From positions 1 through 64,000 of the forward strand of contig JANRIL010000010.1 in the NCBI GenBank assembly GCA_033764955.1: DNA of 64,000 nucleotides, given 5' to 3'. Positions 1-64,000 of the stretch are shown piece by piece. Below the pieces are notes generated by a model. That model was not told where the DNA came from, ran no database searches, and saw only the letters and a program-made list of their open reading frames with translations. Within the stretch, counting starts at the first letter, position 1, and each line of letters begins with the position of its first letter. A program made the translations under genes and the position numbers. The DNA comes from Cyanobacteriota bacterium. GTDB taxonomy: Bacteria; Cyanobacteriota; Cyanobacteriia; Thermostichales; Thermostichaceae.

Positions 1-330
1 CCTCTTCGTTATTCTTGACGAGGCTTGACTGTCTTTCTTTTTGGTTGCTGCTGTCTATTCGGTTCTCTAGGTTCAGTCGCGGTGATGGTCTTCCCTCTCG
101 ACCGCTTTACTAGGTTACTGCTACCCCCCCATCTGTGTCAATATGCCCTTTGCCAAATTTTTCTCTGCTCTCACCTCTCATTGGAGAAAAGGCTTCCGTA
201 CCCAAAGGGTATGGGCAATGAAGCTATCTGGCTCAGCTTTTTGAGGGATCCGCAGGATCAATATGGGCAACGAGAGGAATAATAAGAGTAGGGTTGTAAC
301 AACATAAATAGCCTGCATGAGGAGTTGAAT

Positions 331-576
331 ATGGCCAGGAAGCCAGATGAATACCTTGTTCACATCATGCTTGATGGCGGGCATCATCTCCAGGTGAGAG
401 TGAGCGGGGCAAAGGAATATAGCACCTTGATTAATGAAATTATGATGGGAGGACAGGATTTTATCAACCTGCCTAAGCAAATGGATAACGAATCCATGTT
501 GATTCGTCCCAACCGTGTCTGTGGGGTTTCGGTTGAGGCTGTTTTTGCTTCTAGTGTTGGGATTGAAATGCCCTAA
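331..576 (+). CDS. Conserved cyanobacterial hypothetical protein
   Basis: ORF with ATG at 331 after GAGGAG; resembles a small cyanobacterial family (VHIMLDGGH...RPNRV). Confidence 0.6.
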   Translation: MARKPDEYLVHIMLDGGHHLQVRVSGAKEYSTLINEIMMGGQDFINLPKQMDNESMLIRPNRVCGVSVEAVFASSVGIEMP

Positions 577-640
577 TTTGTTCTCATTTAGTCAGTGCTT
601 TTAAGAATGGTTAGAGGATTAGACATTCTATTCAAAAGCG

Positions 641-683
641 AACAGGGATCCCTCTCTAGGCTAGCTTTCACGGAATCCCTGTT
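641..683. terminator. Inverted repeat between convergent genes, possible bidirectional terminator built on a GGGATCCC site
   Basis: AACAGGGATCCC (641-652) ... GGAATCCCTGTT (672-683), between stops at 576 (+) and 701 (-). Confidence 0.45.
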
Positions 684-700
684 GCGCTAAAGGGGGTGGT

Positions 701-1774
701 CTATCGAGCAATTTTTTTGGCAATCGCCTCTGCCATTTCCTGAGTTCCTACAGCCGAATGCTGTTTAGCTAAGTCGTAGGTTACTGTTTCTCCTTCAGCA
801 ACTACTTGTCGAACAGCCTCCTCAACCTGCCGTGCCGCTGTTTGTTCTCCGAGATATTGCAACATCAGCACCCCTGACAAAATCAGAGCAATCGGGTTGA
901 CCTTGTTTTGGCCAGCGTATTTAGGGGCGGAGCCATGAATAGCCTCAAAGACAGCCATGCCATCCCCAATATTCGCACCGGGAGCTACCCCCAGCCCCCC
1001 AATCATGCCCGCACACAAATCCGAAATGATGTCGCCGTAGAGATTCGTTAAGACGAGAACATCATAAAGCTCTGGCTTTTGCATGAGCTGCATACACATG
1101 TTGTCCACAATCCGATCTTCAAACTCGATATCAGGATAGGATTGGGCTACGTCACGGGCTACTTCTAAAAATAATCCATCCGTAAATTTCATAATGTTGG
1201 CTTTATGGACAGCGGTTACCTTTTTCCGTCCATTGCTGCGGGCATAGTCAAAAGCAAATTTGACAATACGGCGGCTGCCAAATTCAGAAATGGGCTTGAT
1301 GCCCAAAGCGGATCCCTGGCGGATTGGCTTGCCGGAAAGTTGAGTGAGTATATCCCGCAGATGATCAGACTCTTGACTGTCTCGTTCAAACTCAATGCCA
1401 GCGTAGAGATCTTCTGTATTTTCTCTAACCACAATAAGGTCAACATCTTGAAAAGCACTCTTGACTCCCTGCATCGACTTAGCAGGGCGGAGGTTAGCAT
1501 AGAGGTCAAGCTCTTTGCGAATGGCCACATTAACGGATCGAAACCCAGTCCCAACCGGAGTTCCAATCGGACCTTTGATCGCTATTTTGGTATCTCTGAC
1601 GGAGGCCAATACCGATTCGGGCAATGGAGTGCCATACTTCTCAATGACATCAACGCCTGCTTCCACAACAATCCATTCAATAGGGACTCCTGAAGCGTCA
1701 ATTACCGTTCGCATGGCTTGAGCGACTTCGGGGCCAATGCCATCACCAGGAATCAAAGTTACTCGGTAGGTCAC
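701..1774 (-). CDS. icd: Isocitrate dehydrogenase (isocitrate/isopropylmalate dehydrogenase family)
   Basis: [18 protein letters not shown] isocitrate-binding motif, [29 protein letters not shown]. Confidence 0.85.
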
Positions 1775-2042
1775 GTTTTATCTCCACCAATCACGATCTA
1801 GAGCAATTGTCAAAAAAGGAAAACTGAGATGACTATAGACTAATCAACTGGTGAATAGTGAGTTGGATGCCCATTGAATTGTAAGCAAATTCTATAAAAT
1901 CAAAGTTTTTGGGTTCGTCAGCTATCCTAGGTTTCGGCTCCTATCTGGCAAAGGCTCACCATCTTTAGGTAAAACATAAGGAAGAGTCAGGGTAGCCTTA
2001 TCAGGTTTTGCTGGCTGAGCCGTTCGTGGAGGAAACATTAGC

Positions 2043-2387
2043 GTGGCCGATCAACAAGCAGACTTTATTGCGGGACTGGTGACCGGAGCTGTTGTGGGAG
2101 GCATTGTGGGAGGGGTGATTGGGGTAATCCTCGCTCCCAAGTTCCTCAAGCGTCTCTCCGCTACCTCAAATCCAGTTTCTCCCCATTCTCCAGGTTCTCA
2201 GTCTCTCTCTCCCTCTTCAGGGATCCATTCACAGACATGGCAGGACTTACAGGAGGATGCGGATCTGGCTTTGGTCAAAGCCCGCGAGACCTTGGAAACC
2301 AAAATTGCGGAATTAAATGAGGCCATCCGCGATACACGGGCACAACTGCTGATCGAAGAGGCGGCGGCGAATCGAGAGCGAGTTTAA
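2043..2387 (+). CDS. Conserved hypothetical membrane-anchored coiled-coil protein
   Basis: Gly-rich N-terminal TM helix, C-terminal coiled coil (LETKIAELNEAI), GAGGA SD; typical neighbour of yggT. Confidence 0.7.
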   Translation: MADQQADFIAGLVTGAVVGGIVGGVIGVILAPKFLKRLSATSNPVSPHSPGSQSLSPSSGIHSQTWQDLQEDADLALVKARETLETKIAELNEAIRDTRAQLLIEEAAANRERV

Positions 2388-2542
2388 GGGATCCCAGCTT
2401 CCCTGAAAACATGCCAAACTGTATGGGATCCTGAGTGAAGAGTCAGAACACTAGGCTCCCCAAAGCATCCTAAGGGATTTGTTGATTTGGATGTTCTGAC
2501 CATCTCTATCCACTGCTACCTTCTCAAATTAGGCATCGAACT

Positions 2543-2875
2543 ATGACCTTGCTCTTGCAACCTTTGCTGGCTTCTGGGTTGGATCCTTCCTTTTCCCTGG
2601 CTGTCCTGATAGGCGCTTATGGCTCGGTGATTGCTACCGCCCTGCTGCAATTTATTCAGATTTATTTGGGTTTGTTAACGATTCGAGTTTTGTTGACATG
2701 GTTTCCCACTATCAATTGGTCGAATCCTGTTTTTTCCTTGCTCAGCCAGATGACGGATCCCTATCTCAACCTGTTTAGAGGGATCCTGCCGGCCATGGGA
2801 GGGCTAGATTTCTCCCCGTGGTTAGCGTTTTTGGTGTTGATTTTTGCCCAGCAGGCAATTATTCAGTTTGCCTGA
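2543..2875 (+). CDS. YggT/Ycf19 family membrane protein
   Basis: IRVLLTWFPTINW, TDPYLNLFR, GGLDFSP motifs. Confidence 0.9.
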   Translation: MTLLLQPLLASGLDPSFSLAVLIGAYGSVIATALLQFIQIYLGLLTIRVLLTWFPTINWSNPVFSLLSQMTDPYLNLFRGILPAMGGLDFSPWLAFLVLIFAQQAIIQFA

Positions 2876-2902
2876 GTGAGAATCTATGGGGAATCCCAAA
2901 AC

Positions 2903-3352
2903 CTATCGGCGGATCGTTCCACCAAAGCCTGCGGCCTTAAACTGCTCTAAGGAAAGGGGGAGGCGGCTGGTTTGGGGAACGGAGATGCGAATGGAAAAGG
3001 GGTTTTCTCCAGGGGGAACCTCTTCTATAGCACCTAGGCGGGTACGCTCAGGCAGGAGGTCGTTGCCATTCGCGTCATAAATTCGCCCAAACACATCCGC
3101 ATTGAGGAGAGTGCGTCCTGATTTATTGATAACCGTGCCCTGAATGAAGTAGCAATCGGCTGGGTTAGTGGCCGCTCCACTGGTCAGGAGGTGGCTATAT
3201 TCTTCGGTATCGGGGCAGGGAACGGTTTGTAGATCCTTGAGTTGCAAGGGGATCCGACCACCAAAGCCATTGAGGGCGAGGACGAGGGTGAGGGAAACGA
3301 CCCAGAAGAGACCTCGTGAGCCGATAGAGGACAGCGATTGTAGCCAGTTCAT
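2903..3352 (-). CDS. Conserved cyanobacterial exported hypothetical protein
   Basis: N-terminal hydrophobic segment; GTVINKS...ADVFGRIYDANG. Confidence 0.7.
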   Translation of the reverse strand: MNWLQSLSSIGSRGLFWVVSLTLVLALNGFGGRIPLQLKDLQTVPCPDTEEYSHLLTSGAATNPADCYFIQGTVINKSGRTLLNADVFGRIYDANGNDLLPERTRLGAIEEVPPGENPFSIRISVPQTSRLPLSLEQFKAAGFGGTIRR

Positions 3353-3387
3353 AAGCGATCAACCTAAGTAGGGTAGAGGGTGTCTAT

Positions 3388-3987
3388 TTAGTTTATCGAG
3401 GATTGACCCTGCGGTAGCGGGATCCCGATCCCCCCTTCCGTGATCATCTGATCGAGGGGGTGATCCCAAGGATCCCGTGGCAGTGGCTGGAGACTGAAAC
3501 AAGCCTGGGGCAGGATCCCGCAGGTCAGTAGAGGGTGACGGGACAAAAAGCGATCATAATATCCCCCCCCATAGCCCAACCGCTGTCCCCAGGGATCGGC
3601 GGCCAGGGTTGGCACTAACACGAGGTCAGCCATAGAGGGATCCACCTGGGGAGTGGTGGGTAGAGGTTGCCAAATTCCATAGCGATTTTGTTCCATCTGC
3701 TCAGGATGCCAGCCGTGCCAAGCCAGTTCCCTACCGGGTAAGCAACGGGGGATCCCCCAGATTTTGTCGGGCATCTGCCAAAATAAGCTGCTCAGATTAA
3801 TTTCATCGGGCAGGGCAAGATAGGCCAAAACAACCTCAGCCTGTAGCAGTGGAGGATAGCTACGCAAGTGGTGAACAATTTTTTCACTCAGATCCGCCAG
3901 AGGCAGATGGTGGCGAAGCTGACGAAAATAGCTTCGCAGTTGGGCTTTATCGGCTGGCGGCTGAGCAGGGGGTAGCAGTGTGGTCAA
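3388..3987 (-). CDS. 5-formyltetrahydrofolate cyclo-ligase
   Basis: KAQLRS N-terminus, DLVLVP, RLGYGGGYYDRFL, PWDHPLD. Confidence 0.92.
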   Translation of the reverse strand: MTTLLPPAQPPADKAQLRSYFRQLRHHLPLADLSEKIVHHLRSYPPLLQAEVVLAYLALPDEINLSSLFWQMPDKIWGIPRCLPGRELAWHGWHPEQMEQNRYGIWQPLPTTPQVDPSMADLVLVPTLAADPWGQRLGYGGGYYDRFLSRHPLLTCGILPQACFSLQPLPRDPWDHPLDQMITEGGIGIPLPQGQSSIN

Positions 3988-3991
3988 CAGG

Positions 3992-4477
3992 TTAGCGGAT
4001 CCCTAGCAACTCCACTTCAAAATCTAGCGTGGCATTAGGAGGAATCACCCCACCCGCCCCACGGCTGCCGTAGGCCAGATCTGCCGGAATAATCAATCGC
4101 CGTTTGCCCCCCACTTTCATGGTGGCAACCCCCTCATCCCAACCTTTAATCACTTGTCCAACGCCAATGTTAAAGGAGAAAGGTTGGTTGCGCTTGTAGG
4201 AGCTATCAAACACCGTTCCATCCTCGAGCTTTCCGGTGTATTGAACCGAAACCGTTTGCCCCTTGCTGGGAGAGGGGCCATCTCCTACAACCAGATCCAC
4301 ATATTTTAGCCCCGACTCGGTAGTCACTATTGTTTCGGCTGGCACCGCTTGCCCCACTTGAATGGTTTGATTATCACTAGCTCGTGAAGCCGCCCAGCTC
4401 ATCTGAGTGGTCATCAACAGGAGCCAACAAACTGTCAACACAAGTCCTAAAAATTTACGCATAGGAAGTAACCCCAT
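3992..4477 (-). CDS. FKBP-type peptidyl-prolyl cis-trans isomerase, exported
   Basis: [45 protein letters not shown]; signal peptide. Confidence 0.95.
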
Positions 4478-4561
4478 AGATCCCCTGCCATGAATGTAGC
4501 CGAAAGCGCCATCACTTCACCAACAAAGTCGAGCTGAAGTGTATTCTCTGCTAGCTCCAGT

Positions 4562-5746
4562 TTAGGAATACTGAGTGATGGGGGGAAGTTCCTGATTCAA
4601 AACCCAGTTGCCAATATCTCGGTACTTATAATCAATGGGATCATGAATCGTAAAGGTTCGCAGATCTCGCCAGTAGCGATCGAAGCCATAATGACGAGCC
4701 GTGGCTCGGCTACCGGTCAGTTCAAAAATGCGGTTAACGATGTCCAACCCTATACGAGTAGCTACAGATTTAGCAGCAAAAACGGCAACAGCAACCTCTC
4801 CCCGTTCGGCAAAGGTCAGATCGGTTTCTTTATCCCAGGCAGACTGGGCGGCGATAGTGGTGCGATCTGCTAAGGCTATGGCAGACTGAAGTCCTGCCCA
4901 GAGTTCCCCATAATGCTTCTGAATAAAGGGATCTTGAGTGGCAGAGGCTACGCCTGATGTTATCCAAGGCTTAGTTTGGGTGCGGGTATAGTGGAGGGCT
5001 GCTCGCAAAGCTCCTTCGGCAATCCCTAAATAAACATAAGTCTTAGTCAGTTGGGCAATAATGCCCAAAAAGGTGGCAAAAGCATGGGTAGGGGGCTGCG
5101 GATAACCCAAAATTTCCTCCGGGTTGACCAGCACTTGTTGAAATTGAACACTATTACTGGCTGTGCGGCGTTGTCCGATATTGTCCCAATCCTCCTCAAA
5201 ATGGATCCCTTCTCGATTTTTGGGTAACACTACCAGCCAGGGAGCTTCTACACCGGGTTGGATCGCTGAGAAAACCCGCTGATCCGCAACCGGAACCCCC
5301 GTCCCAAACCCTTTTATCCCATTCAGACGAAAAGAGTTGCCATCAGGAGTGAGGAACAGGCGAGCGTCTCGCATATTGATGGAGTTTCCCCAAAACCACT
5401 GGTGAGTAACAGTTCCTTGATAGTAATAATCTCTTTGATTTGAGGTTCCACTCACATGAGCCAGAGTGGTTAGCCCCAGATGGTTGCTGTAAAGTTGTCC
5501 AATAGAACCATCCGCAGTCGAGAGTTCCTGAATAACTCGCATGGCGGTCAAGAGAGATTCTCCTGCCCCCCCGTAGCCTTGCGGAATGTTCAGGGACAAC
5601 AAGCCAGATTGGCGGAGTAGCCCAACCTCATGCCAAGGCAAGCCTGCCTGCCAATCCCGTTCTACGGCATCATTGACCAGATCTTGCGCAACCTGAGCCG
5701 CAATTTTTTTATAGTCGGGTTTGCTAAGAGTTTCTAAAAGGGTCAT
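4562..5746 (-). CDS. Acyl-CoA dehydrogenase-family flavin monooxygenase (DszC/SfnB-like sulfur-acquisition oxidoreductase)
   Basis: IPQGYGGAG, LNGIKGFGTG, DWDNIGQRRTAS, FDRYWRDLRTFTIHDP; last gene of ssu operon. Confidence 0.85.
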   Translation of the reverse strand: MTLLETLSKPDYKKIAAQVAQDLVNDAVERDWQAGLPWHEVGLLRQSGLLSLNIPQGYGGAGESLLTAMRVIQELSTADGSIGQLYSNHLGLTTLAHVSGTSNQRDYYYQGTVTHQWFWGNSINMRDARLFLTPDGNSFRLNGIKGFGTGVPVADQRVFSAIQPGVEAPWLVVLPKNREGIHFEEDWDNIGQRRTASNSVQFQQVLVNPEEILGYPQPPTHAFATFLGIIAQLTKTYVYLGIAEGALRAALHYTRTQTKPWITSGVASATQDPFIQKHYGELWAGLQSAIALADRTTIAAQSAWDKETDLTFAERGEVAVAVFAAKSVATRIGLDIVNRIFELTGSRATARHYGFDRYWRDLRTFTIHDPIDYKYRDIGNWVLNQELPPITQYS

Positions 5747-5882
5747 GATAATTTCTCCTAGAAAACAATGGGATAGGGAGTAGGGGAAAAGTGAAAGCCG
5801 ACAGGGGAGGATCTGAGACCCTAAGTAGGGATCCCCATCGGTGGATGAATCGCGTGAGGAAAATTATGATTACCCAGTTTTG

Positions 5883-6641
5883 TCAAACTGGCATCAGGTG
5901 GAAGTTGGAAGTCGGTAGGGAAAGATCGAGTTGGTCAAGCAAATGCTCTTTCCACGCTTGCAAGATGGGATCCGTTCGCCGCCGAGGGTAGGGCAAATCT
6001 AAGATAAATTCTTGATGAATCCGACCAGGGTGGGGATGCATAATCACAATCCGATCACTCATGATCAAGGCTTCCTCTATATCATGGGTGACGAGGATCA
6101 GGGTAGGACGGTCATACTGCCAGATTTGCAGGAGGTGCTCCTGTAGCTTCATACGGGTCAAGGCATCCAAAGCACTGAAGGGTTCGTCCAGCAGAAGGAT
6201 TTCTGGCTTGGTGACAAGGGCACGGGCAATGGCTACCCGTTGAGCCATTCCTCCCGATAGTTGATGGGGTAGATGCTGGGCAAACGGCAATAAACCCACT
6301 TTGATCAAGGTAGTCTGGGTGATTTGGTTGCGTTGGGATCCGGATAGGTGGTGGATCCCGAACTGAACGTTATCCCAGACGGTTAGCCAAGGCATGAGAC
6401 GGGGATCCTGAAAAATGAGTCCCACGTTGGGATGGGGAGACACAATAGGCTGATCGTTAAAGAGTACCTCTCCGTTAGAGGGAGATTCCAGTCCTGCCAT
6501 GATGCGGAGTAGAGTACTCTTACCACAACCACTGGATCCCACCAAACTAATTCTTTCTCCCGGCTGAATGGTAAGGTCGATGTCAGTTAAAGCGGTAAAT
6601 CCGTTGGCAAATTGTTTGCTGACCTGAGTTAGGTTGAGCAT
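5883..6641 (-). CDS. ssuB: Aliphatic sulfonate ABC transporter ATP-binding protein
   Basis: GSSGCGKST, FQDPRLMPW, LSGGMAQR, LLLDEPF; start placed at ATG 6641 directly after permease stop. Confidence 0.85.
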   Translation of the reverse strand: MLNLTQVSKQFANGFTALTDIDLTIQPGERISLVGSSGCGKSTLLRIMAGLESPSNGEVLFNDQPIVSPHPNVGLIFQDPRLMPWLTVWDNVQFGIHHLSGSQRNQITQTTLIKVGLLPFAQHLPHQLSGGMAQRVAIARALVTKPEILLLDEPFSALDALTRMKLQEHLLQIWQYDRPTLILVTHDIEEALIMSDRIVIMHPHPGRIHQEFILDLPYPRRRTDPILQAWKEHLLDQLDLSLPTSNFHLMPV

Positions 6642-6642
6642 A

Positions 6643-7479
6643 TTAACCTCGTGCCACATAGGCATCTTGCCAGTACAGTAGGCGGTGGGATCCCGCCGCA
6701 ATTAGGGCGTCAGTGGCTTTCCCGAAAATGGCAAAGAGCAAAATACTGGCAATCGTCAGATCTGCCCGTCCGGTCGTTTGCCCATCAACCAAGAGATACC
6801 CCAATCCTTGACTTGCCCCCATCAGCTCAGCGGCCACCACAAACATCCACCCCAACCCCAATCCTCCTCGTAACCCAACCATGTAGGCGGGTAAGGTAGC
6901 AGGGAAAAACACCCGTATCATCAACTGGTAAGGCTTGAGGCGGTAAATGCGTCCTACCTCGACTAGTTTGCGATCGACAGTTTGAATGCCACTAACCAGG
7001 TTGAGATAGACCGGAAAGAACACCCCAACAGCAATCAGCACAACCTTAGAGGTTTCGTAGATCCCCATCCACAAGATAAAGAGGGGAACCCATGCTAGGG
7101 AAGGAATGCTACGTAAAGCTTGCAGCAAAGGATCCAGCAGTTGAAACAACCATCGGGAGTAGCCTGTCAGTACCCCTAATCCGGTGGCAGCAGCGGATCC
7201 CAAAACAAACCCAATAGCAACCCGTTGCAGGGTAATGCCGATATGTCCCCAGATTTCTCCAGTTTGGGTCAAACCCTGCAGAGTGGACAAAACAGCGGAG
7301 GGGGTAGGCAGCAGGTTGCGTGGGAAAAACCCCACTTGCCCTAGAGTCTGCCAAATAACCAGTAACACAATCGGTACAATCCACCCACGCCACCACGTTC
7401 GCTGCCAAATAGTTACCCGTGCAGAAGAAAGAAGGGGAGAGTCTGCTTCTACGGGGAGATCATGGATCCCTGGAGACAT
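6643..7479 (-). CDS. ssuC: Aliphatic sulfonate ABC transporter permease
   Basis: LRSIPSLAWVPLFILWMGI, WMFVVAAELMGASQGLG. Confidence 0.85.
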   Translation of the reverse strand: MSPGIHDLPVEADSPLLSSARVTIWQRTWWRGWIVPIVLLVIWQTLGQVGFFPRNLLPTPSAVLSTLQGLTQTGEIWGHIGITLQRVAIGFVLGSAAATGLGVLTGYSRWLFQLLDPLLQALRSIPSLAWVPLFILWMGIYETSKVVLIAVGVFFPVYLNLVSGIQTVDRKLVEVGRIYRLKPYQLMIRVFFPATLPAYMVGLRGGLGLGWMFVVAAELMGASQGLGYLLVDGQTTGRADLTIASILLFAIFGKATDALIAAGSHRLLYWQDAYVARG

Positions 7480-7483
7480 AGCC

Positions 7484-8485
7484 TTACGCCTTCGCTATTT
7501 GTTTAACGTATTGGTCATCAATCAGAGCATTAATGGTCTGCGGCACATCTATGGAGGCGTTGACGACTCCTGATTTTTTCAGAACATCAGCAGCAGCACT
7601 GATCACACTCTTTTGAGCCTCCCCAATCAGTGAGCTAGAGAGATTGGTGCGTTCTAGTTGCTTAGCGGCTACGGCATCGGTCAGCTTGGCATTCTGGGCT
7701 AAAATTGCTTGCAACTCTGCCGGATTGGTGAGCGCCCATTGACGCCCTTTTTCATAAACCTGCAAGACCCGATTTACATAGTCAGGATGCTCTTGGGCAA
7801 AAGCTTCCCGCACGTTCAAAACCCCATAACTGTTAAAGCTAGGATTGCGATAAAAAAGCCGGGATCCCCGTTCTAGTTCGGTTTGAGCCATCATCGGATC
7901 CAGCCCTGCCCAGGCATCCACATCACCTTTTTCGAGAGCAGCTTTACCATCGGCGTGCTGTAGCAAGACCAATTCCAGATCTTTATCCGACAGGCCAACT
8001 TGATCAAGAGCACGCACTAAGAAAATGAACGGATCGGTTCCTTTGGTTACAGCAATCTTTTTCCCCTTCAGCTCTTCAATTTTCTGAATGGGGGAGTTTT
8101 TGTCCACAACCAAGGCAGTCCATTCCGGTTGGGAATAGACATAGATGGACTTGATGGGATTGCCGTTGGCTCTCGCAATGAATGCCGCTGCTCCGGCGGT
8201 GGAGCCAAAATCGATACTACGAGCGTTGAGGAACTCAAGCGCCTTATTGCTACCCGCACTCTGCACCCATTCCACCTGGATCCCCTCGCTAGCTAGATCC
8301 GCCTCCAGCCAACCCTTTTCTTTGAGCACCAGACTGACGGGGTTGTAGTAGGCAAAATCCAGTCGAATGGAGGTGGGTTTCTTGGTTTGGGCCTGTAGCT
8401 TTCCGGCAGCGGACAAGGCAAGAGATCCCGCCACACCATAACCAGCCCACTTCAAAAGTATGCGACGGCCTATTGTATACGTCAT
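7484..8485 (-). CDS. ssuA: Aliphatic sulfonate ABC transporter substrate-binding protein
   Basis: RLDFAYYNP, SAGSNKALEFL, VDAWAGLDP; twin-arginine-like signal (GRRILLK). Confidence 0.85.
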   Translation of the reverse strand: MTYTIGRRILLKWAGYGVAGSLALSAAGKLQAQTKKPTSIRLDFAYYNPVSLVLKEKGWLEADLASEGIQVEWVQSAGSNKALEFLNARSIDFGSTAGAAAFIARANGNPIKSIYVYSQPEWTALVVDKNSPIQKIEELKGKKIAVTKGTDPFIFLVRALDQVGLSDKDLELVLLQHADGKAALEKGDVDAWAGLDPMMAQTELERGSRLFYRNPSFNSYGVLNVREAFAQEHPDYVNRVLQVYEKGRQWALTNPAELQAILAQNAKLTDAVAAKQLERTNLSSSLIGEAQKSVISAAADVLKKSGVVNASIDVPQTINALIDDQYVKQIAKA

Positions 8486-8634
8486 AGCTCCTCTGAGCAG
8501 TAATAAGCAGTGGTTGAAGAATTCTTAAGCTAGGCATCCAACCGTTTAGGCAAGGGATGCACAGGGGTAAATAGGAGAGAGCAGGATGGCATCTTCCGAA
8601 CGTGAGATCCAACAACCTAGTCCCTTGAGCGACT

Positions 8635-8673
8635 AATCTCCGATAACTCTATCGGTTTAGTGGTATTCTACGA
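8635..8673 (-). promoter_or_regulatory. Putative sulfur-regulon operator immediately downstream of a TAGAAT -10 element of ssuA
   Basis: AATCTCCGATAACTCTATCGGTTTAGTGGTATT, 24/33 identical to 12609-12641. Confidence 0.55.
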
Positions 8674-8720
8674 AGAATTTACCACAAATGCATTTGCATC
8701 GCAAGAGATTTAGGATTCAA

Positions 8721-9311
8721 CTAGCTTCGGCATGTAAACGAATGAACTAGCCTTGGAGAGAGAGCAATTCGTTTGCGAGCACTACGGCGAATTTGACCTT
8801 CCTGCTCTAACCTCTGCAACAGGCGGGTGATGGTGACTCGGGTGGATCCCAATGTCTCTGCCAACTCTTGGTGAGTAAAGGGGATCCCGATCCAGATTTC
8901 GGATCCAACCCGGTGACCAAATCGTTCTGCTAACCATGCCAGCAGGTGCAGGAGAGCCTGGAGGATCTTGCGCTCGTGCAGAATCTCCAGCATTTTTTGT
9001 GAGCTATCGATATGCCGCATTAAAGCGGCTGTGACATCTTGGTGGTTGACCAATTTGGCTTGCACTTCCGTTAGGCACTTCATTTCATAGATCCCTGATT
9101 GACTCAGACTGCTCCCCACCACATCAGAAGATCCCCAAAATCCCAAGGGAATTGGGATCCCATCCCGATTGATCGAGAGAGTGCGAACCACCCCCGCCTC
9201 GATCTGCCAGAGTCGATCTGATAACGGGGGCAAATAACTACCTTTGCCAAAAGTTTTTAAGCTGGGAGCTTCAGTCCCTAAAACAGGGGTGGGAAAGGCC
9301 AAAATGCTCAT
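8721..9311 (-). CDS. Crp/Fnr family transcriptional regulator (CysR-like)
   Basis: LWQIEAGVVRT, FTHQELAETLGSTRVTITRLL HTH; located inside sulfur cluster. Confidence 0.85.
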   Translation of the reverse strand: MSILAFPTPVLGTEAPSLKTFGKGSYLPPLSDRLWQIEAGVVRTLSINRDGIPIPLGFWGSSDVVGSSLSQSGIYEMKCLTEVQAKLVNHQDVTAALMRHIDSSQKMLEILHERKILQALLHLLAWLAERFGHRVGSEIWIGIPFTHQELAETLGSTRVTITRLLQRLEQEGQIRRSARKRIALSPRLVHSFTCRS

Positions 9312-9351
9312 GGTGGATTAGTAACAACGATCCAGTAGGACGGGGAATGGC

Positions 9352-10500
9352 TCAAGCTTTGAGAAGCCAATCGGAGATATTAAAGTCTGATTTCGCTAAT
9401 TGTTGACTTACCAAAAACGCTTTGGCTCCCTCTAGCAAGCTCAAACCTTCTGGGGAAAAAGCTTCAACAGGAAATTCGTCAACCGGATAGGAGTCCCTAA
9501 TTACCTCAACGGGAAACCCAACCGCTTTGGCATGAAACTGATAGTAAGCCTCAGGGGTTGCCTTGAGATCTTTAACCGACTCTTCAATGGCCTGATTCCA
9601 TAACTGAGGAAAATCAGGATGATCTTTCAAAAAAGCAACCGTTGCCACAGTAATACTGGTGCCACGCAGGGGAGGATGATCGGCAGCTTGATCAATCACC
9701 GGAAACCCTTGAGAAATCAGGAGGGGACCAAACCCAACCGGGGCAGCATAGGCAGCAATATCCCCCCGTTCCAGTGCAGGTTGAGCATCTTTGCTGAGGA
9801 GAGGAACAATCGTTACCTTCTTGAGCAGATCAGATTCACTCAACAGGCCAATCAAATATCGGTGCATGTAGGATCCCAGTTGAGTGGCAACCGTTTGTCC
9901 AGCCAATTGATCAAGGGTAGTGGGATCCCCCTTTTGTCCGACCAGCCAGACATTCATACCCACATGAGTTTGACGAATAGCCCGCGTATCGATACCGGCT
10001 GCCTTGGCAACAATCGCGGGAGTATCCCCGTAGGTTCCAATATCTAGTGCCCCTGCTGAAAGCGCTTCATTTAAGTTAGGGCCATTAGGAAAAGGGAAAA
10101 CCTCTACCTCTGAAAATCCTGTCTCTTGCAGCATAGAGGTGAGGATCCCTTTCTGCAATGCCCATCCATCCGGTCCAACGGGAGTTTTACCGGCGGCACT
10201 AATAAACCCGTAGCGCAGAACGGTATTGGACTGAGCCGTGGCTACTTTGTTTAAAGAACCAAAGTCAGGCAGCCCAGATAAGAAGGCAATTAAGCCGTAC
10301 ATGGCCAAAACAACAAGTGATTGAGCCAGTGATTTGTGTAGAAAAGGTAAGCGGGATGAACGTAGTTTTGGCTTGTGGGAAGAATCGGCAAAGATCCTCT
10401 CCAAGATGATTTTTGGCATACGCAATAAACCTCCTAGTTCAATCTCAGGTAGTGTCGGGTAGGTAAGTTTTTGAGAATTTGCAATTGGGGTTCGAAACAA
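9352..10500 (-). CDS. Second sulfonate-type (SsuA/TauA-like) ABC substrate-binding protein; true start probably later
   Basis: FPNGPNLNEAL, DIGTYGDTP, GSYMHRYL. Confidence 0.8.
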   Translation of the reverse strand: MFRTPIANSQKLTYPTLPEIELGGLLRMPKIILERIFADSSHKPKLRSSRLPFLHKSLAQSLVVLAMYGLIAFLSGLPDFGSLNKVATAQSNTVLRYGFISAAGKTPVGPDGWALQKGILTSMLQETGFSEVEVFPFPNGPNLNEALSAGALDIGTYGDTPAIVAKAAGIDTRAIRQTHVGMNVWLVGQKGDPTTLDQLAGQTVATQLGSYMHRYLIGLLSESDLLKKVTIVPLLSKDAQPALERGDIAAYAAPVGFGPLLISQGFPVIDQAADHPPLRGTSITVATVAFLKDHPDFPQLWNQAIEESVKDLKATPEAYYQFHAKAVGFPVEVIRDSYPVDEFPVEAFSPEGLSLLEGAKAFLVSQQLAKSDFNISDWLLKA

Positions 10501-10562
10501 AAGCGATCAGGCTGGGCAAACCGCCAGCCCTAAGCAATAGGGAGAGGTAAGCCTATCCGTAG

Positions 10563-10910
10563 TTAGGTCAGGCTCGCAGCTTTTAAGACTCGAAACGTGG
10601 CATCCTGCTGAGCACCCGATTTTTGGTTTCTTCCCCAGCCCACCTGCTGTCGATAGCTGCCTAAAAGCCCTTTGGCAACTAATTCTCTTTCCAGCTCATC
10701 AGGACTGATATCCACTAACGGCTCCACTTGAGGAGCGACATAAAGTGCATCAGCAGGACAATAGACTTCACACATGAAGCAGGTTTGGCAATCGCTCTGT
10801 CGAGCAATGTGGGGGATCCCGGATTGTCTGGCATCAAAAACATTTGTGGGGCATACCTGCACACAGATATTACAGCCAATACAACGGTTTGCACTGACGA
10901 GTTCAATCAC
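10563..10910 (-). CDS. 2[4Fe-4S] ferredoxin (AprB-like)
   Basis: CIGCNICVQVCP and CQTCFMCEVYCP; GTG start overlaps upstream TGA (GTGA). Confidence 0.9.
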   Translation of the reverse strand: MIELVSANRCIGCNICVQVCPTNVFDARQSGIPHIARQSDCQTCFMCEVYCPADALYVAPQVEPLVDISPDELERELVAKGLLGSYRQQVGWGRNQKSGAQQDATFRVLKAASLT

Positions 10911-12538
10911 AGAGCCTCCAGAGAATTGGCCAACTGGGTTTCCGGTTTGATCCACAGGTGATCCAGCCCTCCACTTAGCAAACGGTGCTGTTGGCTGGGA
11001 TCCTGCTCAGGGTAATCAAGGTGCTTGTGCATACCGCGACTTTCAGTGCGCTGCAAAGCACTGGCATACATCCAACGAGCTGTAGCTATCATCGCGGCCA
11101 CCTCCCGCCCCCGCCCTAAAGCAGTGGGATCAGGATTGAAGCCGTTGCGAACCTGCTGCCACAGGCTATTCAACCGTGAGAGGGAGGCAGTCAGACCCGA
11201 TTGAGTTCGAAAGTAATTGTAGTCGTAGGGAAAAACTTCTGCTTGCACCGCCTTTATCAATTCCTCCACTTGCAGATCCCGATCAATATCCTGATGGGGG
11301 CGAAGGGCGGCTCCCCCAATTGACTCAACCGCTCCATCTGGGATCCCTCTGGCTAGCGCGTAACAAGCTGCCGCCTGCCCAGCCCACTGCCCAGAGGACA
11401 TGGCCCAAGCTGCGTTATGGCTTCCTCCACCTGTAAAGCCACCACAGATGAGTTCGCGGGTGGCGGCATCTCCGGCAGCGTAGAGACCGGGGACTGAGGT
11501 TGCACACCCCTCATCCACAATGCGGATCCCTCCTGTACCCCGTACCGTTCCCTCCAACCGGAGCGTCACAGGAAAGCGCTGCCTAAATGGATCAATACCC
11601 AAGCGATCAAAAGGTAAAAAGAAATTCGGCTGAGCAGCTCGCATTGAGACTTGCAACTCAGGAGAAGCTTTATCCAACTGTGCGTAGACTGGCTGAGTCA
11701 GAAGAGTTGTGGCAATCATCGAGCGACCCCGCTGGGATCCTGCCCCTTCAATCACTCTGCCATCTTCGTAGGTGAAAGTAGCCCAGTTATAAAAAAGGGT
11801 TTTGGTGACCGAGGCAAAAGCTGGGGCAATGGCGTAGGCATTGGAGAACTCCATCCCTGACATCTCACCCCCCGCCTCTGCTGCCAGCAAATAACCATCC
11901 CCCGTTAAGACGTTACAGCCTAAGGCTTTGCTCAAAAACGCACAGCCCCCTGTAGCGATAACCACTGCACCTGAGCGAACTTGCCATCGGTGACCGGACT
12001 GACGCTGGATCCCGGCAGCCCCCACTACGGCTCCGCTTGCATCCACTATTAATTCCAGGGCTGGACTTTGATCCAAAATTGTGACTCCGGCTTTCTGAAT
12101 ACGTCGGCGCATTAGGCGCATGTACTCAGGTCCTTGCAAACTTTTACGGTAGGGTTGTGCGGCTTCATCCAAGGGGAAGGGATAGCCCCAGTCAGCAAGT
12201 TGGTTCATGGTGTCGTAGGTTTGATCCAGGACTCGCCCCATCCATCCCCGATCCGCTAACAAGCCCCCCATTTTCTCACGGCTAGCCATGGCCGCCTCCC
12301 TCGCTTCGCGGTGGGGAGCTACATACCAAACTCCTGTTCCTCCCGAAGCGGTGGCACCGCTACTACCACAGTACCCTTTGTCAACCAAGACAACAGTTGC
12401 CCCACCCACAGCGGCTCTCCAACCAGCCCAGGTTCCGGCTGGGCCACCCCCCAAAACCAAGACATCAGCTTTCAGTTCCAATACCTCTGAGGCTCCCCCC
12501 AAGGGAGGAGAGTGTTTAGCTCGCATCATGAAACCCAT
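10907..12538 (-). CDS. FAD-dependent oxidoreductase, succinate dehydrogenase/fumarate reductase/APS reductase flavoprotein superfamily
   Basis: VLVLGGGPAG, VVIATGG, TGDGY, GLYAAGD, RTESRGMH. Confidence 0.88.
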   Translation of the reverse strand: MGFMMRAKHSPPLGGASEVLELKADVLVLGGGPAGTWAGWRAAVGGATVVLVDKGYCGSSGATASGGTGVWYVAPHREAREAAMASREKMGGLLADRGWMGRVLDQTYDTMNQLADWGYPFPLDEAAQPYRKSLQGPEYMRLMRRRIQKAGVTILDQSPALELIVDASGAVVGAAGIQRQSGHRWQVRSGAVVIATGGCAFLSKALGCNVLTGDGYLLAAEAGGEMSGMEFSNAYAIAPAFASVTKTLFYNWATFTYEDGRVIEGAGSQRGRSMIATTLLTQPVYAQLDKASPELQVSMRAAQPNFFLPFDRLGIDPFRQRFPVTLRLEGTVRGTGGIRIVDEGCATSVPGLYAAGDAATRELICGGFTGGGSHNAAWAMSSGQWAGQAAACYALARGIPDGAVESIGGAALRPHQDIDRDLQVEELIKAVQAEVFPYDYNYFRTQSGLTASLSRLNSLWQQVRNGFNPDPTALGRGREVAAMIATARWMYASALQRTESRGMHKHLDYPEQDPSQQHRLLSGGLDHLWIKPETQLANSLEAL

Positions 12539-12608
12539 CCTTGCTCAAACGAACAGCGTTAACGGGATGGAACCTTCCCATGATGAGGTCCAATTGCCCT
12601 GTCAGGAG

Positions 12609-12681
12609 AATCTACGAAAATCCGATTGGATTACTGGTGTTAATCAATCCTGATTTTATCAGCTTCTCATTCGGAATGCAA
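12609..12681 (-). promoter_or_regulatory. Sigma70-type promoter (TTGCAT-N17-TAAAAT) with downstream copy of the putative sulfur operator
   Basis: Minus strand 12681-12653 reads TTGCAT TCCGAATGAGAAGCTGA TAAAAT; motif AATCTACGAAAATCCGATTGGATTACTGGTGTT at 12609-12641. Confidence 0.55.
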
Positions 12682-12790
12682 CCGTATTGAGATTCACTTC
12701 TGTTTGACTTGCAGTTGCTATAGACTTCCGATTTTCTGCTTCATCACTTCTAGGAAGTTTTCGTTTTGCCCAGCTTATCTAAGAGGCTCT

Positions 12791-14707
12791 CTAAGGAGTG
12801 AGGCTTTCATTCGTGGTGAAGGTATCTAAGATCAGCCAGTTAGCGGCGATCCCATCGTTAGCTCCGGCTTCCAGAAGCGTTGCAAAGCGGCCATCGATCA
12901 CAACCAAAGCTGATGGCCCCAGCACGGTAGCTCCGTTGGAGGTGATTTCAATGGCGGCTTCTCGCTCTAGCCCAAAGGAAACGGTATCAGCATGTTGATA
13001 GACCACACTCACCTGCCGCCCATAGCGGTAGTCATAAAAGGTACGGGGTTCAAAACTGGCTCCGGGTACTAGTCCTAAGCCCGCTTCTACAAAGGGATAA
13101 CTGGCCAGATAGGCTGGACTAGCCTGATCTTCTTTAGCAATCGTGTCATCGGCGGGAGCGGCTTCGGAGGTCATCCAACTTCCCACGGTAGCGGCGGCAG
13201 CATTATCAAATAACAGAACCGTGCCTGCCTGGTTAAGTTGATCGAGGTTGAGACTAGCCAATTCGTCCACTAGATCGGCGGCTAGAGGCTGATCCTCTCC
13301 CGTGATTAGAACGGCTCCTGCTCGACTTAGGCGGGAAGACAAGAGAGCCATATCCGTACGACTGCTGAGAACAGCCGTTTTGACTTCCAAGCCCGCCCCC
13401 CGTAGAGCTTTGGCAATCAACAGAACCTCTTCGTTGATTAGGCGGCTTTCTCCCAAGCTGATCACATAGGTCGTTTTATCGGTAGCCAGCGCCAGATTTT
13501 TGAAACGTTCCAGAACACTGCCAGGAGCAAAGGCATCCCCAATCGGGATCCGCACTTCCGCCCGACCATAATCCAACAGATCTCCGGCAATCAGCACAGG
13601 CGCGGATCCCTGGGGGCGGGTGAGAAAATCAAAATTCCGACCACTCAAATCGGGCACACTGCCATCCACACTGCCGTTGAAGCTGGGGCGTTGAGACTCC
13701 AAGTCATAGCCATATCCCCCTTCTGGCAGGATGTGTAACCCGACATTGCGAATTGATAAGGAGGCACGGGATCCCCGATATTGGGCTGAGGCTGCCGATC
13801 CATAGGTCTCTTGATCGATGATGAAGGCGCTGGTGTATCCCTTGGTTTCGGTAATCAAGGTCTCATCCTCAATCAATACCCCAGTGCGCCAATCCGGACC
13901 CAGACCAATCTTGGCAAGGGGGGCACGCTGCACCGCTTGCAGGGAACGAATTAACCGTCCCCGTTGCAAAGCATGTTGTTCGATGATGGCGTTTTCTAGT
14001 CCAAAGGCCAACCCCCGTGTCACAGTTTGGATCCCACCATAGGCCAGATCCACGCTGCCAAACTCTAAGCCGTCCCAGGCAAAGTTATCCCCGATATAGC
14101 CGGCGATCATATAACGACTTTGGATGGCGGCTCCGGCGCTCCCTCCGCCAAAAGGTTTGGCTTGCTGATAGAGCGAAGAGAGGGCGACTTCGAGGGGAGT
14201 ATTGGCCATAATCTCCATCGCAATCACCTGATCTCCCCCCAGGGAATAGACACCATCCACACTGCTGTCATACTCCGCCACTTTGGCTAGATCCTGAGCA
14301 TCACTGCGAATCTGGATATCAGGAATGGTGGTGTTGCAGGTGAGTGGCGCTGAGATCAGACTTTCACAGACGGCTTGTAGTTGGTCGGCGCGGACTTGGG
14401 CATCTTCTAGATTGATCTGACGTTCCTCTTCGCTGATCGCGGTGGAGTTAGTGGAAAAAGTGGGCAGCAAAACCCGCAATTCCACCACGTCATCCGTATT
14501 GCGTTGAACCGCTTGCTCAGCAAATAACTCCAGGGTGGGGGTTTGATAGTCGGCTCCAATCGGGATCAGTTTGCGAACGGCATCAACGGATAATTCCACA
14601 GTCTCAGGGTTTGGATTGAGAGCCGTATGAGGGGATCCACTGCTACAGGCGGCGGCCAAAAGGCCAACCAGCCATACTGCCAATTGGGGGAAACGAGCAC
14701 CCATCAT
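12791..14707 (-). CDS. Cyanophycinase-like (peptidase S51) two-domain lipoprotein
   Basis: Lipobox LAAAC; GGDQ, GGSAGAAIQS, IIEQHALQRGR; second degenerate S51 domain. Confidence 0.75.
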   Translation of the reverse strand: MMGARFPQLAVWLVGLLAAACSSGSPHTALNPNPETVELSVDAVRKLIPIGADYQTPTLELFAEQAVQRNTDDVVELRVLLPTFSTNSTAISEEERQINLEDAQVRADQLQAVCESLISAPLTCNTTIPDIQIRSDAQDLAKVAEYDSSVDGVYSLGGDQVIAMEIMANTPLEVALSSLYQQAKPFGGGSAGAAIQSRYMIAGYIGDNFAWDGLEFGSVDLAYGGIQTVTRGLAFGLENAIIEQHALQRGRLIRSLQAVQRAPLAKIGLGPDWRTGVLIEDETLITETKGYTSAFIIDQETYGSAASAQYRGSRASLSIRNVGLHILPEGGYGYDLESQRPSFNGSVDGSVPDLSGRNFDFLTRPQGSAPVLIAGDLLDYGRAEVRIPIGDAFAPGSVLERFKNLALATDKTTYVISLGESRLINEEVLLIAKALRGAGLEVKTAVLSSRTDMALLSSRLSRAGAVLITGEDQPLAADLVDELASLNLDQLNQAGTVLLFDNAAAATVGSWMTSEAAPADDTIAKEDQASPAYLASYPFVEAGLGLVPGASFEPRTFYDYRYGRQVSVVYQHADTVSFGLEREAAIEITSNGATVLGPSALVVIDGRFATLLEAGANDGIAANWLILDTFTTNESLTP

Positions 14708-14983
14708 GATAGATCCTGGGGATAGGATACGGTTTTTCCATAAGCTGTGGAGTTGATGGAGGTAGATCCGTCAGTAGCCCAGCCCTAGCCACTATATCGG
14801 AGGTTACTCATCCCGCCGATTCACTTCCTAAAACTTTTAGAATTGACCAGCCGATTTCGGCCCCTTTCATCAAAAGTTTGCAACCTAGGAATCCCGGAAT
14901 ACTCATTTTGGATTCTAGGGGGATTGGTTCACCATGAGGGAAAATCGAGACACCCCCAGCGCCCCTTCAGGAAGGAGCCACCC

Positions 14984-16090
14984 ATGACCGCCGGACAGAT
15001 CCTCGATTGGGGGCAAAGCCTTCAGCAGGTTTACTGGCAGATGCGCCGTTTGCTCACCCACAGTCTGCGTGCCCAAGTGGCTTTGCTGGTGGGGAGTCTC
15101 TCCTTTTTGCCCAATATTGTTTTGATCATCGCTTCCTATTGGTTAGATCCTGTCCCGGTGCCGTTACCTTCCCCCTGGCTATGGGGAATTATCATCTGGA
15201 TCCCACTTTTGGGGCTGCTATCGGCGGGCATCGGCTATGGATCCTCCTATCTAATGTTTCGTCCCCTCACCCTCCTAGCCAAAGAGCTGAGCCAAATGGA
15301 GGTGTTTTTGGATCATCCAGAACAATGGAGTTTGACCCTCAAACCGAAGGATCCCGAAGAAGCCATGATTTTACGGGGGGCGTTTTCCCATCTCTTGCAA
15401 CGGGTGCAAACGGAGCAGGCACGACGCACCGCCTTTACCGCAACCCTCATGCATGATCTCAAAACCCCACTGATTGCCTTTGGGCATCTGTTGCACACGC
15501 TGCGGGATCAGGATATGCCCCGTCCACAGCAGCAAGATCTACTCAATCAACTGTTACAGGAAAATCAACGAATTTTAGAACTAGTACAAAAAATGGTTGA
15601 AGTTCACCGCTTTGAACAGGGGGAAATCAAACTGCACCGACAACCCTCTGATCTGGGGGCATTAGCACAGGCTTTGGTGAAGCGGATGCAACCCCTTGCC
15701 CAAGAGCGGCAACTACAGTTACAGGTGCGGGGAGAAGGGTGGGCCGAGGTGGATAGCTCCGAAATCAGCCGTGCCCTCTACAATCTTTTGGATAACGGCA
15801 TTCGCTATGCCCGCCATGCCCTAGAGGTAGAAGTGACCTCCCATCAGATCAAAGTTAGCGATGATGGCCCTGGATTACCGGCGGCTCTGGAGGAGCTAGC
15901 ACAACCCTATACTGCTCAGCCGATTGAGATCGCGGGCAAACGCTACACAGCGGGATCCGGTGGTCTAGGACTGTTTATTGCCCGCCGCATCCTGGAGGCG
16001 CATGGGGGATCCCTAGCGGTGGAGAAAACCGATGCCCAAGGAACCATCTTGGTGATGGTGATCAGTCCTGCGCCCGATGGGGCATCCTAA
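14984..16090 (+). CDS. Membrane sensor histidine kinase
   Basis: Two TM helices, H-box LMHDLKTPL, NLLDNG, DDGPG, GGLGL; AAGGAG SD before ATG 14984. Confidence 0.92.
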   Translation: MTAGQILDWGQSLQQVYWQMRRLLTHSLRAQVALLVGSLSFLPNIVLIIASYWLDPVPVPLPSPWLWGIIIWIPLLGLLSAGIGYGSSYLMFRPLTLLAKELSQMEVFLDHPEQWSLTLKPKDPEEAMILRGAFSHLLQRVQTEQARRTAFTATLMHDLKTPLIAFGHLLHTLRDQDMPRPQQQDLLNQLLQENQRILELVQKMVEVHRFEQGEIKLHRQPSDLGALAQALVKRMQPLAQERQLQLQVRGEGWAEVDSSEISRALYNLLDNGIRYARHALEVEVTSHQIKVSDDGPGLPAALEELAQPYTAQPIEIAGKRYTAGSGGLGLFIARRILEAHGGSLAVEKTDAQGTILVMVISPAPDGAS

Positions 16091-16115
16091 AATTAGGATC
16101 CTAATCCGCTTTTCT

Positions 16116-16712
16116 ATGCCTGATCTGCTCCAGGTTTTGATTGCCGATGATCATCCCCTCTTTCGGTTGGGGTTGAAATATGCCCTACAAGCCCAAGCAT
16201 TTGATGTGGTGGCTGAGGCAGAAACGGGATCCCAAGCTGTTCAGCGCTGCGCTGAACATACGATAGATGTGGCGATCCTAGACGTAAAAATGCCCGAGGG
16301 GGACGGGATTGTCACCTGTCAACAACTGATCCATCAACATCCCGCTCTGGTGGTAGTGTTGTTGACCACTTTTCAAGAACCCGCCCTCATTCAGGCGGCT
16401 CGTCAAGCTGGAGCCAAGGGATTTCTCTCCAAAGACACCGATCCGGCGCTCCTGTCCCGTACCATTCGCCAGATTGTGCAACAGCCTCAGCAGGATTGGT
16501 TGCCCACGATTCAAGCTCTTCCCCACCTCACCCCCCGCGAATTGACCGTGTTACGGCTGATGATGCAAGGTCTAGCGAACAAACAAATTGCCCGCCAACT
16601 GGGGATCAGCATCGAAACTGTCAAAGAATATGCTAGCGCCGCCTACCGAAAACTGGATGTCAATGACCGCGTCACAGCTATTTTTAAGGCTCAAGAACTA
16701 GGGATCCTCTAA
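16116..16712 (+). CDS. NarL/LuxR family response regulator
   Basis: IADDHP, LDVKMP, LTPRELTVL...GLANKQIA. Confidence 0.93.
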   Translation: MPDLLQVLIADDHPLFRLGLKYALQAQAFDVVAEAETGSQAVQRCAEHTIDVAILDVKMPEGDGIVTCQQLIHQHPALVVVLLTTFQEPALIQAARQAGAKGFLSKDTDPALLSRTIRQIVQQPQQDWLPTIQALPHLTPRELTVLRLMMQGLANKQIARQLGISIETVKEYASAAYRKLDVNDRVTAIFKAQELGIL

Positions 16713-16807
16713 TTTCACGTGTTCTTAAGTTGCTGAACAGAAAGGTAAAGAGTCCACACCAAACAGCCTACCCTTTTCCTTTCATTTGGTTAATTTATTT
16801 AGCTTAC

Positions 16808-17017
16808 TCGGCGGGAAGCCCCGCACCCTAACCGATAGGGTCGGTGTCGGGATGATAGCCAGGGTCAGCGTACTCCGCACAATTTGGACTAGCCGACCAA
16901 CTTTTGCTATGGTGTTTCCAAGTGGGGTTGGGCGTCGCCTCACTATAAAACGCGAAGTCCTGAAAAGGATGGAGAAGCCCACACCGTATGTTTGCATCGG
17001 TGATGGGAGTACGTCAC
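16808..17017 (+). mobile_element. Non-autonomous IS200/IS605-family element (PATE-like), lacking tnpA and tnpB
   Basis: Two related subterminal hairpins, each preceded by GAAG (GAAGCCCCGCACC..GGTGTCGGG; GAAGCCCACACCG..CGGTGATGGG); ends in GGGAGTACGTCAC; TTAC precedes the left end. Confidence 0.75.
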
Positions 17018-17019
17018 GG

Positions 17020-17454
17020 CTAAAGCTCCAAATCTTCCTCCGTTAATGCTTCCATTAACGCCTGAATGCCCGCTTGCGCCACCTCCACATCCTGTTCTCC
17101 AGTACCGGATCCCACCCCAATTGCTCCGATCACCTCCCCTGCCCAGACAATCGGCATCCCCCCTTTCAGGTTGGTTAACTGACCTTCGGTAACCAAACCC
17201 AGTTTCAGTTCCAGTTCGGCAGGGATCCCGCCACTCGCTACACGGGAGGAGGCCGCTGTCACCGCCTTTTGGGTGGAAGATAGCTGGCTGAGTAATTTTG
17301 CCCCATCCATACGGGCATAGGCCAGGAGGTGGCCAGCCCGATCCACTACGGCAATGCACTGGGGGATCCCTATCTGCGTGGCTTTGGTCATCGCCCCCTG
17401 CAAGACTATCAATGCCCCTTGACAGGACAACTCCCGCGTTTGACGAACATACAT
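17020..17454 (-). CDS. GlcG/HbpS family heme-binding protein
   Basis: IAVVDRAGHL, RMDGA, KAVTA, GGMPI, GAIGVGSG...QD. Confidence 0.88.
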   Translation of the reverse strand: MYVRQTRELSCQGALIVLQGAMTKATQIGIPQCIAVVDRAGHLLAYARMDGAKLLSQLSSTQKAVTAASSRVASGGIPAELELKLGLVTEGQLTNLKGGMPIVWAGEVIGAIGVGSGTGEQDVEVAQAGIQALMEALTEEDLEL

Positions 17455-17459
17455 AGGCT

Positions 17460-18629
17460 TTACTCCTCCATCTGGACAATGGCGGCGATCAGGTTACTGC
17501 CGGGGGATCCCTGGTGCTCAGCTCCCGCCGAAGCTAGGATCAGCGGATCCCCAACCACTGAGGCGACAATCGCATGGGCGACCGCCTTCGCCTGAATGCC
17601 AGCATAGCCCGCCAAAAAATCGCTGTGAATGGTGTGGCGGCGACCACGCACCTGGCTAACTGCATCAGCCCCACAGTTGATCAATACCTGGGTAATGCGA
17701 GCCTGTTGAGCCGTGGTCAGGGGGGGAGCAAGCCCAGCCGTAGTCAGTGCCTCATGGATCCCGGAGAGATCCAGTTGATCTTGCATTACTCCACTGCCAA
17801 TTTGGTAGCGGCTGACAGAAGTAGTGGAATTACCCAGCACCAAAACGCGGCAGGCGGATTGCTCCCCCCCGGCAGAAACCGATCCTTTGCGGGTGAAAAG
17901 AGTGGGATCCTGATTGATCACCGCCTGATGGATCTGACTGGCTTCCACCTCCTGCAACGCAACCGCAACTCCCAGAGCAGAAGCCGCTTTGCTAAAGGAG
18001 GAGGCTTGCGTCAGGTTGCGGCTAACTACGGATACGGAACGAGCCGCTGCATCGGCTAAACGATCCACGGTCATAGCTGGACACTTAATTTCTACACAAT
18101 GCACATCCCCCAACTCGGCAATCTCCGCCGCCGCTATCGCCGATTGCACCGCCGCCGCCACCAATTCCACCTGTAAAGGCGTGCCATATTCCTCCGGTAA
18201 AAGTGGGCGGGTTTGAGCAACCCCCACCGCGAGCCGCTTGGGAGGAGAGTCCGCGATGGGTCGCTGCACCCGTTTTTTTGTCCAGAGGGTGAGATGGGGG
18301 CTCATCATCCCACCACATAGCCCAATCATCATCATCGGGATCCGCTCAAACACGGCTTGGGGAGACAGGTTCAAGGCTTCCCCCAACAGCAGTTGTAGTG
18401 ATAAAGAGGCATACCCACGGGCGTAACCATCCCCCTCGGTTTGAGCCATGATGGCCACAATCTCCGCAGGGTTGAGTATGCCTAGCTGCATGAGATCCCG
18501 CACACCACTCGTATCCGCTGGGGAGGACATGGGCAGGCGAAACACCCCCACATCCCAGCACGGCTCAAAGGCTTCAGCAGTTGGCATGGATTCCCAGATG
18601 GTCAACGAATTCTGCTCGTATCCTCGCAT
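17460..18629 (-). CDS. Ring-opening amidohydrolase, cyanuric acid hydrolase (AtzD)/barbiturase family, divergent; possible start 18587
   Basis: SPADTSG, TEGDG, SPH, LPEEYG, IKCP, ASALG, SAG, VRGRRHT, AEHQG. Confidence 0.88.
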   Translation of the reverse strand: MRGYEQNSLTIWESMPTAEAFEPCWDVGVFRLPMSSPADTSGVRDLMQLGILNPAEIVAIMAQTEGDGYARGYASLSLQLLLGEALNLSPQAVFERIPMMMIGLCGGMMSPHLTLWTKKRVQRPIADSPPKRLAVGVAQTRPLLPEEYGTPLQVELVAAAVQSAIAAAEIAELGDVHCVEIKCPAMTVDRLADAAARSVSVVSRNLTQASSFSKAASALGVAVALQEVEASQIHQAVINQDPTLFTRKGSVSAGGEQSACRVLVLGNSTTSVSRYQIGSGVMQDQLDLSGIHEALTTAGLAPPLTTAQQARITQVLINCGADAVSQVRGRRHTIHSDFLAGYAGIQAKAVAHAIVASVVGDPLILASAGAEHQGSPGSNLIAAIVQMEE

Positions 18630-18692
18630 TGTCAGGCTGGCAGCACAATGTCCCCAGGGCTGAGGGGATCCCAGGGAGGCAAAGAACCCGAC

Positions 18693-19442
18693 TCAGTTCC
18701 AACGCAGAATCGGCTCTTGCAGGAGGGTTTGGCCGGCTTGCGTGACCAACAATTCGCTGGTTGTTAGCAGATAACCGACATCCCCGTTAGTGGCTAAAAA
18801 TCGATCACCAGTGGGTTCATAGTTGATTAACTCCAGACGAATGGCGCTCCCATCTTTTTTCGAGACCCCCACATAGGTATGGGGCAAATCGCCTCCACAA
18901 ATGTAGAGGCGAAAGTTCGCGGTTTCCGCATCCACAAATAGACTTTCGTTGGGGCTACAGCCAGGGATCCCGGCGGTGCTGTCGGTGTTGTTATCCCGTG
19001 TCAAATAAACCGAGGCAACTTCCTCCAAAACGGTGGTTCCATCCGGCTCTTTCACAATCAGGAGAGCGGTTTGAGTTTGGGCATTTCCCCCATCCAAAAT
19101 ATATTGATACCCACCATTTTCAAAAATCAAGTAGCGTCCCTGCCTGGGATCCTGAGCGGCGGTCAGGCGCAAACCCAAATTACCTTCATCGTTAAAACTG
19201 ACATAGAAACGGGGAAAGGCAGGATCCTTTTCGTCGCCACAAATATAAATACGAAAACTATCGGTGGCCATGAAGGTATGATGTCCACCGGTTCCCTTGC
19301 CACAGGTGATGTCCCCTTCCAGTTCGGCAGTGCCCCCGAAGCGAGTTTGCTGGGATCCCACTGTTGCGGAACTAAATAGCCAGACGGCTGAGCAGATAGC
19401 TAACCTTAGCCAGCTATGACCGATTCTCTTTTGTGTTGACAT
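18693..19442 (-). CDS. Secreted hypothetical protein with two repeated domains
   Basis: Signal peptide; repeats TDSFRIYICG and TANFRLYICG. Confidence 0.7.
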   Translation of the reverse strand: MSTQKRIGHSWLRLAICSAVWLFSSATVGSQQTRFGGTAELEGDITCGKGTGGHHTFMATDSFRIYICGDEKDPAFPRFYVSFNDEGNLGLRLTAAQDPRQGRYLIFENGGYQYILDGGNAQTQTALLIVKEPDGTTVLEEVASVYLTRDNNTDSTAGIPGCSPNESLFVDAETANFRLYICGGDLPHTYVGVSKKDGSAIRLELINYEPTGDRFLATNGDVGYLLTTSELLVTQAGQTLLQEPILRWN

Positions 19443-19492
19443 CGTGCCTCTTTAGATAGAGAGTTTTCTCCTAGCCAGTGCATTCCCCCCGA

Positions 19493-20188
19493 TTAATCCC
19501 GCAGGACATAACCCACCCCGCGCACCGTCTGAATCAAGCGTTTTTCGCCCTCTTGCTCTACCTTGAGGCGGAGATAACGAATATATACCTCAATGATGTT
19601 AGAGTCCCCCATAAAGTCATACCCCCAAACATTCTCCAAAATTTGTTGGCGGGTTAAGACTTGCCGAGGATGCTCCATCAGATAACGCAGCAGATCAAAT
19701 TCTTTGGCGGTTAATTCAATGTGCCGTTCCCCCCGCATGACATCCCGGCTGAGAGGATCCAGGGTCAGGTCGAGAAAAGCCAGTCGCCCTTCCCCAGAGC
19801 CTTGATAACGGCGCAGATGGGCGCGCACCCGTGCCAATAATTCCTGAATACTGAAGGGCTTGACCACATAATCATCCGCTCCGGCATCTAACCCCGCCAC
19901 CCGATCACTGACATCATCCTTGGCGGTCATCAAGATCACGGGCACACGGTTACCGGTACTCCGCAGGCGACGACAAATTTCTAAGCCAGAAATTCCCGGC
20001 AGCATCCAATCCAGCAACACCAAATCCGGCAGTTGCTCACGGGCAGCCATCAAGCCTCCCGTTCCGTCATTGGCGAGGGTGACGCGATAGCCCTCGTAGC
20101 TCAACTCCATTTCCACAAAGCGGGCTAGCTTCACCTCATCCTCGATCACCAAAACATGTCCTTTGGTTGATGAAGGGGATCCAGACAT
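19493..20188 (-). CDS. OmpR/PhoB family response regulator
   Basis: VLVIEDE, LDWMLPG, GADDYVVKPF, IQTVRGVGY. Confidence 0.95.
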   Translation of the reverse strand: MSGSPSSTKGHVLVIEDEVKLARFVEMELSYEGYRVTLANDGTGGLMAAREQLPDLVLLDWMLPGISGLEICRRLRSTGNRVPVILMTAKDDVSDRVAGLDAGADDYVVKPFSIQELLARVRAHLRRYQGSGEGRLAFLDLTLDPLSRDVMRGERHIELTAKEFDLLRYLMEHPRQVLTRQQILENVWGYDFMGDSNIIEVYIRYLRLKVEQEGEKRLIQTVRGVGYVLRD

Positions 20189-20257
20189 ACAACATCCTCC
20201 CAGGGTTGGGGCTGCCTTTGCTCTGCATTCTACTTTGCCTGTAAAGCCCTGCTGCCT

Positions 20258-20677
20258 CTAATCCCACCACAGGCTGAGGGTGTGGTGCTGTTGCAGATCC
20301 CGCTTCATCAGGGTCAAGCCCTCGTCCTCTGAGCCATCCCCAGGGATCCCTGCCAACAAAATCTGTAGAGATTCTGGAATCTCTTCCCCTGCCTCTTCCA
20401 TACTTTCCACCATTTCCACCAGGCAGCCGTAGTGCTGATCTACTGTATCGGGGCAAAATTCATAGACCTCCCGCACAAACCCATCTAGATCCTCCGGCAA
20501 CTGGCTAAACACCAGCAGCAGCGAGTCAGGGGTGACTTCCTCAATGCGAAAAGAGCAACGACCTTCCCACTCGGTCAGTCGCTCCAGAATATCTTGCGTG
20601 GACAGATCATAGTTGGGGGCTTGTGTCCCCACCTGACGGATGTGTTGATAAACCTGCTGATTATTAGAGATGGTCAT
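20258..20677 (-). CDS. DUF4253-like protein
   Basis: EVYEFCPDTVDQ and C-terminal LWWD. Confidence 0.75.
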   Translation of the reverse strand: MTISNNQQVYQHIRQVGTQAPNYDLSTQDILERLTEWEGRCSFRIEEVTPDSLLLVFSQLPEDLDGFVREVYEFCPDTVDQHYGCLVEMVESMEEAGEEIPESLQILLAGIPGDGSEDEGLTLMKRDLQQHHTLSLWWD

Positions 20678-20937
20678 AACCCACTACCAAAGGACTATTT
20701 CCCTCCAGGATAAAGGGATCCCTTGCCCGCCAGACTGCTCCAGAAGCGGATGGGAGAGATCGTGAATCTCTCCCTGACATTTGGGGAGGGTCAAAAGTTT
20801 TCTGATAGGATGCACTTGATGATTGTGGCTAATCCACGGCTGACAACCGCTTGGAACTCTAAGCTTGTGGCCGCGAGCCATAGCAGCACACAACTAAGGC
20901 TAAACAACGTAGTTACTGACTGTAGGACGCTCGTGAA

Positions 20938-21756
20938 ATGAAATCTTCTGCTAAAAGGCCAGGGACTCCTGAAACCAAGCTCATACCCATCCTAGAAGCC
21001 CAAAAGGTGGATGTTCTCTACGGTTCGTTTGTGGCGGTGCGACAGGTGAATGTCGTTATTCCCCAATACCATGTCACCGCCTTCATTGGCCCTTCCGGTT
21101 GTGGCAAAAGCACCCTACTCCGTTGCTTTAACCGCATGAACGACTTGATCCCTGGCGCATCGGTGCGGGGATCCATCCTCTTTCAAAACCAAGATATTTA
21201 TGCTGAGGGCATAGACTCGGCGGATGTACGGCGACGGATTGGCTTGGTTTTTCAGAAGCCCAATCCCTTTCCTAAAACGATCTACGAAAATATTGCGTTT
21301 GGCCCCCGCATCAACGGCTATCAGGGGGATATGGACGAACTGGTGGAAAAATCCCTGCGCCAAGCTGCCCTCTGGGATGAAGTGAAAGACAAACTCCAAC
21401 AGAGTGGCCTCTCTATCTCCGGTGGACAGCAGCAGCGGCTTTGCATTGCCCGTACCCTCGCCATTGAACCGGAAGTGGTGCTGATGGATGAACCATGCGC
21501 CTCGTTGGATCCGATTTCCACCCTGCGGATTGAGGAGCTGATCAAAGAACTCAAGCAGCGCTACACTATCGTCATCGTCACCCACAACATGCAGCAGGCG
21601 GCTCGCGTCTCAGACTTTACCGCCTTTTTTAACACCGAGATTGATGAACAAGGGGTGCGCTTCGGCAGCTTGGTGGAATTTAACCGCACAGAAAAAATCT
21701 TCAATGCGCCTGCCCAACGGGAAACCGAGGAGTATGTCAGCGGTCGCTTCGGCTAA
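20938..21756 (+). CDS. pstB: Phosphate ABC transporter ATP-binding protein
   Basis: [46 protein letters not shown]. Confidence 0.96.
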
Positions 21757-21800
21757 GTCGTTTTGCCGGAAGTGCTTTAGCTGGGCTGGGGTTAGCCAAC

Positions 21801-22445
21801 CTAAGTCGAACAAAGTTTATTTTTTTCCGCCGCCATCTGGACAAAGTTCTTAACCATCTGCAACCCCCAAGTGCCTGACTTTTCGGGGTGAAACTGGGTA
21901 GCCATCAGACAGCCACGACCAATGGCGGCAGTCATGGTTTGGGATCCATGGGTAACGGTAGCGGCAATCCAACTGGGATCCTCTGGCTGGACATAATACG
22001 AGTGGACAAAATACACCCAGGGATCCTCTGGAATGCCCTGCCAGAGAGGAGTGTCAGGTTGGGTGAGATGCAAATGATTCCAGCCCATGTGGGGGATCCG
22101 TACCCCTGCCTCCGGCTGAAGGCGCTTCACCCCTCCCGCCACCAGACCCAACCCAGGCTCTTCCCCTTCTTCGCTCCACTCCATCAGCAACTGCAAGCCA
22201 ATACAGATACCCAAAAAGGGGATCCCTTGGGCAATCGCTGTCTTGAGGGGCTGCTCAAAGCCTTGGCTGCGGAGGTGTTGAATCGCCGGATCAAAGGCAC
22301 CGTCTCCCGGCAAAACCAGGCCATCGTAGCCATCCAGATGGTCGGGCTGAGTCACGATATCGACAATGGCTCCGGCAAATTCCAACCCGCGGCAGGCGGA
22401 GTGCAGGTTACCCGTGTCATAGTCAATCAGGGCAATGCGAACCAT
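21801..22445 (-). CDS. hisH: Imidazole glycerol phosphate synthase glutaminase subunit
   Basis: DYDTGNLHS, LGICIGLQ, PHMGWN, YFVHSY, QFHPEKS. Confidence 0.96.
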   Translation of the reverse strand: MVRIALIDYDTGNLHSACRGLEFAGAIVDIVTQPDHLDGYDGLVLPGDGAFDPAIQHLRSQGFEQPLKTAIAQGIPFLGICIGLQLLMEWSEEGEEPGLGLVAGGVKRLQPEAGVRIPHMGWNHLHLTQPDTPLWQGIPEDPWVYFVHSYYVQPEDPSWIAATVTHGSQTMTAAIGRGCLMATQFHPEKSGTWGLQMVKNFVQMAAEKNKLCST

Positions 22446-22568
22446 TCAGGCTATCCTTTCCTGCCCACGACAAGTTCGGCAGATAGACCGTCAGACTACT
22501 TTAACGTATCCCCCCAATCCCTCCACAATAATGGTGGGGAAGCGAAATCCCATAGGGTGAGGAATGGC

Positions 22569-23648
22569 ATGGCAGATGGGCAGGGACGACTCTTGATGGC
22601 AGCCAGTGGCACGGGTGGACATGTGTTTCCGGCTTTAGCGATTGCTGACCATCTGACGGACTGGTCAATCGAGTGGTTGGGGGTAGCGGACCGCATGGAA
22701 TCCCAACTGCTGGCGGGGCGTTATCCCTTTCATGCCATCCCCATGTCTGGTTTGCAGGGATCCCGATGGCTGGCATGGCCGCGCACCACTGGGCAACTGC
22801 TGCGTTCGGTGTGGCAGGTGCGCCGTCTCTTACAAAAAGGCCAGTTTCAGGGGGTACTGACCACCGGAGGCTACATTGCGGCTCCAGCGATTCTGGCGGC
22901 CTATTCTCTAGGGATCCCGGTTATTCTGCACGAGTCCAATGCAATTCCCGGCAAGGTGACCCGCTGGTTGGGGAGGTACTGTCGGGTGGTGGCGCTAGGG
23001 ATGGCGGCGGCAGCGGCTCACTTGCCTCACCTACCAACGCAGGTGGTCGGAACGCCTGTGCGTGACCAGTTTTGGCAACCTCAACCCCTGGCCGATTTGG
23101 GGATCCCGCAAGAAGCCGTTGTGATTGGGGTGATAGGAGGCAGCCAGGGGGCACGCGGCTTAAACCGGATCGTGGTAGCGTGCGCCCCCGACTGGCTGGA
23201 GTTGGGGGCCTGGATTGTGCATCTCACCGGAGAAACCGATGCCACCGCCCTTGAGAAACTGGCTCCACCCCACCCCCGCTATCAGCGTTATCCGTTTCGC
23301 TCCGATATGCCCGCTCTACTGCAACGAGCCAACTTCGTGGTTAGCCGTGCTGGAGCCGCTACCCTGGCCGAATTAGCCGCCACAGCTACCCCCGCCATTT
23401 TGATTCCCTATCCCTATGCGGCGGAAGATCATCAATATCATAATGCCCAAGCCTTTGTGGCGGCGGGAGGAGGAGTAGTTTTCCGAGAATCCCCCCAGCA
23501 GGTGGCCGCGATCCGCGATTATGGCTGTCGTTGGATTGGTCATCCCTCTGAGGTAGCCCTCCATCGACAAGCCCTCCAACAAACTCCTCCCCAACAGGCC
23601 ACGCTAGCGATGGTAGATTTGCTAAAAAATGTTCTCAAAGAGTCCTAA
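22569..23648 (+). CDS. murG: Undecaprenyldiphospho-muramoylpentapeptide N-acetylglucosaminyltransferase
   Basis: SGTGGHVFPA, HESNAIPG, GGSQGA, SRAGA, HQYHNA; start placed at ATG 22569. Confidence 0.95.
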   Translation: MADGQGRLLMAASGTGGHVFPALAIADHLTDWSIEWLGVADRMESQLLAGRYPFHAIPMSGLQGSRWLAWPRTTGQLLRSVWQVRRLLQKGQFQGVLTTGGYIAAPAILAAYSLGIPVILHESNAIPGKVTRWLGRYCRVVALGMAAAAAHLPHLPTQVVGTPVRDQFWQPQPLADLGIPQEAVVIGVIGGSQGARGLNRIVVACAPDWLELGAWIVHLTGETDATALEKLAPPHPRYQRYPFRSDMPALLQRANFVVSRAGAATLAELAATATPAILIPYPYAAEDHQYHNAQAFVAAGGGVVFRESPQQVAAIRDYGCRWIGHPSEVALHRQALQQTPPQQATLAMVDLLKNVLKES

Positions 23649-23685
23649 AAAAGTCCTGAAACTGGGATCCCTCTGCGTCAATTGG

Positions 23686-23721
23686 TTCAAATCTGGCTAT
23701 TCAAATCCAGCAATTCAAATC
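23686..23721. repeat. Three TTCAAATC direct repeats at 14-bp period
   Basis: Copies start at 23686, 23700, 23714. Confidence 0.6.
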
Positions 23722-24032
23722 CGGTCAACTTTAGGGCTGAATATCAATTGGTCAATAGAAATTTCTTAACAAGTTTACCAATAGTCACCGCAACTTGCTT
23801 TTTTCTCTCCTCAACCCCAAGCCAGACTTCTTTACTTAAGATTGCTAAACACGCAATAAAAGCACCTGCTTTTTCATGTCAATATTCTATTATTAACCTT
23901 TGCTTAACTACAGGCTGGTAATATTGCCTTGCTTTATTTCGATAACTCGACAATAGTGTCAGCGATTCTATGGGTTCGCTTTAACGCTCCACAAACAAAA
24001 CTTAACACTAACTTGGGGGGGACACTCCATTT

Positions 24033-24572
24033 ATGAATCTTGAACACGATGCGCTTGATCTTTCAACATTGCCTGAAATGGTCTCCAGTGATGCTAGTGA
24101 TCTAGACTTTAGCCAAGCATCGACGGTGGATGGGATCGAACCGGAAGACGCTGATCTGAAAGCAGGGGGTTGGCTTTGGTATAACAACCTGGCTGTCAAC
24201 AATGAAGTAGGTAACCTGCTGCTCAAGGATGGGGATCCCTTAAAGGCGGGGCGGATTCGTTTCTTTATCTCCGACATTCACTGGCGCTATGGCTTTTCTT
24301 TTAGCACGGCCATCCGTTCTCCCCTCGGCAAAATGATCCCTACTCCCGATGGATGGAGATTTTCGGGTCTTTTGCGTTATGCCATCGTCTTATTTCAACC
24401 CATTTCCGATAAGGAAGTAAAAGCCTGGAGAATTAACGAATCTTCCCGCGAAACCCCTCAAGAAGTTATTCTGGACTTTCAGCAACCTATTTATTTCAAC
24501 ATCAATGACAGCCGGGGGAGTTACGGCGATAACAGCGGCTCTTTTGATGTGTATGTGCAGGTAGTGGGTTAA
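24033..24572 (+). CDS. Hypothetical protein with LecA/PA-IL-like lectin C-terminal motif
   Basis: YFNINDSRGSYGDNSGSFDVYV resembles LecA [21 protein letters not shown]. Confidence 0.6.
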   Translation: MNLEHDALDLSTLPEMVSSDASDLDFSQASTVDGIEPEDADLKAGGWLWYNNLAVNNEVGNLLLKDGDPLKAGRIRFFISDIHWRYGFSFSTAIRSPLGKMIPTPDGWRFSGLLRYAIVLFQPISDKEVKAWRINESSRETPQEVILDFQQPIYFNINDSRGSYGDNSGSFDVYVQVVG

Positions 24573-24744
24573 CTAAAAAGTTACGTTTCGTCTACTCGGC
24601 TCCAATCACCCGTATCGTTTGGTGAACCAACATCCTCTGCGATCCCTTCAGCTCGATAGATTAAGCTAAATAAGGAGAGGGGTGGGGTTGCGCTACGATC
24701 CTGACCTTTGATTATCGCTACCTTTTGAGAAGAGGCCATCAGGC

Positions 24745-25776
24745 ATGGATCTAGTGCAGTTGCAGGCGACCTTGAACAATGCGGCCTTTGTCGTCAGCTT
24801 TTTGACCATGTTGATTTATTGGGTGGGATCCGCCTTTCCCCGTTGGCTCTGGTTGGGGGAATGGGGAAGCGGGGGTATGGTGATTGCGAACCTAGTGATT
24901 GCCGGATTGTTAGGGGCACGCTGGATCGACGCGGGCTATTTTCCCCTCAGCAATCTCTACGAATCCTTATTCTTTTTGGCATGGGGTCTCACCACTCTTC
25001 ATCTGCTGGCAGAAACCCTCAGCCAAAGTCGTTGGGCAGGTGTGGTGACCGCTCCCGTGGTCATGGCGATTGTTACCTTTGCTGCCTTGGTCTTGCCCGA
25101 TGACATGCAGGTAGCCCAACCATTGGTTCCGGCTCTGCAATCCAACTGGCTGATGATGCATGTCACGGTCATGTTGTTGAGCTATGCCGCTCTGCTGGTG
25201 GGATCCCTCTTAGCACTGGCCTTTTTGATCGTGACGGGGGGGCAAGCGGTCACCCTACAAGGAAGTGCTTGGGGAAACTCTGCCCCCCGCCGTCCAAAGC
25301 TAGCTGACGCGGATCCGATTTCCACTCAGATTTCCACAGAGCAGGAAGCCATGCCCGCTCCACTTGCCACCCTAGCCACAGCGACGGTCTCCGTCGCCCT
25401 GGCGGATCCCCCCCTCCAGACCACACCAGCCCCGCTTCCTCTTACCCCCCAACGCTTAAGCTTGGCCGAGACCCTTGATAACACCAGCTATCGACTGATT
25501 GGTCTGGGCTTCCCCCTCTTAACGATTGGCATTATTGCCGGAGCTGTCTGGGCCAACGAAGCCTGGGGAACCTACTGGAGCTGGGATCCCAAAGAGACCT
25601 GGGCCTTGATCACCTGGCTGGTCTTTGCCGCCTACCTGCACACCCGCATCACCAAAGGATGGCAAGGCCGCCGTCCCGCTCTCCTGGCAAGCGCAGGGTT
25701 TATCGTCGTCTGGGTTTGCTACTTGGGGGTGAATCTCTTGGGCAAAGGACTGCACAGCTACGGCTGGTTCTTTTAA
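24745..25776 (+). CDS. ccsA: Cytochrome c biogenesis protein (system II)
   Basis: [40 protein letters not shown]. Confidence 0.96.
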
Positions 25777-25855
25777 TTCGTTGGAGCCAAAAACGGCAAC
25801 TTCTCGACTACTGGGTTGAATGCCACAATAAGGACAGCACTCTCCGTAACGCTCC

Positions 25856-26650
25856 TTGATGGAAAAGGAAACCCTAGACAGCTTTCTCTCGATCCAAGGG
25901 GTAACGGGTGTTGCCTTGTTGGGGCGGAAAAGTCGTCCCTATTTTTATCGCTCCTTTCAGGACTTGGGCAAACGGCAACAGGATGCCCTCATTCAGGGTT
26001 TGTTTCAAGTCCTAGACAGTATGCCGCCTGGGTTTGATTTTTTTGACTTTCAGTTTGCCCAGCAGAGGGTGTTTGTCTATCCGATTAACGCGGAATGGGC
26101 GCTGTTGGTGAGCGTGGATGATAGTTTGATCTTGCCCGTCTATAACTTAGCCATCAACAAAGTGCGGGCGGATCTCTTGCAGGATACCAATCGGGGGTTG
26201 ACCACCTTCCGTCTGCTGGCCAGTCAACTGGAAACGAGTGGAGCCACTAGCGGCAGTTCACCTGCTGGGGATCCCTTCCCTGCCGCCGATACGGCTCTAC
26301 AGGTGCAAGATATGGTGAAAGCCATGAACCACCTCTCTCAGATCACCACAGGCTATTTGGGCAAAGCCGTCATCGTCAATTATTGGAAGGCGGCTCGCCA
26401 AGATGTGATCGCGGCGCAAGCCAGTTATGCCCCGTTTCTGGAGCAGTTTCAGGTTGAGCGGACTGCCGAAATCCACTACAGCGGCGATCAGCAACAACTG
26501 GGCACTGTACAGGAGCGGGTATTGCAGGCGTGGGTGGCAGCTTTTGTCAAACGCTGTCAGGAGGTGATCCGCAATTTTGGCTACCTGCTTAAATCCAGTT
26601 CCCTCACCCCAGAGGATTGGCGAGCCTTGACGGGATCCCGCCCTAACTAA
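25856..26650 (+). CDS. Conserved cyanobacterial hypothetical protein (possibly roadblock-like N-terminus)
   Basis: Long ORF; FLSIQGVTGVAL...RPYF. Confidence 0.7.
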   Translation: MMEKETLDSFLSIQGVTGVALLGRKSRPYFYRSFQDLGKRQQDALIQGLFQVLDSMPPGFDFFDFQFAQQRVFVYPINAEWALLVSVDDSLILPVYNLAINKVRADLLQDTNRGLTTFRLLASQLETSGATSGSSPAGDPFPAADTALQVQDMVKAMNHLSQITTGYLGKAVIVNYWKAARQDVIAAQASYAPFLEQFQVERTAEIHYSGDQQQLGTVQERVLQAWVAAFVKRCQEVIRNFGYLLKSSSLTPEDWRALTGSRPN

Positions 26651-26848
26651 CGGCCAGCCAGCCCAACCCAGGGAAAAGGCCAACCACCGCATCCCTCAGG
26701 GATCCCCTCTACGAATCCCGCCTTCCCCCCATAAATCAGGCTAAGCTATGACCATCTCATCCTCACTTTTGGTTGATTCTGTGGTGGATCTGGTGACCCA
26801 TCCGGTTGAGCCACAGCAGCCAGCAACGCTTGTATTTGTGGAGTTGTC

Positions 26849-28159
26849 ATGCTGAGAATTGTCCATCAGATTTCTGAAGCCACGGCAGAACTCAAGCGGA
26901 TCTCTGAGCGAACTCAAGCTGAGCAAAATATTCACCGCGAATCGACGGTACAGGAGATCCTGCAAACCGTGCGGAGACAGGGAGATCGCGCTCTGCAAAA
27001 CTATACTGCTGAGTTTGATCATGTGGAGATTAGCCTCTCCGATCTGAAGGTTTCTGGAGCAGAGCTGGAGGCAGCCTATCAGGTGATTTCCCCGCAGTTG
27101 TTGGCGGCCATTCGTCTCGCTAAGCAGCGCATCGAAGCCTTTCATCGGCAACGGATCCCGAAAAGCTGGGTGATGTTTCAACCTCTGAATGTCGTGTTGG
27201 GTAAACGCTATCAACCCGTCGATCGGGCGGGCTTATACGTACCGGGGGGGAAAGCTGCCTATCCCAGCACTGTCTTGATGAATGGGATCCCGGCAATGGT
27301 GGCGGGTGTGCCAGAAATTGTCATGGTGACACCCCCCGGTTCCGATGGCAGTGGGGGCAAGGGCATCAGTCCGGCTATCTTAGTGGCCGCCCAGGAAGCA
27401 GGCATCCAAACGATTTTTCGGGTGGGGGGGGCACAGGCGATTGCGGCTCTGGCTTATGGCACGGAAACCATTCCCAAGGTAGATGTGATCACAGGCCCCG
27501 GCAACATTTATGTCACACTGGCCAAAAAGCAGGTCTATGGACTGGTAGGAATTGATTCCCTGGCGGGGCCATCGGAGGTGTTGATTATTGCCGATGCGAC
27601 CGCCAACCCTGTGCATCTGGCGGCTGATTTGTTAGCGCAGGCGGAACATGATCCTCTGGCGGCGGCCATTTTGCTGACCACCCACAGTGAGCAAGCCATG
27701 CAGGTGCAGCAGGCTGTTCAGCAGCAATTGGAGGAGCATCCCCGTCGCCTGATGACCGAAAAATCGGTAGCCAATTATGGCTTGATTGCGGTTGTGGATA
27801 GCTTAGAAACGGCGGTCTCCCTCTCCAATCTGTTTGCCCCTGAACACCTCGAATTACAGGTGGCGGATCCCTGGAGTCTTTTGGAAACAATCCGTCACGC
27901 GGGAGCGATCTTTCTCGGCCACCATACTCCAGAAGCAGTGGGGGATTATCTGGCCGGCCCTAACCATACCTTGCCCACCTCAGGAGCCGCCCGCTATGCC
28001 TCAGCCCTGGGGGTGGAAGTGTTTATGAAGTCCTCCAGTATTATTCAATACAGCCCCGCCGCCTTGTCAGAAGTGGCCACTGCGATTGATGCCCTCACCG
28101 AGGCGGAAGGGTTGCCCTCCCACGGGGAGTCGGTGCGCTTGCGTCTAACCTCCGATTGA
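26849..28159 (+). CDS. hisD: Histidinol dehydrogenase
   Basis: GLYVPGG, GPGNIYV, AGPSE, QAEHD, APEHL, AGPNHTLPT. Confidence 0.97.
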   Translation: MLRIVHQISEATAELKRISERTQAEQNIHRESTVQEILQTVRRQGDRALQNYTAEFDHVEISLSDLKVSGAELEAAYQVISPQLLAAIRLAKQRIEAFHRQRIPKSWVMFQPLNVVLGKRYQPVDRAGLYVPGGKAAYPSTVLMNGIPAMVAGVPEIVMVTPPGSDGSGGKGISPAILVAAQEAGIQTIFRVGGAQAIAALAYGTETIPKVDVITGPGNIYVTLAKKQVYGLVGIDSLAGPSEVLIIADATANPVHLAADLLAQAEHDPLAAAILLTTHSEQAMQVQQAVQQQLEEHPRRLMTEKSVANYGLIAVVDSLETAVSLSNLFAPEHLELQVADPWSLLETIRHAGAIFLGHHTPEAVGDYLAGPNHTLPTSGAARYASALGVEVFMKSSSIIQYSPAALSEVATAIDALTEAEGLPSHGESVRLRLTSD

Positions 28160-28942
28160 GTGCTATCCTTTGAGCGGGAAAACCAGAGAAGAGTTCATCC
28201 GCATCAGGTTCGGGAGCTGGCAGGCATGGCGAGTCGATGGTTATGGCCGGGAACGCTAGTGCTTTTGGCGCTTTTGGGTGGATCGGGGAAAACCGAGGCC
28301 GCCACCATTCGGGATCCCTGGGATTGGGTGGAAACTCTACAAAAGCAGGCTCGCACCCAGCGCTGTACCCTATCTGGGTTTCTGCGTAGCGACCCCGTGC
28401 CCGCTCCCAACGGCGATTGGCGGGTTTATAGCCGTTTGGATATGGTGGCTTCTCCCAACGGACAGGCAGATCGCCTAACCAGTGTCTTGTTTGCGGAAAA
28501 TGCGACGACGCAAGAGTTGCGGGTGCTCTATCAATCGGTGGCGGCGGTTTATGCCCAAGAGGATCCGTTAGACTTCATCATGGTTTTGCCCCTGGCTTGG
28601 CAAAACAACACTCTGTTGGCTCGTGAGTTTGATGGATTATTTGCCTCAGACATCGCCTGGGATCGCGCCTTAGTGTGGTCACCCCAGACCCCCGACTCCT
28701 CTATCCAAATTTGGCAGCCACCGGCCAGCGGCTATAGTGAGATCCTGGGCTGGGATCCCCTCAGTGAGGGGAGGGTACTCTTTCGGGTGGGGGAATTGGG
28801 GGAATTGCCCCGCTTGGTGAGTGTGGGATCCGATCAGACTGCCCAGCCTTTAGCGGAACCGTTGGATCGCTTCCCGCCCCAGGGGATTGATTGGCAGTCC
28901 GCCCTGCCCCTCAGTACGGGATCCCTTTGTCGTCAGGAATAA
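28160..28942 (+). CDS. Exported hypothetical protein; alternative start near 28226
   Basis: Signal-like segment; abuts hisD stop. Confidence 0.7.
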   Translation: MLSFERENQRRVHPHQVRELAGMASRWLWPGTLVLLALLGGSGKTEAATIRDPWDWVETLQKQARTQRCTLSGFLRSDPVPAPNGDWRVYSRLDMVASPNGQADRLTSVLFAENATTQELRVLYQSVAAVYAQEDPLDFIMVLPLAWQNNTLLAREFDGLFASDIAWDRALVWSPQTPDSSIQIWQPPASGYSEILGWDPLSEGRVLFRVGELGELPRLVSVGSDQTAQPLAEPLDRFPPQGIDWQSALPLSTGSLCRQE

Positions 28943-28952
28943 GGCTAGGTGT

Positions 28953-29258
28953 ATGAGTAGACCCTTGATAACAGCAGGCTGGCCTTTAGAGGCATTTGTC
29001 GGGGATATCTTAGTCTGCACCTTGGAGGGAGCGCATTTGGATGCCGTCACAGAGATTAAAGTGGCTCCGGCAGCGAAGGGGATCCAGGTGCGGTTGGGGG
29101 ATCCCTTGGGGCGCGCTCAATACCCTGTGCAGCAATCTTCTGAAGCGCTGACGGTGACGGTTGAGATTGGCTTTCAGGTCTATCCGGGCGAAAAACGGAT
29201 GGTGGTGGTCTCTCCGGCTGGGGAGAGCGATCCCTTGCCCTTCCTGGTGATGATGTAA
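28953..29258 (+). CDS. Hypothetical protein (IPT/TIG-like beta-rich domain)
   Basis: ATG 28953 follows upstream stop; VVVSPAGESDPLPF. Confidence 0.6.
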   Translation: MSRPLITAGWPLEAFVGDILVCTLEGAHLDAVTEIKVAPAAKGIQVRLGDPLGRAQYPVQQSSEALTVTVEIGFQVYPGEKRMVVVSPAGESDPLPFLVMM

Positions 29259-29270
29259 GCGGAGGAGTCT

Positions 29271-30419
29271 GTGCCCATCCCCTTTTCTTTGGTATTGGTG
29301 GCAGTTGAATTTTCCCTCACGGATCCCGCCGATCTGTGGATTGCTGGTGGCAGCCTGAGTCTGCTCTGTTTGACAGGTTTCTTGGCTTGGCGACAACAAC
29401 GACGCAGGCAATCCCCTCCTGCCCCACCGGATCTGGCTACTCCCATTGCTGGACTGTCTGCGGAGGAGTCCGCCACGATCGCCAACTACGATGCCACCTT
29501 GGGATCCCAGCCCAATGATGCCCTTACCTGGTATAACCGTGCCACCACCCTCGATCGTCTGGGGCATCATCAGGAATCGATTGCCAGCTATGATCAGGCG
29601 CTCCGCCTCAAGCCCGACTTTTATCAAGCTTTTAATAACAAAGGCTCTGCCCTTGATGATCTGGGGCAGCATCCAGAGGCGATCCAGTGCTATGAGCAGG
29701 CACTTGCCCTCAAACCGGATTTTTTTGAAGCCCGCTTTAACCAGGCCAACAGTTTTCGCAGCATGGGACGCCATCAAGAAGCCCTGCGCGCCTATGAACA
29801 AGCCCTCGTGATCACGCCGGATAGCCCCGAAGCCTGGTTTGCCCTGGGAACCCTCTTTGCGTTGTTGCAGCGATATGCCTCTGCCCTCAACAGTTTTGAG
29901 AAAGCCCTCGCCATCAATGCGGTGGATCCCACCATTTGGTATCACCGTGCCCTTGCCCTCTCCAAACTGGAACGCTTTGCCGATGCCCTAGATAGCTACG
30001 CACGGGCGCTAGCGCTCCAACCCCAGGATCCCCAGATGTGGGCGAACCACGGCATCACCTACTATCGGCTGCAACAACCCATGGAGGCCGTCAATAGTTT
30101 TGACCGCTCTCTGCAATTGCAACCCAACCAGCCCCAGATCTGGGTCTATCGTGGGCTTGCCCTGAGCAGCATGGGCTTGCATGAATTGGCTTTGGCTAGC
30201 CATGACCAAGCCATTGCTCAGCAACCAGACTATGCCGAGGCCTATTATCATCGCGCCTGTTGCCATGCTCAACAGGGGCGGGTCAACCCGATGATTGCCA
30301 ATCTAGAACAGGCTTTTGCCTGCGATCGCACCCGCTTTCAGCCCCTAGCCATGCGGGATCCCGTTTTTCAGCCCTTTCGTCACATCCCCCAGTTTCAAGT
30401 TTTGATGCAGGGTTTTTAG
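29271..30419 (+). CDS. Membrane-anchored tetratricopeptide repeat protein
   Basis: Multiple 34-aa TPRs (W/FxNxGxxL...YxxALxxxP); N-terminal TM helix. Confidence 0.92.
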   Translation: MPIPFSLVLVAVEFSLTDPADLWIAGGSLSLLCLTGFLAWRQQRRRQSPPAPPDLATPIAGLSAEESATIANYDATLGSQPNDALTWYNRATTLDRLGHHQESIASYDQALRLKPDFYQAFNNKGSALDDLGQHPEAIQCYEQALALKPDFFEARFNQANSFRSMGRHQEALRAYEQALVITPDSPEAWFALGTLFALLQRYASALNSFEKALAINAVDPTIWYHRALALSKLERFADALDSYARALALQPQDPQMWANHGITYYRLQQPMEAVNSFDRSLQLQPNQPQIWVYRGLALSSMGLHELALASHDQAIAQQPDYAEAYYHRACCHAQQGRVNPMIANLEQAFACDRTRFQPLAMRDPVFQPFRHIPQFQVLMQGF

Positions 30420-30477
30420 TAATTTTCGATTGAATGGCTGAAGCCGATTCACCTCACAACCTGCACGGGATGAACCC

Positions 30478-31266
30478 TCAGTAGTTGATCTGGAGGGTGA
30501 CTCTCGCGGAAATGCGCTGATCTCCGCCTATCACGGGAGTTGGCGCGTCGGAACGAACCATATTGTAGGCTTCTACGGATTCTGGGCGCATCACAATCGG
30601 CGGGCTATCGCTGGCATCGACTTGAATGGTTTGAACGGACTGAATCGTCAAGTTGAGGACAGACAACACATCAGTAGCCTGGGTTTGGGCATCCTGAACC
30701 GCCGACTGGAGCGCCAGTTTTCGCCCAGCTTTGACTACACTTTCGGTGGCTTTGAAACTGACCGATTCCACTTGTGTGGCTCCTGCCGCAATCGCCTGAT
30801 CCAAAATTTGACCCGCTTGATCAATGGGCACCTCAAACTGAACCGAGTTTTGCCCTTGCACCCCGATGGGTTTGGCTTGCCCATCTTTGTATTCATAGCG
30901 GGGGTTCAGGGAGATACCTGTGGTTTGTAGTGCTTGCACACGCAAATCCTTGAGTTTTTGCACTAACTCTCCCGACTGTTGCGCCACCTGCTGCTGCACC
31001 TGTTGCGCCGAAGTTCCATCGATCAAGACCCCTAGGCGCACCACCGCTATCGAAGTCTCCACCGCCACGGATCCCTGGCCCGTTACCGTCAAGAGACGGG
31101 GGGGATTATTTTCTGCTCCCACAACCGGATGACTCAACATAATGCTCCACCACCCCAAACAACTGATCAACAAAACCAGCAGCCCAATCCACCCCCGCCA
31201 CCCCTGTTGCGGGATCCGGAAGTGGTGGGTGGATATAGCCCCTAACCAAGGTTTTGGCAGTTTCAT
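30478..31266 (-). CDS. SIMPL domain (DUF541) protein
   Basis: LTVTGQG, LQTTGISLNPRY, ALQSAVQDA. Confidence 0.9.
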   Translation of the reverse strand: MKLPKPWLGAISTHHFRIPQQGWRGWIGLLVLLISCLGWWSIMLSHPVVGAENNPPRLLTVTGQGSVAVETSIAVVRLGVLIDGTSAQQVQQQVAQQSGELVQKLKDLRVQALQTTGISLNPRYEYKDGQAKPIGVQGQNSVQFEVPIDQAGQILDQAIAAGATQVESVSFKATESVVKAGRKLALQSAVQDAQTQATDVLSVLNLTIQSVQTIQVDASDSPPIVMRPESVEAYNMVRSDAPTPVIGGDQRISARVTLQINY

Positions 31267-31435
31267 CCCGTTCTTCTCCTAAGCATGTCGCTCCTAGCCT
31301 AGCCAAGTCCCCCCTGCTCGTGAGTGCCGGATCAAAAATAGTAACGAAAAGTCGGTGCAAAGAACGCTTGAGAGATCGACCAAAACCTGAGTAGAGTCAA
31401 GTATTGTCCAGATAGGCCAAAGCATTGGGAAATCC

Positions 31436-32362
31436 ATGACTGGGTTACGCTCGGTGACAATAGGGGAAGTTTTGTTGGATGTTTTTCCAGATGGTCAGGT
31501 GGTTTTGGGGGGAGCACCCTTTAACATTGCTTGGCATCTGCGGGGGTTTGAACTGAATCCCCTCCTGATTACTCGGATTGGCCAGGATGCCTACGGTGAC
31601 AAAATTTGGCACGCCCTCGAATCTTGGCATCTCGACACCCAAGGGATCCAAATCGACCCAGACCACCCCACAGGCCGCGTCGAAGTCACCTTGCCAGCCG
31701 GACAGCCCCACTTCCACATTCCCCCCGATCAAGCCTTTGACTTTATTGAAGGATCTTTGGCCTTAGCCGCCATCCAAGCTCACCCCTGCCGTTTGATCTA
31801 CCACGGAACCCTTGCCACTCGCACCCTTGCCGCCCGTCAAACTCTTTTGGATCTGCATCAGGTTAGCCAACTGCCGCTGTTTCTGGATCTCAACCTACGG
31901 GATCCCTGGTGGGATCGAGATTGGCTCGATCAGGTGATGCAGACGGCCACCTGGGTAAAAATGACGGAAGCAGAGCTAGCCACCCTACGGGATCCCCACC
32001 CCCTCAGCCGCACCCAATTACCTCCGGCAGCCTGTCACCTCCACAGCCAGTATGGTTATGCCTTTTTGGCCGTAACGATGGGAGAGGACGGAGCCATGCT
32101 GGTCCTTCCCGACCGACTGCTCAGCCAGACCGCTCCCGTGGTGGATCCCATCTGCGATACGGTGGGAGCGGGGGATGCTTTTAGTGCTGTGCTGATCCTA
32201 GGGATCCATGAGGAGTGGAGAGCGGATGTGATGGTGCAGCGAGCCATTCAGTTTGCCTCGGCCACCTGCCGTTATCCCGGAGGGACAATAGCGGATCGCG
32301 GGTTTTATCAACGGTTTTGGGATCAATGGCAAGCGGATGACGAAGATTCCCTGACTTCCTAG
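31436..32362 (+). CDS. PfkB family carbohydrate kinase (fructokinase-like)
   Basis: GGAPFNIA, DLNLR, DTVGAGDAF. Confidence 0.92.
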   Translation: MTGLRSVTIGEVLLDVFPDGQVVLGGAPFNIAWHLRGFELNPLLITRIGQDAYGDKIWHALESWHLDTQGIQIDPDHPTGRVEVTLPAGQPHFHIPPDQAFDFIEGSLALAAIQAHPCRLIYHGTLATRTLAARQTLLDLHQVSQLPLFLDLNLRDPWWDRDWLDQVMQTATWVKMTEAELATLRDPHPLSRTQLPPAACHLHSQYGYAFLAVTMGEDGAMLVLPDRLLSQTAPVVDPICDTVGAGDAFSAVLILGIHEEWRADVMVQRAIQFASATCRYPGGTIADRGFYQRFWDQWQADDEDSLTS

Positions 32363-32377
32363 GATCGGTTATCTGTT

Positions 32378-32433
32378 CGATAACGACTCCGTTCCCCCGC
32401 CGCAGTGGTGTCGGGTACAAACGTTTATTGGGG
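32378..32433 (-). mobile_element. attC-like site 1 (degenerate), downstream of the DUF5946-like gene
   Basis: Minus strand CCCCAAT AAACG TTTGTACCCG...CGGGGGAAC GGAGTC GTTATCG. Confidence 0.5.
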
Positions 32434-32439
32434 ACGTGA

Positions 32440-32946
32440 TTATGCGATATTGCACTTCCTGACAAACCTCTGAACTACGTGATGATAAGCTGACCAAGCA
32501 TTCCAAACATTTCTTGCCCATTGATCAACCAGTTTTTGATGCTCTGGAAAATCTCTTGCCTTGACAATATCTAACACTGTCATTCGCCCATTTGGGGCAG
32601 GCGGATCCAACCATACAAACTGGCTTGCATATTCTAGTAATCTACCAATAGCATGGGTAGCTTCAGCGCCTTCAAGTCCTTTTTCAACCATAAGATATAG
32701 ACTGATCAGGTGTGTATTGACTGACTGAATGGATTGACGTGAGGGTTTGCCGGGATGTTGAACAGCGTAAGTATCCACTGTCAACCGATGCACTGTTTCA
32801 GGGTAACCATATTTACCATATTCTTTAGCAAGAATTTCGCCATAGATTTCCCAGCAACCTGCACATGCACCAATGTACTTGTGTGGTTCTCCAGGAATAT
32901 CTTTGACCCAAGCACCGCATCCATAACATTGGATTCGTTTAGTCAT
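32440..32946 (-). CDS. DUF5946-like protein, probable gene cassette
   Basis: CYGCG, GCWEIYG, VDTYAVQHP; AT-richer than host genes. Confidence 0.75.
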   Translation of the reverse strand: MTKRIQCYGCGAWVKDIPGEPHKYIGACAGCWEIYGEILAKEYGKYGYPETVHRLTVDTYAVQHPGKPSRQSIQSVNTHLISLYLMVEKGLEGAEATHAIGRLLEYASQFVWLDPPAPNGRMTVLDIVKARDFPEHQKLVDQWARNVWNAWSAYHHVVQRFVRKCNIA

Positions 32947-32995
32947 TGGATTCGTGTAGTTATTGTGTCACTAAGTTTTATTGATTTGAGGAAAT

Positions 32996-33074
32996 TACTA
33001 ACGCAGTGGCGGCAAGCAACCTTGGATTTGGCACCACTCACTCCCAACTGTCCGCTGCATTTGAATTGTTGGGC
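32996..33074 (-). mobile_element. attC-like site 2, downstream of the GNAT gene; L' half apparently deleted
   Basis: Minus strand GCCCAAC AATTC AAATGCAGCGGAC...GCCGCCACTGC GTTAGTA. Confidence 0.65.
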
Positions 33075-33103
33075 GGATCGCTATCCACTTACCATTTCTA
33101 GAT

Positions 33104-33559
33104 TCAGAACTCACATCGCATCACAAGTTCACCGTTCTCTTCTTTTCCGGTGTAAACAAAACCCATCTTCTCGTAGAACGGACCGGGACCACCTTTGGCT
33201 GGCACACAACTTGTTTCAACCCCATGTGCTCCAGGGCGAGTCTTGACATGTGCCAAGAACAACTCCATCGCCTTTCGCCCATACCCACACCCCTGGTATT
33301 GCTCATCTATCATAAAGCGCCACAGAAAATACTCTTGTTGAGCTACGTTGTCTTCCAACATCAAAAAACCGACTGGCACATCACCTGCGTAGATTGCACG
33401 GAACCAAGCAACCTCTGGATTGAAATGCGCTTCTGCAATAGACATGGCGTTGGATGCTACAAATTGCTCCTGATGCGGGGCTACCTTTAAGCGTAGGATA
33501 TCACTCCAGTTTTCTTTAGTTATCTCGCGCAGCGTTACTTCGATGCCGGACTTGAACAT
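33104..33559 (-). CDS. GNAT N-acetyltransferase (spermidine/diamine acetyltransferase-like), probable gene cassette
   Basis: LREITKENW, QEQFVASN, WRFMIDEQYQGCGYG, FYEKMGF. Confidence 0.88.
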   Translation of the reverse strand: MFKSGIEVTLREITKENWSDILRLKVAPHQEQFVASNAMSIAEAHFNPEVAWFRAIYAGDVPVGFLMLEDNVAQQEYFLWRFMIDEQYQGCGYGRKAMELFLAHVKTRPGAHGVETSCVPAKGGPGPFYEKMGFVYTGKEENGELVMRCEF

Positions 33560-33634
33560 ACCGAGTATCCTCCTTAAACAATGTCTTTTAAGGATAGTTT
33601 CTTATTCAGAAACACACCCCCCACCACATCTGCC

Positions 33635-33657
33635 GCCCAACGTTCCGGTTAAGCAGC
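33635..33657 (-). mobile_element. Right half (L'-R') of attC-like site 3, upstream of the GNAT cassette
   Basis: Minus strand GCTGCTTAAC CGGAAC GTTGGGC; R' is complementary to R'' GCCCAAC at 33068-33074. Confidence 0.65.
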
Positions 33658-33854
33658 TACTGAATACAGCTCTTTTGGTGATTATCAAGCACGGCTTTGC
33701 CCCTCTCTTTCATAGAAGACGGTTTAACAGTAAGTGGTGATTGGGATGATCCGTAGCGGATAATTCACGTGTAAATTTGGTACTACCATGGCTCTGTTGT
33801 CGTTCTAGTTGACGAGAATATTTGGCTGTCAAAACCTGAGCCAGATTCAAAAAA

Positions 33855-34166
33855 TTAGTCTAAATAAGCTCGTAATTCTGCTTCCAGAGTGGGCAACTCT
33901 ACCTCACCCTGACTAAGCTCTTGCAGATCTTGTAGCTGGGCTTGTAGACGGGTAATGCGTTCTTGCAGATAACTCTTGATATTGTTAGCACCGAGAGCCA
34001 CACAACTGCGGCAGGCTTCTCCATAGATCCGTCCCTGATCGTTGTAAATCACGGCAATCAAGGAGGGCTGCCCTCGCCCCCGTTGAGGATTCACCCAGCG
34101 TCCACAGATCAAGCAGGGAATGGGGCTGCTCCCGCCATAAATACTTTGTTCCCAAACAATTTTCAT
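33855..34166 (-). CDS. Conserved cyanobacterial hypothetical protein with two CxxC pairs
   Basis: CLIC...CRSC followed by coiled coil. Confidence 0.7.
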   Translation of the reverse strand: MKIVWEQSIYGGSSPIPCLICGRWVNPQRGRGQPSLIAVIYNDQGRIYGEACRSCVALGANNIKSYLQERITRLQAQLQDLQELSQGEVELPTLEAELRAYLD

Positions 34167-34235
34167 GGGATCCCCCTCGTCTTGCCAACGGATTGATCAC
34201 TGCTTGAGCCCGTGATGGTTAATCACCGGGATGCC

Positions 34236-34682
34236 TCAGTCTGCCATCTCAAAATCGACAAAGTCAAACCCTGGCACCACCACACATCCCACCAGCGCAT
34301 AGCCCTTCTCTCCCGGCAAAGCCTCCGCCGACTGCCACGCCAGAGCCGGCACAAGGGCTTGATAGCAGGGAGATTCCCCCAGGCAATAGGTCATCGGATC
34401 CTGATGATCGGGGCAGACTTTCAGTTGCAAGGGATCCCCAGCCTGATGGAGCCACAATTCTTCGGAGCGCACGCGATGCCAGCGGGATTGACAACCTGTG
34501 GGCAAGAGAAACAAAATCAGCGTGCCAGCCGCACGGCTGCCGGAATAGCCTCCAGGTAGCGCCTCCGCCGCCAAGGTTAAGGAGGAGCGCCAGGTTTCGC
34601 GGTAGTAGCCTCCTTCAGGGTGGGGCTGCAAGTGGAGATCTTTAATCAGTTGCGTGACTGGCAGAGATAGCTGAGGCGACAT
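34236..34682 (-). CDS. Cupin_5 (DUF985) protein
   Basis: LQPHPEGGYYRETW, WHRV, CVVVPGFDF. Confidence 0.9.
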   Translation of the reverse strand: MSPQLSLPVTQLIKDLHLQPHPEGGYYRETWRSSLTLAAEALPGGYSGSRAAGTLILFLLPTGCQSRWHRVRSEELWLHQAGDPLQLKVCPDHQDPMTYCLGESPCYQALVPALAWQSAEALPGEKGYALVGCVVVPGFDFVDFEMAD

Positions 34683-34685
34683 GGG

Positions 34686-35729
34686 TTAGGCGGAGAGAGA
34701 GGGGGGTGAGTAACGCTCCATCAAATAACACAAACAATCCTGTTGGATGATCGTGGCATTGAGGGTCAGCATACTGGGCATGACGGGGGTACGGGTGACA
34801 ATTTGGTTGTTGACAATCTGAAAGTAGCGCTCCCCCACTTCCTCTCCCGTTTCATCGATCACCTGCAATGGCAACTTAACGGTCGGGTGGCCGAGATGAG
34901 CAATTACTGTCTGGGCAGATAGTTCTTGAAAATTGAGGTGATCTAAATGGGGGGGAAACAAAACATGGCAGGTGGGATCCATAGCTTTTGGCTGAGCGGG
35001 ATCGGGATCGGCAAAATCAAAGCGGATGGAATCGGGCACTCGCACCGTCGCCACCGTATGAAACAGGTTGAGATCCTGGGGGGCTACGGGACGGTCGGGA
35101 ATATGGGAAAGGCGCAGACAATCCTGTAGGTATTGCCAAGCATGGCTGACCCCGTGGGGCTGATCGGGTTTGCCACACTCCAAGACCACCGCCGGACAGA
35201 ACTCCCCAAAAGCCGCCGACTGGGTTCCGGCGGGACGGGTGAAGTAGAGCACAATCGAGCCAAACAGGGTAGCCAGTTGTAGAAATGGCGGATCGAGGCG
35301 GTTGAGGCAGGCGTAATGGGGGTTGAGTCCGGTGTTGTTGTGAATATCCAAGCTGGCAAACACGCCCCGTTGCCGCATTTGTTCGATCACCGCCGCCGCC
35401 ATACCGTGTTCGGGACGGGATCCCTTTAGCCAGATCCGGTTATAGTCCGGCTGTTCATCCAGATGACGACGACCGTAGCGGGCCGCGGCCACATTGCCAA
35501 TCAACAGAGACAAGGCGCGGGGCAAGCCGGTTGAGATCTGCTCTTGTAAAAGCTGCCGCACCGCCAGCCAGCCCGTGTCTTCGTTGCCATGCAACAGAAC
35601 GGAGACAAAGAGGGGGGGATTGTGTTTCCCCGGCAGGTGGATCAAAGTGGGACCAGTCAGGATCTCGTGCAGTTGGGGGGCAGTTCGATCCAGCAAACCA
35701 GCGGGGAGATAATCAAGGGTGGTCAGCAT
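34686..35729 (-). CDS. M14-like metallopeptidase (succinylglutamate desuccinylase/aspartoacylase family)
   Basis: LHGNE, DYNRIW, LDIHN, VLECG. Confidence 0.85.
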   Translation of the reverse strand: MLTTLDYLPAGLLDRTAPQLHEILTGPTLIHLPGKHNPPLFVSVLLHGNEDTGWLAVRQLLQEQISTGLPRALSLLIGNVAAARYGRRHLDEQPDYNRIWLKGSRPEHGMAAAVIEQMRQRGVFASLDIHNNTGLNPHYACLNRLDPPFLQLATLFGSIVLYFTRPAGTQSAAFGEFCPAVVLECGKPDQPHGVSHAWQYLQDCLRLSHIPDRPVAPQDLNLFHTVATVRVPDSIRFDFADPDPAQPKAMDPTCHVLFPPHLDHLNFQELSAQTVIAHLGHPTVKLPLQVIDETGEEVGERYFQIVNNQIVTRTPVMPSMLTLNATIIQQDCLCYLMERYSPPSLSA

Positions 35730-37160
35730 CTAATCGAGATCCCAGGCATGGACAGGAATACCACTCTGTTGGCGCTGCCAATAGGCGCGGGTTAATTGTT
35801 GCATATTGTTTCCATGTTTAGCACAGTAGCGCTGTTGCCAGATGGCTCCATTTTGGCTGTGGCTGAGCCGTGCCGCGATAATTCCTAAATAGTGATCGAT
35901 GTCGTCGCCACTCACACACAGATCCATCAAACCTTGGCGAGCCTGCGGCAGTAACACCTCTTGGATCAGGGGGAGGAGGGGGCGCGGATGGGAAGGATCC
36001 CACCAGATCACCGAGGCACTCAATCCATGCTGAGCCGCTTGATAAAAATTGCTGCGAGCGTGGGCAAAGGACAGTTGCGATTCGGGAGCTATCTCTTGGC
36101 TGGCGAGTGACTGCATTAATCCCAGGAAAAACGCTAGGTTAGCCATCATGTCGCTGACAGTGGGACCAGCGGCCAGACTGCGGTGTTCGAGGCGTAGGTG
36201 TGGGCGCTCCCCATCCACGCCAATCAGGGGGCGGTTCCATCGCCAGATCGTGCCATTGTGCAAGCGTAGGTGAGGCAACTGAGCCGGATCAGCCTCCATC
36301 AAAACGGGTAGCAGAATCGGATAGTTATGCAGATTTTCTTGAAAGCACTCCAAAAGAGAGTGTTGGACGTAGTGGGTGCCAAAACTGACCCGCTGCCGTG
36401 GAGATGTGGGGGTCGGGATCCCGTCAATAGCTTGTTCAAAGAGGGGAATGCGGGTTTCCTGCCAGAGATCGTGACCCAAAAAGTAGGGGGCATTGGCTCC
36501 CAACGCAACCGTGGGGGCGGAGGCAATCTGAGCGGCATTAAACAGTCGCACCGCTTGATCGGGATCCACCTGCACATGAATTTGAAAGGAGGTGGTGGCG
36601 GACTCTAGCATGATGATGTCGGCGTGCTGCATAGTTAAGGGATGGCGACCTGAGATATTTAGACCCAGCTCTTGTCCCTGGCGCAGACGCAGAACCTGCT
36701 CACTCAAAGCATAGTAGCGCTCCATCGGAGAAATAGTTGCCAGAGTTAGCAGCGCCGGATTGAGGGTGGGCAGGATGCCAATCATCAACAGTTGTGCCTC
36801 CAGATCCTCTGCCCCCTGACAACATTGCTGCCAGGTTTCAGCCAGTTCCGCCGCCATTTGACTGAGGGCTTTTTCCCGCAAAGGCTGAGGGGTGCCGTTG
36901 ATTTCTACATTAAACTGAGCCAGTTCCGGCACCACCAGAGGATTATTCATGTGGCGCAAGTAGGCTTGATTGATCGGATTGGGATCCCCTGTGGGTGTGA
37001 TCAAACACGCTTCCAGTTCAAAGCCCGCCACCGGATGCACCTGTTCAAACCGATTGTCCTCAAACCATCTGGCTAGCAGAGCTGTTTCCGCTTGCAGATG
37101 GTGGGCAAACCGTTGAAAGTCCGCTTCGCTAAAGCTGTGGCTGGCAATCTCCTGACCCAT
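35730..37160 (-). CDS. Glutamate-cysteine ligase family (GCS2-like) carboxylate-amine ligase
   Basis: GFELE, ELAQFNVEIN, SFQIHVQ, ETRIPLFEQ, HNGTIWRWNRP, LRLEHR. Confidence 0.85.
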   Translation of the reverse strand: MGQEIASHSFSEADFQRFAHHLQAETALLARWFEDNRFEQVHPVAGFELEACLITPTGDPNPINQAYLRHMNNPLVVPELAQFNVEINGTPQPLREKALSQMAAELAETWQQCCQGAEDLEAQLLMIGILPTLNPALLTLATISPMERYYALSEQVLRLRQGQELGLNISGRHPLTMQHADIIMLESATTSFQIHVQVDPDQAVRLFNAAQIASAPTVALGANAPYFLGHDLWQETRIPLFEQAIDGIPTPTSPRQRVSFGTHYVQHSLLECFQENLHNYPILLPVLMEADPAQLPHLRLHNGTIWRWNRPLIGVDGERPHLRLEHRSLAAGPTVSDMMANLAFFLGLMQSLASQEIAPESQLSFAHARSNFYQAAQHGLSASVIWWDPSHPRPLLPLIQEVLLPQARQGLMDLCVSGDDIDHYLGIIAARLSHSQNGAIWQQRYCAKHGNNMQQLTRAYWQRQQSGIPVHAWDLD

Positions 37161-37388
37161 AGTGGCTCACGCTAATGCTCAAGAGGTGGCTGGATAGGGA
37201 TTGATCATGGCATCTATATCCCCATAGCACCACCATACAATACCCCTCCCCAAAAAGCGGAGGCCAATGCCGTCAAGCCATCTTTGGCCTTGGTCTTTTC
37301 AACATCACATAGTCTTTTCAACGTCAATGCTACTGGGGCTACGGCGTTGTCAAGGCTACGATAAGGAAACGTTCTCCTCCTGATCGGC

Positions 37389-38570
37389 ATGACCTTGGAT
37401 TTTCGATTTGGCATTATCAGTGATCTGCATATTGCCCTCCCCCATACAGTCTGGGATCACCCCAGTCGTTTTCATTTAGTGGAGGTGAGTATTCCGGCGC
37501 TGGAGATTGTCTTAGCGGAATTAGCCGAGCTGGATCTGGATTTTCTCCTCTTACCGGGGGATTTAACCCAGCACGGCGAACCGGATAACCATACGTGGCT
37601 GGCTGAACGGCTCCACCAACTGCCTTATCCTGTTTATGTTGTGCCGGGAAACCACGATATTCCCTGTCTAAAAAATAATGGACATTCGATTGGAGTGAAT
37701 GACTTTACCCATTATTATCAGCCCTTTGGTTATCAGGATCTCACCCAGCTCTATTATACTTGTTCACTCCTTCCCCATGTGCGTTTGATTGGTCTCAATT
37801 CCAATCAATTTGATCCACAAGGTCGTCTGTTTGGCGGGCTGGATCAACAACAACTTATCTGGCTAGAAAACGCTCTGCAAGAGGCATCAGAAGAACTAAT
37901 TTTGGTGATGGTGCACCACAATGTTGTGGAGCATCTGCGCGGTCAATCTCAACATGGATGGGGTCGCCGCTATATGATTAAGAATGCTTCCGAGTTAATC
38001 CGAATTTTGCAGCGTTATGGTGTTCAACTGGTTTTTACGGGACATTTACATATTCAAAATATTGCCTGCCGTAAGGGAGTTTATGATATTACCACGGGAT
38101 CGTTGGTCAGCTATCCTCACCCCTATCGTATTTTGCGGGTGACGGGGGATCGGCATCATTCATCGGGGGCTTGGCAGATTCATATTCAATCTCGACGAGT
38201 GGAAGCTGTTGAGGAATGGCCGAATTTACAACATTTTTCCAGAGAGTGGATGGCCAATCGCAGTACCCCGCTGATGGAGCAGTTTTTAGCAGCGGATCCC
38301 CTCAATTTTTCGGGAGAACAGGCCAGAACTTTTGCCCCCCATTTGCGCTACTTGTGGGCAGACATTGCTGCTGGAGATGCCCATTTATGGTTCCCTGAAT
38401 TTCCGCTGGCAGCCCGTCATTATCTCGAAAAAATGAATCGCTCCGTCAGTTGTGATCCCGATATTCCGATTACTTCCGATAATCAAACGACTTTATCCCT
38501 ACAGCCCCGCTCCACAAAAGTTGGCTTGGCTAGCCCAGCGTTGTCGGCGAGTCCGCTGGCTCGTGAATAG
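37389..38570 (+). CDS. Calcineurin-like metallophosphoesterase
   Basis: SDLH, GDLT, PGNHD, HH, TGHLH. Confidence 0.9.
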   Translation: MTLDFRFGIISDLHIALPHTVWDHPSRFHLVEVSIPALEIVLAELAELDLDFLLLPGDLTQHGEPDNHTWLAERLHQLPYPVYVVPGNHDIPCLKNNGHSIGVNDFTHYYQPFGYQDLTQLYYTCSLLPHVRLIGLNSNQFDPQGRLFGGLDQQQLIWLENALQEASEELILVMVHHNVVEHLRGQSQHGWGRRYMIKNASELIRILQRYGVQLVFTGHLHIQNIACRKGVYDITTGSLVSYPHPYRILRVTGDRHHSSGAWQIHIQSRRVEAVEEWPNLQHFSREWMANRSTPLMEQFLAADPLNFSGEQARTFAPHLRYLWADIAAGDAHLWFPEFPLAARHYLEKMNRSVSCDPDIPITSDNQTTLSLQPRSTKVGLASPALSASPLARE

Positions 38571-40782
38571 GCCAGGGATCCCCTAAATCTGCGGTCAGAG
38601 GATCAACAGCTAACCCCCAGTCCTGGGCAATGGCTTGGGTGAGTCCCTGCTGGTTGCCACCGGGAAAACGAGCCAGCGCCAAGAGTAGGTTAAGCAGTTG
38701 GGGTGGGTGAGGGATCCGCCCGAAGATGTGCAGCCCATCGCGGATCTGAGCTTCCTTCAATTCGCAGAGATAGCCGTCGAGGGTGGGCAGCCATTCTGGG
38801 AAAGCGGTGGAACTAGCTGACGGCACGAGTTGTTCTTGCTCCACTAGCTCCTGAATCTGACTTTGGATCAAGCGGGCGCGACTGGGATCCAATCCTTGAG
38901 ACTGAGCATATTCATCCAGCAGGTTTTCCAGGCGCAGCAGCGATCCATAGAGATGGGCACGGCGGAGGGGAGGAGTTAGATGATCCAAAATCACCGCCTG
39001 GGCACGGCGCTTCGCCTGAGATCCCTCCCCCGGATCGTTGACGATGAAGGGATAGAAATGGGGGAGAGGACCAAGGGCAATTTCTGGAAAACAATCCTCA
39101 GAGAGGGCGATGCTTTTACCGGGCAGCCATTCCAGATTGCCATGTTTGCCTACATGCACCACCGCATCCACCCCCATCACCTGCCGCAGCCAAACATAAA
39201 AGGCCAGATAAGTGTGGGTAGGTACTAAATCAGGAGCGTGATAGCTGAGGCTAGGATCTTGATCATAGCCACGGGAGGGTTGCAGCCCCACAAACACCTG
39301 TCCATAGCTGATGCCGGGAATGGGGATAGGTTGGTCGGGGGGATCCCCCCATTGCTGCTGGATGGCCGTCTGGATGGCCGGGGAAAGTGTTGTCCAAAAA
39401 TCTTGATAAATAGCGGGAGCGAGGGCTTGCCGAATGGGTCGATAGTCTCGTCCTATTGGATCAAGGGTGACACCACTAGTCAGATGGGTGATCAACTGAT
39501 CGCTGCTGTTGGGAATATCCTTCACCCCATAACCCGCCCGCTGCATAGCCTGCAAAAGCTCCACACAACTAGCCGGAGTATCTAGCCCCACTCCATTGGC
39601 GATCCGTCCATCACGGCAGGGATAGTTGGCAAGCACCAGCGCCACCCGGCGTTCTGCCACAGACTTGCGGCGCAATCTCACCCAATGCCCAGCTAGATCC
39701 GCCACAAACTCCACCCGATCCACCTGGGGCTGATAGACAACCACATCCGTTTGCAGGTGAGGATCCCCCACTTGAATAGATTTGAAGGAAATAGCCCGTG
39801 TCATGACTCGCCCATCCACTTCCGGCAACACAACATTCATGGCGAGATCACGGGATCCCAACCCTTGCGGAGATTCCTGCCATTGCTCATAGGATCCCCC
39901 ACTCAAAACAACCTGCAAAACCGGAACATCGAGGGCTTGCCAAAGACTCAAATCAACAGTTTCCTGATCCAAACGGGCTAAGGAAAAACTTGTGGTGATC
40001 AATAAAACATCGATTTTCCCCTGCCAAAAGGTCAGGGCTTGTCTCATCAAATCAGGTTCCTGCAATCCGTAGGTATAAAGGCAATGAGGACGGAGAGATC
40101 GCTCTCGCAAAGCCCGACAAAGGGCATCCATGGGAGCTATGTTTCCGGCTAAAAGATGAGCACGATAAAAAAGAATACCCACCCCCGGCCAATCGTGATC
40201 CACAGGTTGTTCATTTTCTTCTGAAATGGGCCTATCTTGATAAACGCCCACCCGTGGCAACACCTGTATAGGCTGGAGGGGATAGTCCGTCTTCAGGGCA
40301 CAATTGGCAAAAGCTTTTAATCCTTGCTCTATATTATTGACCCCTCCTTCTAAAAAGTATTGCCAAATTTGATGAACAGCCCTCATCCCAATAGTAGAAT
40401 GACTGATTAGATCCCAATCTGGTTGATCATCTCCCGGTAAAACTATCAACAGAGATCCATTTTCCTGAACCATTTGTTTGACGGTTTCTAACCCATAGCT
40501 CCAATAGGATTTCCCTCCCAATAAACGAATCAGGATCCCTTGGGCTGAGCTTAAAACGGTTTGGACATAGGCATCAATCGATATATTTTGTTGCAAATGC
40601 AAGAGATTGGTCACTCTCACCTCAGGAAAATGGCTGGGCAACTGGGGTTGAACCTGCGCTAGCGTTTGAATATCCGTATCGGCTGCCGTCAAAATTACCA
40701 ACGGTGCGGGATCCTGCTCTACAAAAATCACCCCTGTCGCTGAGGGATCCCATCCGCCGGGACGGGCACTGATCCGGTGCAT
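38530..40782 (-). CDS. cobN: Cobaltochelatase CobN, N-terminal portion only (~750 aa)
   Basis: TAADTD, PEVDGR, ANGVGLDTP, HVGKHGNLEWLPGK, NDPGEGSQAKRR, QIRDGLH; C-terminal region absent. Confidence 0.85.
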   Translation of the reverse strand: MHRISARPGGWDPSATGVIFVEQDPAPLVILTAADTDIQTLAQVQPQLPSHFPEVRVTNLLHLQQNISIDAYVQTVLSSAQGILIRLLGGKSYWSYGLETVKQMVQENGSLLIVLPGDDQPDWDLISHSTIGMRAVHQIWQYFLEGGVNNIEQGLKAFANCALKTDYPLQPIQVLPRVGVYQDRPISEENEQPVDHDWPGVGILFYRAHLLAGNIAPMDALCRALRERSLRPHCLYTYGLQEPDLMRQALTFWQGKIDVLLITTSFSLARLDQETVDLSLWQALDVPVLQVVLSGGSYEQWQESPQGLGSRDLAMNVVLPEVDGRVMTRAISFKSIQVGDPHLQTDVVVYQPQVDRVEFVADLAGHWVRLRRKSVAERRVALVLANYPCRDGRIANGVGLDTPASCVELLQAMQRAGYGVKDIPNSSDQLITHLTSGVTLDPIGRDYRPIRQALAPAIYQDFWTTLSPAIQTAIQQQWGDPPDQPIPIPGISYGQVFVGLQPSRGYDQDPSLSYHAPDLVPTHTYLAFYVWLRQVMGVDAVVHVGKHGNLEWLPGKSIALSEDCFPEIALGPLPHFYPFIVNDPGEGSQAKRRAQAVILDHLTPPLRRAHLYGSLLRLENLLDEYAQSQGLDPSRARLIQSQIQELVEQEQLVPSASSTAFPEWLPTLDGYLCELKEAQIRDGLHIFGRIPHPPQLLNLLLALARFPGGNQQGLTQAIAQDWGLAVDPLTADLGDPWPIHEPADSPTTLG

Positions 40783-41050
40783 AAAGAACTCCAAGCTGAT
40801 GGTGATCTGGCCTCTATCACCTTTGGTTGTAGCCTAGCCACTATTGGTAATGATGTCAAAATGGATAGAATCTGTGTCGGCAAGTTTAATGACAACAGGT
40901 TCTATTTGTATAGGGGTAGAGGTGCGGGTATTTTTGACTGCACTCATCACTGTGTTTACAATATGAATGAATGCCATTTGGGATAGGTTGGTCACTAGCC
41001 CATGGCAGCCTTTTTGATTTACAGATAAGCCACCTAGGGAACAAGAAATT

Positions 41051-41491
41051 ATGACTCAATCACTCTACGACCACGACATTCTTTTATGGGTTGAAGATAC
41101 GGTTTCCAAGCTCAAAACCAGGGATTTTGATAGCTTAGATCTAGAAAATTTAATTGAGGAGGTGGAATCTTTGGGGCGATCTGAAAAAAGGGAACTTCTT
41201 AGCCGCTTGACGATCCTCATTGAACATCTCATCAAAAGACTTTACGTTTCAATGCCAGAGAACTATCGCGGCTGGGAAACTACAATTCGCAATCAACGAA
41301 CAGAGCTAGGCTTTTTGTTGAAAGATGCACCTAGCCTGAAAGCCTTTTGGGGAGAGAGTTTTGCTTTAGCTCTTGCTACTGCTCTCAAAAATCTGTGTAA
41401 AGAATATCCCCAAGTCAATTTCCCTCAAGACTGGATCTATACCAATGATCTAGATTTGATTTTGACTATTGATTTTTGGGAGGTGAAGTAA
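41051..41491 (+). CDS. DUF29 family protein
   Basis: LYDHDILLW, LDLENLIEEVESLGRSE, GWETTI. Confidence 0.9.
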   Translation: MTQSLYDHDILLWVEDTVSKLKTRDFDSLDLENLIEEVESLGRSEKRELLSRLTILIEHLIKRLYVSMPENYRGWETTIRNQRTELGFLLKDAPSLKAFWGESFALALATALKNLCKEYPQVNFPQDWIYTNDLDLILTIDFWEVK

Positions 41492-41577
41492 TGATTCAAT
41501 CGATCTACGACCACGACATTCTTTTGTGGATTGAAGATACGGTTTCCAAGCTCAAGACTAGGGATTTTGATAGTTTA
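41491..41577 (+). pseudogene. Truncated tandem second DUF29 gene (5' 87 bp)
   Basis: About 79/87 identical to 41051-41137; ends at MITE. Confidence 0.8.
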
Positions 41578-41669
41578 TAGTCGTTCCAATTTAGTTTGAG
41601 AACCCCAAAATCTCTCAAAGCTTGGATATCAAGATTTAGGTGGTCGCATTCTTATTTGGAATGACTATA
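41576..41669. mobile_element. ~94-bp MITE with terminal inverted repeats and flanking TA (IS630/Tc1-mariner-like)
   Basis: TATAGTCGTTCCAA ... TTGGAATGACTATA (13/14 complementary). Confidence 0.7.
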
Positions 41670-41749
41670 GTTCCCGATTGTGGCTTGGATCGAGTTGCCC
41701 AATACGTGGTTTTTAGGTGGTCTGTCTAGATTTTCCTTTTCGGCAAGAG

Positions 41750-42112
41750 CTACCCTTGTCGGGGAAAAATAGATTCATATTGCTGCAAAAATGGCTCGAT
41801 TCGCTGCACCAATAAAAACAACGGCTGTTGCATTTGTTGCTGACCCTGGGGAGACGAACGCCAGTAAGCCACCAATCCCCGTCGCACCTGGCTACTGACA
41901 CTTTGCAACCGGCGGCGGCAGGCATCCAGACGAGTGCAGGATTTTTGTAACCGACGCACCATCAACTGATCGCGGTTGGCGGCTAATTGCTCCTGCTGGC
42001 GGGCATTGATCTCCGCTAACCAGGTTTCGATAGCTTCCAGACGAGCCACCTGGGATCCCAGGTAGTTGACCAACCCCAATAGATCAGGAGAGTCCATCAT
42101 GGCTAGCCGCAC
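41750..42112 (-). CDS. Hypothetical coiled-coil protein
   Basis: ORF overlapping the end of the upstream gene in the hisS operon. Confidence 0.55.
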   Translation of the reverse strand: MRLAMMDSPDLLGLVNYLGSQVARLEAIETWLAEINARQQEQLAANRDQLMVRRLQKSCTRLDACRRRLQSVSSQVRRGLVAYWRSSPQGQQQMQQPLFLLVQRIEPFLQQYESIFPRQG

Positions 42113-43652
42113 GAATCGTGCGCTTCAGGGTGGTGCGGGGGCTTTGGTGCTGCCGATCCAAACTGACCGCCCAGGCTTCAAAGATCAGGTCGGGGATGGC
42201 GGCGGGAATGGTCATACGAGTCAGGGCTTGCCACTCCTTTTGATCAGTGTGGGTAAAGTCCAAAAGCCAACGGGGACCATCCACTAGAGAGCGGGTTTGT
42301 CCGTGCTTTACCCAAAATTTAATGCCGACCGGGGGAGTTGAGGTGGGGAAAAGATTTTCTGAGGCGGGAAGGCGCAGCACAATATCAATGTTATCCCCCG
42401 CTTTGAGATCGAGGGGAACTCCCAACTCTGGTGGTAAAAGCTCCCCACTGGCTGAAGGGGTGGCGGGAGGGGAAAGGTCGGAGGGGGAGGGAGAGGGGGG
42501 TAATTCCTCTTGTGGGGCGGGAGGCGGGGGGGAGTCTAGGGGGGAGAGGGGGTTAGCCGCAGCTCCAGCCAGCTCAAGCGGGGGGGCGACGGCGACTTGA
42601 GGAGAATCGGGGAGCGATCCGTGACAAATAGCCAGCAACTTGCGGAGGGTACGTTCAGGAGAACAGGGATCCTCCGTCGAGGGGGGAGGGGGATCCATCT
42701 CATGAGTCTGAACGGAGCCATTGCGGGAGGAGGCGTCTGAACTAACTAAGGTGGCGGATTCGGTGGTGTCAACAAGGCGGCTATGGCTAGGGATACTTTG
42801 GGGGTCTTTGCTGATGTGGGGAGTATGCAAACCGGGTAAGAGGGGGCTGGGCTTGTCCTCAGCCGCCAAGGTGTCGGGGGATAAACAAGCTACCCGAAAC
42901 GGAATACTACCAATGGGATCCCCGTTGGGGGCTGGGCGCAATACGAGATATCCTGTTAACTCCCCTAGCCAAGGGGCAGGCGGTAGCGCCACCGGAATGC
43001 TAAACACAGCGGTTTTTACTTCTGACAAGACTTGAATGGTGCGCTGGCTAGTGAACAATACCTGCTCATCGGCCAGTAAGTTCACCTCCAGTTCGCCGGA
43101 ACAGCCAATCCGTCCCGTCAAGACCAGCACTTGCCCAGGGGATCCCTGCAACTGGGTGTGCATCAGGGAAAACTCCACCACTGGCAAGGGGACAAAATGG
43201 GGTTCCTGGGGATGGTTCGGTTCGGGGAGGGGGGGCGGAACAGGGGCAGGAATCACCTTGAGACGTAGGATATCCACTTGACCTTCCCCAAATAATTCGG
43301 CAATCAAATCAGCGTCGTGACAGCGCAATTCCCACAACCCCGCTCCCAAAGGGGTCGGCGGCAGGATGACCCCCACCCCCTCATCATTGGTACGAATCGA
43401 GCGTTTTTGTTGGAACCAGAGTTCCCGCTCCTCCCCTGGATCGGAGGGAGATGTCTGGCTGATGGGGCGCTTGCCTGGAGGAACGGGCGCGGATCCCGCT
43501 AGACCAAATTGATAGAGTTCAACCGTGATCGTGAAGTGGGGTTGCGGGGAACGAGCAATGATCGTATAGACATCTGGTACCAGGACTGTGCCATCGGGGG
43601 GGATGGGGTTCCACTGCTCACTGTCCCCCCGCTTAATCCAAAAATCCATCAT
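42084..43652 (-). CDS. Proline-rich conserved cyanobacterial hypothetical protein
   Basis: ATGA overlap with hisS; RTNDEGVGVILP, GLWELRC, VDGPRWL. Confidence 0.75.
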   Translation of the reverse strand: MMDFWIKRGDSEQWNPIPPDGTVLVPDVYTIIARSPQPHFTITVELYQFGLAGSAPVPPGKRPISQTSPSDPGEERELWFQQKRSIRTNDEGVGVILPPTPLGAGLWELRCHDADLIAELFGEGQVDILRLKVIPAPVPPPLPEPNHPQEPHFVPLPVVEFSLMHTQLQGSPGQVLVLTGRIGCSGELEVNLLADEQVLFTSQRTIQVLSEVKTAVFSIPVALPPAPWLGELTGYLVLRPAPNGDPIGSIPFRVACLSPDTLAAEDKPSPLLPGLHTPHISKDPQSIPSHSRLVDTTESATLVSSDASSRNGSVQTHEMDPPPPSTEDPCSPERTLRKLLAICHGSLPDSPQVAVAPPLELAGAAANPLSPLDSPPPPAPQEELPPSPSPSDLSPPATPSASGELLPPELGVPLDLKAGDNIDIVLRLPASENLFPTSTPPVGIKFWVKHGQTRSLVDGPRWLLDFTHTDQKEWQALTRMTIPAAIPDLIFEAWAVSLDRQHQSPRTTLKRTIRAASHDGLS

Positions 43653-44950
43653 GATTGCCTCCCTTGGCTGAGCATTGGATGAGCTAGCTGATGCTCCTTG
43701 AGATAATCCCTGAGGTGGGCATAGGGGAGCGTCACCTGCTCTGCGGTGAGGAGGTTTTTCAGTTGCAGCGTTTGGTTGGCGGCCTCCGCATCCCCCAGGA
43801 TAACTGCCCAGCGGGCTTGACGGCGATTGGCTCGTTTCATTTGCTTAGCAAAGCCACTGCCGCTCAAGTCTAGCTCGGTAACAAAACCAGCTTGGCGGAG
43901 TTGCTGGGCAAGAGGCAAAGCTTGGGCTTCGGCGGCGGATCCCCGCGAGATGATATAGAGATCCACCCCAGGCTGGAATTCGGCTTCACGGGATTGCAAC
44001 AGTAAGATCAGTCGTTCTAGTCCCATTGCCCATCCCACCGCAGGTGTGGGCGGGCCTGCCAGCTCCTCCACTAACCCGTCATAGCGACCTCCCCCACAGA
44101 CGGTACTCTGTGCCCCCAAATCCTGCGATTGAATTTCAAAGGCGGTGTGGGTGTAGTAGTCTAAGCCCCGTACCAGCAACGGATCCACTTGATAGGGGAT
44201 CCCTAAGGCCGTCAACTGGGCTTGTACCTGGGCAAAATGCTGTTGGGCAGGATCCCCCAGATAATCCAGCAAGCGAGGGGCTCCGGCTACAATCTCGCGG
44301 GTACGGGCATCTTTGCTATCCAAAATCCGCAAGGGGTTACGGGTGAGGCGTTGCTGAGAGTCGGCATCCAGATCTGCCTGATGGGGGGTGAGATAGTCGA
44401 TCAAGGCTTGGCGGTAAGCCAAACGATCTTGGGGATCCCCAACAGAGTTGATCAGAAGATGCAAAGATTTGACGTTGAGGGCTTGCAGAATATCAAACGC
44501 AATCGCAATCACCTCGGCATCGGCGCGGGCATCGGCGGATCCCAAAACCTCGATCCCCAACTGATGAAACTGCCGTTGTCGTCCGGCTTGGGGACGTTCA
44601 TAGCGAAACATGGGTCCGCCGTACCACAACCGTTGGGTATCACCGCTGGCATAGAGACTGTGCTGAATGTAGGCTCTCACCACTCCGGCAGTATTTTCGG
44701 GGCGGAGGGTCACTTCTTTTTCGCCGCGTGTTGTGAAGGAATACATCTCCTTGCCCACAACATCGGTAGCCGTACCAATCCCCCGCACAAAAAGTTCACT
44801 CACCTCAAAAATGGGGGTGCGGATCTCCTGATAGCCAGCGCAAGCCAGGATACGGCGCGCCACGGCCTCCACATGCTGCCAAATGGCAACCTCAGCGGGC
44901 AAAATATCTCGGGTTCCCCGTGTTGCCTGGATGATCTCCATGAAACTCAC
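43649..44950 (-). CDS. hisS: Histidine--tRNA ligase
   Basis: RGTRD, KEMY, LRPENTA, FRYERPQAGRQRQFHQ, LVRGLDYY, GGGRYD. Confidence 0.97.
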   Translation of the reverse strand: MSFMEIIQATRGTRDILPAEVAIWQHVEAVARRILACAGYQEIRTPIFEVSELFVRGIGTATDVVGKEMYSFTTRGEKEVTLRPENTAGVVRAYIQHSLYASGDTQRLWYGGPMFRYERPQAGRQRQFHQLGIEVLGSADARADAEVIAIAFDILQALNVKSLHLLINSVGDPQDRLAYRQALIDYLTPHQADLDADSQQRLTRNPLRILDSKDARTREIVAGAPRLLDYLGDPAQQHFAQVQAQLTALGIPYQVDPLLVRGLDYYTHTAFEIQSQDLGAQSTVCGGGRYDGLVEELAGPPTPAVGWAMGLERLILLLQSREAEFQPGVDLYIISRGSAAEAQALPLAQQLRQAGFVTELDLSGSGFAKQMKRANRRQARWAVILGDAEAANQTLQLKNLLTAEQVTLPYAHLRDYLKEHQLAHPMLSQGRQS

Positions 44951-45174
44951 ACCCTCAGTCCTAAACCCGATGCGGATCTATTGGTTGCTTGCCAACGGTT
45001 CAGTAACAGTTCAGTACCGATAAGTGCTGATCAGCGTAGACCCAAACCTTAGGCAAAAAAGCTAGCTAGGCGACTGCTCATCTGTTGATTGTTGAGGAAG
45101 CCACAACTTGCTTTACTATTCTTTAGCATTTTGTGTCCCTTTCTCACGCGCAACAGCAAAAGATTCGGGATCCC

Positions 45175-45651
45175 CTATAGCGGGAAACAGGTCTGCAAAT
45201 CTACCGCTACATGACTAGGTACCAAATGATCGATCGGTCCTCCCAGGCGTGCGACTTCTTTGACCAGGCTACTGCTCAAAAAACTGTGCTTGCTGGAGGT
45301 GGCTAAAAAAATTGTTTCCAATTCGGAAGCCAGCATCTTGTTGGTATGCGCCATTTGCAGTTCACCATCAAAATCCGATAGCACCCGTAGCCCGCGGATC
45401 AACACCTGTGCCCCCTGTTGACGAGCATAGGCAATCGTCAATCCATCAAAACTATCTACCCGCACGTTTTTGAGATGGGCAACCGCTAGGGTAATCTGCT
45501 GTTGGCGTTGCTGGGGGGTAAAGAGGGGGCTTTTGTTGGGGTTCTTGAGCACGGCCACAATCACCTGATCAAAGAGACGGCTAGCTCGCTCAACAATATC
45601 CAAATGCCCGTAGGTAATCGGGTCAAAACTACCTGGATAGATACTGATCAT
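45175..45651 (-). CDS. coaD: Phosphopantetheine adenylyltransferase
   Basis: [25 protein letters not shown]. Confidence 0.97.
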
Positions 45652-45716
45652 GAATAGGTCTCCTCTGGGCTAGGTTAGATCCTAAAACCTGTGATGTCCC
45701 CAGCCTCAGGAGGCCA

Positions 45717-45857
45717 ATGTCAGAAACCAATATCCCCGAGCTTTCTCTAGAAAATCTGGCTGAGATTGAATCCGCCCTCGATCATCTCTTGACCCTCAAC
45801 GAAGAGGAGGTCAGGGAACTGGAGCGCCTAGCCAGCCGCTTTCCAGCCAGCGATTAG
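45717..45857 (+). CDS. Small acidic 46-aa protein not in the ORF track
   Basis: AGGAGG SD then ATG; MSETNIPELSLENLAEIESALDHLLTLNEEEVRELERLASRFPASD*. Confidence 0.55.
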   Translation: MSETNIPELSLENLAEIESALDHLLTLNEEEVRELERLASRFPASD

Positions 45858-45895
45858 CCCAAGCCGAAAGGAAACCGAGCCGTCAAGGGATCCCA

Positions 45896-46231
45896 TCAGC
45901 GAGTCAGGGAAAAGCTCCCACTGTCTTGGAGTAAAGGCAGTCCGCGCAGGCGGCGCACTTGATTGAGGTGAGCCGGACAATCGCAGCCAAACCAAGCAAT
46001 GGCGGTGTTACTCTCCTCCTCACTAAATTCCAAAAAGGGGTGATCAGTCGCCACGGAGGATGGTAAGGGATCCCAACGCTCTAGGGTTACGTCGAGGCTG
46101 AGGGGAGTCTGCTGCTCAATGGCATGACTAAGGGAAGCTGAGCAGAACCAGAAGAAAACCAGGGTGGGATAAGCCAGCAAAGCCAAACGCAGTCGGAACA
46201 TCGGTGGGTGCGGTGGTGAAATTTTCAACAC
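45896..46231 (-). CDS. Small exported cyanobacterial protein with FGCDCP motif
   Basis: FSEEESNTAIAWFGCDCPAHLNQVRRLRG. Confidence 0.65.
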   Translation of the reverse strand: MLKISPPHPPMFRLRLALLAYPTLVFFWFCSASLSHAIEQQTPLSLDVTLERWDPLPSSVATDHPFLEFSEEESNTAIAWFGCDCPAHLNQVRRLRGLPLLQDSGSFSLTR

Positions 46232-46308
46232 ATCATCACAAAACTCATCTCAAAAAACAGTCTACTCGAAAAATCGCGGCGGGCAGGAGGAAGAGGATAG
46301 GGATCCCG

Positions 46309-47622
46309 TTAGGGCACGGACAAAAACAAGAAAAGGGATTGCTCTAGATCGCCCACAGTCGCCCACACATCTTCTGCCATCTGAGATGGAGATGGCAACC
46401 CAGCCGCCGGCGGCGAGGAAGATGCTAGCTGTTTGGCGTGTTCTAACAAGTCATGCAAAGTCATAGGCTGCTCTAATAAAGGAGCCAATGTTTTGACCAT
46501 TGGGGCGGCAATCGTCAGTCTTCCCTGGGGTGAATTCGCCCAATTCATGCCAAAGTCACTGTTGGCTTGTGCCACCTGTTGCCAGTTATTTCGGAAATCC
46601 GGTCGCTCACTGAGAATGGGGTTAAATTGCAGCTTTCCCTGTTGCCAATCCTTCTCTTGCCAAATCCGGTCGGCAGGTCTATTGGAGGGGTGATCCGCCC
46701 ATAAATCGATGAGGCGATGTGTGGGAGAAATTAGCTCAAACAGGTGCAGTCTTTGTTCGTAGCTAAGGGTAGTGAGTGCTTTTTGAACAAATTCTGGCAT
46801 CGATTGAAATTGTGTGACGGGATCCCAACTCCGATAGTCTACGAGGTTGACAAAATTCAGTCCGGCAGCCTCCACCATCTGAACAATATCGGGAATACGA
46901 TAGCCGCGATCATTGACCAATAAATAATTATTCAAAACATCAATATCTTCTTTGTAATTATTAGGATCCCAGCCTAAAGCTGCTTTAGTTTGGGGAGAGT
47001 GGAGAGCCTCCAAAAAATGGCGAATATTCTCCACTGCTTGAGGGCGAGGGATCTGAGTTTGTCCTAATTTTTGAAAAACTTGCTGCATTCGATACATGTG
47101 TTGACGTTGATAGATATTATGAAAATTGGCACGAATTACTCCTTCTGGTTTGAGCACCTTACGCATAGCAATCAGAGCCTCAACCGGTTCACTGATTAGG
47201 GACATGACATCACTGATGCCAATAAAGTCAAATTGAATATCTAAGCTCCCTAAATCTAGTAAATCTAGCTGAAAAATCTCAATGTCATAATAGCCATGAT
47301 AACGCAGTCGTTGCTCTGCTACTTTGACCGAATTAGGTGACAAATCAAAGGCAAAAATCTTGGCTCCAGGGTTGGAGGCTGCCATCAAAAGTGTTTGCCA
47401 CCCTGATCCACAGCCTGCATTTAATAAAACCTTTCCCTCCGGAGAGTTAATCTGATGAGTTCGATAATAGTGAGCCGTTGTATAATTCATCTTAAATAGT
47501 GAATTAACAGCGGTTGTGGGAGGTGTGGAGAGGGGTAAATTGGGATAGGGAAGCTCTTCATATAACTCAAAAGAGTTTTGTGAGCCTGAACGCACCGAAG
47601 GTAAAAAGCTAAGCATAGGCAT
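46309..47622 (-). CDS. Class I SAM-dependent methyltransferase
   Basis: YEELPYP, LNAGCGSG, DLSPNS, LKPEG. Confidence 0.85.
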   Translation of the reverse strand: MPMLSFLPSVRSGSQNSFELYEELPYPNLPLSTPPTTAVNSLFKMNYTTAHYYRTHQINSPEGKVLLNAGCGSGWQTLLMAASNPGAKIFAFDLSPNSVKVAEQRLRYHGYYDIEIFQLDLLDLGSLDIQFDFIGISDVMSLISEPVEALIAMRKVLKPEGVIRANFHNIYQRQHMYRMQQVFQKLGQTQIPRPQAVENIRHFLEALHSPQTKAALGWDPNNYKEDIDVLNNYLLVNDRGYRIPDIVQMVEAAGLNFVNLVDYRSWDPVTQFQSMPEFVQKALTTLSYEQRLHLFELISPTHRLIDLWADHPSNRPADRIWQEKDWQQGKLQFNPILSERPDFRNNWQQVAQANSDFGMNWANSPQGRLTIAAPMVKTLAPLLEQPMTLHDLLEHAKQLASSSPPAAGLPSPSQMAEDVWATVGDLEQSLFLFLSVP

Positions 47623-47752
47623 AAGTCATGATTAGAGAAAGGCAATTCAAAAACAACCAAGAGCTAGCAGAGAAAAAGCAGTCAGCGAATCACCCAAAAG
47701 TTTAATCTTGTCTAGCTAAAATCATTAAAAAACTAGGCAACTGATCGGCTGA

Positions 47753-50700
47753 TTAGCTAAGTATATGCAATCGGGATCCCTGGGGAGAACGTTCCACCTC
47801 AATGCGATGGGGAAAGGCATCCCGCAGGCTGGGAATGTGGGTGATCACCAAGATACAGGCAAAATCGCTGGATACGGCATTGATGGCCGCCACCAACTGT
47901 TGCCGCCCCGTTTGATCTTGGGTGCCAAAACCTTCATCAATCAGCAGGGTTTGCAGGCTGGCTCCTGAACGTTGCGCCAGCAGACGGGAGAGAGCGAGTC
48001 GAATCGCAAAGTTGATGCGGAAGGCTTCCCCCCCCGAATAGGTCTCATAAGGGCGGGTGCCTTGCGGGTCGGCAATCAGAATATCGAGGGTATCGATCAA
48101 CTTGCTGGAACGGCGACCTGAGCGTTGGGTGACAAATTGCAGATGCAGTTGATGGGCGGTCAGGCGGGAGAGAATCTGATTGGCGGTGGTTTCCAGCTCC
48201 GGTAATACATTTTCGATGATCAGAGCCGGGATCCCATTGCGCCCATAGGCATTAGCCAGTTCTTGGTAGATCAGTTGGTTGCGTTTGGCCTGTTGCAGGG
48301 ATTGGTTGAGTTGAGCCTTTTGTTGAGCCAGGTGGGCGCTTTGCTCCAGTCGTTCTTGGATCCCACCCAGTTGAGAAAGCAGGAGATCCTGCTGCTGCCG
48401 CCGCTGTTGAATGATGGTCGCTAATCCTTTCAGTTGCCCCTCGGTAACAACCGGAGATTGCGCCAGTTGGTGATGCACCTGCTCAAGCTGCTGGTTGGTC
48501 TGGTGAAAGCGGCGGCGCTGTTGTTGCAGCATTTCCGCCAGATCGCTACAGCACTCCTGGTAGGCGGGCCATTGTTGTTTGGCCTGTTGCAGTTTTTCCC
48601 ATTGGTGCATCCAGCCCTGTTGCTGGGTGAGTTCGGCGCGAACCGCTTGGTGCTGAGCCACGTCATAGCTGAGGGTTTGCAATTGCGCCTCCAGATGGCG
48701 TAGGGATCCCGTGCTATCTCCCTGCGAGGGGGCGGTTTGCAGATACCGGATTTGCGCGTGCAGATGGGCTATCTCCTGATTAAGGGATCCCTGCCGTTCT
48801 TGGGCTTTTTGCAGGTCTGCCTGTTTGGTGAGTGCCCAGCGCCACCGTTCCATCTCGGCACGACAGAGGGCATGATCTTTGTCGTTGTAGCCCAGTTGGG
48901 TTAGTTGCTGGTGCAGGTGGTGCAGGCGTTGGCGAATCTCTGCCCCAAAGGTTTCTTGCTGGAGGCTGGTGGCAATGCTGTGCAGTTGGGTTTGCCAGCT
49001 ATGCAGTTGTTGCAGCCGTTGTTGCCCCGATTCCAGTTGGTGTTGCAGGCGTCCTTGATGGTGAAATTGCTCATCCAACTGCTGTAACTCGGCGGTGAGG
49101 GCTTGATATTCCCGTTGCAAAATTTCGATCTCCCGATCCGCCACCGCCAACTGTTCCCGAATCACAAACAACTGGCCTTCCAGATCTTTTTGCTCCTCCT
49201 GGTGTTTGTCGATGACCAAATGCCGCAAATCGGGGGTGAGGGGTTGGGTACAAAGGGGGCAGCTATGGAGCACCACGAGATCCCCAGCTTCTGCCCCAGG
49301 TACAGGGATCCCGATCCAGTGGCGTTTCTCCTCAAATAACTGCCATTGCCGTTGTAGGGTGCGCTGGCGTTCTTGCAGTTGGTGGACAAATTTTTGCCGT
49401 TCTTGAATTTTTTCCTGCACCCGTTGGTGATAGACCCGCCGCTTTTCCGCATCTGCTAGTTCCCCTTGCAGCGTTACCACCGCCTGCTGTACCTGCTGTA
49501 CCTGTGCTTGCTGACTTTGCAGGTGCTGCACCTGCTGCTGGAGAAGCTGGTGTTGGGCTTGCAGTTGGTTCCGTTCCTGTTGCAGTTGGGCTTGGGTGGC
49601 TTGCCATTGTTGCCAGAGGGGGGTGGCCTCCGCCTGCTGTTGGTCGTAGCGGTTGAGGGCGGCTTGGGCTTGCCGATAGGCGGTGAGGGCGGCGGTGATC
49701 CGCTCCGCTTCCTGCAAAATTTGGGCATCCGCTTGGGCTTGCGCCTGCAAGGTCGCCAGTTGGTGTTGTCGCTGTTGCAACTGCTGGAGGCGTTGGTGTT
49801 GCTGCTCCCTCAGCTCGTCTTGCAGGCGTTGCCGCTCCTGTTGCAGGCTTTGGTGCTGTTGAAATTGCTGGTTAAGTTGTTGGTCAGCGGTCAGCAGCGC
49901 TTGATAGCGGCGACAGCCATTGAGGATCGTTTCCTCCTGCGCCAAGAGGGTTTCCAGTTCCTGCTGTTGCTGGTGCTGTTGCCGCCACTGGGTTTCGGTG
50001 GTTTTGAGGGTTGTCGCCAGATTGTGCAGTTGCTCCGTCAGTTGTTGGTAGTGCTGTTGCAGGCTCTGTCGCCGGGTCATTTGGGTTTGCAGGTCTTCAA
50101 GATTGGCCTGATCCGCCGCCTGCTGCTCGATCCACTCCCTCTGCTGTTGGTGCAAGCGATCCGCTTCTGCCTGAAGCTGCACCCTATCCTGCTCTTGACC
50201 CGCTAGCCGTTGCAGTTGTTCGTGGAGAGAATCCGCTTGCAGGCGGGCGGAACGAGAGAACTCTCGACTTTTTTCGGCCCACTGTTCATAAACCCCCAGT
50301 TTGAGAATCTCGGCTAAAATCTGCTTGCGCTCCCCTGGTCGTTTCAGGGTAAATTCGTCGGCTCGCCCCTGCCGCAAATAGGCTGAGTTGATAAAAGTTT
50401 CATAGTCTAACCGAAGCTGAGCTTGAATCGCCTGCTGCGTGGCACGGATCCCTTTGCGGGTCAGGGATCGCCAGCCAGAGGAGGTCTCGATTTGCCACTC
50501 CAGCGTCCCGGCGGATCCCAGGCTGCGGCTGCGGAGAATGCGATAAACCTGTGCTTGGGCACGATAGACCACCTCCACCTGCGCCTCTTTACAGCCTTTA
50601 TGGATCAGATCATCGTCAGAAGGAGCACGACTTTGCCCCCAAATTCCCCAGGTGAGAGCTTCTAAGAGAGCTGATTTTCCCGATCCATTAGCTCCACAAA

Positions 50701-50785
50701 TACAGGCCGTATGGATACTGGTCAGATCCAAAACGGCAGAACGATAGCTCAGAAACTGATGAAGTCGAAGACGAATGGGGATCAC
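47753..50785 (-). CDS. sbcC: Exonuclease SbcCD subunit C (Rad50-like)
   Basis: GANGSGKS, Gln-rich coiled coil, CPLC zinc hook, YSGGE, LIDEGFG. Confidence 0.95.
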   Translation of the reverse strand: MIPIRLRLHQFLSYRSAVLDLTSIHTACICGANGSGKSALLEALTWGIWGQSRAPSDDDLIHKGCKEAQVEVVYRAQAQVYRILRSRSLGSAGTLEWQIETSSGWRSLTRKGIRATQQAIQAQLRLDYETFINSAYLRQGRADEFTLKRPGERKQILAEILKLGVYEQWAEKSREFSRSARLQADSLHEQLQRLAGQEQDRVQLQAEADRLHQQQREWIEQQAADQANLEDLQTQMTRRQSLQQHYQQLTEQLHNLATTLKTTETQWRQQHQQQQELETLLAQEETILNGCRRYQALLTADQQLNQQFQQHQSLQQERQRLQDELREQQHQRLQQLQQRQHQLATLQAQAQADAQILQEAERITAALTAYRQAQAALNRYDQQQAEATPLWQQWQATQAQLQQERNQLQAQHQLLQQQVQHLQSQQAQVQQVQQAVVTLQGELADAEKRRVYHQRVQEKIQERQKFVHQLQERQRTLQRQWQLFEEKRHWIGIPVPGAEAGDLVVLHSCPLCTQPLTPDLRHLVIDKHQEEQKDLEGQLFVIREQLAVADREIEILQREYQALTAELQQLDEQFHHQGRLQHQLESGQQRLQQLHSWQTQLHSIATSLQQETFGAEIRQRLHHLHQQLTQLGYNDKDHALCRAEMERWRWALTKQADLQKAQERQGSLNQEIAHLHAQIRYLQTAPSQGDSTGSLRHLEAQLQTLSYDVAQHQAVRAELTQQQGWMHQWEKLQQAKQQWPAYQECCSDLAEMLQQQRRRFHQTNQQLEQVHHQLAQSPVVTEGQLKGLATIIQQRRQQQDLLLSQLGGIQERLEQSAHLAQQKAQLNQSLQQAKRNQLIYQELANAYGRNGIPALIIENVLPELETTANQILSRLTAHQLHLQFVTQRSGRRSSKLIDTLDILIADPQGTRPYETYSGGEAFRINFAIRLALSRLLAQRSGASLQTLLIDEGFGTQDQTGRQQLVAAINAVSSDFACILVITHIPSLRDAFPHRIEVERSPQGSRLHILS

Positions 50786-51072
50786 ACAACATCCGTGGGA
50801 GAAGCGTCGATAGAACTTTTAAGTAAAGAAAATTCAGAGATTTCGATTGGGGATAGCAGAAAGGATACCTACTCTCTGTTTTATTGACACTGTTAATGAT
50901 TACATCTGGTGAATAGCTATGTTGACAACCTACCCGTTTCTTGTCTCTTTGGCAAGATATAGGGTTGATTTCGGCTCCATGTTTTTCTCTGGGTTGCGGC
51001 CATTCCGGTGGACTAGAATAGCAGTCGATTGTTGAGCTAGATTAACCGAGATTGTTCATCTAGGAGGCGAGT

Positions 51073-52188
51073 TTGGATTCATTGCAACGCACCCCTTTGT
51101 GGTCTGAGCATCAAGAATTGGGGGCAAAGTTTGTGTCATTTAGTGGATGGCAAATGCCCTTATATTACCAAGGCATTCTTAAAGAACATCAGGCGGTGCG
51201 CTCCCAGGCGGGAGTATTTGATATCTCCCACATGGGCAAATTTCTCTGGCAGGGATCCGATTTGCCCATCCAACTGGGTCAGTTGGTTCCCACCGATCTC
51301 TCCGGTCTGCGTTCTGGGGAAGGACAATATACTGTTTTATTAAACGAAGCGGGGGGGATCTTAGATGATGTGATTGTTTATAAACAGAGCGATACCTGCT
51401 GGCGAATGATCAGCAATGCGGCCACCTATGTCAAGGATCGAGATTGGCTCCGACGGCATTTGCCCACGCTTGAGTTGGCCGATCTCACCCACACGCATGT
51501 TTTGCTGGCTTTACAGGGGCCAGAGGCGCTTCGACAGCTTCAGCCGTTGGTTCAAGAATCCCTCCTCAATTGTCGCCGTTTTCAGCATCGGGAAGTGACC
51601 CTAGCCCAGGGGGATCGCGAAAGCATTTGGGTGGCTCGCACCGGTTACACCGGAGAAGATGGTTTTGAAATTCTTTTAACTCCCTCAGCCGGTCGTAGAC
51701 TGTGGCAAGCCCTGATGGCGGCTCAGGTGCAGCCCTGTGGGTTGGGATGCCGTGATACCCTCCGCTTAGAGGCAGCTATGCATCTGTATGGGCAGGATAT
51801 GGATGAAACCACAACCCCACTTGAGGCTGGTTTGAAGTGGTTGATCACCTCCCCACTTGACTTTGTGGGAGGAACCGCCCTAGAGCAGCAAAAGCGCCTG
51901 GGTATCTCCCGTCAACTGGTGGGCTTGCAGATGCTAGATAAAGCCATCGCTCGCCATGGTTACCCGATCTTTGCGGAAGATCGCCAAGAGGCCAGCGACA
52001 CCCCAGTCGGGGTGATCAGCAGTGGCACCCAGTCCCCCACCCTAGGGATCCCGATTGCCCTAGCCTATTTGCCCCCGTCCCTTGCCAACCTGGGATCCCG
52101 TGTTTGGGTGGAAATCCGTCAAAAGCGCTATCTGGCTGTCGTGGTCAAGCGCCCTTTCTATCACAGTAGCCACCCTGCTCCCCGCTAA
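51073..52188 (+). CDS. gcvT: Glycine cleavage system aminomethyltransferase T
   Basis: FSGWQMP, FDISHMG, ALQGP, RTGYTGEDGFE, RDTLRLEA. Confidence 0.97.
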   Translation: MDSLQRTPLWSEHQELGAKFVSFSGWQMPLYYQGILKEHQAVRSQAGVFDISHMGKFLWQGSDLPIQLGQLVPTDLSGLRSGEGQYTVLLNEAGGILDDVIVYKQSDTCWRMISNAATYVKDRDWLRRHLPTLELADLTHTHVLLALQGPEALRQLQPLVQESLLNCRRFQHREVTLAQGDRESIWVARTGYTGEDGFEILLTPSAGRRLWQALMAAQVQPCGLGCRDTLRLEAAMHLYGQDMDETTTPLEAGLKWLITSPLDFVGGTALEQQKRLGISRQLVGLQMLDKAIARHGYPIFAEDRQEASDTPVGVISSGTQSPTLGIPIALAYLPPSLANLGSRVWVEIRQKRYLAVVVKRPFYHSSHPAPR

Positions 52189-52517
52189 CTCCCCAGCCAC
52201 CGCCCTAGAGCTACGCCTATGACCAAGCCCAAGCCCACAAAGCGGACTACCTGCCAAAACAAGCTAGGGTAGGGATTAAAGCTGCCCAAATACTCCTGCA
52301 TTCGGGTTTCCAGATCCGCTAACTGCTGTTGAGCCTCCGCCCACCGTTCCGGGGGAAGTTTTTCCAGTTGCGCCAGCTCTTGCAGATCTTTCCACTGACC
52401 TTGCAAGCGTTCTAACCGTTGGGCAAAGTCCTGCCATTCCTGGTCGGGATCCGATTTCAACTCGCTCATAAGCCCAGCCACCTGCTCTCTAGACCGGTTT
52501 TTTCGGTAAATTGGCAC
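52185..52517 (-). CDS. Hypothetical protein with coiled coil and C-terminal TM helix; probable start 52469
   Basis: FWQVVRFVGLGLVIG cyanobacterial motif. Confidence 0.65.
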   Translation of the reverse strand: MPIYRKNRSREQVAGLMSELKSDPDQEWQDFAQRLERLQGQWKDLQELAQLEKLPPERWAEAQQQLADLETRMQEYLGSFNPYPSLFWQVVRFVGLGLVIGVALGRWLGS

Positions 52518-52529
52518 TCCCTCATCTGC

Positions 52530-53186
52530 CTAGCCTGGAGAACCATTCGCCTGAATGGCTGGATGCTTAGGTTTACTGGGGGCAGGTTGGGATCCAAAGC
52601 CCGTCTGCACCTCGTTAAACGATTGCGCCTGTTTGTTGGCCGCTTCCACGGGAGCCAATCCAAATAGCCCACGAATCGCATTTTCCACCTCGGTCAGGGA
52701 ACGGGATCCTGTGGATTGATAGACTACCTGACCGGAGGCATCGAACAAGAGTGTCTGGGGCACTCGCCCCGTAAAATAGCGGGCTAACCCAGTCGGATCC
52801 TCAAGATCAAGGCTATCAACAGCATAGGCAACAAAATTGACCCCTAACCCATAGCGCACCTGTAGATTCGCCACCACCGCCGCATAGCGCTTGCAATCCC
52901 GGCTGTCATCGATATAGTAAACCAACAGGGAAGGGATCCCTTTGGCTTGGGCTTGCTCTAGGGTCATACGGGGAGGCAGCATCCCCCCATTCGAGCCATA
53001 CAGAGCAAAAATGTTGCCATCATAGTGATCATCCGTCAGCCCCGCCCAGGCCGGACTCCATCCCCCCCAACTGCCTAGCCAGAGGAGGATAGCCAGCAAC
53101 AACATCCCTAACCGCTGCCGTCGTCCGAACCCCCTAGGTTGCCTGCTGCCGAGTGGGTGAGTGGAGGACTGATTGTGGTGGTGCAT
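52530..53186 (-). CDS. Thioredoxin-fold thylakoid photosystem I accumulation factor-like protein
   Basis: DDHYDGNIFALY, YIDDSRDCK, VPQT. Confidence 0.8.
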   Translation of the reverse strand: MHHHNQSSTHPLGSRQPRGFGRRQRLGMLLLAILLWLGSWGGWSPAWAGLTDDHYDGNIFALYGSNGGMLPPRMTLEQAQAKGIPSLLVYYIDDSRDCKRYAAVVANLQVRYGLGVNFVAYAVDSLDLEDPTGLARYFTGRVPQTLLFDASGQVVYQSTGSRSLTEVENAIRGLFGLAPVEAANKQAQSFNEVQTGFGSQPAPSKPKHPAIQANGSPG

Positions 53187-53263
53187 AGCCTGAAAAATAA
53201 CCCAAAAGAACAAATTGCTTGGCTTTATTCTATCCAGGTTATGGGTGTTGCGGTTGGCTTGAT

Positions 53264-53647
53264 TTAGCTGGATAGCTTACTGGTCAAGCGCTTTGGACAG
53301 GTGGCACGAATATGAGCCTCACTCAAATCTGGCATCAGTGCCAACGCCTTTTGAGGATCGATTTGGGCATCGCACACCGCCTGCAAAATATCTTCCCCCA
53401 TCAAGGAGAGGGGCTGATCCAGGGTAGCGGCGGGATCCGTATCGAGGGAGATCTGTCGCACCCCCAGGGGCGGAGGAGGCAACGTTTCGGGGGAAGAGGT
53501 TTGGGTGGTTGATGTTCCCACATTCAGTTCAACGGGGGGCTGGCCAGACTTCTCTTGAGCCAGGGCGGGCAAAGGAGAGAGGATCACGAATGGCATCCAG
53601 GAAATAGCCAAGCCTATCGATACAAAACTTCTTTTTTCTACTATCAT
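53264..53647 (-). CDS. Exported hypothetical protein
   Basis: Signal peptide ending ALA-QE; two Cys. Confidence 0.6.
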   Translation of the reverse strand: MIVEKRSFVSIGLAISWMPFVILSPLPALAQEKSGQPPVELNVGTSTTQTSSPETLPPPPLGVRQISLDTDPAATLDQPLSLMGEDILQAVCDAQIDPQKALALMPDLSEAHIRATCPKRLTSKLSS

Positions 53648-54098
53648 TTCGCCCTTCCGGTGAGGATCACCGCAAAAAATTCCCCACAACTCTAAAATAA
53701 CCAAAACACATCGGCTTTACCCTAGGCGATGTTAGCAAAGGTTGATGTGGTTTTGGGTACTACCAATAGCTTCATCAGCTTTGTCGATCACTACCGGTAG
53801 TGATTGCAACCAAACTTCATGGGAAGCAGGGAGAGGGATACTGATGGTCAGATCCGGGATCTGTGGGAAGGATTCTTGGTCAGATTTCTTGGCTACAGCC
53901 TCAGAAACACCCCTATAATCTCCACTATCGATTTTCGCCAGAGAGTAAATTTACGGCATCCAGAACGGAGAGAAACTTGTTAGGATTAACCTTATCAAAA
54001 TTGCATTTTATCTTTGAAGGGTGAGTTGAGTTTCAAAAAATTGGTTGTCAGAAGGATCTGCCCCTTGTTTGGTGTCATGCTGCCGGAGGTTTTTGTTG

Positions 54099-54416
54099 AT
54101 GAGCCTGCCCCGTGTCCCTCGCTCCCGTCCTCGCCCCAAGCTGCGGGCGATTCCAAAGCGCCGCACTGAAGCCGCGATTTATGCTGAATTGCAACAACTG
54201 ACCATCGAAAAACAGCGGCTTCTCCAAGAACTTGAGTTTATTGAGGAACGGCGGGGACAGATCGCCGAGCGGCTGGGGGAAATTCAACAGGCGATGCAGG
54301 AAGCTAAAATCTCAGCCGAACAATTTGAACAACCCTCTGCTTCCGGCACTTCCCAAAGTGGGATCCGCTCTAGCTCTGATTCGCAGGCTTTCCCCCCCAT
54401 GCTGATCGACTATTAG
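54099..54416 (+). CDS. Gas vesicle accessory protein GvpV-like
   Basis: KRRTEAAIYAELQQLTIEKQRLLQEL; C-terminal IDY. Confidence 0.6.
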   Translation: MSLPRVPRSRPRPKLRAIPKRRTEAAIYAELQQLTIEKQRLLQELEFIEERRGQIAERLGEIQQAMQEAKISAEQFEQPSASGTSQSGIRSSSDSQAFPPMLIDY

Positions 54417-54441
54417 AAATTTCGTTTGGATAGATAAGGCT

Positions 54442-56304
54442 ATGGCTGATCTCAGCAACTTTTTTGAAGGTATTGAGCAACTGATCGACTTGGCTCAAAA
54501 GCTGGACGAGAAAAAACAAAGTGGTGAGTTGCGCACAGAAGTCAGAATTCAAGGACGCCCTCTGGGTAGCTCGATTCCGCGACATGGCTCGATTCCACGG
54601 CGGGGAGGAATCCAGACCGCCAGTGGGGGAGAAGACTCCTGGAGCAGTGAGCCGCAGGTGAAGCGAGCCACCGATGCGGAGAAAGCCCCCCCCGAACCTC
54701 CAACGGCTGCGGCAGTCGGATCGTCACCTCACCTCACTTTGCAGGATGTGGGGGGACTGCGCGAACCGCTGCAAACCCTGCGGGAATGGGTGGAAATTCC
54801 CCTGAAGCGACCGGATCTGCTCCACAAACTGGGGCTGGAGCCGCCACGGGGAGTGCTGTTGGTGGGATCCCCTGGCACGGGCAAAACCTTGACGGCGCGA
54901 GCACTGGCAGAAACGCTAGGGGTCAACTACATCGCCATTGTTGGGCCTGAGATCATTGGCAAGTATTACGGCGAAGCAGAAGCCCGACTGCGGCAGGTTT
55001 TTGAGAAAGCCAGCAAATCAGCTCCCTGTTTGGTATTTATCGATGAAATTGATGCCCTCGTGCCCAACCGAGCCAGCGTAGAAGGGGAAGTGGAAAAGCG
55101 GCTGGTGGCGCAGATGTTGGGCTTGATGGATGGCTTTGCCGCCCAAAAAGGGGTGATAGTTTTAGCAGCTACCAACCGTCCCGATGCCCTCGACCCTGCT
55201 CTGCGGCGTCCGGGACGGTTTGATCGGGAGGTGCTATTCAAGGTTCCAGATCGAGACGGACGACGGGAGATTTTGGGGATTCATACCCGTGATATGCCCT
55301 TGGGCAACGATGTCAGCCTGGAGGATCTGGCGGATCAAACCCTGGGATTTGTCGGGGCGGATATTCGGGGATTGTGTCAAGCAGCCGCTTATGTAGCCCT
55401 GCGGCGGCAAGTGCCCGATCTGCAAGCCCCTATTCCTGAGGATCTGCTGGTGACGCAGACGGACTTTGCCCAGGCACTCCAACAGATTAAGCCTGCCGTG
55501 CTTCGCTCCGTCGAGATCGAATCGCCCCAGGTAAGTTGGCAAATGATCGGCGGACTGGACTCGGTGAAGCAGGTGTTGCAAGAGGCGGTGGAGGGATCCC
55601 TCCTGCACCCAGAGCTGTACGAACATACTCAGGCGCAAGCCCCCAAAGGGATCCTCCTATCCGGACCACCTGGCACCGGTAAGACACTCTTAGCCAAAGC
55701 CATTGCCTCCCAAGCCAAAGCCAACTTTATCGCCATCTCAGGACCAGAACTGCTCAGCAAATGGGTGGGATCCTCAGAACAGGCGGTGCGTGAGCTGTTT
55801 GCCCGCGCCCGTCAATGTGCCCCCTGTGTGATCTTTGTGGATGAGATTGATACCCTCGCCCCCGCCCGTGGCAGCTATGGGGGGGACAGCGGGGTCAGCG
55901 ATCGCGTCTTGGGACAGCTTTTGGCCGAATTAGACGGGATCCGCCCCAGCCAAGGCATCTTATTGGTGGCGGCCACCAACCGGAAAGCTAGTTTGGATCC
56001 CGCGTTAACCCGTGCTGGGCGAGTTGAACTGCATTTGACGGTGGAATTGCCCGAAACCCCTTCCCGCCGCGCCATTTTAGCTGTACATAACAACACCCGA
56101 CCCATATCCAGCGATGTTGATCTCGACACCTGGGCTGAACGTACCGCCGGATGGAGTGGAGCCGACCTCGCCCTCTTGAGCAACCGCGCGGCGATTGCCG
56201 CCATCCGTCGCCATCGCGCCACCGGAGTCAGTGAGGTGCAAACCCTGCAAATTCAATCGGTTGATTTTGAGCAAGCGTTTGCGGAGCTAGACAAGCAACG
56301 TTGA
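54442..56304 (+). CDS. CDC48/VCP-like double AAA+ ATPase
   Basis: Two modules: [21 protein letters not shown] and [14 protein letters not shown]. Confidence 0.92.
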
Positions 56305-56321
56305 CTCAGGAGTCCTAGGGA

Positions 56322-57386
56322 TTAAGGCTCAATGCTTTCTCGATAGGGGGCAGGGGGGTGGAGCAGGCCAACCAGCAGACTCGCCACCCCTGCTATCAAC
56401 AGCCCAAATAGTACAGACAGAGCTGACGCATAACCCAGATCAAAAAACACCAGCCCGACCTTAAAAATGTAGTGGTGCAAAACCTCCGTAGCATTGCCGG
56501 GTCCGCCGCCTGTGATCAGCAAAACGGGTTCAAAAACCTTAAACGCTTCGAGGGTTCGCAGCAGGATCACCCAATCCAGGAGGGGTCTTAATAAAGGGAG
56601 GGAAACCCCCAGAAAGATCTGGCAGTCGTTGGCACCCTCCAACTGAGCCGCTTCTAAAAGGTGGAGATCCTGACGGCTCAATCCCGCCCACATCGTGATG
56701 GCTACCAGAGGGGTCCATTGCCAGATATCTACCACCAGCAGAGCCAGTAGAGCGGTTGAGGGTTCGGCGGTTAACCCCTGCCCAATCGGGATCCCTACGG
56801 GGCGCAAGGCCAGGGAAAGCAACCCCAGGTCAGGATGATAAAACAGTTTCCAGATAAGTGCTGTCACCACCGATGACACCAGCAACGGGGAGAGCAGCAA
56901 AGCCCGCAGCCAGCGCATTCCCCAAAGATTGTGGTGGAGCAGCCACCCCAACCCCAGTCCCAAGCTGATTTCAAGGGGAACCGCCGTAATCACCCAGATC
57001 AAGCTATTGAGGGTAGCCCGTCCCCAGGAGGGATCCCGCCATGCCTGTTGATAATAGGTTAACCCCACCCATGTCAGGGTATTGGCCTCCTCCCCCCAGC
57101 CGGAACGAACCACGGCCTGCACCATCGGATATAGCCCAAACAGGCCAATCCACAATCCGGCGGGCAAAACCCAGCCCCACCATTTCTTCAGATGTGCCCA
57201 ATCCTTAGCAAGCGCCACCGAAATATCTAGAAATTCTAAAAATGAAGAACAACCACCTGAGGCCGAATCCGTTGCCATCGATTGCAGCCATCGCCACCAG
57301 CTTATGAGAACAGACCCAGTCCATGCCACCCCAGCTATCATGGGCTTTTTCCCCCTCTCCCCACAAAACCACGGCAACAACTCCAC
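56322..57386 (-). CDS. Carbohydrate ABC transporter permease; start uncertain
   Basis: VDIWQWTP, EAAQLEGA, TGGGPGNATE. Confidence 0.88.
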   Translation of the reverse strand: MELLPWFCGERGKKPMIAGVAWTGSVLISWWRWLQSMATDSASGGCSSFLEFLDISVALAKDWAHLKKWWGWVLPAGLWIGLFGLYPMVQAVVRSGWGEEANTLTWVGLTYYQQAWRDPSWGRATLNSLIWVITAVPLEISLGLGLGWLLHHNLWGMRWLRALLLSPLLVSSVVTALIWKLFYHPDLGLLSLALRPVGIPIGQGLTAEPSTALLALLVVDIWQWTPLVAITMWAGLSRQDLHLLEAAQLEGANDCQIFLGVSLPLLRPLLDWVILLRTLEAFKVFEPVLLITGGGPGNATEVLHHYIFKVGLVFFDLGYASALSVLFGLLIAGVASLLVGLLHPPAPYRESIEP

Positions 57387-57509
57387 AGGGATCCCGGCCA
57401 GGATGGCTAATTTTTACGAGACTTTTTCAGCATCCGTGCCACTAGGTTGGATACTAAGACAGGGGAGGTTGCTCCCCGGTGATTGAGCGAGTAGGAGATC
57501 AATAAAGTT

Positions 57510-57995
57510 TTGGATGCCGCTGATTGGAAGGAAATCCAGCAACTTGTCACTACCCTGGAGCAAACCAGTGTGGTGGAATTAACTCTCGAAATCAAAGAGT
57601 TTCGTTTGGCTATCCGGCGAGATAGTGGTGCGGTCAGGGATCCCTTGCCGATGCCGGTTCCCCCGCCTGTTGTCAGCGTTACTCCCACCCCCCCACCCGT
57701 TGAGGCCGCTTCCGTGCCTCCTACCCGCAAACCCGCCGCTCCCCCCACCCATTGGATGGAGGTAACAGCCCCGATGGTGGGAACCTTTTATAGTGCACCC
57801 GCCCCCGGGGAACCGGATTTTGTCAAGGTGGGAGATCGGGTACAAAAGGGGCAAACCCTCTGCATCATTGAGGCGATGAAGTTAATGAATGAGCTAGAAG
57901 CCGAAACCTCCGGTCGCATTACGGAAATTTTGGTTACTAACAGTCAATCGGTAGAATTTGGTCAACCATTAATCCGCATCGATCCAACGGGCTAG
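57510..57995 (+). CDS. accB: Acetyl-CoA carboxylase biotin carboxyl carrier protein
   Basis: APMVGTFY, IIEAMKLMNE. Confidence 0.96.
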   Translation: MDAADWKEIQQLVTTLEQTSVVELTLEIKEFRLAIRRDSGAVRDPLPMPVPPPVVSVTPTPPPVEAASVPPTRKPAAPPTHWMEVTAPMVGTFYSAPAPGEPDFVKVGDRVQKGQTLCIIEAMKLMNELEAETSGRITEILVTNSQSVEFGQPLIRIDPTG

Positions 57996-58082
57996 TCAGG
58001 TAGTGGCGGTTGAACCCAAGCACGACCTTTGGTGGGAGGCTATCGCTAGCTAGGTTCCCCAACCAGTCAGAGCCTAAACCCG

Positions 58083-58301
58083 TCAATCAATAGCAATAGA
58101 CTGAGGCCCCGCAGCTCCAGAGGAAGTGGGCGAGGATTGGATCCCTTGCTCTTCCAGCCAGCTTTTGAAGGGTTCTTGAGTCAGATCCAGACGCAGGATC
58201 CCGGCTAAGAATCCCCCACAAAACGGGATCGGATTTTGCAAAAACTCGGTCATCACTTGGTTGGCATTCATAACCGTCAAACGTCCCAAAATAAGAGGCA
58301 T
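58083..58301 (-). CDS. Conserved small cyanobacterial/plastid-type hypothetical protein
   Basis: PIPFCGGFLAGILRLDL...WL, GPQSIAID. Confidence 0.75.
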   Translation of the reverse strand: MPLILGRLTVMNANQVMTEFLQNPIPFCGGFLAGILRLDLTQEPFKSWLEEQGIQSSPTSSGAAGPQSIAID

Positions 58302-58387
58302 GGGTTGATCCTAGCAAGCTTGTCAGCAAGGGCTAGGGATCCCCTCTGGGTTTGTGCTGACGCAGGCTGCTTTTCTTGCTTTTCTGG

Positions 58388-59005
58388 CTAGGGAGGGGGA
58401 GAAGCGGTGCCTAGCACCTGACCCAAAAGGTTTTCAGCTTTTTCTGGGGATTCTTCCGCAATTGTGGTGGGGGGAGTGACTAGCCGCACTTGAATGTGGG
58501 TGGGAGGAACCAGATTAAATTTTTCTTTGGTGAGCGCCTCCTGTTGCAGGGGATCCATGCTGCGATCCAGGGTTTCTTGCAAGCGGGAAACCCGCGAGTT
58601 CATGACGCTCACCTGCTCCTCCAGCAACTGCAGGCGATTGTGTTGAGCCAGTTGCACCGGCAGGAGGCGGGACAACCCATGCACGGCTCCCACCATCAAA
58701 ACGATATTCACCCCAATCATGGTGACGGTTTCTAGGCAAAGGGTTTGGCAACGGCGGCGGCGAATGCTAGGACGACCGTAAGGAGGAGGGATGGAGGGAC
58801 GAGCCGCCGGCACCGCCGCGGGAATAACCGTTGCCTTTACCTCCACAACCGGATCTCCCATCCGAGCCACGAGGGGGCGAGCAAAGGGATCCCAATGGGG
58901 ATCCACTTCTGCCCGTTTCAGAGGGGGCAAAACAACCCTAGTCTGACGGTGAAGTCGAGAGGAGTAACGAGTTTGCGAGTTGGCTGGATCATCAATCTTA
59001 GGCAT
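58388..59005 (-). CDS. Putative cell-division protein (FtsB/DivIC-like, slr1601-type)
   Basis: Single TM helix followed by coiled coil; downstream of psaM. Confidence 0.6.
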   Translation of the reverse strand: MPKIDDPANSQTRYSSRLHRQTRVVLPPLKRAEVDPHWDPFARPLVARMGDPVVEVKATVIPAAVPAARPSIPPPYGRPSIRRRRCQTLCLETVTMIGVNIVLMVGAVHGLSRLLPVQLAQHNRLQLLEEQVSVMNSRVSRLQETLDRSMDPLQQEALTKEKFNLVPPTHIQVRLVTPPTTIAEESPEKAENLLGQVLGTASPPP

Positions 59006-59228
59006 TCTCCACCACACCCTCAATAACAAAGAACCCCACTCAGGCGGCGTCAATACTGACAGAGCGCAGATTACGGGGGGAAAAACGCCACCCATAATGC
59101 GGAAATCAGCAGCTACAGGCCCTATTGAAGCCGATTTTGCCTCGACTGTCAGGTTATGTCAGCAAAATTTTCTAGATTTTTGGGAACTCTCCTGCTGGCA
59201 AGGGGGAAACCGTCAGTTCAACACAGCC

Positions 59229-59255
59229 AAAAAAGGGATCCCGTTGAGGGATCCC
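59229..59255 (-). terminator. Rho-independent terminator of psaM made of two GGGATCCC palindromes
   Basis: Minus strand GGGATCCC TCAAC GGGATCCC TTTTTT. Confidence 0.75.
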
Positions 59256-59313
59256 AGAGGATGAGATTTGATGATGGGGGAAGACCGAAACCCTCTCCCA
59301 GGTGGATTTAGCG

Positions 59314-59412
59314 TTAGGAACGAGCCAGAGCGGATCCCAGCAAGAGAGCCAAAAACGCAGGAACCAAGGCCAGACCTAAAATCGTAAAAATCTGCACTTC
59401 TGACAAAGCCAT
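59314..59412 (-). CDS. psaM: Photosystem I reaction center subunit XII, not in the ORF track
   Basis: AGGAG SD; MALSEVQIFTILGLALVPAFLALLLGSALARS*. Confidence 0.88.
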   Translation of the reverse strand: MALSEVQIFTILGLALVPAFLALLLGSALARS

Positions 59413-59770
59413 AGCAAACTCCTAAAAAATGGTGCAATCGGCATCAAGGCAACCGTTTCCCTACACTTTACTGTGCTTGGTTCCCCAGCATAGCGGCCTG
59501 CCCTCAAACCTCAAGAGAACTTTACAAAACCTCGTTACCCGCTCAGGCGGGATCCGCTCAGGGGGGGTGGTCAAGGGGTGGACTATCCTGCAAAAGACCG
59601 CCAAGGATGCCCCGCCGCCATGACGCTCCGTTGCTAGGGGGTGCAAGGGCGGGATCCCTCCCAGCTAAGTCAACCTCGCCGGATCCCTATGGTAGTCGTG
59701 TTAGCATATCGAAGCATTATCTTATGCTAAGTATTTCCGTCATTTGTCACTCTATGTGAGGCTGTTGTTT

Positions 59771-61108
59771 GTGGTCAGCAAAACCTCTTCTCCCCTTACC
59801 CAACTGGATATTTTGGCGGAGACGGATCCCGCCATCTTTGACCTGATTGCTCAAGAACTGGGTCGTCAACGGGATCATTTAGAACTGATCGCCAGCGAAA
59901 ACTTTACGTCAGCCGCCGTTTTGGCCGCCCAGGGATCCGTCCTCACCAATAAATATGCAGAAGGACTCCCCGGCAAGCGCTACTACGGGGGCTGCGAATT
60001 TGTTGATCGTATTGAGCAGTTGGCGATTGATCGAGCGAAGCAACTGTTCGGAGCTGCCAGCGCCAACGTGCAACCCCATTCCGGTGCCCAAGCTAATTTT
60101 GCTGTCTTTCTGGCGCTGCTCCAGCCCGGTGACACCATCATGGGCATGGATCTTTCCCATGGGGGACACCTCACCCACGGATCCCCCGTGAACGTGTCGG
60201 GCAAGTGGTTTAACGTAGTGCATTATGGCGTTAACCCCCAAACAGAACGGCTCGACTTCGACCGGATTCGGGATTTGGCTCTTCAGCACCGCCCCCAGAT
60301 GATCATCTGCGGCTATTCTGCCTATCCCCGCCTCATCGACTTTGCGGCCTTCCGCCAGATTGCCGACGAGGTGGGAGCCTATCTGCTGGCGGATATTGCT
60401 CATATCGCTGGATTGGTTGCCAGCGGACACCACCCCAATCCCTTGCCGATTTGCGATGTCGTCACCACCACCACCCACAAAACCCTACGGGGGCCACGGG
60501 GGGGCATGATTCTCTCGCGGGATCCTGAGATGGGCAAAAAGCTGGATAAAGCCGTTTTCCCCGGATGCCAAGGGGGACCCCTGGAGCATGTGATTGCTGG
60601 CAAAGCGGTTGCCCTGGCGGAGGCCCTCAAACCCAGTTTCTCCAGTTATTCGGCGCAGGTGATCGCCAACGCCCAAGCCCTTGCCCAACGCCTCGATCAA
60701 CGGGGCATTCGTTTGGTCTCAGGTGGCACCGATAATCACTTACTGCTGCTGGATCTACGCTCCGTTTCGGCTCAACTGGCGACGGCGGGGGCGCTCAATC
60801 CGGTGATGACCGGAAAGCGAGCCGATCAACTCATGGATCAGATTCACCTGACCACCAACAAAAACACGATTCCCTTTGACCCCGAATCTCCCTTTGTCAC
60901 CAGTGGTCTGCGCCTGGGATCCCCTGCCCTCACCACCCGTGGCATGAGCGAGTTGGAGTTTCGCCAGATTGGCGATATCATTGCTGATTGTTTGCTGCAT
61001 CCTGAAGATGAGCAAGTTTTGGCAGATTGTCGGCAACGCGCCCTAGATCTTTGTCGGCAGTTTCCTCTCTATCCCCACTTGTTGATGCAGCGACCCGCCC
61101 TGGTTTAG
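59771..61108 (+). CDS. glyA: Serine hydroxymethyltransferase
   Basis: [34 protein letters not shown]. Confidence 0.97.
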
Positions 61109-61117
61109 AGAATTCGC

Positions 61118-62212
61118 ATGACCTACCTGGTCGCTTTTCTGGCTGCTGCCTGCGTGGTTCTGTGGGCAACCCCGACGGTCAAGGCCGTTGGACTACGCAG
61201 TGGTCAGGTGGATCTGCCGGATGAGCGGAAAGTGCATAGCCAGCCGATGGTGCGGTTGGGAGGCGTGTCTATTTTCTCCGGCAACTTGGTGGCGCTCTTG
61301 CTGCTCTGGGGAACGGGGGCGTTTGGGGGATTGCAGACGGATCAAGAATACGAGATCTGGGGCGTCACGGTTGGCGGACTGCTGTTTTTTTTGATTGGGC
61401 TGGCGGATGATCTGTTTCATCTCTCGGCATGGCGGCGCTTGGTCATGCAGTTTGTCGTCGCCACAGCCGCTTGGGGGGTAGGGGTAAGAATTGAATTTAT
61501 CAGCTTGCCCCTCTGGGGGGTGCATGTCTTTCCTTGGTGGCTCAGCCTGCTTTTGACCCTACTGTGGTTGGTGGGGATGGCTAATGCCATCAATTGGATG
61601 GATGGCTTGGATGGCCTCGCGGCTGGGGTATCGGGGATTGCGGCGGTGGTGATGTTGATTGTCACCCTCCTGGTGGATCGTCCGGCAGCGGCGATGATTG
61701 CGGCGGCATTGGCGGGGGGATCCCTGGGGTTCTTGCGCTACAACTTTAATCCCGCCCAAATTTTTATGGGGGATGGCGGGGCTTACTTTTTGGGCTTTAC
61801 GCTGGCGGGGATCGGGGTGATTGGCGTAGCCAAAGTGGTAACGACGCTGGCGGTATTTTTGCCCTTCTGCATTTTGGCGGTGCCGATCCTCGACATGTCA
61901 ACGGTGATTGTGGAGCGGGTGCGGCAGGGGAAATCCCCCTTTCATCCCGACAAACGCCACCTCCACCATCGCTTACTCAAGGCGGGTTTATCTCAGCGCC
62001 ACTCCGTGCTGGTCATTTATGTGTTGACTCTGTGGGGAGGCTGCTTGGCGCTGGCCTTGGTGGGACTGCCGGCGGGAGGAACCTATCTGGCGGGAGCCTC
62101 GATATTGATGGCAGTGGTGGGATGGGGAGTTTGGCAGCGGCGCAAACAGTTTCAGCAGGAGCAACAACGCTTGCCGATGCCCCCCTCCTCTCCTCCCGCG
62201 GAGGGAAAGTGA
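61118..62212 (+). CDS. MraY/WecA family undecaprenyl-phosphate GlcNAc-1-phosphate transferase
   Basis: GLADD, NAINWMDGLDGLA, FMGDGG, HLHHRL. Confidence 0.92.
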   Translation: MTYLVAFLAAACVVLWATPTVKAVGLRSGQVDLPDERKVHSQPMVRLGGVSIFSGNLVALLLLWGTGAFGGLQTDQEYEIWGVTVGGLLFFLIGLADDLFHLSAWRRLVMQFVVATAAWGVGVRIEFISLPLWGVHVFPWWLSLLLTLLWLVGMANAINWMDGLDGLAAGVSGIAAVVMLIVTLLVDRPAAAMIAAALAGGSLGFLRYNFNPAQIFMGDGGAYFLGFTLAGIGVIGVAKVVTTLAVFLPFCILAVPILDMSTVIVERVRQGKSPFHPDKRHLHHRLLKAGLSQRHSVLVIYVLTLWGGCLALALVGLPAGGTYLAGASILMAVVGWGVWQRRKQFQQEQQRLPMPPSSPPAEGK

Positions 62213-62820
62213 TGCCCAAATTGCCCCCCAAAGACTACATCGCCTCGGTGGAGTTTCCCAACAGCATTAGTCTGCAACCGATTGGCATTGTGCATTCCCC
62301 CTATAAAGAGCGGCATGGCACGCCTCGGCAAGCCCGTCTGCGGGCAGCCCCCAGCGATTATCAGCCAGTAACCGCCTCTATCGAACTGTTTGCCCCCCAT
62401 GTGCCTGTGATCGCTGTCCAGGATTTGCAGGAATTTGAGCATATCTGGGTAATCTCCTGGCTGCACCTCAACCAACATTGGAACCCCACCGTGCGGATCC
62501 CACGCCAACCCAGCTTGAGGAGGGGAACCCTAGCCACCCGTGCCCCCCATCGCCCCAACCCGATTGGCTTGAGTGCCGTCAAACTGTTGAGGGTGAATGG
62601 CTTATGCCTAGAAGTGGCGGGCATAGACTTGCTGGATCAAACACCCGTCTTGGATATTAAGCCCTATATTCCCTACTGTGATGCCCTGCCAGACAGTCAT
62701 TGTGGCTATGTGCAGCAGTTAGAATTTGCCGATCAATACGAACCGGATATCCTGGGTCAGCCCGCCTCCCAACCGTTCCCTAAGCCACGGGATCCCTTAA
62801 CGGATGGGGCTGAGGATTGA
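62212..62820 (+). CDS. tsaA: tRNA t6A37 N6-methyltransferase TrmO
   Basis: PIGIVHSPY, ATRAPHRPNPIGLS, TPVLDIKPY. Confidence 0.9.
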   Translation: MPKLPPKDYIASVEFPNSISLQPIGIVHSPYKERHGTPRQARLRAAPSDYQPVTASIELFAPHVPVIAVQDLQEFEHIWVISWLHLNQHWNPTVRIPRQPSLRRGTLATRAPHRPNPIGLSAVKLLRVNGLCLEVAGIDLLDQTPVLDIKPYIPYCDALPDSHCGYVQQLEFADQYEPDILGQPASQPFPKPRDPLTDGAED

Positions 62821-62879
62821 GGGAGAAGGATTATGTTGTATCATCCTAAAACACTTTTGATGAGCGAAGGATCCGGCTG

Positions 62880-63299
62880 ATGTTTGAGGAGTTTAAGAAG
62901 TTTATCCTGCGCGGCAATGTTGTCGATCTGGCGATCGCTGTGATCATGGGCGCAGCTTTTGGCGGGATTGTCAATTCCCTTGTCAATGACGTGATCATGC
63001 CCCCCATCGGACTGATTACCGGACGGGTAAACTTTAGCGATCTCTATATCAATCTCTCAGGAGCAAGCTATGAATCTCTAGATGCGGCGGTAAAAGCTGG
63101 CGCACCCGTTATTAAATATGGGGTGTTTTTGAATGCGGTGATTAACTTTTTGATCGTTTCTTTTGCCGTATTCATGTTGGTGCGCTTAGTCAACCAACTG
63201 CAAAAACCCAAAGCGGCTGACCCCCCCGCCCTCCCCACCCCCTCCCGCCAAGAGGAATTGCTGACCGAAATTCGGGATCTGTTGCGGGAGCGTCGCTGA
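62880..63299 (+). CDS. mscL: Large-conductance mechanosensitive channel
   Basis: FKKFILRGNVVDLAIAV, LLTEIRDLL. Confidence 0.97.
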   Translation: MFEEFKKFILRGNVVDLAIAVIMGAAFGGIVNSLVNDVIMPPIGLITGRVNFSDLYINLSGASYESLDAAVKAGAPVIKYGVFLNAVINFLIVSFAVFMLVRLVNQLQKPKAADPPALPTPSRQEELLTEIRDLLRERR

Positions 63300-63393
63300 A
63301 GTAACTCAGGCGCTGATTTTCAGATCCTTCTCAGCACCCGTTCAGCCCAATCTGGCTATGATTGGAGCCTATCGACTTGCGGAGGGATCCCTG

Positions 63394-64000
63394 ATGCTGC
63401 TTTTGGATCGGCTGCATATTGAAGTCACCAACGTCTGTAACTTTAAGTGTGAGTTCTGCCCGGATGCCATTATGAAGCGGCGGCGGGGTCACATGGATCC
63501 AGACTTGTTGGCAAATCTTCTCGATCAAGTGGCCGCCGATCACTTAGCTCGCATCGTTACCTTCCACCTGATGGGAGAACCCCTCCTTTATCCCCACATT
63601 TTTCGAGGGATGGCGATGGCGGTAGCACGAGGGATCCCGTTGCACTTGACTACCAACGGCAGCACCTTTGCCCTCAAGCCCAATCAGATTGAGCAATTAG
63701 TGGCGGTCGGCATCCCCAAAGTCACCATTTCTCTACAAACCCCCGACGCTGAAACCTTCCAGATTCGAGGTGCTCCCCCCCACCTCACCCCAGAAGCCTA
63801 TTTCGCTGGCATCCGTCGCTATGTGCAGGCACATCTTGACCGCGACACCCCCACTCAGGTTCACCTCAAGTTTCTAGATACCACCCCCCACCCGTTTCTC
63901 GTTCCCCACAAGCGGCTGTCGGTGATCGACGAGGGATCCACGATGCAGGCTCAGCTTTGGCAATGGGCGAGTGCTATTTTTCAAGACAGACCGGGATCCC
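63394..64000 (+). CDS. Radical SAM protein, runs off the window end; alternative start 63358
   Basis: Own translation: HIEVTNVCNFKCEFCP (CxxxCxxC), MGEPLL, TTNG. Confidence 0.9.
   Translation, partial: MLLLDRLHIEVTNVCNFKCEFCPDAIMKRRRGHMDPDLLANLLDQVAADHLARIVTFHLMGEPLLYPHIFRGMAMAVARGIPLHLTTNGSTFALKPNQIEQLVAVGIPKVTISLQTPDAETFQIRGAPPHLTPEAYFAGIRRYVQAHLDRDTPTQVHLKFLDTTPHPFLVPHKRLSVIDEGSTMQAQLWQWASAIFQDRPGS

Follow-up and report, generated by a model that had tools for sequence, protein, structure and literature searches.

A very likely cyanobacterial copy of asfABC in a probable sulfur-starvation gene cluster

Identification of the asf module

The flavoprotein, ferredoxin and binding-protein genes that open a minus-strand cluster in the window (the whole analysed stretch of 64,000 nucleotides) are very likely a cyanobacterial copy of asfABC, judging by primer sites and by the match to Cupriavidus metallidurans CH34. 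The cluster is probably a sulfur-starvation unit around this asfABC orthologue with two promoters, one for asfA-asfB-asfC-crp and the other for ssuA-ssuC-ssuB and an msuC-like gene. We lean towards AsfAB being a redox accessory to SsuD. As a discovery the copy is modest, the asf module being already known.

In Pseudomonas putida S-313, according to the accessible part of a review (PMC4267179), asfABC encodes a reductase/ferredoxin system and a binding protein required for aromatic desulfonation, and electron transfer for oxygenolytic C–S cleavage, for which ssu is also needed, is described for asf. The asfRABC genes of this strain (Vermeij et al. 1999, via the same part of PMC4267179) resemble those of the window in that the reductase, ferredoxin and binding protein are grouped, here in this very order, although the orthology of AsfC is assigned by position only. 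The primer sites kept at the right spacing, the partner ssu genes in the genome and the sulfur-linked setting are further similarities. The window differs in its cyanobacterial host and has a palindromic box and a Crp-family gene where P. putida has the LysR-type asfR. Its asf genes are also joined to a second set of ssuACB genes and to an MsuC-like one; the substrate here is only putative. No LysR-type asfR was found among the eight genes of the cluster, where the only regulator is of the Crp family; the upstream neighbour is cyanophycinase-like.

The published asfA primers asfAF1all and asfBtoA (supplement of PMC9694294) match the 64 kb once each, with two mismatches, facing each other 1,099 bp apart. 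The asfAF1all site (11845..11863, minus strand) encodes the SGMEFS motif, and the asfBtoA site (10765..10783, plus strand) lies opposite the strand encoding TCFMCE. In the shuffle control, any match was seen in 27 of 100 cases for asfAF1all and in 3 of 100 for asfBtoA. The same primers have 2 and 1 mismatches at the CH34 locus, with a spacing of 1,129 bp, and 6 and 6 at a paralogous pair elsewhere in the host genome. At no more than three mismatches 31 of 80 related loci pass, most Nostocales failing the second primer at the DNA level.

The AsfA protein is 63% identical to its CH34 counterpart over 535 aa, and AsfB is 51% identical to the CH34 ferredoxin. For the AsfA homologues of Variovorax, Polaromonas, Hydrogenophaga and Paraburkholderia the identity is 59–66%; relatives are present in genera that the asfA papers list. 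In the accessible part of PMC2864759, AsfA/AsfB of CH34 are Rmet_4334/5. The CH34 locus used here was matched by position, at about Rmet_4339 as interpolated from six TauD positions against the published tags, and is the sole strong homologue on that replicon. It shares with the window pair the overlapping stop and start codons and the same motifs. On the other hand, it is surrounded by genes for a desaturase, an amidohydrolase-like protein and an ABC transporter; up to 12 kb from asfA neither a close AsfC-like nor a close MsuC-like gene is present, and no LysR gene is directly beside asfA in the stretch examined. The initial annotation knew of no characterised function for the module. Given the primer sites, the CH34 identities and the accessible text of PMC4267179, we rejected this description.

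A search of 50%-identity clusters yielded 898 with an E-value of at most 1e-30, but it supplied no names. No record among the relatives examined bears the name AsfA in its source; many carry labels of the succinate dehydrogenase/fumarate reductase, L-aspartate oxidase or APS reductase type, and databases call AsfA succinate dehydrogenase or FAD-binding protein. Searching the literature outside subscription journals for the biochemistry of AsfA, for asfA in cyanobacteria or for the box retrieved nothing. In soil studies the asfA gene serves as a marker of aromatic sulfonate use, but the sources, as far as accessible, describe only a proposed electron-transfer role. In 2007, Schmalenberger and Kertesz reportedly found no arylsulfonate use in the tested genomes with asfA orthologues, cyanobacteria being listed, with the exception of C. 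metallidurans. If so, the substrate of the window module may differ from aryl sulfonates. The window copy also cautions that asfA amplicons need not imply aryl-sulfonate use.

Organisation of the locus

A search for open reading frames and profile matches revealed eight co-oriented minus-strand genes in the interval 4562–12538, in agreement with the seven or more counted initially: flavoprotein, ferredoxin, binding protein, Crp-family regulator, SsuA, SsuC, SsuB and a class D flavin monooxygenase. The asfA gene occupies 10907..12529; the deposited protein (540 aa) begins at the ATG at 12529, not at 12538. Its TGA stop overlaps the GTG start of asfB (10563..10910, minus strand; a 2[4Fe-4S] ferredoxin of 115 aa whose C-terminal tail is conserved) as GTGA at 10910-10907, as noted initially. 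The pair is flanked by a binding-protein gene and a cyanophycinase-like gene, not by membrane-anchor genes, in agreement with the initial description.

The binding protein noted initially after the pair is encoded by the asfC-like gene (9352..10419, minus strand). It belongs to the SsuA superfamily, scoring 100 bits against the SsuA cut-off of 163.5, and its most likely start is the ATG at 10419, preceded by an AGGAGG site. After the regulator (8721..9311, minus strand) follow, on the same strand, ssuA (7484..8485), an aliphatic-sulfonate-type binding protein with 256.9 bits for TIGR01728 (cut-off 163.5); an ssuC-like ABC permease (6643..7479), whose best model, SsuC, gives 192 bits and does not reach the cut-off of 347; and an ssuB-like ABC ATPase (5883..6641) with 213–226 bits for the NrtD, TauB and SsuB models, each under its cut-off. 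Scans of the locus for sigma-70 promoters and terminators gave signals at or below chance, and the folds of three intergenic stretches are unremarkable (z from 0 to −1.1).

AsfA and AsfB

The FAD loop of AsfA reads SSGATASGG where FrdA has SHTVAAEGG. The SdhA-type covalent-FAD motif is absent, as noted initially, and the pattern SH[TS]xxAxGG was found in none of 233 AsfA relatives. In FrdA the residues in question are presumably the covalent-FAD histidine and a His/His/Arg dicarboxylate site (FHPT, HY, HGANRL). In the alignment with FrdA, the covalent-FAD and dicarboxylate positions correspond to G58, Y232, E326 and G367 of AsfA. None of the 233 relatives has FHPT or HGANRL (HGxNRL); SGMEFSxxY is present in 233 of them and EGTVRGxGG in 231. 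The polar residues Y232, E326, R330, R358 and N372, near the substrate site of the superfamily, are the same in all 27 rows compared.

The predicted AsfA model (pLDDT 81.6) has the FrdA/AprA-type fold with a capping domain. It matches FrdA with Z 41.6 (rmsd 3.0, 488 aligned residues), PAPS reductase 8A8O with Z 37.5 (rmsd 3.6, 506 aligned) and 1JNR with Z 32.0. The shared fold and the source names of the relatives would suit a divergent form of succinate dehydrogenase/fumarate reductase, of L-aspartate oxidase or of APS reductase. However, identity to solved superfamily members is 15–24%, all SdhA, FrdA, NadB and Apr profile models score far under their cut-offs (at best 118 of 718 bits), and contig C28 of the host genome encodes an ordinary SdhA-type protein that carries all the motifs and is 23% identical to AsfA. 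Together with the motif counts, this makes such an enzyme very improbable; Sdh, Frd and NadB were ruled out, and the initial exclusion of succinate, fumarate or aspartate chemistry agrees with the replaced residues.

AsfB has the CxxCxxCxxxCP motif twice, and both copies are invariant across all 26 aligned rows. AsfA and AsfB are predicted by modelling to form an AprAB-like FAD/[4Fe-4S] heterodimer, in line with the architecture proposed at the outset. The complex score was 0.94 against 0.01 for the best control, which may reflect likeness to solved AprAB; of 157 solved complexes 116 reach the mark applied, as do 2 of 215 mismatched pairs. The runs share at least 98% of contacts, with a partner pLDDT of at least 89. 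In the predicted interface, which may likewise mirror AprAB, a cluster-binding loop of AsfB (residues 18–21) is placed against the FAD loop of AsfA (Y53, S56). AprAB resembles the pair in fold, in the FAD loop without His and in the small 2[4Fe-4S] partner, whose binding to AsfA is predicted. The differences from AprAB and from FrdA, SdhA and NadB are the 18–22% identity, the widely missed cut-offs, the replaced substrate residues and the lack of membrane anchors.

These features are compatible with a second, less probable role, in which AsfAB itself is the catalyst, an AprAB-like flavoenzyme reducing or cleaving at its FAD an organosulfur compound delivered by AsfC; bond cleavage by the pair was also one of the two options considered initially. 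A flavin–sulfur adduct as in APS reductase might be involved, electrons might pass from ferredoxin to AsfB, and SsuD might act before or after, all with the same doubt. The fold with its capping domain, the invariant polar residues in place of the fumarate-binding ones and the predicted AsfB cluster loop at the FAD loop, like a wire to a catalytic flavin, speak for it. We know of no NAD(P)H-binding domain in this fold, and its lack together with the invariant polar residues fits an enzyme that acts on a substrate of its own. Variable partners in different lineages and the second AsfAB-type pair of the host genome (contig C35, 50% identity) point the same way. Against it, the AprA-type model NF005331 gives 53 bits at a cut-off of 557, and the electron transfer described in the accessible part of PMC4267179 serves an oxygenolytic cleavage that also needs ssu. 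With a similar degree of doubt, AsfAB, for many years described as an electron shuttle, could form a third branch of the Frd/Apr superfamily that is catalytic and reduces or cleaves an organosulfur substrate at its own FAD site (Y232, E326, R330, R358), using in cyanobacteria photosynthetic ferredoxin as the donor and a natural substrate other than an aryl sulfonate. The window copy offers candidate residues and a predicted interface for testing, and, were the pair catalytic, the substrate could conveniently be sought with this compact, box-controlled cluster.

SsuD, SsuE and the accessory role

Neither a luciferase-like monooxygenase nor an FMN reductase was found on contig C18, which carries the window. 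The initial statement that SsuD and SsuE are missing thus holds within the contig and fails as an argument, as the genome encodes SsuD on contig C1 (608 bits, cut-off 518) and two SsuE proteins (241 and 213 bits, cut-off 164). Among the sampled genomes, which are kin and mostly of one family, SsuD is present in 16 of 16 cyanobacteria with a close AsfA and in one of six same-family genomes without a close AsfA; SsuE occurs in 14 of 17 AsfA-positive genomes. The presence of SsuD alongside every close AsfA in these 16 genomes argues against AsfAB as the catalyst.

For AsfAB as an accessory to SsuD we propose the following scheme. When sulfate is short, a regulator would act at two 28-bp boxes and switch on both units. 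AsfC and SsuA would hand organosulfur compounds to the single SsuBC transporter, and SsuD with SsuE, whose genes are present on C1 and whose chemistry is known for the family, would cleave the C–S bond. The predicted AsfA/AsfB heterodimer would feed low-potential electrons to the desulfonation of substrates beyond those of SsuD/SsuE alone; in P. putida, by published genetics, the asf substrates are aromatic sulfonates (PMC4267179, accessible part). The MsuC-like enzyme may oxidise a more reduced sulfur compound, e.g. a sulfinate, to a sulfonate that SsuD accepts. The presence of SsuE both here and in the 14 AsfA-positive genomes counts against this scheme, leaving the second electron path unexplained.

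The monooxygenase

The last gene (4562..5746, minus strand) encodes a flavin monooxygenase that belongs to class D and, within it, to the MsuC/SfnB/DszC group, closest to MsuC by comparison with solved structures. Its best solved match, over the full length, is methanesulfinate monooxygenase 6U76 (294 bits, E 1.6e-86), while DszC and TdsC score 258–265. The initial label, DszC-like, is right as to the group, which includes DszC, but not as to the closest member. DszC proper was rejected, as the MsuC match outscores DszC/TdsC and the profile score is 308 of 850 bits (NF043015); for SfnB (TIGR04022) it is 296 of 431, and no MsuC profile model is among the matches. The SfnB and DszC cut-offs are missed, the cluster lacks a dszA/dszB-type pair and the substrate is putative.

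Class D monooxygenases need reduced flavin, and the second option considered initially was that AsfAB is the dedicated flavin reductase of this enzyme. In 25 of 80 loci a close MsuC-like gene (56–65%) is located no more than 10 kb from asfA. However, none of the 28 non-cyanobacterial loci has one, MsuC-like genes are present in 11 of 17 AsfA-positive genomes (six of them at 57% or more), and a separate box precedes the monooxygenase unit. Moreover, with SsuD and two SsuE in the genome a dedicated reductase is not needed. Hence we consider this option improbable.

Palindromic boxes and the Crp-family regulator

A 28-bp palindromic box with the half-site CTACGGTAA, a candidate sulfur-regulon operator, is situated 83 bp upstream of asfA (12612..12639), and its second copy is 153 bp upstream of ssuA (8638..8665). 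By a matrix trained on six sites outside the window, the asfA box scores 21.4 bits, rank 9 of 3.8 million genome positions, and the ssuA box 17.1 bits, rank 14. Matches above 17 bits number 14 in the real genome and 2 and 2 in two shuffles. In 36 of 50 cyanobacterial loci the 500 bp preceding asfA contain a box of at least 14 bits. Held-out boxes precede cysA, sir and an ssuA-ssuA-ssuD-ssuE operon, so that the asf module is tied to sulfate uptake, sulfite reductase and ssuD. Since the box is shared with these genes, sulfur-starvation control of both units is likely, as far as sequence can tell. Neither of the two Rrf2 genes of the genome is among the 45 best box matches.

The Crp-family protein belongs to the cyanobacterial CysR/PtrA-like group; CysR of S. 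elongatus is a CRP/FNR member (PMC3590769, accessible part). It is 41–45% identical to Crp proteins encoded beside cysE/cysA or phoU/porin. However, in a quick tree of 38 rows it forms a long branch outside both the sulfur-linked and the phosphate-linked clades (support 98 each), and its score for the PtrA model is 75 of 300 bits. No homologue of it was found in the 80 related asfA loci.

Neighbourhood and evolution

Across these 80 loci, asfA is accompanied by the ferredoxin gene in 77 (the other three are at a contig edge), an AsfC-like gene in 35, SsuD in 19 and TauD in 18. The partners differ by lineage, including amidohydrolase, TauD, NtaA-type genes and tandem paralogues. The survey and the shared box uphold the initial reading of the cluster as one for organosulfur scavenging.

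This copy lies in a cyanobacterial lineage in which 40 sampled relatives yielded no asf module. A recent transfer from the Nostocales is not supported, given the similar GC content of the cluster and the genome (0.511 vs 0.515) and the placement of AsfA as the first branch of the cyanobacterial group (support 92) in a quick tree of 63 of 112 rows, redundant cyanobacterial rows having been dropped. Old inheritance with losses, or an old transfer, is possible.

Gene content of the cluster

Eight minus-strand reading frames, spanning window positions 12529–4562, make up the cluster. The first, asfA, encodes the flavoprotein (540 aa), whose named best relatives are cyanobacterial and 69–73% identical, showing the window to be of cyanobacterial origin; the second, asfB, encodes the 2[4Fe-4S] ferredoxin (115 aa), and its GTG start overlaps the asfA stop. 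Next are the genes for a binding protein and a Crp-family regulator, then SsuA (257 bits, cut-off 163.5), SsuC-like and SsuB-like transporter parts and, last, a class D flavin monooxygenase. What the initial annotation had observed in the sequence is borne out. The binding proteins and the ABC components would import organosulfur compounds. The monooxygenase, initially described as DszC-like, is indeed a relative of DszC (258–265 bits for DszC and TdsC), but it is nearer to MsuC, its best match (294 bits), and falls below the cut-offs for both SfnB and DszC.

Directly upstream of asfA (12791–14707, minus strand) is a gene for a protein of 638 aa, which begins like a lipoprotein and contains a cyanophycinase-like domain scoring just below the cut-off (111.6 against 126.6 bits). 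The region 14843–18629 contains, on the plus strand, what we take to be a sensor kinase and a response regulator, followed on the minus strand by a presumed GlcG-like heme-binding gene and by the gene for a 389-aa protein, presumably resembling ring-opening amidohydrolases of the cyanuric acid/barbiturase family.

Assignment to the asf family

According to a review (PMC4267179), asfRABC of Pseudomonas putida S-313, which codes for a LysR regulator, a reductase/ferredoxin system and a binding protein, is required, in addition to ssu, for aromatic desulfonation, asfA mutants losing the use of aromatic sulfonates and keeping that of aliphatic ones. Membership of the window pair in this family was tested in three ways, by published marker primers, by the locus of Cupriavidus metallidurans CH34, and by the genera of the relatives.

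The asfA marker primers, asfAF1all and asfBtoA, were taken from the supplement of PMC9694294. Each has one match in the window, with two mismatches, one in the flavoprotein gene and the other in the ferredoxin gene, and the two sites face each other 1,099 bp apart; the spacing in CH34 is 1,129 bp. Since single primers also match by chance (27/100 and 3/100 shuffles), the weight rests on place, orientation and spacing. Among the best 80 of 106 confirmed related loci, 31 pass with at most three mismatches, nine have at most one and one has none; the 50% paralogue on contig C35 of the window's own genome has 6 and 6. In the asfA homologue of Pseudorhodoferax aquiterrae (L037:10001–11584) both primers match perfectly; it has one in-frame stop, and may be a pseudogene, or the stop may be a sequencing error.

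In the CH34 genome paper (PMC2864759), AsfA and AsfB have the tags Rmet_4334/5, and tags are also given for six tauD genes. The CH34 record carries no annotation, but it contains six TauD matches, and interpolation between Rmet_4136 and Rmet_4409 places the homologous locus at about Rmet_4339. It is the only strong homologue on that replicon, with identities of 63% (flavoprotein) and 51% (ferredoxin). Further flavoprotein relatives, at 59–66%, come from Variovorax, Polaromonas, Hydrogenophaga and Paraburkholderia, the genera named in asfA surveys (PMC9694294; bioRxiv 10.1101/2021.06.22.449381). Against the assignment, none of the source names of the relatives inspected reads AsfA. Putative cyanobacterial orthologues were reportedly pointed out already in the 2007 asfA paper. 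The module, for which no characterised function had initially been recognised, is asf: judged by the marker sequences and by CH34, the window pair belongs to this already known family.

Structure and possible role of AsfA and AsfB

The flavoprotein model (pLDDT 81.6) has the FrdA/SdhA/AprA/NadB fold, with Z-scores of 41.6 to FrdA and 37.5 to NadB and to PAPS reductase; sequence identity is about 20%. Aligned with FrdA, the protein has G58, Y232, E326 and G367 in place of what we take to be the covalent-FAD histidine and the His/His/Arg substrate residues. The family retains an invariant polar residue set of its own; an ordinary SdhA-type gene is present on contig C28.

The predicted AsfA–AsfB complex scores 0.94, the best control 0.01; among solved complexes 116 of 157 attain the mark, among mismatched pairs two of 215. 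At least 98% of contacts agree between runs, and partner pLDDT is at least 89. At the interface, the FAD loop faces ferredoxin residues 18–21, and the tail of the ferredoxin lies on the capping domain. The prediction may pass by resemblance to solved AprAB, and so shows likeness rather than binding; AsfA and AsfB would form a heterodimer.

The initial annotation had argued from the absence of SsuD and SsuE. That argument does not hold for the genome, as contig C1 carries ssuA-ssuA-ssuD-ssuE-ssuC-ssuB and C44 a second ssuE. AsfAB would pass electrons to SsuD, a path that we consider somewhat probable. The main alternative, AsfAB being a catalyst in its own right, agrees with the lack of an NAD(P)H domain in the flavoprotein, with the conserved pocket being kept and with SsuE already being present in the genome; we regard it as less likely than electron transfer from AsfAB to SsuD.

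A large organosulfur island is situated at C35:2000–28500 (loci L095 and L096). It contains four further luciferase-like monooxygenases (NtaA-type, above the cut-off), TauD-like, acyl-CoA-dehydrogenase-like and class II aldolase genes, several binding proteins, and a second flavoprotein–ferredoxin pair, 50% identical to that of the window.

Candidate operator sites

A motif search over 14 sulfur-gene upstream regions yielded a 28-bp palindrome above the shuffled controls, and a matrix was built from six sites, all outside the window. Among 3.8 million positions, the box before asfA (12612–12639) has rank 9 and the box before ssuA (8638–8665) rank 14; 14 positions in the genome exceed 17 bits, compared to 2 and 2 in shuffles. 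Other held-out sites precede genes reading as cysA and as sulfite reductase, and the ssuA-ssuD operon; at two or three of the 14 highest-ranking positions no sulfur gene is evident. The genes preceded by boxes are those for sulfate-binding proteins, cysA, the sulfite reductase gene, the ssu operon and various organosulfur genes; further boxes are at C48:23887, C45:169741, C13:4344, C42:139838, C1:22065 and, on C35, at 3203, 9154, 10019, 23663 and 24597. A box of at least 14 bits within 500 bp upstream of asfA is found in 36 of 50 cyanobacterial loci (two loci with too little upstream DNA being omitted), as against 0/50 inside-gene regions and 0/28 loci of other bacteria. A literature search found no published account of this box.

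As the box is common to sulfur genes and to the asfA and ssuA upstream regions, it supports sulfur-starvation control of the cluster from two promoters, and asfA and ssuA would be induced under sulfur starvation. Crp or Rrf2 proteins are candidates for binding the box. Of the cyanobacterial CysR/PtrA-like Crp relatives (L142–L170), one clade lies beside cysE/cysA with the box, and the other beside phoU and a porin; the Crp protein of the cluster joins neither, and is the sole member of its group in the genome.

Distribution and gene neighbourhood

A close relative of the flavoprotein was found in none of 40 sampled relatives, 22 of which belong to the same family. Across the phylum, 17 of 300 genomes have it; all 17 are from a single family (17/37). 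SsuD was found in 16 of these 17, the one exception carrying only a 52% paralogue; SsuE was found in 14, and 11 have an MsuC-like gene. Each of the three occurs in one of six same-family genomes lacking the flavoprotein; the genomes being kin, the counts reflect association, not independent events.

The neighbourhood survey, proposed in the initial annotation along with the structure comparison, covered the best 80 of 106 confirmed loci, 52 of them cyanobacterial or grouping with cyanobacterial ones. The ferredoxin was found in 77 of the 80 and the binding protein in 35; 19 loci have SsuD, 18 have TauD and 29 an SfnB/MsuC-like gene, which in 25 of these is at least 56% identical. A homologue of the window's Crp was found in none, and the eight-gene order was not seen among them. 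The conserved unit is thus asfAB(C).

At least three further AsfA paralogue lineages, at 47–52% identity and with long branches, exist in cyanobacteria (L081:18021, L121, L124–L130, L096:3877–5469). Paenibacillus cellulositrophicus has two asfAB-type pairs in tandem, and in some Nostocales two close copies of asfAB are separated by a few kb (L045:555–1042 and 10001; L119/L123).
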